Shown: positions 1 through 33,522, numbered from the stretch's first letter. The stretch: 33,522 nt of DNA from an uncultured Clostridia bacterium (GCA_949746285.1 CATJZH010000142.1:1-33522), one strand, 5' to 3'. Made by a program: numbers and translations. Notes: generated by a model from the letters alone, not told the origin.

Positions 1-219
1 ATTATGATGTTTAAATATTATCATTTAACATATTTACAAGAATTAGTTTTTCATATACAATGTAAAAAAATCAAATTGAAGTTATATTTTAAACGTAATG
101 AAATATATTTTAGAAACAGTAAGAATAAATGACCTAATGGTCAGAAAAGAATAAAACTATTGATTTTTTTTATAAAAGAAATTAAAATATTAATGTCTAA
201 GTTATTGGAGGTAAGAACT

Positions 220-1239
220 TTGAAAATATTATTAGATGCAATGGGAGGAGATAATGCTCCTGATGCCAATATTAAAGGTGCAGTTAGAGCTTCTAAAGAG
301 ATAGAAGCAGAAATAGTACTAATAGGAAATGAAGAAGTAATAAATGAAAAAGTAAAAATGTTTTATGGAAAAGACACAATATCTGAATTATCAGATAAAA
401 TAACAATAAAACATACAACAGAAAAAATAGAAATGGAAGATACACCAACAATAGCAATAAAACATAAAAAAGATTCATCTATGGTAGTTGGTTTTAGAAT
501 GTTAAAAGAGGGAGAAGGAGATGTGTTTATATCTGCTGGAAACTCTGGAGCATTATTAACAGGAGCAACATTATTGGTTGGAAGAATAAAAGGAATAGAT
601 AGACCAGCAATAGCACCAATGTTACCAGCATACAAAAAAAGTTTTATGCTAATGGATGCAGGAGCAAATACTAATTGTAAGCCTTTAAATTTAGTTCAAT
701 TTGCCCAAATGTCCACAATATATTTAAAAAATACTTTTGGAATTGAAAAACCAAAAATAGGATTATTAAATATAGGGACAGAAGATACAAAAGGTAATGA
801 CTTAGTAAAAGAAACATATAATTTATTAAAAGAACATAGTGAAGAATATGGAGTTAATTTCATAGGAAACATAGAAGGAAGAGATTGTTTTTCTGGTGAA
901 GTAGATGCAGTTATTACTGATGGTTTTACAGGTAATATATTCTTAAAAACAACAGAAGGGGTGGGAAAACTTGTAAAACGAAACTTAACAGAAAGTTTAA
1001 AACGAAATATATTGACAACAATAGGTGCAATTCCATGTTTACCTGCAATAAAAAGATTTGCTAAAACTATGGACTATAAAGAATATGGTGGAGCATTATT
1101 TTTAGGTGTAAAAAAACCAGTTGTAAAAGCACATGGTAGTAGTGACGAGTACTTATTTTATTTTACAATAAAACAAGCGGAAAACTTTGTAAAAAGTGGA
1201 GCTGTAGATAAAATGAAAGAAGAATTTGAAAAAAAATAA
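220..1239 (+). CDS. plsX: Phosphate acyltransferase PlsX
   Basis: DAMGGDNAP, SAGNSGA, DRPAIA, DAGAN, GLLNIGTE and KAHGSS motifs. Start moved from 160 to the TTG at 220, which follows a GGAGG RBS. Confidence 0.96.
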   Translation: MKILLDAMGGDNAPDANIKGAVRASKEIEAEIVLIGNEEVINEKVKMFYGKDTISELSDKITIKHTTEKIEMEDTPTIAIKHKKDSSMVVGFRMLKEGEGDVFISAGNSGALLTGATLLVGRIKGIDRPAIAPMLPAYKKSFMLMDAGANTNCKPLNLVQFAQMSTIYLKNTFGIEKPKIGLLNIGTEDTKGNDLVKETYNLLKEHSEEYGVNFIGNIEGRDCFSGEVDAVITDGFTGNIFLKTTEGVGKLVKRNLTESLKRNILTTIGAIPCLPAIKRFAKTMDYKEYGGALFLGVKKPVVKAHGSSDEYLFYFTIKQAENFVKSGAVDKMKEEFEKK

Positions 1240-1246
1240 AAAATGC

Positions 1247-1275
1247 TTGACAATTTAATAAACATATAATAAAAC
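1247..1275 (+). promoter_or_regulatory. Possible sigma-A promoter of acpP
   Basis: Perfect TTGACA at 1247-1252, but the -10 at 17 bp spacing is imperfect (TAAAAC). Confidence 0.4.
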
Positions 1276-1318
1276 TAGATTATAAAATTTAGTAACAAAT
1301 TAAAGGAGGTATAACATT

Positions 1319-1558
1319 ATGAACACAGAAGAAATTTTTGAAAAAGTTAAAGCAATAATTGTAGAACAATTAGGTGTTGCTGAAACTTCAGTAGAAATGG
1401 AAGCATCTTTTATAGATGATTTAGGTGCAGATTCTTTAGATATAGTTGAATTAGTTATGGCATTAGAAGAAGAATTTGACTTAGAAATTCCAGATGCAGA
1501 TGCAGAGAAAGTAGTTACAGTTGGAGATGTAGTAGAATATATCAAAGAAAATGTGTAA
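1319..1558 (+). CDS. acpP: Acyl carrier protein
   Basis: [20 protein letters not shown] phosphopantetheine-site motif; AAGGAGGT RBS. Confidence 0.98.
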
Positions 1559-1577
1559 TATATAATGCAAAATATAT

Positions 1578-1612
1578 AAAATAGGCTTCTAATTATAGAA
1601 GTCTATTTTTTT
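1578..1612 (+). terminator. Rho-independent terminator after acpP
   Basis: AAAATAGGCTTCTA-loop-TAGAAGTCTATTTT stem followed by a T-run. Confidence 0.8.
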
Positions 1613-1691
1613 GTTATAATTCATAATTTACAAAATAAATTATGAACTGTAACATTAACATATCATTTATATATTTTTTTATTAAAATTAC

Positions 1692-1720
1692 TTGTAAATA
1701 AAGGAAAAGATGTATAAAAT
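1692..1720 (+). promoter_or_regulatory. Sigma-A promoter of the rnc operon
   Basis: TTGTAA-17bp-TAAAAT. Confidence 0.6.
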
Positions 1721-1739
1721 ATAAATATTATAAAAGGGG

Positions 1740-2429
1740 ATGAAAATATTGAAAAACGACTTAGAAGTTTTTGAAAAGAACATTGGATATTCATTTAATA
1801 ATAAAGAATTATTAAAAACAGCATTAACACATACATCATATGCATATGAAAATAAAGTAAAAAGTTATGAAAGACTAGAATATTTAGGAGATAGTATATT
1901 AGAATTTATAAGTAGTAAATACTTATTTGAGAATTTCGAGAAATTAACAGAAGGAGAAATGACTAAAGTTAGAGCTTATGCAGTGTGTGAAGATAGTTTA
2001 TACAAAATAGCTATAAAGCATAATTTTAGTGATTTTTTGTATTTAGGTAGAAGTGAAAAAATGTCAAATACTGATAAGAAAGCAATTTTAGCAGATTCAG
2101 TAGAAGCAGTTATAGCAGCAATGTATTTAGATTCGCAAAGTATTAATGTTGTTCAAGATTTTGTTATGGAAAACATTAAACCTCAAGTTGAATTTGCAAG
2201 TCATCATATAGGAGTTAAAGATTATAAAACAGTATTACAAGAAAAATTACAAGAACATGGTGAAGTTCAAATTAAATATAATATAATAAATGAAGAAGGT
2301 CCAGATCATAATAAAACTTTTACAGCTGAAGTTGAATGTGATGGAAAAAAGTTAGCAGTTGGAATTGGAAGAAGTAAAAAAATGGCAGAAATGGAAGCTG
2401 CAAGAAAAGCAATAAAAATTTTGAAGTAG
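1740..2429 (+). CDS. rnc: Ribonuclease III
   Basis: ERLEYLGDSIL signature, ADSVEAVIAA and a C-terminal dsRBD (DYKTVLQE...GPDH...SKKMAEMEAA). The true start may be the TTG at 1749. Confidence 0.97.
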   Translation: MKILKNDLEVFEKNIGYSFNNKELLKTALTHTSYAYENKVKSYERLEYLGDSILEFISSKYLFENFEKLTEGEMTKVRAYAVCEDSLYKIAIKHNFSDFLYLGRSEKMSNTDKKAILADSVEAVIAAMYLDSQSINVVQDFVMENIKPQVEFASHHIGVKDYKTVLQEKLQEHGEVQIKYNIINEEGPDHNKTFTAEVECDGKKLAVGIGRSKKMAEMEAARKAIKILK

Positions 2430-2466
2430 AAAATACTATATTTAGATGGAAGATAGGAGGTGCATA

Positions 2467-3543
2467 ATGAAAAAACAATATATAATACCAATATTTGTTC
2501 CACATTTAGGATGTCCAAATGATTGTACATTTTGTAATCAGAAAAAGATTAGTGGTGAATTAAGAAATATTACAGAAAAAGATGTACAAGAAACAATAGA
2601 ATTTTATTTATCAAATTTTAAATCAAAGGATGCATATACAGAAGTAGCATTTTATGGAGGAAGTTTTACAGGTATAGAAGTAGAATTACAAGAAAAGTTA
2701 TTACAAACAGTGTATGAATATATTAAAGAAAAGAAAATAAATGCAATTAGAATTTCTACTAGACCAGATTATATAGATAAAGAAACCTTAAAAAGATTAA
2801 AAAAATATAAAGTTAAAACAATAGAATTAGGAGTTCAATCAACAAATAATTTTATTTTGGAAAAATGTAGAAGAGGACATACATATGAAGATGTTGTAAG
2901 GGCATCAAGACTAATTAGATGGCATGGGTTTAAACTTGGACATCAAATGATGATAGGACTTCCAGAAAGTACAGAAGCTGATGATATAAAAACAGCACAA
3001 GATTTAATAAGATTAAAACCGAAGATAGTTAGAATATATCCAGTATTGGTCATAAAAGATACTAAATTAGAAGAAGAATATAAAAATGGTACATATGAAC
3101 CTTTAACTGTAAACCAAGCAGTTGAAAGATGTAAAGAAATTTGTTATTTATTTATGAAGAAAAAAATAAAGATAATTAGAATAGGTTTGCAAAGTACAGA
3201 AACTATAACTTCTCCAAACAAAGAAAGTAGTGAAGTAGTTGCAGGACCATATCATGAAACTTTCAGACAATTAGTAGAAACAGCAATATATTATGATACT
3301 ATAGAAAACAAAATAAAAAAAGTAAATAGTAAAATAAAAGAAGTTGAAATAATTGTAAATCCTCAAGATGCTAATAATGTTATAGGATACAAAAAGGAAA
3401 ATATAAATAGATTAAAAGAATTGTATGATGTAGATGTTGTAATAAAACAAGATATTAAACAAAAATTAAATAAAATAGATGTTAAACCAACTAAAATACA
3501 TAAAGATTTTATTGATGATAAAGAAGAAGTAAAAATAAAATAA
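2467..3543 (+). CDS. Elp3/YhcC-like radical SAM protein
   Basis: CPNDCTFC (CxxxCxxC), FYGGSFT, ISTRPD and ELGVQS motifs; this family commonly follows rnc in Clostridia. Start set at ATG 2467 after AGGAGG. Confidence 0.88.
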   Translation: MKKQYIIPIFVPHLGCPNDCTFCNQKKISGELRNITEKDVQETIEFYLSNFKSKDAYTEVAFYGGSFTGIEVELQEKLLQTVYEYIKEKKINAIRISTRPDYIDKETLKRLKKYKVKTIELGVQSTNNFILEKCRRGHTYEDVVRASRLIRWHGFKLGHQMMIGLPESTEADDIKTAQDLIRLKPKIVRIYPVLVIKDTKLEEEYKNGTYEPLTVNQAVERCKEICYLFMKKKIKIIRIGLQSTETITSPNKESSEVVAGPYHETFRQLVETAIYYDTIENKIKKVNSKIKEVEIIVNPQDANNVIGYKKENINRLKELYDVDVVIKQDIKQKLNKIDVKPTKIHKDFIDDKEEVKIK

Positions 3544-3580
3544 ATAGTATAAAAAAACTAAAAATATTGATACTAAAAGT

Positions 3581-4417
3581 ATGAATATTTTTAGTTTTTT
3601 TTATGAGATTATATTAATTATAATGGGATGTTTATTAGCATCGTTTGGTACAGCTAATTTCCTTTTGCCAAATCAATTGTCAAGTGGTGGATTTGCAGGA
3701 ATAGCAACAATATTTTATTATTTTTTTAATATTCAAATGGGTACAACAATTATGGTTTTAAATATTCCATTATTTATATGGGGATATTTAAAAATGGGCT
3801 GGAAATTTATATTAAAAACTATTTTTGCTACATTTTTATATTCAGGACTTATTGATATATTTGCAAATTTTAGTTTTTTTGTAAGTGATAGACTACTATC
3901 TAGTATATATGGAGGGGTTCTTATAGGTTCTGGACTAGCTTTAGTTCTTAAAGCAAATACATCTACAGGTGGTACAGATTTAATTGCATATATAGCACAA
4001 AATTATAATGTTCATATTAAAATGAGTAATATTATTATGATTATAGATATTTTAGTTGTTTTTACTAATCTTATTGTTTTTAGAGAACTTGAAATCGGAT
4101 TATATTCTGCAATTGCGATATTTCTTATAGGTAAAATGATAGATGTAGTATTTGAAGGTATAAATTTTTGTAAGATTATTTATATAATTTCAGATAGTTA
4201 TGATGATATAATGAAAGTTATAAATTTGGAAATGCGAAGAGGAGCTACCGGTTTATATGGAAAGGGTAGCTTTAGCCAAAAAGATAAAATGATAATTATG
4301 TGTGTATCTAAAAGAAGAGATATTGAAAAAATAAAAACAATATCTAAAAAAATTGATTCAAAATCTTTTATAATTGTTACTGACGCAAGAGAAGTATATG
4401 GATTAGGTTTTAAATAA
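3581..4417 (+). CDS. YitT family membrane protein (C-terminal DUF2179)
   Basis: Multiple TM segments, SGGFAG, STGGTD, RGAT..G.G and IDSKSF...EVYGLGF. Confidence 0.9.
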   Translation: MNIFSFFYEIILIIMGCLLASFGTANFLLPNQLSSGGFAGIATIFYYFFNIQMGTTIMVLNIPLFIWGYLKMGWKFILKTIFATFLYSGLIDIFANFSFFVSDRLLSSIYGGVLIGSGLALVLKANTSTGGTDLIAYIAQNYNVHIKMSNIIMIIDILVVFTNLIVFRELEIGLYSAIAIFLIGKMIDVVFEGINFCKIIYIISDSYDDIMKVINLEMRRGATGLYGKGSFSQKDKMIIMCVSKRRDIEKIKTISKKIDSKSFIIVTDAREVYGLGFK

Positions 4418-4639
4418 TTATTTATCTAATCCATATGGCTCTTCCATATCTGTATCTCCAATAATATAGTCTGGACTGGTTTTATAATATCTTGATAATT
4501 TTAATAATAATGAAATTGTTAAATCTTGCTTTCCAGTTTCATAAAGAGAATATGAAGCTTGTGAAATTCCTAATATTTTAGAAAGTTCAGCTTGTGTTAA
4601 TTTATTTTTTTTCCTTAATAGTTTCAGTCTTACATACAT
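4418..4639 (-). CDS. XRE/Cro-CI family HTH transcriptional regulator
   Basis: LKLLRKKNKLTQAELSKILGISQASYSLYETG HTH pattern; AAGGGG RBS. Confidence 0.9.
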   Translation of the reverse strand: MYVRLKLLRKKNKLTQAELSKILGISQASYSLYETGKQDLTISLLLKLSRYYKTSPDYIIGDTDMEEPYGLDK

Positions 4640-4682
4640 GTAAAATACCCCTTTTCAAAAAATTCTATATTTCTATATATAG

Positions 4683-4711
4683 ATTATATATACTTACGAA
4701 GAATTTTACAA
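4683..4711 (-). promoter_or_regulatory. Sigma-A promoter of the downstream XRE gene
   Basis: Minus strand reads TTGTAA-17bp-TATAAT. Confidence 0.6.
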
Positions 4712-4731
4712 TAATGTTTTTCGATATAATT

Positions 4732-4959
4732 TTATTTTTTACTTTCAGGATACCTTTTAAACACATTTGTTTCTCCTACAATATAGTCAATACTGGTGTT
4801 GTATCGTTTGGCTAAAATTCTTAATAAATCAACAGGAATATCTCGTTTTCCATTTTCATATAAGCTATATTGAGGTCTAGTTATACCTAATAATTCTGAA
4901 ACTGTTTTTTGTGATAAATCATTATCCTCTCTTAAATCTTTTAAACGTTTTATATACAT
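4732..4959 (-). CDS. XRE/Cro-CI family HTH transcriptional regulator
   Basis: RLKDLREDNDLSQKTVSELLGITRPQYSLYENGKRDIP. Start set at ATG 4959 after AGAGGT (the ORF track starts at 4989). Confidence 0.9.
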   Translation of the reverse strand: MYIKRLKDLREDNDLSQKTVSELLGITRPQYSLYENGKRDIPVDLLRILAKRYNTSIDYIVGETNVFKRYPESKK

Positions 4960-5007
4960 ATTAAACCTCTTTTCTACAATATCCGACATTTTTTTTATTT
5001 TATCATT

Positions 5008-5047
5008 GTATTCAATTAAATACTTAATTGCGTATTCGTTTAGATAC
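5008..5047. promoter_or_regulatory. Two 16-bp imperfect palindromes, candidate XRE operators
   Basis: GTATTCAATTAAATAC (5008-5023) and GTATTCGTTTAGATAC (5032-5047), next to a minus-strand extended -10 TGATAAAAT. Confidence 0.5.
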
Positions 5048-5075
5048 GAGTTCTTAAATAAGGGTTAATTTTCTA

Positions 5076-5104
5076 TTGATTATTTGGAAAAAATATAATA
5101 AAAT
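5076..5104 (+). promoter_or_regulatory. Sigma-A promoter of the ogg...udg operon
   Basis: TTGATT-17bp-TAAAAT. Confidence 0.55.
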
Positions 5105-5134
5105 AAATTAACAAATTTATTTTAAGGAAAGTAT

Positions 5135-6007
5135 ATGGAAAAATATATATTACAAAATCAAGAATCTTTTAATTTAGAACATATTTTTGAATGTGGACAA
5201 TGTTTTAGATGGAATAAGAATTCTGATGGAGATTATGTTGGAGTAATAAATAAAGCAGTTATAAAGGTAAAACAAGATAAAGAAAAAGTTATATTTACTG
5301 GAGAATGTAAAAATTCAAATTTTAAAGACCTTATAAGATATTATTTTGATTTAGATACAAATTATTCAGAGTATAAAGAAAAACTTTCTAAAATCGATAA
5401 TAATATGAAAGAAAGTATAAAATTTGGTGAAGGAATACGTATATTAAAACAAGATTTATGGGAATGTATAATTTCATTTATAATATCTGCGAATAATAAT
5501 ATTCCAAGAATAAAAAAAATAATAGAAAGATTATCTGCTACATATGGAGAAAAAATTGAATTTGAAGGATTAGATTATTATACTTTTCCAACAGTAGAAA
5601 GGTTATCAAAAGCTTCTGTAGAAGATTTAAGAGCCTTAGGATTAGGGTTTAGAGATAAAAGAATTTATAATACAACAAAAATGATATTAAATAAAGAAGT
5701 AAATTTAGAATATATAAACAAATTAGAAGATACAAATCGAATGCGAGAAGAACTTCTTAAATTAGATGGAGTTGGACCAAAAGTAGCAGACTGTATATTA
5801 CTGTTTGCATTAAAAAGATTAGATGTTTTTCCAATAGATGTTTGGGTAAGAAGAGTTATGAATGATTTATATATACATAATGAAGATGAAAATAAGGTAA
5901 ATAAAAATGAATTACAAAAACTTGCAGAAGACAAATTTTTAGGATTATCTGGAATGGCACAACAGTATTTATTTTATTGGAGAAGAGAATTAGAAAAACA
6001 TGCTTAA
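5135..6007 (+). CDS. ogg: 8-oxoguanine DNA glycosylase (Ogg, HhH-GPD family)
   Basis: ECGQCFRW N-domain, SANNNIPRI, HhH LDGVGPKVADC and FPIDVWV. Confidence 0.92.
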   Translation: MEKYILQNQESFNLEHIFECGQCFRWNKNSDGDYVGVINKAVIKVKQDKEKVIFTGECKNSNFKDLIRYYFDLDTNYSEYKEKLSKIDNNMKESIKFGEGIRILKQDLWECIISFIISANNNIPRIKKIIERLSATYGEKIEFEGLDYYTFPTVERLSKASVEDLRALGLGFRDKRIYNTTKMILNKEVNLEYINKLEDTNRMREELLKLDGVGPKVADCILLFALKRLDVFPIDVWVRRVMNDLYIHNEDENKVNKNELQKLAEDKFLGLSGMAQQYLFYWRRELEKHA

Positions 6008-6047
6008 AAGTTAATTGGAATAATAATTTAAAAGGAGTAAAGATTTT

Positions 6048-7241
6048 ATGAGAAATAAAAAAGATAATTTTATAACAACATTGTTAGCCCTAATAATGAT
6101 TATTATTTTTTTATTAACAGTATATTTTTGTTTAGATGTATTTGGAATAATTGAAGTACCCAGCAAGTATAGCTTAGCTTCTTTGTTTTATTCTAAAATA
6201 GAAGTTATAGCTTCAGGAGAGAGTATAACAGAAGATATAACATCAGTATCAGGAAAGAAAAATAAAATTGTAGTAAATAGAGATAATAAAACTTCACCTA
6301 CTTCTTCAGATGTTCAAAATCCTCTAGATCTTTTGAATATTGATGAACAGTCAAATACACAAAGTCAAATAAATTCATATTCTTCAAATAGATTTTATTA
6401 TAATCAATTAGATGAATATGGAAAAACAATATATACAGGATTATATAAAAATATTGGTAATTTAAAAACAGGAACAGCTGTAACAGATTTTGGAATGTCA
6501 TTTAATAGTTTATTACAAGAAGAAGGCGGAAATGAAGTTCTTGGTAATGCATTAGATGGAGCAATAAATGCTTTAGTTCTTGATAATCCAGAACTATTTT
6601 ATATAGACATAACAAAAATGTTTTTATTAACTAATATTACAACAAAACTTTTTTCAACCACATATACAGTTACAATTAGTGGAAATGGTCAAAGTTATTT
6701 AGATGAGGCTTTTAATTCTTCAGAAGAAGTAGATAGAGCAATTGCCCAAGTAGAGAAAGTAAAAGACCAAGTGTTAAAAGATGCAAGAGGGTCAGTAGAA
6801 AATAAAATTAAATTAGTACATGATTATTTAATAGATACTATAGACTATGATTTAAATGCGGGTTCTTCAGTATATGATATTTATGGAGCATTAGTAAATA
6901 GAAGAGTTGTTTGTGAAGGGTATGCAAAAGCATTTAAATATATATTAGATGATTTAGGAATTCCTTGTATAATAGTTTGTGGAACAGGAACAAACAGTTC
7001 AGGAAATACAGAAAGTCATGCTTGGAATTATGTGCAAATAGAAGATAAATGGTATGCTATTGATGTAACTTGGGATGACCCAATAATAACTAATAGTTAT
7101 AGAGGAGAAATTCCAGATAATTTCAAATATGCAAATTATTTAAAAGGATCAGATACATTTTTTAAAAATCATTTAGAAGATGAAACTATGTTAGGTAAAG
7201 TTCCATTAAATTATCCAGTAATAAGCCAAATAGATTATTAA
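6048..7241 (+). CDS. Membrane-anchored transglutaminase-like cysteine protease domain protein
   Basis: N-terminal TM helix; Cys-His-Asp triad motifs VCEGYAKAF, HAWNYV and IDVTWDD. Confidence 0.85.
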   Translation: MRNKKDNFITTLLALIMIIIFLLTVYFCLDVFGIIEVPSKYSLASLFYSKIEVIASGESITEDITSVSGKKNKIVVNRDNKTSPTSSDVQNPLDLLNIDEQSNTQSQINSYSSNRFYYNQLDEYGKTIYTGLYKNIGNLKTGTAVTDFGMSFNSLLQEEGGNEVLGNALDGAINALVLDNPELFYIDITKMFLLTNITTKLFSTTYTVTISGNGQSYLDEAFNSSEEVDRAIAQVEKVKDQVLKDARGSVENKIKLVHDYLIDTIDYDLNAGSSVYDIYGALVNRRVVCEGYAKAFKYILDDLGIPCIIVCGTGTNSSGNTESHAWNYVQIEDKWYAIDVTWDDPIITNSYRGEIPDNFKYANYLKGSDTFFKNHLEDETMLGKVPLNYPVISQIDY

Positions 7242-7263
7242 TGTTGGAGGAAAAATAATATAA

Positions 7264-10200
7264 ATGAATTTAAATTTAGTTTATGGAAGAAGTGGAACAG
7301 GAAAAAGCGAATATATTTGTAATGATATAAAAAAACATATGGGAGAAAGAAAAATATTTCTTATAGTTCCAGAACAATGTAATCTTTCAGCAGAGAAGAA
7401 ACTTTTTGATGTATTAGAATTAAGTAGTTTAATTGATATAGAAGTATTAACTTTAAGTAGAATGGCATATCGTGTTTCAAATGAGGTAGGTGGTATAAAA
7501 GACCACCTATCAAAAGTTGGAAAAGATATGCTTATTTTCGATTTAATTTCAAGAGAAAAGTCGAATCTAAATTTTTTAGGAAAATCAGAAAAAAATATAG
7601 ATATAGTAAATAGATTATTTACAGAATTGAAAAAACATCAAATATCAGTTCAAGATTTAGAGAATGCTGAGATAGATAATCAATACATGAATTTAAAATT
7701 AAGAGATATAACAAATTTATATAAAAAATATGAAGAAAAACTAAGCAATAAATTTATAGATGAAAATGATAGTCTTACATTATTAGCAGAAAACTTAAGT
7801 AAAATTAAAATGTTTGAAGATACTTTAATTTATATAGATGAGTTTTTAGGTTTTACACCTCAGGAGTATAAAGTATTTGAAGAACTTATAAAACAAACCT
7901 ATGAAATAACAGTTTCTGTAGCTGCAGATAATTTAGAAGCAGATACTTCAAAGGAAAACGATATTTTTTATTTTAATAAAAAATATGCAAATAAAATAAT
8001 TGAAATAGGAAAAAAGAATAGGGCAGAAATAAAAAAAATATGTTTAGATGAAACGCACAGATTCAAGAATGAAGAGCTAAAATTTTTAGAAAAGAATTTT
8101 AATTCTTCAAATGATAAATATAAAGATAAAGTAAGTAATATAAAGTTATTTTTATCTAGTAATCCATATATGGAGTTAGAATATGTTGCACAGAATATCT
8201 ACAACTTGGTTAAAAATTGTGGATATCGTTATAACGAAATAGGAATAATTGCAGAAGATGTGGATAAATATTCAGAAGATGCAAAAGCAGTTTGTAGTAA
8301 ATATGATATTCCATTATTTGTAGATAATAAAAAAGAACTAAATCAAAATATTTTAATAAAATTTATTATTGCAATGTTAGATATATTTGCTCAAAACTGG
8401 TCTTTTGATTCTGTATTTAATTATCTAAAAATAGGTTTATTAGATATAGAAGATGAAGATATTTATTTATTAGAAAATTATTGTAGAAAATGGGGAATAA
8501 GATCCTCAAAATTTTATAATAGAGAATTTAATTATGAACAAATAAATGACATTCAAGAAAAATTAGAAAATATTAGAAAACAAATATGTAATCCATTATT
8601 AGATTTTAAGAAAAAAGTATCTACAAATAAAGATGCAAATCAAATAACAAAAGAAATATACAACTTTTTAGATGATAATAAAATTTTTGAAAATTTGAAT
8701 ATGAAATTAAAAGAGTATAATAATATAGAACTTTCTGATGAATACAATACAAGTTATAAATTGCTAGTAGAAATTTTAGAAGAAATTTGTTTAATTTTCG
8801 GAACAGAGAGAATGACTTTTGATAAATATATAAAATTATTAGAAGTAGGATTAACATCAAGTAAACTCGGAAAAATACCTGCTACACAAGATCAAGTGGT
8901 ATTAGGAGATACTGAAAGGACAAGAAGTAATAAACTAAAGGTGGTTTTTGTAATAGGAATAAACGATGGAACATTTCCTAAAGCAAATAGGGTAGAAGGA
9001 TACTTTAACGATGAAGATAGAAGAATGCTTAAAGAAGAAGCAGGAATTGAACTTGCAAAAGACTCGGTAGATAGTTTATATGAAGAACAATTTAATATAT
9101 ATAGAACATTAACAACACCAGAAGAAAAATTATTTTTATTTTACTGTTCTTCTGACAAAGAAGGAAAGGCTATAAGGCCGTCTATTTTAATAAAGAAATT
9201 AAAAAGAATGTTTTTACATTTAGAAGAAAAAAGCGATATTATAAATAAAGAAATTGTTAAAACTAATGAAAGAGCTACTTTTGAAGAAACTCTAAATATA
9301 TATAAAGAATATTTAGAAGGAAAAGAATTAAAAGCAGATGAAGAAGGATTGCTAAGATATTTTTTCCATAAAGATAAAGCTAGAATAAAAAGAGCAATTT
9401 CAGGAATTTATTATTCAAATAAATCTGAAGATATTTCAGACGAAAATGTTGAAAAACTATATGGAGCTTCATTAAAGACTAGCGTATCACGATTAGAAAG
9501 TTATAGGAGATGTCCATTTTCATTCCACTTAACTTATGGATTAAAATTAAAAGAAAAAGAAGAAATTAAAATTGAAGCAATATCTACAGGTTCTTTTATG
9601 CATGAAGTAATTGATGAGTTTTTTAAAAGAGTAGATGAAAATAATCTTAATATTAAAGAAATTACAGAAGAAGAAATTTTAGAAATTGTAAATAAAATAG
9701 TACAAGAATTATTGCAAATGAGTAAATACTATATTTTTACTAGTTCTGCAAAGTTTAGATTACTAACAAGAAGATTAAAAAAAGTAGTATACAAATCAAT
9801 ATGCTATATAGTTTATTCTTTAAAATATAGTGATTTTTCTATTTTAGGAAATGAAATAGAATTTAGTAATAGTAGTGAATATAAAACTATAAATTTAGAA
9901 GTAGGTAATAAAAAAGTTGAAATTACTGGAAAAATAGATAGAATAGATACTGCTAAATTAGGAGATAAGCAGTATGTAAGAATAATAGATTATAAATCTA
10001 GTACAAAAGACATAGATATGAATCAAGTTTTATCAGGACTTCAAATACAGTTAATTACATATTTAGATGCTATTTGTAATCAGACAGAATTAGAAGCTAG
10101 TGGAATCTTATATATGGGCTTAATAGATAATGTAGTAAAAAATGCTAAAAATCTAAGTAATGAAGAAATAGAGAATAAGATAAGAAATAATTTCAAAATG

Positions 10201-10545
10201 AAAGGATTAATTTTAGCAGATATTTCAATTGTAAAATTGATGGACAATAAATTGCAAACAGGTAGTTCTGATATAATTCCAGTATGTATAAAAAAAGATG
10301 GAACTATAAGTGAAAGTAAATCTAGTGTAATAAATAAAGAGAATTTTGATAAATTACAGTTAAAAGTAAAAGATATAATAAAAGAAATTTCAAAAGAGAT
10401 TTTAAGCGGTAAAATAAATATAAGACCATACAATTATAATAAAAAGACAGGTTGCGATTATTGTAAATATAAAACAATTTGTATGTTTAATACTAATATA
10501 AAAGGAAATGAATATAATTATATTACTAAAAAAGAATTAGATTAG
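7264..10545 (+). CDS. addB: ATP-dependent helicase/nuclease subunit B (AddB/RexB)
   Basis: Walker A GRSGTGKS, LIVPEQ, nuclease motif GKIDRID...IIDYKS, LQIQLITY, and Fe-S Cys residues (RCPF...CDYC...IC). Confidence 0.95.
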   Translation: MNLNLVYGRSGTGKSEYICNDIKKHMGERKIFLIVPEQCNLSAEKKLFDVLELSSLIDIEVLTLSRMAYRVSNEVGGIKDHLSKVGKDMLIFDLISREKSNLNFLGKSEKNIDIVNRLFTELKKHQISVQDLENAEIDNQYMNLKLRDITNLYKKYEEKLSNKFIDENDSLTLLAENLSKIKMFEDTLIYIDEFLGFTPQEYKVFEELIKQTYEITVSVAADNLEADTSKENDIFYFNKKYANKIIEIGKKNRAEIKKICLDETHRFKNEELKFLEKNFNSSNDKYKDKVSNIKLFLSSNPYMELEYVAQNIYNLVKNCGYRYNEIGIIAEDVDKYSEDAKAVCSKYDIPLFVDNKKELNQNILIKFIIAMLDIFAQNWSFDSVFNYLKIGLLDIEDEDIYLLENYCRKWGIRSSKFYNREFNYEQINDIQEKLENIRKQICNPLLDFKKKVSTNKDANQITKEIYNFLDDNKIFENLNMKLKEYNNIELSDEYNTSYKLLVEILEEICLIFGTERMTFDKYIKLLEVGLTSSKLGKIPATQDQVVLGDTERTRSNKLKVVFVIGINDGTFPKANRVEGYFNDEDRRMLKEEAGIELAKDSVDSLYEEQFNIYRTLTTPEEKLFLFYCSSDKEGKAIRPSILIKKLKRMFLHLEEKSDIINKEIVKTNERATFEETLNIYKEYLEGKELKADEEGLLRYFFHKDKARIKRAISGIYYSNKSEDISDENVEKLYGASLKTSVSRLESYRRCPFSFHLTYGLKLKEKEEIKIEAISTGSFMHEVIDEFFKRVDENNLNIKEITEEEILEIVNKIVQELLQMSKYYIFTSSAKFRLLTRRLKKVVYKSICYIVYSLKYSDFSILGNEIEFSNSSEYKTINLEVGNKKVEITGKIDRIDTAKLGDKQYVRIIDYKSSTKDIDMNQVLSGLQIQLITYLDAICNQTELEASGILYMGLIDNVVKNAKNLSNEEIENKIRNNFKMKGLILADISIVKLMDNKLQTGSSDIIPVCIKKDGTISESKSSVINKENFDKLQLKVKDIIKEISKEILSGKINIRPYNYNKKTGCDYCKYKTICMFNTNIKGNEYNYITKKELD

Positions 10546-10562
10546 AAAAAGTGAGGATAGAT

Positions 10563-11654
10563 ATGGAGATTAGTAGACCTACTATTATGGAAGTTGATTT
10601 GGCTGCATTGGAATTTAATATAACACAAATAAAGAACTTTGTTGGAAAAAATGTTCAAATTATGCCAGTTATTAAAGCAAATGCATATGGTACCTATATA
10701 AATAAACTTGATTATATAATAAATAAATTTGAAATTGTTGCAGTAGCACTTGTAGATGAAGCAGTAGCTCTAAGAAATATGGGATATAGTAAAGAGATAT
10801 TTGTACTAAATCAACCAGATAAACAAGAAATTGAAAAGATTATAAAATACAATATAACAGTAGGGATTACTGATATTTCTTTTGTTAGAGAATTAGGAAA
10901 CAGAACTAAAAATAGTAAAATACATATAGAAGTAGATACAGGAATGGGAAGAACAGGTGTAAATCCTAAAAATTTGATGGGCTTTATAACAGAAATTCAA
11001 AAATATACTAATATATGTATAGATGGAATATATACACATCTTTCATCAGCAGATACAGACCATGAGTATACAGAAAACCAATTACAAATTTTTAATGAAT
11101 GTGTATGTGAAGCTAAAGGAAGATTAAAATTAAAATATATACATTGTTTAGCTTCAAATGGTATTCTAAATTTTTGTAAAAATTCTTATAATATTGTAAG
11201 ACCAGGAATTATTTTATATGGATATGAGGCTGGAGAAAATACTTTTGAAAAAATTAATCTAAAACCAGTTTGTAAATTAAAGTCTAAAATAACTTTTTTA
11301 AAAGAAGTAGCTGCAAATATTTCTATAAGTTATTCAAGAAAGTTTATAACTACAAGAAAAAGTAAAATTGCAACTATTCCGATAGGATATGCAGATGGTT
11401 TAAGAAGAGAACTTTCTGGTAAGGGATATGTTGTTATAAATAATGAAAAAGCACCAATTGTTGGAACGATTTGTATGGATAGTATTATGGTAGATGTAAC
11501 AGATTTAAAAAATGTTTCAGTTGCAACAGATGTATATATTTGGGATAATAAAATAATAACATTAGAAGATATTGCAAATTTGACAGGAACAATAAATTAT
11601 GAGATATTAAGTACAATATCAGATAGAGTTCCAAGAAAATTTATTGAAAGGTAG
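10563..11654 (+). CDS. alr: Alanine racemase
   Basis: VIKANAYG PLP lysine, DTGMGRTG, RPGIILYG, GYADG, ICMD and GTINYE. Start set at ATG 10563 after GAGGA. Confidence 0.96.
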   Translation: MEISRPTIMEVDLAALEFNITQIKNFVGKNVQIMPVIKANAYGTYINKLDYIINKFEIVAVALVDEAVALRNMGYSKEIFVLNQPDKQEIEKIIKYNITVGITDISFVRELGNRTKNSKIHIEVDTGMGRTGVNPKNLMGFITEIQKYTNICIDGIYTHLSSADTDHEYTENQLQIFNECVCEAKGRLKLKYIHCLASNGILNFCKNSYNIVRPGIILYGYEAGENTFEKINLKPVCKLKSKITFLKEVAANISISYSRKFITTRKSKIATIPIGYADGLRRELSGKGYVVINNEKAPIVGTICMDSIMVDVTDLKNVSVATDVYIWDNKIITLEDIANLTGTINYEILSTISDRVPRKFIER

Positions 11655-11659
11655 TTAAT

Positions 11660-12451
11660 ATGTTTAATGTTAAAAGTGATGAAATAGTATATAAAAATAA
11701 AAATGGAATTGAATATATACAATTTAAAAAATTATTAGACTTAAATATAAAACATGCATATACTTTAAAAGGTGAAGGAATAGATTTTAATGTAAAAGGA
11801 GAAAAAGAGCTAGAATGTAATAAAAAACTTTTTGATGCATTAGAAATAGATATTGAAACTTGTACAAAACCTATTCAAACACATACTAGTAAAGTTAGAT
11901 GTGTAAATAGAGTAATGAGCAAATTGGAACTCGAAAATGTAGATGGTTTAATTACAAATCAAAAAGGAATTACTTTAGCAACTACAAATGCAGATTGTAT
12001 TTTATTTTTATTTTATGATCCAATTGAAAAAGTTATAGCAAATGTTCATTCTGGTTGGAAGGGTACTTTTCAAAAGATTTCTGAGAAAACTGTTACAAAA
12101 ATGATAAATTATTACAAATGCAAGCCAGAAAATATATTGTGTTTTATATGTCCAAGCATACGCAAATGCCATTTTGAAGTAGATGAGGATGTAAAATTGT
12201 TATGTGAAAGTATTTTTAATTTTACAAATCAGGTAGAAAAATTTATTGAAAAAGGAAAAGTAATAGATGGAAAACAAAAATACTTTATAGATACAGTTTT
12301 AATAAATAGAATTATTTTAGAGGAATTAGGGATAAAAAAGGAAAATATTATAGATAGTAATTTATGTAGTGTTTGTAACAGTGATAAAATAGCTTCTTAC
12401 AGAGTGGAAGGAGCCAATTTTAAAAGAGCAACAGCAGTAATTACTTTATAA
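11660..12451 (+). CDS. pgeF: Peptidoglycan editing factor PgeF / YfiH-like purine nucleoside enzyme
   Basis: QTHT, DGLIT, ADC, HSGWKG, PSI..CHFEV and SYR motifs. Confidence 0.9.
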
Positions 12452-12468
12452 ATGAAAGTAGGATAGTT

Positions 12469-13023
12469 ATGTTTGAAAAGTTGGAAGAAATAGAAGAGGT
12501 AGTAAAAAGATGTAGTAAATGCAATTTATGTAAAAATAGAACTAATATTGTTTTTGGAACTGGTAATGAAAATGCAGATGTAATGTTTATAGGCGAAGGA
12601 CCTGGGGCAGACGAAGATAGAGAAGGAATACCTTTCGTTGGAAAAGCTGGTAAGTTAATGAATCAAGCATTTTTAGGAATTGGAATTTCTAGGGAAGATG
12701 TATATATTGGAAACATTGTAAAGTGTAGACCTCCAAATAATAGAACACCACTTAAAGAAGAAGCTGATGCATGTTTAGATTATTTAAGAAATCAGGTTTT
12801 AATAATAAAACCTAAAATAGTAGTATTGCTTGGGAATACAGCACTAAAAAATATTTTGGGAGAACAATATGGAATCACAGCTTCAAGAGGAAAGTGGATA
12901 GAAAAGAAGGGAATTAAGTATTTACCAACATTTCATCCAGCAGCTTTGCTTAGAGATGAAAGTAAAAAAATAGATTTTTGGAATGACTTAAAATTAGTTA
13001 AACAAGAGATGTCAAATTTGTAA
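12469..13023 (+). CDS. Uracil-DNA glycosylase family 4 (Fe-S)
   Basis: [26 protein letters not shown] and HPAALLR motifs. Confidence 0.95.
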
Positions 13024-13025
13024 GT

Positions 13026-13053
13026 AAAAAAGATGGATTTTTATCCATCTTTT
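13026..13053. terminator. Bidirectional terminator between convergent genes
   Basis: AAAAGATGGAT-TTTT-ATCCATCTTTT with A/T runs on both sides. Confidence 0.8.
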
Positions 13054-14185
13054 AATATTCTTTTTGTCTAAATGTTTCTTCAACTAATAATTTTAATTTA
13101 TCAAATAGCTTTTGAAAGAACTGGAAACCATATGTGTGTTGCTGAGTACTTGATAGTTCTTTAGAAATTGAGTCTAATGTTAATATGTTTCCATACTTTA
13201 ATATAAATTCTTTCTTTTCTTGAACTTGTCTTATTATATCTGCAGAAAAGTCATTATAAAAGTTATAATTTTCTGTATTTATAAGTAAAGATTTAAAATC
13301 GTCTAATTTATATTCAAATTCTTCTACATCTTCTAATGTTCTTACAGAATTTAATTCGCTATTAAAACAATTTAATATAATAGCATTTTGAGTTTCAAGT
13401 GTTTTTTCAAATATAATTTGTTTTAGATTTTCAATTTTTGAATTTATATTTCTAACTTTATTAATACTAGAATTATCTTCTGAACAAATAGATAAATTAT
13501 ATATTTCATTTGAAAGCCTTGATTCATATTCACAAATTAAATCGAAATTCTTTTCTATTTCAGAATAAGCTTTACTACTAGATTTAGCTATAAATGTATT
13601 TTTAAAAATATCATCACTATATAAGGTACTATGATATAGCGGATAAGAACCTGTAAAATAAATCATTTCATTAAGTAAAGCTGTTTGCAATGGATAAAAG
13701 TCGGGACTTTCTGTAGAAAGCTCCATATTATAATATTTTACAGTATCTAGTGGAGAATTTGTTGCAACAGCTGCCATATGTTGAACAGCAGCTTCATTAA
13801 GTGCCATACCATCATCTGCAGTACCTTTCATGTTATAAAGTCCAAGTCTTAATAATTTTCCTCTTTTGTTTTTTACTTCTTGAATAAAATGCAATGATTC
13901 ATGTATAGCTAATGTATTTAAATCTTCTAAATCCATATTTTTACTAAAGTATATAGAATTATTTTTATAGAAATATTTTGCCATAGCCATGTCATTAGGC
14001 ATTTCTGCAATATACATATCTAGCTTTGTAATAGAATCAAATAAATCTTGTTTATCAATATTATGTTCTGGAAAAGCACTAGTTATTTTTTCAGATATAT
14101 TAGAAGCAATTTTATTTATTTCTAATGTATTTAATTTACCAACTATATTTATTCCTTCATTTTTTAATGTAGAACTTATACTCAT
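13052..14185 (-). CDS. Hypothetical protein with a zincin-like HEXXH motif
   Basis: 377-aa ORF with GAGGAG RBS; AIHESLHFIQ plus downstream ALNEAAVQ; no signal peptide. Confidence 0.75.
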   Translation of the reverse strand: MSISSTLKNEGINIVGKLNTLEINKIASNISEKITSAFPEHNIDKQDLFDSITKLDMYIAEMPNDMAMAKYFYKNNSIYFSKNMDLEDLNTLAIHESLHFIQEVKNKRGKLLRLGLYNMKGTADDGMALNEAAVQHMAAVATNSPLDTVKYYNMELSTESPDFYPLQTALLNEMIYFTGSYPLYHSTLYSDDIFKNTFIAKSSSKAYSEIEKNFDLICEYESRLSNEIYNLSICSEDNSSINKVRNINSKIENLKQIIFEKTLETQNAIILNCFNSELNSVRTLEDVEEFEYKLDDFKSLLINTENYNFYNDFSADIIRQVQEKKEFILKYGNILTLDSISKELSSTQQHTYGFQFFQKLFDKLKLLVEETFRQKEY

Positions 14186-14406
14186 AATAACTCCTCAAAT
14201 CTTTAGTATATATAATATTATACAACAAAAAAGCTAAATATAAATATCAACTTTATTAAGAAAGTATTACATTTTAGTTACAAAGCCAATATTTTCAAGT
14301 GTTACTAAAATTTAATATGTAGAAAATAGGTTTATGAAAGTATTATTTTCCGTAGACATATATATATTGAAAAAAAGCTTAAACTCGTGATACTAAAGAA
14401 ATAGAC

Positions 14407-14434
14407 TTGTTTTCGCTTTTTAAAAGAGTATAAT
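14407..14434 (+). promoter_or_regulatory. Sigma-A promoter of the C1A protease gene
   Basis: TTGTTT-16bp-TATAAT. Confidence 0.5.
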
Positions 14435-14467
14435 AGAATTAATTTATATTTGAAAGAGAGTAAAGTG

Positions 14468-16525
14468 ATGAAAAATTTGTTGAAAGTAAGTAAAGAAAAG
14501 TTAACAATTGCAATGTCTACTTTTCTTGCAGGAATAGTTTTGACAGGATCAGTTTTTGCAGCTGATTTTGAATTAGAACTTACAAATGAATTTAAAGAAT
14601 GGAATAAATTATCACCAGAAGAAAAAGAAGTTATAGATATGCCTCAATCTTTTTCGTTTGAGATTCCTAATAGTATATTAAAAAAATATAAAACTCCAAC
14701 TTTAGTAGGAGCGTTAAAAAGAAATGGAAGAGTAAATCTAAAAAATGTTTCTGCAACTACCTCAGATTCAAGATTTAGTTTAGCAGATGATTTAAATATG
14801 AGAGTAGAAAATCAAGAATCAACAAATGAATGTTGGGCTTTTTCTGTAATTAAATCTATGGAAACAAATATAGCTTTAAAAAATGGAGATACTAATTTAA
14901 GAGATTTTTCAGAAAGACATATGGATTATTCATTAATAAAAACTTTTACAGATGGAGAAAATGAAAATTCTTTAAATAGAGAAGCAGGAGATGGTGGATT
15001 ACCTATAATGGGACTTGCATATTTAACAAATGGGCAAGGAGCAATATTGGAAGAATCAATGCCATTTGAAAATAATGCAGATAAGATTTCTTTGGAAAGT
15101 ATAGATAATAAAGAAATTGACACAATTGCAACAGGTTATTCAGTTTTACCAACTATAAGCAAAAGTTATGAAAAAGATAGTAGTGGAAATACAGTATCAG
15201 TTACATACAAAGATGCAAATGGAAAAGTTTTATCAGATGAAGAAGTAGCAGGAATTAGAAATATAATAAAAGAACATCTAATAAACAATGGAGCAATAGC
15301 TGGATTTACAGCAGGGTCAAAAAGTGAATTTTACAATGGTTCTACAATTTTTGCTTCGTCAGCGTATAATTGTAATAATTCATCTACAGTAAGAGACCAT
15401 GCAATAACAATAGTTGGATGGGATGATAATTATTCAAAAGATAATTTTAAAGAAGGTAGAAAACCTTCTAGAGATGGTGCATATATTGTACTAAACTCAT
15501 ATGGAGAAGAAGTATTTGATTTTGGATATGTTTACATATCATATGAAGACTTTTTTATAGAAAGTGAAATATATGGTATAACATCAACATCAAATAAAGA
15601 TTATGATAATTTATATCAACATGACTTCTTCGGAGGAATTTTAAAATTAGGTTCTGCAGGTTCAAATACAGGTTATTATGCTAGTGTTTATGACAGAGAT
15701 CCTTCAAAAACTGAAGTGCTAAATAGTGTAGGAGTTACTGTTTCAGACTATGTAAATTTAGAAATATATGTTAACCCTAAAGGAAATACTTTAAAAGATA
15801 CTGATTTAATTAAAGTTGGAAATACTACATCTGTTTTAGAACCAGGATATCATAGAATAAATATAAATCCTATATATTTAAAAGGAGATACATTTGCAAT
15901 AGTTATAAAACAAACAGCAATACAAGGAGAAAAATTTAATTTTGAAATAGAAGCTAATGTTGCAAATACAGCATATAGCGAAGTAGATTCTGAAAATAAA
16001 AGTTATATTTCATTAGATGGAGAAACTTGGACAAACCTTTCAGCACTGAATGTAGAAGGTGTAGATATGAGTAAGTCAGATGTTTGTATAAAAGGTTTTA
16101 CAACTGAAACAGCAATACCAGAAGCACCATCATCAAATGTATATAAAATTGAAAATGAATATATATTAAATATTAAATATAATAGTTCAAAAGGAGAAGT
16201 ATTAGGAAACATAAAAACAGCCTCAGATGTAACAATATGTGATGATGAAGGAAATGAAATTTTAGACAATAATGAAATTATAAAAACTGGAATGAAATTA
16301 AAATTATCTGATAATTCTGAATATATTTTAATTGTAAGAGGGGATACTAATTGTGATGGAAATTTAACATTGACAGATTTATCTAAATTATTGCTTCATT
16401 ACAATGAAACTAAAGGATTTGAATTAGAAGGAAATGCAGTTAAAGCAGCAGATCTGAATTTTGATGGAAAAATAACACTTACAGATTTATCTCAACTTTT
16501 AGTTTTATATAATTCAATAGATTAA
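14468..16525 (+). CDS. Secreted C1A (papain-like) cysteine protease with lectin-like domain and C-terminal dockerin
   Basis: Signal peptide ending SVFA; QESTNECWAF (Gln/Cys), DHAITIVGWDD (His), NSYG (Asn); YQHD...CIKGFT lectin-like region; two dockerin Ca-binding repeats GDTNCDGNLTLTDL and ADLNFDGKITLTDL. ATG 14468 preferred over TTG 14450. Confidence 0.9.
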   Translation: MKNLLKVSKEKLTIAMSTFLAGIVLTGSVFAADFELELTNEFKEWNKLSPEEKEVIDMPQSFSFEIPNSILKKYKTPTLVGALKRNGRVNLKNVSATTSDSRFSLADDLNMRVENQESTNECWAFSVIKSMETNIALKNGDTNLRDFSERHMDYSLIKTFTDGENENSLNREAGDGGLPIMGLAYLTNGQGAILEESMPFENNADKISLESIDNKEIDTIATGYSVLPTISKSYEKDSSGNTVSVTYKDANGKVLSDEEVAGIRNIIKEHLINNGAIAGFTAGSKSEFYNGSTIFASSAYNCNNSSTVRDHAITIVGWDDNYSKDNFKEGRKPSRDGAYIVLNSYGEEVFDFGYVYISYEDFFIESEIYGITSTSNKDYDNLYQHDFFGGILKLGSAGSNTGYYASVYDRDPSKTEVLNSVGVTVSDYVNLEIYVNPKGNTLKDTDLIKVGNTTSVLEPGYHRININPIYLKGDTFAIVIKQTAIQGEKFNFEIEANVANTAYSEVDSENKSYISLDGETWTNLSALNVEGVDMSKSDVCIKGFTTETAIPEAPSSNVYKIENEYILNIKYNSSKGEVLGNIKTASDVTICDDEGNEILDNNEIIKTGMKLKLSDNSEYILIVRGDTNCDGNLTLTDLSKLLLHYNETKGFELEGNAVKAADLNFDGKITLTDLSQLLVLYNSID

Positions 16526-16565
16526 TTATGTTATTAAAATGTAATAAAAAAAACAAGAAAATTAC

Positions 16566-16594
16566 TTGATTTTTCTAACATAAAAAGTTATACT
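16566..16594 (+). promoter_or_regulatory. Sigma-A promoter of the cohesin-like gene
   Basis: TTGATT-17bp-TATACT, followed by an AAGGAG RBS. Confidence 0.65.
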
Positions 16595-16613
16595 TAAGGA
16601 AAGGAGTGTTCAT

Positions 16614-17384
16614 ATGAAGAAGAAGTTATTAAAAGTTACAATTATAGCACTATTATTAGTAATAATGTATAGCACTATTGCTAATGCATTCAGCTTCACA
16701 GTGTCAATGACACCAAGTAGCTCTAATCTTGATGTGTCTACTGAATTTACTATAATGGTAAAAATAGCTAATTTAGATGTAGGTACAAATGGAATAAATA
16801 CATTATCAGGTACTTTAAATTATGATGAAGATGTATTCGAACCTATAAATGATAGCAGCATAGATGGACAAAATGGATGGCGTCCTACTTATAATGCAGA
16901 AAATAAAAAAATTACATTATTAAAAGAATTATTTGTAAAATCAGAAGAAAATATTTTTACAGTAACTCTTAAAACAAAAGCAGATGTGCCAGACGGAACA
17001 GTTGGAAAAGTAGAATTTGTAGGAATTATGGCTTCTAATAGTGAGAATGATATTACAGCATCTGATATTTCAACTTCAATTACAGTAGGTGGAGATGGGC
17101 AAAGCTCAGCAAATATCACAAATGAAAGAAATTCATCAGCAAATCTTATTATTAGGCCTACAAACAATACAATAGTATCTCCTAATATTAATAATACAGA
17201 AAACAATACAGTAAACAATACTAATACTTATGTACCAGGATATTTAAATCAAGACAATTCAACAGATGAAGATATGCCATATACAGGTATAGAAGATACA
17301 TTGGTTTATTTTGTAGGAGCAGCTATTATATTAGCAATTGTATTTTATATAAAATTTGAAAAAGTAAATAAAGAAATGATGTAA
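16614..17384 (+). CDS. Cell-wall-anchored cohesin-like protein (signal peptide, cohesin-like beta-sandwich, Asn/Thr-rich linker, LPXTG-like MPYTG, TM, basic tail)
   Basis: Signal peptide ending ANA; EFTIMVKIAN...GINTLSGTLNYDEDVFE...IFTVTLKTK cohesin-like pattern; MPYTG at 17274-17288 followed by a hydrophobic helix and a Lys-containing tail. Confidence 0.75.
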   Translation: MKKKLLKVTIIALLLVIMYSTIANAFSFTVSMTPSSSNLDVSTEFTIMVKIANLDVGTNGINTLSGTLNYDEDVFEPINDSSIDGQNGWRPTYNAENKKITLLKELFVKSEENIFTVTLKTKADVPDGTVGKVEFVGIMASNSENDITASDISTSITVGGDGQSSANITNERNSSANLIIRPTNNTIVSPNINNTENNTVNNTNTYVPGYLNQDNSTDEDMPYTGIEDTLVYFVGAAIILAIVFYIKFEKVNKEMM

Positions 17385-17388
17385 TATA

Positions 17389-17424
17389 AAAAAAGAGGCG
17401 ACTAAAAGGTTGCCTCTTTTTTTT
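17389..17424 (+). terminator. Rho-independent terminator
   Basis: AAAAAAGAGGCGAC-loop-GTTGCCTCTTTTTTTT. Confidence 0.88.
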
Positions 17425-17464
17425 CGAATATTTTATATAGTTAGTTAATAATTATATAAAATAT

Positions 17465-17493
17465 TTGAAAAATAAAAAACGATAATATATAAT
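17465..17493 (+). promoter_or_regulatory. Sigma-A promoter of topB
   Basis: TTGAAA-17bp-TATAAT. Confidence 0.65.
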
Positions 17494-17524
17494 AAGGATA
17501 CTATAAAATTAAAGGATGTATTAA

Positions 17525-19429
17525 ATGAAATTAATAATAACAGAAAAACCTTCAGTAGCAATGGAATTTGCAAAAGTATTAAACTTAAATACAACTAAAA
17601 AAAATGGATATATAGAAGACAAAGATTGGATTATAACTTGGTGTTATGGACATTTAGTTACAATGAGTTATCCAGAGGTGTATGATGAAGAACTTAAATT
17701 TTGGAGATTAGATACATTACCTTTTATACCAAAAGAATGGAAATATGAAGTTATATCTGGAGGAATTCAAGCAAAACAATTCGAGATAGTGAAAAAATTG
17801 CTACAAAGAGAAGATGTAACAGAAATTTATAACGCAGGTGACTCTGGACGTGAAGGAGAATATATTCAAAGACTAGTATTTATGATGGCAAACCCAAATC
17901 CAAAAGCAGAGATGAAAAGAGTTTGGATAGACTCACAAACAGAAGAAGAAATACAAAGAGGAATAAAAGAAGCTAAAGATTTAAAAGAATATGATAGTTT
18001 ATCAGACTCAGCATATTTAAGAGCAAAAGAAGATTATTTAATCGGTATAAATTTTTCTAGATTATTATCAATAATATTTGGAAGAAGAATAGCTAAAGAT
18101 ATAAATGAAGAAAAAGTTTCTATTTCAGTAGGTAGAGTAATGACATGTGTATTAGGAATGGTAGTAAGTAGGGAAAGAGAAATACGAAATTTTGTAAAAA
18201 CAAAGTACTATAAAATAATAGGAAATTTTGGCACAGAAGAATCTTCTTTTAAAGCAGAATGGAAAGTTACTGAAAATTCAAAACTATATAATAGTAATTT
18301 ATTATACAATGAAACTGGATTCAAAAAAGAAGAAACTGCTAAGAAATTTACTCATAGTTTAAAAGATAAAAAAGTAGTAGTTACAGAAATAAAAAAGTCA
18401 AAACAAAAAGAAAATGCACCATTATTATTTAATTTAGCTGAAATACAAAATGAGTGTACAAAAGTCTTTAAAATAAAACCAGATGAAACACTTGAAATTA
18501 TTCAAGAATTATATGAAAAAAAATTAGTTACATATCCTAGAACAGATGCTAGAGTTTTATCAACAGCAATAGCAAAAGAAATAGGAAAAAATCTAAATGG
18601 TTTATATAAAAATTTTAAAGATGAAGAAATAAGCAAGTATATTTCTAAAATGATAGATGAAAAATATAGTACAAATTTAGTAAAAACAAAGTATGTAAAT
18701 GATAGTAAAATAACAGATCATTATGCTATTATTCCAACAGGACAGGGATTTGAAAATTACGAAAAATTGTCTGACTTAAAAAAAGATGTATATAAACTAA
18801 TTGTAAAAAGATTTGTAGCAATATTTTATCCACCAGCAGAATATAATAAAGTAAATTTAAATCTTGACGTAGAAGGAGAAGTTTTTAGTAGTAGTGGTAA
18901 AGTATGTACAAAACAAGGATATTTAGAAGTATTAAAAAACAGAATAAAAAATGAAGAAGAGAAAGACTTAAGTATATTTACTAATTTGAAAAAAGGACAA
19001 GAAGTAAATGTTTTAAATTATGAAACTAAAGATTCAGAAACATCCCCACCATCTAGATATAATTCGGGTGGAATGGTACTTGCAATGGAAAATGCAGGAA
19101 AACTTATAGAAGATGAAGAATTAAGAGAACAAATAAAAGGAGCGGGAATAGGAACATCAGCAACAAGAGGAGAAATAATTAAAAAGTTAGAAAGAATTTC
19201 ATATATACAAATAAATGCCAAAACTCAAATTATAACACCAACTGCAAAAGGAGAAGCAATTTATGATGTTGTTAGTAAATCTATACCAGATATGTTAAAT
19301 CCAAATTTAACAGCTAGTTGGGAAAAAGGACTAGACATGGTTGCAAAAAAAGAAATTGAACCACAGATTTTTATGGATAAATTAGAAAAGTATATAACTT
19401 CAAAAATTGATAAACTAGTTTTAAAATAA
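17525..19429 (+). CDS. topB: Type IA DNA topoisomerase (Topo III-like) without C-terminal Zn ribbons
   Basis: EKPSVA, TOPRIM AGDSGREGE, SVGRVMT, active-site TYPRTD, DHYAIIPT and GIGTSATR. Confidence 0.88.
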   Translation: MKLIITEKPSVAMEFAKVLNLNTTKKNGYIEDKDWIITWCYGHLVTMSYPEVYDEELKFWRLDTLPFIPKEWKYEVISGGIQAKQFEIVKKLLQREDVTEIYNAGDSGREGEYIQRLVFMMANPNPKAEMKRVWIDSQTEEEIQRGIKEAKDLKEYDSLSDSAYLRAKEDYLIGINFSRLLSIIFGRRIAKDINEEKVSISVGRVMTCVLGMVVSREREIRNFVKTKYYKIIGNFGTEESSFKAEWKVTENSKLYNSNLLYNETGFKKEETAKKFTHSLKDKKVVVTEIKKSKQKENAPLLFNLAEIQNECTKVFKIKPDETLEIIQELYEKKLVTYPRTDARVLSTAIAKEIGKNLNGLYKNFKDEEISKYISKMIDEKYSTNLVKTKYVNDSKITDHYAIIPTGQGFENYEKLSDLKKDVYKLIVKRFVAIFYPPAEYNKVNLNLDVEGEVFSSSGKVCTKQGYLEVLKNRIKNEEEKDLSIFTNLKKGQEVNVLNYETKDSETSPPSRYNSGGMVLAMENAGKLIEDEELREQIKGAGIGTSATRGEIIKKLERISYIQINAKTQIITPTAKGEAIYDVVSKSIPDMLNPNLTASWEKGLDMVAKKEIEPQIFMDKLEKYITSKIDKLVLK

Positions 19430-19472
19430 AAAAAGTTCTATATCATTTTATTAAATAGATATAGAACTTTTT
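19429..19472 (+). terminator. Terminator after topB
   Basis: AAAAAGTTCTATATC-loop-GATATAGAACTTTTT. Confidence 0.8.
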
Positions 19473-19523
19473 ATGTAAAATTCTCATAATATGTAGCATT
19501 AGATATTATGAGGAGGAATGCTT

Positions 19524-20786
19524 ATGTATAAGTACATAATTAAAGGTGGCAAAAAGCTACATGGAGAAGTAGATGTATCTGGATCAAAAAACGCAAGTTT
19601 ACCAATACTAGCTGCTACTATTATAAGTGGAAAAACGACAAAATTATATAATGTACCAGATATACAAGATGTTAGAATAACACTTCAAATTTTAAAAGAA
19701 TTAGGTTGCAAAGTAAAAAAGGAAAAAAATAAAATTATTATTAATTCTAAGTATATGAACAAAACAACTATACCAGATGATTTAATGAGAAAACTTAGAT
19801 CATCAGTAATAATTGCTGGTGCAATTATTGCAAGATTTAAAAAGGTACAGTTTTCTTATCCAGGTGGATGTGATATAGGTTCAAGACCTATAAATTTACA
19901 TTTAGAAAATTTTCAAAAAATTGGTATAAAAATTGATGAAAATAGTAGATATATTGAATGTAAATGTGATAGAATAGAAACGAAAAATATAGAGTTAGAT
20001 TTTCCAAGTGTAGGAGCAACTGAAAATTTAATTTTAGCCTCTGTACTTGGAGAACATGAAGTCATAATAAATAATGCTGCTATGGAGCCAGAAATAATAG
20101 ATTTAATCAATTTTTTAACTAGAATGGGAGCAAAAATTTATGGTGCAGGAACAAATATTATAAAAATAAAAGGTGTAAAATCATTAAAAGAAATTTCTTA
20201 TAAAATAATGCCAGATAGAATAGAAGCAGGAACTTTGCTAATTGCAGGAGCAATAACAAATGGAATGATAAAAGTAAATAGCGTAGTTCCAGAGCATATA
20301 GGTCCAGTAATAAATAAATTAGAAGAAGTAGGTTGTGAAATAAAAGTTACACCTAACTCAATATATTTAAATGCATCTAACAAAAAATTAAAAGCAGTAG
20401 ATATAAAAACAATGCCATACCCAGGATTTCCAACAGATTTACAACCATTGTTTTCAACATTGCTTACTGTTTGTTCAGGAACATCAATTATTAGTGAAAA
20501 TATTTTTGAAAATAGATTTAAGTTTATGCAAGAAATACAAAGAATGGGGGCTAAATCAACAATAGAAGGAAAAACACTAATAATAAAAGGAGTAAAAAGA
20601 TTACATGGGGCAGACTTAGAAAGTACAGATTTAAGAGGTGGAGCATCAATGGTACTTGCAGGACTTTCTGCTAAAGGAGTAACTAAGGTTAGCAGACTTG
20701 AATATTTAATTAGAGGGTATGAAAATTTAGATAGAAAGCTAAATGAGTTAGGAGCAGAAATTACTAGAGAAGAAGAGGGTGAGTAA
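19524..20786 (+). CDS. murA: UDP-N-acetylglucosamine 1-carboxyvinyltransferase
   Basis: GSKNASLP, PGGCDIGSRP (catalytic Cys), SVGATEN, PDRIEAGT, PYPGFPTD and DLRGGA. Start set at ATG 19524 for RBS spacing. Confidence 0.96.
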   Translation: MYKYIIKGGKKLHGEVDVSGSKNASLPILAATIISGKTTKLYNVPDIQDVRITLQILKELGCKVKKEKNKIIINSKYMNKTTIPDDLMRKLRSSVIIAGAIIARFKKVQFSYPGGCDIGSRPINLHLENFQKIGIKIDENSRYIECKCDRIETKNIELDFPSVGATENLILASVLGEHEVIINNAAMEPEIIDLINFLTRMGAKIYGAGTNIIKIKGVKSLKEISYKIMPDRIEAGTLLIAGAITNGMIKVNSVVPEHIGPVINKLEEVGCEIKVTPNSIYLNASNKKLKAVDIKTMPYPGFPTDLQPLFSTLLTVCSGTSIISENIFENRFKFMQEIQRMGAKSTIEGKTLIIKGVKRLHGADLESTDLRGGASMVLAGLSAKGVTKVSRLEYLIRGYENLDRKLNELGAEITREEEGE

Positions 20787-20789
20787 TTA

Positions 20790-21632
20790 TTGGATGATGA
20801 AATAATTATTGGTATAGACGTAAAAAACAATTCTAATAAAAAGAAAAAAGTAAAAAAGAAATCTCAAAAGCCAAAAAACAAAAAAGAAAATAATCCAAAA
20901 CAGAAAAAATCTAGGTCAGGAAAAAAAATTGGAATTATATTGCTTTTTATCATATTGGTTGTAATAATTTTAGGCTCAAGTCTTTTTAACATAAAAAAAA
21001 TAGAAGTAACGGGAAATAGCAGAATTTCAAATGAAATGGTAATCAGTTTATCTGGATTAGAACTTTATAAAAATATATTTACATTTAATAAATTATCAGT
21101 AATAGGAAAAATAAAAGAAAATGCTTATATAAAAAATGTAAAAATAAAGAGAAAGTTGCCAGATACAGTTAAAATAACTGTGCAAGAAAAAACACCAAGA
21201 TACATAATTCAAATTGCAGATAGTTATGCATATATAAATAATCAAGGATATATATTGGAAATAAGTACTGAAAAAGAAAATATGCCAATTTTAACTGGAA
21301 TTACAACAGATTTATCAAATATTAAAGAAGGCGAAAGACTAAGTGTAGAAGACTTAAAGAAGATGGATATGGTAATAAAGATTTGTGAAATAGCCAAAAG
21401 TAACGATTTAAAAGATTTAATTACGAAAATTGATATTACAGATGATAGAAATTATACAATAATATTAGAAACAGAAGGAAAAACAGTTTATTTAGGAGAT
21501 TGTTCAGATTTAAATACAAGAATGTTATATTTAAAATCAGTTTTAGAAGCATCATCAGGAAAAAAAGGAGAACTATTCTTAAATGTAGATTTAAATTCTG
21601 ATAATGTATATTTTAGACCAAGTAGCAATTAA
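20790..21632 (+). CDS. ftsQ: Cell division protein FtsQ/DivIB
   Basis: Basic cytoplasmic N-terminus, single TM, POTRA region (FNIKKIEVTGN...KRKLPDTVKITVQE); position in the division cluster. Confidence 0.88.
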   Translation: MDDEIIIGIDVKNNSNKKKKVKKKSQKPKNKKENNPKQKKSRSGKKIGIILLFIILVVIILGSSLFNIKKIEVTGNSRISNEMVISLSGLELYKNIFTFNKLSVIGKIKENAYIKNVKIKRKLPDTVKITVQEKTPRYIIQIADSYAYINNQGYILEISTEKENMPILTGITTDLSNIKEGERLSVEDLKKMDMVIKICEIAKSNDLKDLITKIDITDDRNYTIILETEGKTVYLGDCSDLNTRMLYLKSVLEASSGKKGELFLNVDLNSDNVYFRPSSN

Positions 21633-21652
21633 GAAATGAAAGGAGAACTATA

Positions 21653-22387
21653 GTGAATCAAAAAAGGAAAATAAAAATAGCAATACTATTGGGAATGATG
21701 TGTATGTTTTTAACATTAGGAATTTGCATTCAAATTAATACAGTAAAAAATAGTACAACAACAGTAGGAAGAACACTAGTTGAAAATGAATTACGAGATA
21801 GTGTATTAAGATGGAAACAAAAATATGAAAATGCATACTACAAATTAGAAAGAGAAGAAGAAGAGTTAGCAAATTTAAGACAAAAAGTATCAAGTAAAGA
21901 TAATAATGCTAGTAATTTAAGTTCAAAACTAGAAAAATATAATGAGCTTTTAGGAAATACAGAAGTAACAGGAAAAGGAATTGAAATTACATTAAAAGAT
22001 GGAGATAGTTCGATTTTAAAAAATTCTGCTAATAATCTTGTAGTTCATGATGGAGATATACTAGAAGTTGTAAATGCACTTAAAAATGCAAAAGCAGAAG
22101 CAATTTCTGTAAATGACCAGAGAATAGTTAGTACAACAGCAATAACTTGTGTAGGGAATGTAGTAAAAATAAATGGAGAAAAAGTTGGAGCACCATTTGT
22201 TATAAAAGCAGTAGGAAATCCAAGTATGCTTTTAGGAGCAGTTACTATGACTGGAGGATATATTGAAATATTAGAAAATGATGGTGTTGATGTAAATATA
22301 AAACAAGTTGAAAAGGAAAAGGAATCAATAACTATTCCAAAATATAATGGAATATATAAACTTGAATATGGAACAATTTATGAATAG
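21653..22387 (+). CDS. DUF881 family protein (YlxW/YlxX-like)
   Basis: TM plus coiled coil, GKGIEITLKD, VHDGD, AEAISVNDQR and PFVIKAVG. Confidence 0.9.
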   Translation: MNQKRKIKIAILLGMMCMFLTLGICIQINTVKNSTTTVGRTLVENELRDSVLRWKQKYENAYYKLEREEEELANLRQKVSSKDNNASNLSSKLEKYNELLGNTEVTGKGIEITLKDGDSSILKNSANNLVVHDGDILEVVNALKNAKAEAISVNDQRIVSTTAITCVGNVVKINGEKVGAPFVIKAVGNPSMLLGAVTMTGGYIEILENDGVDVNIKQVEKEKESITIPKYNGIYKLEYGTIYE

Positions 22388-22389
22388 AG

Positions 22390-23058
22390 GTGAGAAATTT
22401 GAATGGAAAAATAACAATGACAATATCTATAGGATGTACTGCTTTAATTTTAACTATGGTAATGTTTACACAATTTAAAACAGTAGGAGAAACAGATATA
22501 ACGGCAATAGAAACAATGAGAGAAACAGAATTAAGAGCAGAACTTGCTAGTTGGAAATCTAAATATGAAGAGATAGAAACTAAGATAGAAGAAAGAGAAA
22601 AAACAATAGGAGAATATAATTCAGAATTAGAAAATAATCAAAATAGTTTAAAAATTTTAGAAAATGAAGTAAAAGAAGCAGAAAGTTATTTAGGATATAC
22701 AGCTTTAAAAGGTGAAGGTATAGTAGTAACTTTAAAAGATAATGAAATATACAATATAGATCACACAGATTTACTAAGACTTGTTAATGAATTAAAAGTA
22801 GCAGGAGCAGAAGCTGTTTCTATAAATGATGAGAGAATTATAGGAGCATCAGAAATTACTGAAATAAATAATAGGATAATAGTAGTAAATACTAAAAGAA
22901 TTGCAGGGCCATATGTAGTAAAAGCAATTGGAGATAAAAAATATTTTGAAAGTGCTTTAACAATAAAGGGTGGATATATAGATGAAATTACAGGAAGTGG
23001 AAAAGACATAGAATATAATGTTCAAGATAATATTGTTGTTCCAGCATATGAAGGATAA
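22390..23058 (+). CDS. DUF881 family protein (YlxW/YlxX-like)
   Basis: GEGIVVTLKD, VNELKVAGAEAVSINDER and PYVVKAIGD. Confidence 0.9.
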   Translation: MRNLNGKITMTISIGCTALILTMVMFTQFKTVGETDITAIETMRETELRAELASWKSKYEEIETKIEEREKTIGEYNSELENNQNSLKILENEVKEAESYLGYTALKGEGIVVTLKDNEIYNIDHTDLLRLVNELKVAGAEAVSINDERIIGASEITEINNRIIVVNTKRIAGPYVVKAIGDKKYFESALTIKGGYIDEITGSGKDIEYNVQDNIVVPAYEG

Positions 23059-23091
23059 TAAAAAAATAATGTTAAAATAGGAGGAGAAGAG

Positions 23092-23484
23092 ATGATATAT
23101 ATTGCAATAATTATAGGGTGTATAGTAGGAGCCATAATAGGAGCATTTGCACCAGTAATTCCATATACATATTCTAGTTATTTATCAATAGCTATAGTAG
23201 CAGCATTAGATACAGTTTTTGGAGGAATAGCTTCAGTTGTTAAAGGAAATTTTGATTTAAAAATATTTTTATCTGGATTTTTTGGAAATTCCATTTTAGC
23301 AATAGCATTAACATACTTAGGAGAAAAACTAAATGTAGATATTTATTTAGCTGCAATAGTAGTATTTGTAGGAAGAATGTTTATGAATCTAGGTACAATA
23401 AGAAGATATTATATAGAAAAATGGATAAATATAATAGAAAAAAAGAATAAAAATAGAAAACAACAAAAAACAAATGAAGCATAA
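23092..23484 (+). CDS. sbp: Small basic protein, DUF1290
   Basis: YLSIAIVAALDTVFGG, SGFFGN and VFVGRMF.N motifs; synteny with DUF881 genes and ftsA. Confidence 0.88.
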   Translation: MIYIAIIIGCIVGAIIGAFAPVIPYTYSSYLSIAIVAALDTVFGGIASVVKGNFDLKIFLSGFFGNSILAIALTYLGEKLNVDIYLAAIVVFVGRMFMNLGTIRRYYIEKWINIIEKKNKNRKQQKTNEA

Positions 23485-23498
23485 AAAGTAAAGAATTG

Positions 23499-23535
23499 AT
23501 AATGCTATACAGTATATAGGTATAGCATTATTTTT
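23499..23535 (+). terminator. Terminator after sbp
   Basis: ATAATGCTATAC-loop-GTATAGCATTAT followed by a T-run. Confidence 0.8.
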
Positions 23536-23543
23536 GTGCAAAA

Positions 23544-23700
23544 TTCGACAAAAATGAGAAAAAAACAAGTTGAATTTTATCGAAAAATGATGTATAGTAT
23601 AAAATGCATTTGAAATTTTTCAAGAATAACAAAAATATTACATTTTAATTACAAAAATATATCATTTTCACTTGACTTTTTACTCAAAATGTAATATTCT
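23544..23700 (+). promoter_or_regulatory. ftsAZ promoter region: Spo0A box and two sigma-A promoters
   Basis: TTCGACA at 23544-23550 (reverse complement of the 0A box TGTCGAA); TTGAAT-17-TATAGT (23570-23598); TTGACT-17-TATTCT (23672-23700). Confidence 0.6.
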
Positions 23701-23764
23701 TATCCCATAAGATTTTTGAAAAATTAAAAAATAAAAAAGTAATTTATAGATGGAGGAGTTAACT

Positions 23765-24997
23765 TTGGCAATAGGGGATATAATTGTTGGTATCGATATA
23801 GGAACCTCTAAAGTTAGTACTTTCGTTGGAGAAGTTAATAATTTCAATCAAATTGAAATTATATGTAGTACAAGCAGCAAATGTTCAGCAATTCAAAAAG
23901 GAAGAATTGTAGACGAAGAAGAACTAAGTATGGCAATAGCCAAAACAATTACAGAAGTTGAAGAAATTTCTAATTTACAAATAAATTCTGCTTATACAAC
24001 TATACCTGGCAAGTATATAACAATAGTTCAAAATAGTATCGTAAAAGAGGCAAAAGACAAATTGTCTGGAATATCAATAAAAGATGTTGCGTCAGCAATA
24101 ATTCAAGTTAGAGATATAGAAATCCCAGATGATAAAGTCTTAATAGACATAGTACCAGATAAGTTTATATTAGAAGATGGTAAAGCAGTAGAAGATCCTG
24201 TTGGCAAATTTAGTAATAGTTTTACATTAACTGCACAAATTATATTAGCAGAAAAAGAATATATAAGACAACTAACATCTATATTTAAAAAAGCTGGAGT
24301 AGAAATTGATGGTGTTGTTCCAATATCATTAGCAGAAAGAAACTTAGTTTTAGATACAAATGAATTAACAGATAATGTTATGGTTTTAGACATAGGGGCA
24401 GGAAATACAGAAATAGGAATTTTTAATGGTTCAACTTTTGTGTATACAAATACTATTTCTTTAGGTGGAGACAATATTACGAGTGATATATCATATGTAT
24501 TAAACATATCTAATGAAGAAGCAGAAAAACTAAAAAGGCAATATGGTTTGGCACTAAAATCTTTTATAGATAATGACAATAATATAGTGTTAAATACCTG
24601 TAGAAATGTAGATTCTAAAAATACAACAATAAAAAGTTCAGAGCTTATAGAAATAATTGAAGCAAGAATTGAAGAAATATTTACTTTAGTTAATAAAGAT
24701 ATAATTTCAAATGGAATAAAAAATAATATAAACAATGTAATATTAACAGGAGAAGGAATTACTAATATTAACAAAAGTGATATGGCAGGAAAAATAATTT
24801 TAAATATTCCTGTAAAAATTTCTACTGGAAGACTTGTAAGCACAGTAAAATCTACTTATAGGGTAGGATATGCATTAGTAAGATATATAGCAGCAAGGCC
24901 TTATGCAAAAACAGTTTCTAGCAGTATATCTGTAAAAACAGAGAAAAATTTACTAAAGACAGTTATGGAAAAAGTAAAAGATTTTTTCTATTCATAA
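23765..24997 (+). CDS. ftsA: Cell division protein FtsA
   Basis: GIDIGTSKV, LDIGAGNT, GGDNITSDI, AEKLK and IIEARIEEIF; amphipathic C-terminal helix; upstream of ftsZ. TTG start at 23765 after GGAGGAG. Confidence 0.94.
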   Translation: MAIGDIIVGIDIGTSKVSTFVGEVNNFNQIEIICSTSSKCSAIQKGRIVDEEELSMAIAKTITEVEEISNLQINSAYTTIPGKYITIVQNSIVKEAKDKLSGISIKDVASAIIQVRDIEIPDDKVLIDIVPDKFILEDGKAVEDPVGKFSNSFTLTAQIILAEKEYIRQLTSIFKKAGVEIDGVVPISLAERNLVLDTNELTDNVMVLDIGAGNTEIGIFNGSTFVYTNTISLGGDNITSDISYVLNISNEEAEKLKRQYGLALKSFIDNDNNIVLNTCRNVDSKNTTIKSSELIEIIEARIEEIFTLVNKDIISNGIKNNINNVILTGEGITNINKSDMAGKIILNIPVKISTGRLVSTVKSTYRVGYALVRYIAARPYAKTVSSSISVKTEKNLLKTVMEKVKDFFYS

Positions 24998-25055
24998 AAC
25001 AAGTTTTTAATTTTAATATATATAGTAAAGAGATTTAGAAGGGGGAAGTAATCTT

Positions 25056-26195
25056 ATGATTATGGATGAGAACGACTTGAATTATATGATGGATGGAACA
25101 GCTACTATAAAAGTTATAGGAGTTGGTGGTGCTGGAAATAATGCTGTAAATAGAATGATAGAAGCAGGAATAAGAAATGTAGAATTTATAGCAGTAAATA
25201 CAGATAGACAAACTTTAAATGAATCAAAAGCAGGTTCTAAAATTCAAATTGGAGAAAAGCTTACAAGAGGATTAGGAGCAGGAGCTAACCCAGACATAGG
25301 AGCACAAGCAGCAGAAGAAAGTAGAGCAGAAATAGCAGAAGTATTAAAAGGTGCAGATATGGTATTTGTAACAGCTGGTATGGGAGGAGGAACTGGAACA
25401 GGTGCAGCCTCAATAGTAGCTTCAACAGCTAAAGAATTAGGAATATTAACAATAGGTGTTGTAACAAAACCATTTACATTTGAAGGTAAAAAAAGATTAG
25501 CACAAGCTGAAAGAGGTGTAGCTAGTTTAAAAGGAAAAGTAGATACATTAGTAGTAATTCCAAACGATAAATTACTACAAGTAATAGATAGAAAAACATC
25601 AATGGTAGAAGCATTTAGAATGGCAGATGATGTTTTAAGACAAGGTGTACAAGGTATATCAGACTTAATATCAGTACCTGGTGTTATAAACTTAGATTTT
25701 GCAGATGTTAGAACAATAATGTTAAATCAAGGAATGGCACATATGGGAATAGGAAGTGCAAGCGGAGAAAATAGAGCAGAAGATGCTGCAAAACAAGCTA
25801 TTCAAAGTCCATTATTAGAAACTTCAATAGAAGGAGCAAGAGGAATTATAATAAATATTACAGGTGGAAGTGATATGGGATTACATGAAGCAAATACAGC
25901 AGCAGAATTAGTACAAAGAAGTGCAGATCCTGAAGCAAATATTATTTTCGGTACAGTTATAGATGACTCTATGGGAGATGAATTACAAATAACAGTTATA
26001 GCAACAGGATTTGAAAAAGAAGAAGAAAGAAAAACAAATACACAATATGAAAACATAGTAGCTGAAGCATGGAAGAAGAGAGGTTCAAATAGTATATCTT
26101 CTCAACCAATAAGTACTCCTCAAAGTGAATCATCAAATGGAGATTTAGATATCCCAACATTCTTAAGAAAGAATAGAGGTTTAGGAAATAAGTAA
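25056..26195 (+). CDS. ftsZ: Cell division protein FtsZ
   Basis: [13 protein letters not shown], tubulin signature [16 protein letters not shown] and C-terminal DIPTFLR. Confidence 0.99.
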
Positions 26196-26220
26196 TATAA
26201 ATACCTAATTTTATCATATA

Positions 26221-26261
26221 AAGAAAGAAATAATCTATTTTTGTAGATTATTTCTTTTTTT
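26221..26261 (+). terminator. Terminator after ftsZ
   Basis: AAAGAAATAATCTA-loop-TAGATTATTTCTTT followed by a T-run. Confidence 0.8.
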
Positions 26262-26273
26262 CTGCCTCATAAA

Positions 26274-26306
26274 ATGACAGTATTTTTAAAATTATAGTAG
26301 TAAAAT
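26274..26306 (+). promoter_or_regulatory. Likely Spo0A-dependent spoIIG promoter
   Basis: ATGACAG, then a TAAAAT -10 at an over-long 21-bp spacing. This resembles the B. subtilis spoIIG promoter, where a TTGACAG 0A site mimics a distant -35. Confidence 0.45.
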
Positions 26307-26338
26307 TATTTTATATTTAAACTAAAGAAAGGGACAAA

Positions 26339-27241
26339 ATGACTATATATTTAGATGTTGTATTTTTTGAAAATGTTGTTTTAAACTATATAATAATTTT
26401 ATCTACAGCATTAATAAGTAAGTCAAAAATTAACACCAAAAGAATAATATTATCAAGTATGATAGGAGGCATATTTGCAATTTTAAATTATATGGTAGAT
26501 ATGCAAATGTTTTTTAGCATTATTATAAAAATAATTATTTCAATAATAATGATATTAGTTGCATTTGAAAATTATCATATAAAGAAAGTATTTAAGCAAT
26601 TAGTTTTTTTCTATTTGGTATCATTTACTTTTGGTGGAATAGCATTTATGCTTTTATTCTTTGTCAATCCAAATAATATTATAGTAAAAGGAAATCATTT
26701 TGTTGGAACATATCCTATAAAAATTGCTGTATTGGCAGGTGGTATGGGCTTTATAATAATAAGCTTAGTAACAAAAATAATAAAAGATAAAATTAATAAA
26801 AAGATAATGATATGTGAATTAGAAATATTTTATAATGGAAAAGTTAAAAAAGTTAAAACTATGCTAGATACAGGCAATTTATTAAAAGAACCAATAAGTC
26901 AGGCTGATGTTGTAATAGTAGAAAAACATAGTCTACAAGGAATAGTACAAGATGAACTATTAAAAGATGTATCAAGTGTATTAGATGGAAATTTAATTGA
27001 AGAGAAAAGTAATTATTCATACAATTTTAAATTAATTCCCTTTTCATCTTTAGGAAATGATAATGGACTTTTAGTAGGCTTTAAACCAGATTACATAAAA
27101 GTATATGGGGAAGAAGAGTGTATACGAGACGATGTTTTAATAGGAATATATGATGGAAAATTATCTAGAACAAATATGTATACAAGTTTAATAGGTTTAA
27201 ATGTTTTAGACAATTCTAAAAAATTAGAAAAAATAGTTTAA
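26339..27241 (+). CDS. spoIIGA: Pro-sigmaE processing aspartic protease SpoIIGA
   Basis: YLDVVF..N N-terminus, about 5 TM segments, catalytic DTGN, IPFSSLG and GFKPD; located between ftsZ and sigE. Confidence 0.95.
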   Translation: MTIYLDVVFFENVVLNYIIILSTALISKSKINTKRIILSSMIGGIFAILNYMVDMQMFFSIIIKIIISIIMILVAFENYHIKKVFKQLVFFYLVSFTFGGIAFMLLFFVNPNNIIVKGNHFVGTYPIKIAVLAGGMGFIIISLVTKIIKDKINKKIMICELEIFYNGKVKKVKTMLDTGNLLKEPISQADVVIVEKHSLQGIVQDELLKDVSSVLDGNLIEEKSNYSYNFKLIPFSSLGNDNGLLVGFKPDYIKVYGEEECIRDDVLIGIYDGKLSRTNMYTSLIGLNVLDNSKKLEKIV

Positions 27242-27268
27242 ATATAAATTTGTTAAGGAGGTAAAACA

Positions 27269-28003
27269 ATGAATTTTTTTAAAACTTTTAAAAGTAAAGT
27301 AATGAAGATACTTGGAAAATACTGCTATAGAGATAATATAAACAAATTTCCAGTTTTTTATATAAAAGGAAATCAAACTCTACCACCACCACTTGATAGT
27401 ATAGAAGAAGAAAAACTTTTGCAGAAATTGATGTTGGAAGATAAAGATGCAAAACAAATTTTAGTAGAGAGAAATTTAAGATTAGTCGTATATATTGCTA
27501 AAAAATTTGAAAATACAGGAATTGATTTTGAAGATTTAATTTCTATTGGAACTATAGGTTTAATGAAAGCAGTAAATACATTTAATGTTGATAAAAATAT
27601 TAAACTTGCAACATATGCTTCTAGATGTATTGAAAACGAGATATTAATGCAACTTAGAAAAAATACTAAAATAAAAAATGAAGTTTCTATAGATGAGCCA
27701 CTAAATAAAGATGGAGATGGAAATGAACTATTATTATCAGACATATTGGGTACAGATAATGATATAACTTCAAGAAAAATCGAAAATGAAGTTGATATGT
27801 CTTTACTTAAAATTGCTATAAGTAAATTAGATAGTAGAGAAAAATATATAATGCAGCTTAGATTTGGAATTGATGGAAATGGAAAAGAGAAGACGCAAAA
27901 AGAAGTTGCAGATATGCTTGGAATTTCTCAGAGTTATATTTCAAGACTTGAAAAGAAAATAATGAACAAAATGAAAAAGGAAATTATGAGTAAGACAGGA
28001 TAA
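27269..28003 (+). CDS. sigE: Sporulation sigma factor pro-sigmaE
   Basis: Pro-sequence then [12 protein letters not shown]; [30 protein letters not shown] and [21 protein letters not shown]. Confidence 0.96.
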
Positions 28004-28029
28004 TTGTAAATAATTAATAAGAACTTAGT

Positions 28030-28072
28030 TATAAAAGGAATGTTTCTTTAAAAAGATAACATTCCTTTTTAT
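28030..28072 (+). terminator. Terminator after sigE
   Basis: AAAAGGAATGTT-loop-AACATTCCTTTT. Confidence 0.8.
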
Positions 28073-28083
28073 ATATCAAAAAA

Positions 28084-28142
28084 AGATAAACAAAGATAAA
28101 GAAAGATAAAAAAAATTTATCTTTCTTTATCTTTGTTTATCT
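28084..28142. repeat. Perfect 27-bp inverted repeat made of 10-bp-phased AAAGATAAA units
   Basis: AGATAAACAAAGATAAAGAAAGATAAA-AAAAA-TTTATCTTTCTTTATCTTTGTTTATCT; the arms are exact reverse complements. Confidence 0.92.
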
Positions 28143-28302
28143 GATTTGAAATTTTGTGCTAAAATATAATAGTTCTATATGGAAGTTTTAGATAGAACAA
28201 ATTTGCCAGTTGAAGAGTAAATAGTTTTAATATTCAATTGGCTAAATAAAGCAGGAAAATGATGTTAAAAGAAGAATGACAAAACAATAGGAGGATAACT
28301 AA

Positions 28303-28762
28303 ATGAAGAAAATGAAAATGCTTTTTTTAGCAACAATTATGTGCATCTGCACACTTGGAACAACAGTACTTGCAGCAGATGAAAAAGTAAGTACTACAGA
28401 GTATGACTTTGAAGTCACTCCAGATATGGTAGAAAATGGAGTAGTAACTTTATCAACTGCTGCAGTAGATAATACATTTAATGTAACAGGTTCTCACACA
28501 GGGAGCACGCGGACCTATCGAGGAAATACATTAAGATATCAAAATTACTGATACTAATGGTAGAGCTGTAGATAACATTATGGCGGTAAGATTATATAAA
28601 AGTAATGGAACCTTAGTAAATGAAAGTCAATTTTGGGCAAATGGTCAAGAGGTATCCAAAAGTGTTGAAATCTCTAATGGCGGTTCATACTATTTCCAAT
28701 ATCTTACTGCTTATGGTGCAACACGTGCTTTACGAGTACATATGATAATTAAAACATATTAA
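28303..28762 (+). pseudogene. Small secreted beta-rich protein (about 150 aa) split by a frameshift at about 28535-28548
   Basis: AGGAGG RBS and signal peptide ending VLA. The first frame stops at 28551; the +1 frame is open from 28535 (DIKITDTNGRAVDNIMAVRL...) and the 28580 ATG has no clear RBS. Confidence 0.7.
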
Positions 28763-28810
28763 TAAAAATATCATTTTTCTGCTTTAAAAAGAAATCCTAG
28801 ATAGGAACTT

Positions 28811-28850
28811 ATAATTCAAAATCCAACTTTATAGTTGGATTTTGAATTAT
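28811..28850. terminator. Bidirectional hairpin terminator between convergent genes
   Basis: ATAATTCAAAATCCAACT-TTAT-AGTTGGATTTTGAATTAT, a perfect 18-bp stem. Confidence 0.82.
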
Positions 28851-28857
28851 ATAAAAT

Positions 28858-29904
28858 TTATATTTGATGTAATTCTATTAATAAATTCATTTTAGAGTTA
28901 ATAGGTAATTCTAAGAACAATATCTCTATATTATCATTATATATTCCTGTATTGAATTTTATATTATATATAGAAGAATTTTCAGTATTTTCATAAGAAC
29001 ATGTATCAAACGTATACTTTTTATTTAAACTATCATAAAGTTGTGGAGTTTGCATATGTATTGTATCAGAACTATAATTCTCATCAATTTCAATATGTAC
29101 TTCTAAAGTGGAAGCATTTAAAGTTATATCACTAGAAATAATATGTTCATTATAAACTGGTTCATATTTAATTATTTCTCTTTTAGAAAATATATCATCT
29201 AAAGTTACTTCGAGATCCCAGGTTCCATCTAAAGTTTCATTGTTATTTATTCTTAAACTATATATGTGAAAAATAAGTTTTTGAATAATTGGAAATTTTT
29301 CAGCTCCATATAATATAGAACCCTTGAATGTTGAATCATCTATCTTAATGGGTTTGTTTCCTAAACTTACACTATTTATAATTAAAGGTTTTTCAGTTAC
29401 AGGATTATCTTCATCGAATCTATAAAGTAAATTATCATTTTCATCTTTTAGTGTATATTCTTTTATTTCTATAAATTCAATGTTTTCAACATTTTTACAA
29501 TCATATACATAAGAAATGTCTAATTTTGAATTATCTAACAAAATATCATCGATTTTTATTCCTATATTTTTATCATAAACAAAATCTGTTTGTGGCTTTT
29601 GAATATATCCATTTTCTACGGCTTTATCAATAGATTCGGTTGAGTTATTAAAAGTTGATTTTACAAAATTAATTATATCATTTGCAAAAGTGATAGTAGA
29701 AGTAGTAAATATACCAATACATAATATAATAACAGCAATTTTATAAAAATTTATATAAGTTTTTTTCGTATCTGTTTTTTCTAAATTTTTTAAAGTTTCA
29801 TTAATAACAGATTTAGTTGAAGAAGGGATTTCATCTGAAACATTATTTTTAAAATACTCATAAAGAATTTTATCTATTTCATCATTATATTTATTTTGTT
29901 TCAT
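28858..29904 (-). CDS. Membrane-anchored anti-sigma factor (DUF4179-like)
   Basis: Short cytoplasmic N-domain (IDKIL...IP...INETLKNL), one TM ending TITFA, and an extracellular beta region (KAVENGY, GTWDLEV). Overlaps the end of the ECF sigma; ATG 29904 follows GGAGGTG. Confidence 0.75.
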   Translation of the reverse strand: MKQNKYNDEIDKILYEYFKNNVSDEIPSSTKSVINETLKNLEKTDTKKTYINFYKIAVIILCIGIFTTSTITFANDIINFVKSTFNNSTESIDKAVENGYIQKPQTDFVYDKNIGIKIDDILLDNSKLDISYVYDCKNVENIEFIEIKEYTLKDENDNLLYRFDEDNPVTEKPLIINSVSLGNKPIKIDDSTFKGSILYGAEKFPIIQKLIFHIYSLRINNNETLDGTWDLEVTLDDIFSKREIIKYEPVYNEHIISSDITLNASTLEVHIEIDENYSSDTIHMQTPQLYDSLNKKYTFDTCSYENTENSSIYNIKFNTGIYNDNIEILFLELPINSKMNLLIELHQI

Positions 29905-30429
29905 ATATATCACCTCCTATTTTTTTCTCTATTTTGTGTTTAGTTCGTAGTAATTTGCTTTTAAGTGTATTTTTATTCATATTTAAAATTTCTGATATTT
30001 CTGAAGTTGTTAGATTATATTTATAATGTAGTAATATAATTGTTTTTTCATCTATGGACAAAGAATTAATTAGTATATTAAAATCTAAATGATTGTTAAT
30101 AGTGTCTATTATATGTGTATTTATAATTTTTAAATTTTCAGTATAGGTTAATTTATTTAATAGTTTTTGGTCTTTTTTTCTTTTGATATATATAGAATTG
30201 CATTCATTTAAAAGTATTTTTATTATCCATGTTTCAAAATATTCTTTGTTTTTAATTTATTTAAATTTTTATAAATACGTATTATAGTTTCTTGTAGAGC
30301 ATCATTTGCATCGTCTTCATTATTTAATCTAACTAGAGCAATATTATAAAGTTTGGAAGAATGTATTTTTATTAATTTAGTATATGCGTCTGTATCTCCA
30401 TTTAATGCTTGATCTATAAGTTCATTCAA
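29891..30429 (-). pseudogene. ECF (sigma-70 family) sigma factor with a frameshift in an A-run
   Basis: Region 2 (LYNIA..RLNNEDDANDALQETIIRIYKNL) continues in another frame as KNKEYFETWIIKILLNEC, then region 4 (LSIDEKTIILLHY...TSEISEILNMNKNTLKSKLLR) to TAA at 29891. Adding one base to the T5 run at 30249-30253 restores a protein of about 179 aa. Confidence 0.88.
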
Positions 30430-30511
30430 TTATAAAATCTCCTTTCATCAAGTATATAAAGATTTTATCAGAAAAAACCTGTAAATAAAATAGAATGTGC
30501 GATACAAATTT

Positions 30512-30530
30512 TTTATCTTTTTTTATCTTT
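30512..30530. promoter_or_regulatory. Two 10-bp-phased TTTATCTTT units in the divergent sigma/lectin intergenic region
   Basis: TTTATCTTT-T-TTTATCTTT, the same unit and period as the arms at 28084-28142. Confidence 0.5.
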
Positions 30531-30668
30531 TCAACACTAAAAAAAATAATCATATATAATGTAGTTAATAGATAAAGTATGAGCATAATTTTAAATTTAC
30601 ATATAGATTTTAATATTTTTGAAAGGAGGTTAAATTTTATTAAAAATTAAAAAAGGAGAATTTATAAG

Positions 30669-31796
30669 ATGAGGAAAATTCATATTAAAATTAAACTTAG
30701 CTTATTTTTAGCTATAATTTTTATGTTACTTTTTGTCACAAAAAGTAATGCTGCACAAGAGTTTACAGAATTAAACAACAGATGTTTTTATATAAAAAAT
30801 GCTTATACAGGTCACTATTTAGATGTTAAAGATGGAATTGCTCAAGGAGGAACTAATGTACAACAATGTCAATATAATGGTTCATATGCACAGAAATGGT
30901 ATATGGTACATTTAGGAAATGGTGAATATATGATATGTAGTGATGTAGGTTCTACAGCTGAAGGAGAATCAGTAAGATTAAATTATTCGTTAGACGTAAG
31001 TAATGGTGTAAATGCTAATGGAACACAGATACATTTATGGAATAGTGTTATGAATGGAATAACTCAAACTTTTTCTTTTACCAAAACACTAAATAATACA
31101 TATATTATTTGGACAAAAGCTAGTAATTATACAAAAGTTGCTAGTTTGTCAGATAATTTATGTTCTGATGGTATAAATGTCCATCAATGGGAATATTCAA
31201 ATCATTCGCATGACCAATGGATTTTTGAACCTGTTTATAAATTTGAAAATATGGGAGTTGCCTATGCAAAGGCAAATTACAATAGAAAAGTAGATGCATA
31301 GCCTATTTTAAATGCTTATAAAGATGAGGAGGCAAACTTTGTTTCTCAATGTTTATTGGCAGGAGGGATACATCAAAATAATAATTGGTATATGAAGAGA
31401 AAAAATACTAATTATCAAACAATAGATACTGGAACTCAATTAAACAATTCTTGGAATACAACGAATTCTTGGATTGACCATACGAAATTTAAAGAAAATT
31501 TTTATGGTGATGGCAGGAAATGTGGATTTTTTAAAGGCTCATATGTATATGATCATCCAAATGTTGTAGGTGATAACGGATTTGGAAAGGGAGATGTTGT
31601 ACAATTTAGTATGTTTTATAATGGATTTATACAGGAGAGTTTCTTTACGTCTTATGTAACATTTGAAGATATTGGAATTTTTAATAATACAAGATATAAA
31701 GAACTATTTACAACTTATACAAATAATACAAATAAATCAGTTAGAAATTTATCTAATACGTATAAGGAATATTATATAGTTTTATATGATTTTTAA
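30669..31796 (+). pseudogene. Secreted ricin-B (beta-trefoil) lectin fused to a degenerate Amidase_6-like domain, interrupted by an in-frame TAG at 31299-31301
   Basis: Signal peptide ending SNA; ricin repeats (LDV...GTNVQQ...AQKW, QTF, HDQW). ORFs 30669 and 31356 share a frame, and the junction reads AYAKANYNRKVDA*PILNAYKDEEANFVSQCLLAGG. Confidence 0.82.
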
Positions 31797-31813
31797 AATA
31801 AAGGAGAAAATTA

Positions 31814-32407
31814 ATGAAAAAAAGAATTATAATTATAGGAATTATATTAATAATTTTAATGTTAATAATAATACCATTTACAGTAACAGCCAGTAAAGAT
31901 TTAATAAAATACGATGAAAATGGAAAACCATACATATATGGGGGAGAAGAAGTACCAGAGGAATTAAAAGGAAAAGAAGGCTCAATAGTTGTACCAAGAA
32001 ATGTAGAAGAAACTTCAATTAATTTACAAAATGATGATATGGATGAAGCTGCAGCAATAAGAGCTCAAAGTGAAGATATAGATTATGAAGAACTTCATTC
32101 ACGTGTATCCAAAATAGAAGAAAGAAATAGGAAATTTGATGAAATTTTATTTAAATATTATGGAGAAGAAATAGAGAAGATTAAGAGCGATATGAGAGAA
32201 GAGGGAATAAATGCAGAATATGGAGATGCTAGTGATATGGTTTTTCCTCCAAGTGGTGTAAAATTATTGAAGCATGCAGTGAATATATATAATACTACTT
32301 CAATTCAAGAAGAAAAAGATATAATAAAAGAATTTTGTCAAGTAACAGTAAGTGGAAATGATATAGGAGATATAGAGTTAGAAAATATAATCAACAATAT
32401 GGAATAG
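31814..32407 (+). CDS. Exported or membrane-anchored hypothetical protein, paralog 1
   Basis: AAGGAG RBS, MKKR plus hydrophobic helix, acidic helical body; clearly homologous to the next gene. Confidence 0.85.
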   Translation: MKKRIIIIGIILIILMLIIIPFTVTASKDLIKYDENGKPYIYGGEEVPEELKGKEGSIVVPRNVEETSINLQNDDMDEAAAIRAQSEDIDYEELHSRVSKIEERNRKFDEILFKYYGEEIEKIKSDMREEGINAEYGDASDMVFPPSGVKLLKHAVNIYNTTSIQEEKDIIKEFCQVTVSGNDIGDIELENIINNME

Positions 32408-32451
32408 AATTGTATAGAAAGTAATAATTTGTTTAAACGAAAGGAATAATA

Positions 32452-33033
32452 ATGAGAAAAAGAATTATAATAATAGGAATTATAATAATAGTGTTAATGT
32501 TAATACCATTTACAGTTAAAGCAAGTAAAAATTTAATAAAACACGATGATAATGGAAAACCATACATATATGGAGGAGAAGAGGTACCAGAGGAATTAAA
32601 AGGAAAAGAAGGATCAATTGTAGTGCCATTACACCCAGATAATAACGAAATTGAAGTACAAGAAGAGGAAGAGCTAGCAAGTGGAAACATGGAAGAAGCA
32701 TTTGCAGAGCTGGATGCACGTATTGCTAAAATAGAAGAAACAGATAGAAAATTTGATGAAATATTATTTAAATATTATGGTAGAGACGAAATAGAAAAAA
32801 TAAAAGAGAGAATGAGAAATGAAGGAATACATGGAGATTATGGAGATGTTAACTCTATAACTTTTTCTCCAAGCTGTAAAGAATTATTATGGAATGCAGT
32901 TAATATATATAATACTACTTCAATTCAGGAAGAAAAAAATGTAATAAAAGAATTTTGTCAAGATATGGTAAATTGCAATAGAAGAGAAATTGATGATCAA
33001 AAATTAATACAGGCAGTTGACAATATGGAATAA
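32452..33033 (+). CDS. Exported or membrane-anchored hypothetical protein, paralog 2
   Basis: Shares NGKPYIYGGEEVPEELKGKEGSIVVP, RKFDEILFKYYG and AVNIYNTTSIQEEK with paralog 1. Confidence 0.85.
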   Translation: MRKRIIIIGIIIIVLMLIPFTVKASKNLIKHDDNGKPYIYGGEEVPEELKGKEGSIVVPLHPDNNEIEVQEEEELASGNMEEAFAELDARIAKIEETDRKFDEILFKYYGRDEIEKIKERMRNEGIHGDYGDVNSITFSPSCKELLWNAVNIYNTTSIQEEKNVIKEFCQDMVNCNRREIDDQKLIQAVDNME

Positions 33034-33049
33034 TCTATAAATTAATTGA

Positions 33050-33094
33050 AATGCACCATAGTTATATTAAATATAATTATGGTGTTATTTTTTT
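33050..33094 (+). terminator. Terminator at the right end of the island
   Basis: GCACCATAGTTATAT-loop-ATATAATTATGGTGT followed by a T-run. Confidence 0.78.
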
Positions 33095-33115
33095 ATTACA
33101 ATTGTATTAAAAGCA

Positions 33116-33144
33116 TTGTAAATGGAAATGATTAGATATAGAAT
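33116..33144 (+). promoter_or_regulatory. Sigma-A promoter of the final ORF
   Basis: TTGTAA-17bp-TAGAAT. Confidence 0.55.
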
Positions 33145-33192
33145 TATTATGAGATAATACTATCAATTGATATAAAAATGGAGGTAGTTGTT

Positions 33193-33522
33193 TTGGTAGG
33201 AAAAAAACGTAAAAATGATGATGATCTTATAGTAGATTTAGAAGATTTTGAGAATTTTGATGCACTAGAAGATGATGATGAATTTGAAGAAATTGAAGTT
33301 AGTAAAAAAGTTCCATCTAAAAAAGTAAAAGATGAAATAGAAGATGATGAAGAATATGAACAAGTGTCAGACGACGAATTCGAAGAAATTGGAGACGACG
33401 AAGAATACGAAATAGTAGAAGATGACGCAGAAGAATATGAAGAAGTAGAAGACGATGAATTCGAAGAAATTGGAGACGACGAAGAATACGAAATAGTAGA
33501 AGATGACGCAGAAGAATATGAA
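33193..33522 (+). CDS. Highly acidic low-complexity repeat protein, 5' part only (runs off the window; absent from the ORF track)
   Basis: GGAGGT RBS then TTG at 33193; open frame MVGKKRKNDDDLIVDLEDFENFDALEDDDEFEEIEV... to the window end. Confidence 0.8.
   Translation, partial: MVGKKRKNDDDLIVDLEDFENFDALEDDDEFEEIEVSKKVPSKKVKDEIEDDEEYEQVSDDEFEEIGDDEEYEIVEDDAEEYEEVEDDEFEEIGDDEEYEIVEDDAEEYE
33370..33522 (+). repeat. 81-bp (27-aa) coding tandem repeat DDEFEEIGDDEEYEIVEDDAEEYEEVE
   Basis: Units start at 33370 and 33451 and are nearly identical; the second is truncated by the window end. Confidence 0.9.

Follow-up and report, generated by a model that had tools for sequence, protein, structure and literature searches.

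The stretch of DNA analysed here (the window) covers 33,522 nt of the genome of an uncultured Clostridia bacterium from the mouse gut, a genome that is 73% complete. It contains two adjoining genes on the plus strand, a protease gene at 14468–16525 followed by an anchor gene at 16614–17384. The open reading frame and Pfam matches of the former (ATG at 14468, stop at 16525) predict a secreted Cwp84-like C1A cysteine protease of 685 amino acids with a C-terminal X-dockerin. The latter encodes a 256-amino-acid protein with 152 homologues, composed of a signal peptide, a single cohesin, an Asn/Thr stalk and a putative MPYTG sorting signal. A divergent neighbour on the minus strand (13052–14185) encodes a protein of 377 amino acids that carries an HExxH motif and belongs to no family; a look-up of this protein in a protein-cluster atlas gave nothing beyond clusters without a name and a weak pointer to Peptidase_M78. 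The divergent gene adjoins the protease gene, or the anchor gene directly, in 45 of 49 loci; it is possibly co-regulated with the pair and is a candidate member of the system. Among the 28 open reading frames of the window scanned with Pfam, no glycoside hydrolase family was found, and the window holds no sortase gene.

The protease opens with a putative Sec signal peptide of 31 amino acids (14468–14560; MKNLLKVSKEKLTIAMSTFLAGIVLTGSVFA/ADFE), read from the translation and ending VFA/AD. The papain-family catalytic domain (14801–15547) matches Peptidase_C1 (PF00112) with 54 bits against a cut-off of 20.7, over residues 118–366 of a 691-amino-acid frame. All 44 aligned homologues share residues Q116, C122, H311 and N343, which line up with papain-type motifs in the alignment with Cwp84; the motifs of the protease read NQES..CWAFS, DHAITIVGWD and LNSYG. 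By family model and catalytic residues the protein is a member of papain family C1A, with predicted protease activity. Next comes a Lectin_like domain (PF18560, Cwp84 type; 15611–16102), which scores 69.9 bits (cut-off 27) and aligns to Cwp84 residues 212–424, giving the protease the Cwp84-like layout of a C1A domain and then PF18560. This domain and the X module of about 68 amino acids described below were overlooked in an earlier note on this DNA. The best solved relative of the protease is Cwp84 itself (4ci7/4d59; E 9e-26).

Cwp84 of Clostridioides difficile (4ci7, 4d59) resembles the protease in its catalytic and lectin-like domains. CWB2 repeats attach Cwp84 to the wall, and it matures the precursor of the S-layer. 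The C-terminus of the protease described here is instead an X-dockerin; Pfam finds no CWB2 repeats on it, and CWB2 (PF04122) occurs in none of the five genomes searched, which include the window's own and of which four are 96–99% complete. SLH domains are present in one of these five. A Cwp84-like role in S-layer maturation was dropped as the leading function on these counts, and an S-layer precursor is an unlikely substrate because CWB2 is absent from all five. Since no CWB2-type S-layer proteins were found, the likeliest substrates would be proteins of the host or the diet, or those that the cell itself displays on its surface. In a commensal of the mouse gut, a Cwp84-type protease at the surface is a candidate for the processing of host and dietary proteins and glycoproteins.

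The X module (16124–16327) lies directly before the dockerin and matches no Pfam family at a meaningful E-value. It can be aligned with the segment that precedes the dockerin in the genome's other dockerin proteins, though poorly in C127b and C182. The dockerin (16328–16522) consists of two calcium-loop repeats (DTNCDGNLTLTD and DLNFDGKITLTD), both with D/N at positions 1, 3, 5 and 12, and the loop aspartates are invariant in the homologue alignment (A2). Dockerin_1 (PF00404; cut-off 22.9) scores 27.6 bits on the whole protease and 30.7 on its C-terminal piece. The recognition signature of this dockerin is its own, LTDLSKLLL versus ITDLAQLKL in six others of the genome. In a database comparison, 83 of 85 matches to the X-dockerin type of the protease are C1/lectin proteases, which suggests that the type is found almost only in this protease family. 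Paralogous proteases in related genomes have quite different C-termini, and the protease of one genome (G061) stops before the X-dockerin; the anchor that adjoins this truncated protease is the most divergent of 61 and has no Pfam cohesin match, which fits with a pairing of the two.

The anchor begins with a putative signal peptide (MKKK...IANA/FSF), followed by the cohesin domain (16683–17093). When residues 24–165 are scanned alone, Pfam Cohesin (PF00963) scores 30.4 bits against a cut-off of 24.1, and a six-frame search of the genome gives 30 bits. A Pfam scan of the whole protein yields no match, an NCBIfam scan yields nothing useful (best hit 13.9 bits, cut-off 47), and 12 of 43 homologues match Pfam Cohesin by themselves. 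Comparison of the anchor cohesin family with six Pfam-positive cohesins of the same genome by hhalign returns a probability of 99.3% (E 9e-21). Searches of solved structures with the anchor sequence and with the family profile return no cohesin, three profile hits being low-complexity or chance; the profile of the genome's main cohesin group matches solved cohesins weakly (2jh2, 2ozn; E 0.005). By the Pfam cut-off, the domain is a divergent cohesin with a predicted cohesin fold. Beyond it lies a stalk of 61 amino acids (17091–17273; residues 160–220) rich in Asn, Thr and Ser (49% N+T+S, with 16 N among the 61), the length and sequence of which differ among homologues. The protein ends in a putative sorting signal (17274–17381) composed of MPYTG (residues 221–225), IED, a hydrophobic segment and a KFEKVNKEMM tail, as read from the sequence and the family alignment (A1). 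The pentapeptide is a variant rather than canonical LPXTG, followed as in that signal type by a hydrophobic segment and a basic tail. The inventory of the earlier note survives this analysis: the elements that it listed are all present where it placed them, the secreted C1A protease has its intact Q/C/H/N set and C-terminal dockerin, the anchor has its signal peptide, one cohesin-like domain, Asn/Thr stalk and MPYTG, and no glycoside hydrolase lies nearby.

Each gene has a promoter-like element of its own. That of the protease gene (14407–14434), read from the sequence, comprises TTGTTT, 16 nt and TATAAT; the block CTTGATTT-N-TATAAT/TATACT, 30–40 nt before the ribosome site GAAAGAGAG, recurs in most of 32 orthologous upstream regions as judged by eye rather than by a pattern count. 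That of the anchor gene (16566–16594) comprises TTGATT, 17 nt and TATACT and scores 9/12 in a single-sequence scan. The earlier note had credited the anchor gene with its own promoter; the single-sequence scan gives this no backing, with 22 promoter-like sites against 24.4 expected and hence not above chance, and it is conservation that upholds the claim. All 42 intergenic regions of orthologous pairs contain a TTGnnn-16..18-TAnnnT site, and CTTGATTTTT-N-TTATACT precedes the anchor start in all 42 pairs and in 14 of 14 loci that have no protease. Before the −35 element in orthologous intergenic regions lies a conserved upstream element, TGTTATTAAAATGTAAT (TGTWAY-N5-ATGTAAY; 16529–16545). The pattern TGTWAY-N5-WTGTAAY also lies ahead of the divergent gene's promoter (a strict pattern finds it in 38 of 50); across the genome it is not enriched, with 16 matches against about 10 expected from base composition.

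A pattern scan finds no terminator between the two genes, and a hairpin resembling an intrinsic terminator, with a T run at its end, follows the anchor gene (17388–17423, plus strand; −20.6 kcal/mol, z −6.95, with none of 200 shuffles as good). Because both genes have a conserved promoter, no terminator separates them and one follows the anchor gene, the anchor would be made from two promoters, probably in excess. Contigs from RNA libraries (four runs from three studies), which cannot prove transcription, cover 16451–16596 and 16628–17149; none from the four runs lies over 14200–16419, the body of the protease gene, and this has no bearing on expression or relative levels.

Comparison across genomes ties the two genes together. 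The X-dockerin protease gene lies directly upstream of the anchor gene on the same strand at 35 of 49 species loci; at 13 of 49 the anchor gene directly follows the upstream gene, with no protease gene between. A metagenome scan added just 13 further loci. All 61 genomes of the genus sample encode the anchor, and 43 of them also encode the protease; in 39 of these 43 the genes adjoin on one contig, and in the remaining four they lie on different contigs. In one genome (G006, 99% complete) the searches match a single dockerin and a single cohesin, namely those of this pair, with the gene order unchanged; another (G065, 96% complete) has two of each, which form two pairs of adjoining genes. In the window's genome the order of a dockerin protein and then a cohesin with a sorting signal occurs three times, on contigs C142, C127 and C84. 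Covariation between cohesin and X-dockerin, calculated as mutual information with average-product correction over 40 non-redundant pairs, gives a weak signal: of the 25 highest-ranking inter-protein pairs, 16 lie in the dockerin part, to which 41 of the 93 variable X-dockerin columns belong, and cohesin positions 96–105 recur among the top pairs. It was set aside as evidence of cohesin–dockerin contact because one related subgroup drives it. The comparative genomics supports a cognate pair.

Taken on its sequence, the protease–anchor pair is real and widely conserved, and would be a two-gene way to hang an enzyme on the cell surface. We consider it likely that it works as a display module in which the dockerin protease is held by the wall-anchored cohesin protein. 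The protease, a papain-family enzyme with catalytic and lectin-like domains, would be exported via its signal peptide, and its C-terminal X module and dockerin would bind, with calcium, the single cohesin encoded by the adjoining gene. The anchor would likewise be exported, whereupon a sortase would cut at MPYTG and link the protein to peptidoglycan, and the Asn/Thr-rich stalk would span the wall and present the cohesin outside. That the two proteins are partners is suggested by gene adjacency and by the genome with a single pair. The earlier note had proposed a plug and socket that tethers the protease; Pfam-positive modules, adjacency, the sole pair in G006 and the conserved anchor promoter strengthen that proposal, in which the binding remains a prediction.

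The anchor is not purely dedicated to the protease, because 18 of the 61 genus genomes retain it although no protease ortholog was found in them, because it has no protease gene directly upstream at the 13 species loci mentioned above, and because in five protease-less genomes only the other X-dockerin type, ITDLAQLK, was found beside it. Its presence in all 61 genomes, including these 18, means that it may serve other partners too. Taken further, the anchor would be a general socket for other X-dockerin proteins (large Ig-like, LRR and F5/8-type-C proteins and adaptor scaffoldins), with the protease being one client or sitting on another cohesin. This would fit with the well-conserved anchor and unchanged promoter of the protease-less genomes, with a genome that holds nine dockerins and nine cohesin matches, and with the equivalent cohesin of Ruminococcus bromii, that of Sca2, which bound five different dockerins in vitro according to the available part of PMC4611034. 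G006, however, offers the anchor no other dockerin, the other dockerin proteins of the window's genome and of G065 have adjacent anchors of their own, and the dockerin signature of the protease is distinct from the rest; we regard a general socket as rather unlikely. On the suggestion of the earlier note that the anchor could serve other dockerin proteins the evidence is mixed: the retention of the anchor without a protease favours it, and the near-exclusive X-dockerin type disfavours it.

The proposed link to the wall depends on how the C-terminus of the anchor is read. The family sorting motif is [MIV]P[YKH][TA]G, in which G225 is invariant and P222 conserved in at least 90%, and the ED... 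segment and FYIKFEKxNKE tail that follow it are conserved at 90% or above, unlike typical discarded sorting signals, for which a near-invariant tail is unusual. Such a tail, together with a motif that begins with M, I or V and not L, matches to Pfam Gram_pos_anchor in just 3 of 43 family members and a window that lacks a sortase gene, would suit an anchor that binds the protease and stays in the membrane by its C-terminal helix, with no sortase cut or wall link. Against this, the P-x-T/A-G core is conserved, the motif is followed in the classical manner by a hydrophobic stretch and a basic tail, two sister anchors of the same genome carry LPATG and LPNAG, and the genome has nine sortase-domain matches (PF04203) above the cut-off. 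Seven of these sortases were scanned; all seven pass the generic model, and none reaches the cut-off of a class-specific model. Retention in the membrane is on this balance improbable. It is very improbable that the two proteins do not interact at all, the dockerin being a calcium-binding stabilising tail or binding elsewhere, with the protease released and the cohesin-like protein an independent adhesin: the inferential character of the binding, a cohesin too divergent to match solved ones and the varied or missing C-termini of related proteases would allow this, but the two genes stay adjacent in 39 of 43 genomes and no genome contradicts this, the sole dockerin and sole cohesin of one genome are this pair, and mutual binding is, to our knowledge, the only established role of both module families.

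The preferred reading, of a protease held by a wall-anchored cohesin protein, may also be set in an evolutionary frame, which we offer as speculative and doubtful. The anchor would be, within this genus, a universal, separately regulated core gene, and the pair an ancestral minimal cohesin–dockerin system acting as a regulated switch between cell-bound and released forms of a Cwp84-type protease, in which lineages have swapped the means of attachment. The anchor promoter carries the conserved tandem element TGTWAY-N5-ATGTAAY, the same element as at the HExxH gene. The ancestral form would have had a single plug and a single socket in each genome, as G006 does, and the protease would since have come to be attached in one of four ways: through the X-dockerin, through a sortase signal of its own, through other repeats at the C-terminus, or not at all.

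The system of this genome does not fit the definition of a cellulosome, in which dockerins sit on plant-cell-wall glycoside hydrolases and multi-cohesin scaffoldins carry a cellulose-binding module. No credible glycoside hydrolase domain occurs on the nine dockerin proteins of the genome, an observation to that extent in line with the non-cellulolytic host supposed by the earlier note, and in this 73% complete assembly no protein carries more than two cohesins. A PF12215 match of 33.1 bits on one dockerin protein was rejected as a glycoside hydrolase; it has no single matched stretch and falls within Ig-like repeats. Throughout a genus of uncultured gut Clostridia with small genomes, cohesin–dockerin parts appear to serve protein display and not fibre breakdown, and in some species the system would come down to a single plug-and-socket pair with one cysteine protease. 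Such a minimal pair offers a clean natural case for the study of sortase display and of the specificity between cohesins and dockerins, and could give engineering a compact display system of two parts.

The pair leaves the known workings of cohesin–dockerin systems unchanged. Another non-cellulosomal pairing in a clostridium is found in Clostridium perfringens, between the NagJ cohesin and toxins and glycosidases that bear dockerins. Among solved structures NagJ is the best match, though a weak one (2jh2, 2ozn; E 0.005), to the main cohesin group of the window's genome, that is, to the sister cohesins and not to that of the anchor itself. Cohesins of the NagJ type in C. perfringens sit on enzymes and link enzymes together; they have no sortase-anchored stalk.

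The kind of pair described here is already known from other gut bacteria, in ScaE and Sca2 of Ruminococcus and in cSca5 of Limousia with its dockerin peptidases; sortase-anchored single-cohesin proteins holding dockerin peptidases appear in the available parts of the reports on R. bromii (PMC4611034) and Limousia (PMC12997984). ScaE of Ruminococcus flavefaciens, like the anchor, has a single cohesin, combines it with a sortase-type signal, as is predicted for the anchor, and receives X-dockerin proteins (ScaB, CttA and RflaF_05439), as stated in the part of PMC4611034 available. The last of these has cysteine-peptidase-like modules, according to the accessible part of PMC3573020; they are NlpC/P60-like and not papain C1A as in the protease here. 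ScaE and the anchor are likened by architecture. ScaE holds a large cellulosome via scaffoldins, whereas the partner here is one enzyme from the adjoining gene.

Sca2 of the R. bromii amylosome combines a cohesin and a sortase signal, the layout predicted for the anchor, in a non-cellulolytic gut Firmicute, and the accessible text of PMC4611034 reports that in vitro it bound dockerins from a peptidase and from an LRR protein. The R. bromii genome also encodes a dockerin-bearing cysteine protease, the dockerin of which bound Coh4 only, and very weakly (PMC4611034, same portion). Sca2 differs in its size (534 amino acids, against 256 for the anchor) and in serving mainly amylases, and it forms no dedicated two-gene unit (PMC4611034).

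The cSca5 protein of the Limousia ‘mucinolysome’ is a sortase-anchored single cohesin in gut Clostridia, as the anchor is predicted to be, and is predicted to hold dockerin peptidases and scaffoldins (PMC12997984, in the part available). The Limousia system is built around mucin glycosidases and multi-cohesin scaffoldins (PMC12997984, same part), in contrast to the nine dockerin proteins here, which have no credible glycoside hydrolase domain. Within the same part of that report, the cSca5 gene has the highest expression in the Limousia genome (PMC12997984), which parallels the conserved promoter that the anchor gene has of its own.

The protease–anchor pair holds up as a genuine, coherent finding with good support for its parts; systems of this kind are already known, and what is new is that some genomes have just one plug and one socket, that the pair is conserved across the genus and that the anchor gene has a predicted promoter that is conserved and separately controlled. 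The pair lies on contig C142 of a 1.53 Mb assembly (G000; 192 contigs, 73% complete), in DNA of about 25% G+C whose neighbouring genes are chromosomal housekeeping genes (plsX, rnc, addB, alr, uracil-DNA glycosylase, topoisomerase, murA, ftsQ/A/Z, spoIIGA and a sigma factor). The protease open reading frame (ORF) runs from 14450 or 14468 to 16525 on the forward strand; 14468 is kept as the start, because a suitably spaced ribosome-site-like GAAAGAGAG stands 5′ of this ATG and the TTG at 14450 has none. The anchor gene (16614–17384) follows on the same strand after an 88-nt spacer, in which a pattern scan found no terminator-like hairpin, and is itself followed by a hairpin ending in a T run (17388–17423; −20.6 kcal/mol, z −6.95, 0 of 200 shuffles as good). 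The earlier note saw no glycoside hydrolase nearby, and none was found among the 28 window ORFs scanned for domain families. The housekeeping genes also surround a transglutaminase-like core protein (6048–7241, +), and a small ricin-type beta-trefoil lectin (30669–31301, +; RicinB_lectin_2, E 5e-17) precedes three family-less ORFs.

The closest solved relative of the protease is the Clostridioides difficile surface protease Cwp84 (4ci7, 4d59; E 9e-26), with the catalytic and lectin-like domains both covered. Three Pfam families match above their curated cut-offs: Peptidase_C1 at 54 bits, PF18560 (the Lectin_like domain of Cwp84 type) at 69.9 bits and Dockerin_1 at 27.6 bits. Q116, C122, H311 and N343 do not vary among 44 aligned homologues, and neither do the aspartates in the two calcium loops of the dockerin, which upholds the first description of a C1A protease with an intact Q/C/H/N set and a C-terminal dockerin. 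About 68 residues without a Pfam family separate the lectin-like domain from the dockerin; this segment can be aligned with its counterpart in most other dockerin proteins of G000 and by analogy would be an X module. Cwp84 carries CWB2 wall-binding repeats, whereas the window's protease has the X module and dockerin (X-dockerin) in their place. CWB2 was found in none of five genus genomes searched and SLH in one.

The whole anchor protein has no Pfam match, and neither its sequence nor its family profile retrieved a solved-structure relative. Residues 24–165 alone match Pfam Cohesin at 30.4 bits (cut-off 24.1; profile positions 11–139 of 139), so that the cohesin-like domain first described is Pfam-positive, and a six-frame genome search gives 30 bits at the same position; the Asn/Thr-rich tail is probably responsible for the whole-protein miss. 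Twelve of 43 aligned homologues match Cohesin by themselves, the family profile matches that of six Pfam-positive G000 cohesins (probability 99.3%, E 9e-21), and a language-model look-up returned cohesin clusters (0.92). The six-cohesin sister profile reaches solved cohesins weakly, the best being the NagJ cohesin of Clostridium perfringens (E 0.005). The Asn/Thr-rich stalk and MPYTG anchor reported earlier are likewise present: a 61-residue stalk (49% N+T+S) follows the cohesin, and MPYTG, a hydrophobic stretch and a basic tail complete the protein. Family members share the sorting motif [MIV]P[YKH][TA]G, whose glycine never varies, and, unusually, keep the tail FYIKFEKxNKE at 90% or more. 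G000 has nine sortase-domain matches; all seven sortases scanned pass the generic sortase model and none passes a class model. Searched against 1.84 billion representatives, the family profile retrieves 2110 clusters at E 1e-3, 1135 at 1e-10 and 102 at 1e-30, and most of the best 150 matches listed are of 220–300 aa and aligned end to end. Two tandem anchor copies stand downstream of the protease position in three genus genomes (G011:C20, G059:C18 and G062:C22).

The case for pairing is one of comparative genomics, drawn from 49 species-level anchor-encoding loci and an even genus sample of 61 genomes including G000. An X-dockerin protease lies directly upstream of the anchor, on the same strand, at 35 of the 49 loci; at 13 no protease intervenes and the anchor directly adjoins the upstream gene, and one has no upstream DNA. 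All 61 genomes of the genus sample encode the anchor, and protease orthologs at E 1e-60 or better were found in 43. In 39 of these 43 the coordinates place both genes side by side on a single contig; in the remaining four the genes are on separate contigs of fragmented assemblies. In G006, which belongs to the same genus and is 99% complete, the only dockerin match and the only cohesin match are the protease and the anchor, in the same gene order, and the two dockerins and two cohesins of G065 (96% complete) form two adjacent pairs. A sole dockerin beside a sole cohesin would be hard to explain unless the two are partners. G000 itself has a dockerin protein followed by a cohesin with a sorting signal three times: the protease and MPYTG anchor on C142, a 1443-aa LRR protein and LPATG anchor (C127 7879–13317, L078), and a cohesin–dockerin adaptor and LPNAG anchor (C84 725–2609, L080). 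The dockerin helices of the protease read LTDLSKLLL and LTDLSQLLV, as against ITDLAQLKL in six other G000 dockerins, and the anchor cohesin is only 24–29% identical to the main cohesin group of that genome. The protease ortholog of the relative G061 (L107, C26 1885–4563) ends directly after the lectin-like domain, lacking X module and dockerin; the adjacent anchor diverges more than any other of the 61: its signal peptide and MPNTG are retained, its cohesin region has diverged strongly and it gives no Pfam cohesin match. This single case would represent natural loss of the X-dockerin beside a diverged cohesin. Covariation across 40 cohesin–dockerin pairs is mildly enriched in the dockerin part and is not relied on, because one related subgroup drives the enrichment. 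From gene order and sequence we infer that the protease binds the anchor and that sortase processes the latter.

The suggestion that the anchor could serve other dockerin proteins is met by evidence on both sides. With the X-dockerin alone as query against a large protein collection (proteins of 376–1199 aa), 83 of 85 matches are C1 and/or lectin-like proteases, which speaks for a dedicated partner; on the other side, the anchor is kept in 18 of the 61 genomes without a detected protease. In five protease-less genomes the C1-plus-lectin proteins found were all distant paralogues whose C-termini differ. Three such paralogues were scanned (L082, L083 and L085, in G005, G003 and G001): one ends in two Big_2 domains and an LPKAG sorting signal of its own, and the others in a Flg_new domain followed by Y..N.D....G......HW...G..EGR repeats of no Pfam family. 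Since the anchor persists without the protease, and the X-dockerins found in those five genomes are all of the ITDLAQLK type, it may accept other dockerins, by analogy with Ruminococcus bromii Sca2, described as accepting various dockerins in vitro (PMC4611034).

The anchor's own promoter, also claimed in the earlier note, draws nothing from a single-sequence scan (22 promoter-like sites observed, 24.4 expected) but gains from conservation. The sequence CTTGATTTTT, about 12 nt, TTATACT and then a GGAG ribosome site recur in 42 of 42 orthologous protease–anchor spacers, from pairs whose proteins are only 35–88% identical to the window's anchor, and the CTTGATTTTT/TTATACT block also stands 5′ of the anchor in 14 of 14 protease-less loci. 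Upstream of the anchor −35 is a conserved TGTWAY-N5-ATGTAAY element, and the protease is preceded by a separate conserved promoter-like block. The divergent neighbour (13052–14185, −), which adjoins the protease, or the anchor directly, in 45 of 49 loci, has the tandem element before its −35: a strict pattern finds it in 38 of 50 loci, and the remaining loci show near-variants. Before this neighbour in the window the element (TGTWAY-N5-WTGTAAY) is at 14266–14282. The 17-mer TGTAATTAAAATGTAAT (spacer TAAAA) has three copies in G000, all on C142, the third in the spacer before ftsA (23637–23653, −). The 377-aa product of the divergent neighbour contains the HExxH motif AIHESLHF, lacks a signal peptide and matches no Pfam family; an Atlas look-up of it yielded nothing beyond unnamed clusters and a weak lead to Peptidase_M78. 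In RNA libraries of three studies (four runs), contigs span the greater part of the anchor gene, and one piece extends from the final 75 nt of the protease into the spacer, which is compatible with expression and read-through and falls short of proof.

The architecture would work like monovalent anchoring scaffoldins. The X-dockerin partners given for Ruminococcus flavefaciens ScaE include the peptidase-like RflaF_05439 (PMC3573020), R. bromii Sca2 is reported to have bound dockerins of peptidase and LRR proteins (PMC4611034), and for Limousia cSca5, whose gene is described as the most expressed in its genome, six dockerin peptidases are given (PMC12997984); the same source counts 4333 human-gut MAGs with both cohesin and dockerin. 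No literature joining Cwp84-type proteases with dockerins was found, though the supplements of PMC4611034 and PMC12997984 may list such proteases, and papers naming Scatovivens show no cohesin–dockerin topic in titles or abstract openings. Related records are labelled as uncultured Clostridia from animal and human guts, several of them as Candidatus Scatovivens. The stretch is at least partly present in 20 runs from 10 studies and near whole (99–100% of sampled words) in 16 listed ones, 14 of which carry a mouse or mouse gut metagenome label.

Dockerins occur in 18 of 18 sampled genus genomes and cohesins in 59 of 60. In G000 all nine dockerin matches pass the cut-off, as do six of the nine cohesin matches; the nine dockerin proteins carry F5/8-type-C, LRR, Ig-like and cohesin domains, and no credible glycoside hydrolase domain was found on them. 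A sortase gene lies directly upstream of a 926-aa cohesin–dockerin protein on C182 (3353–6811, L079). Contigs C51, C162 and C127 (1–1089; L076, L077 and L078) encode large surface proteins with many repeats of about 85 aa (consensus ...TATAKVDWIDK..P.A.ITY...TN..V), all cut by contig ends, which end in a cohesin and/or X-dockerin, one with an F5/8-type-C domain.
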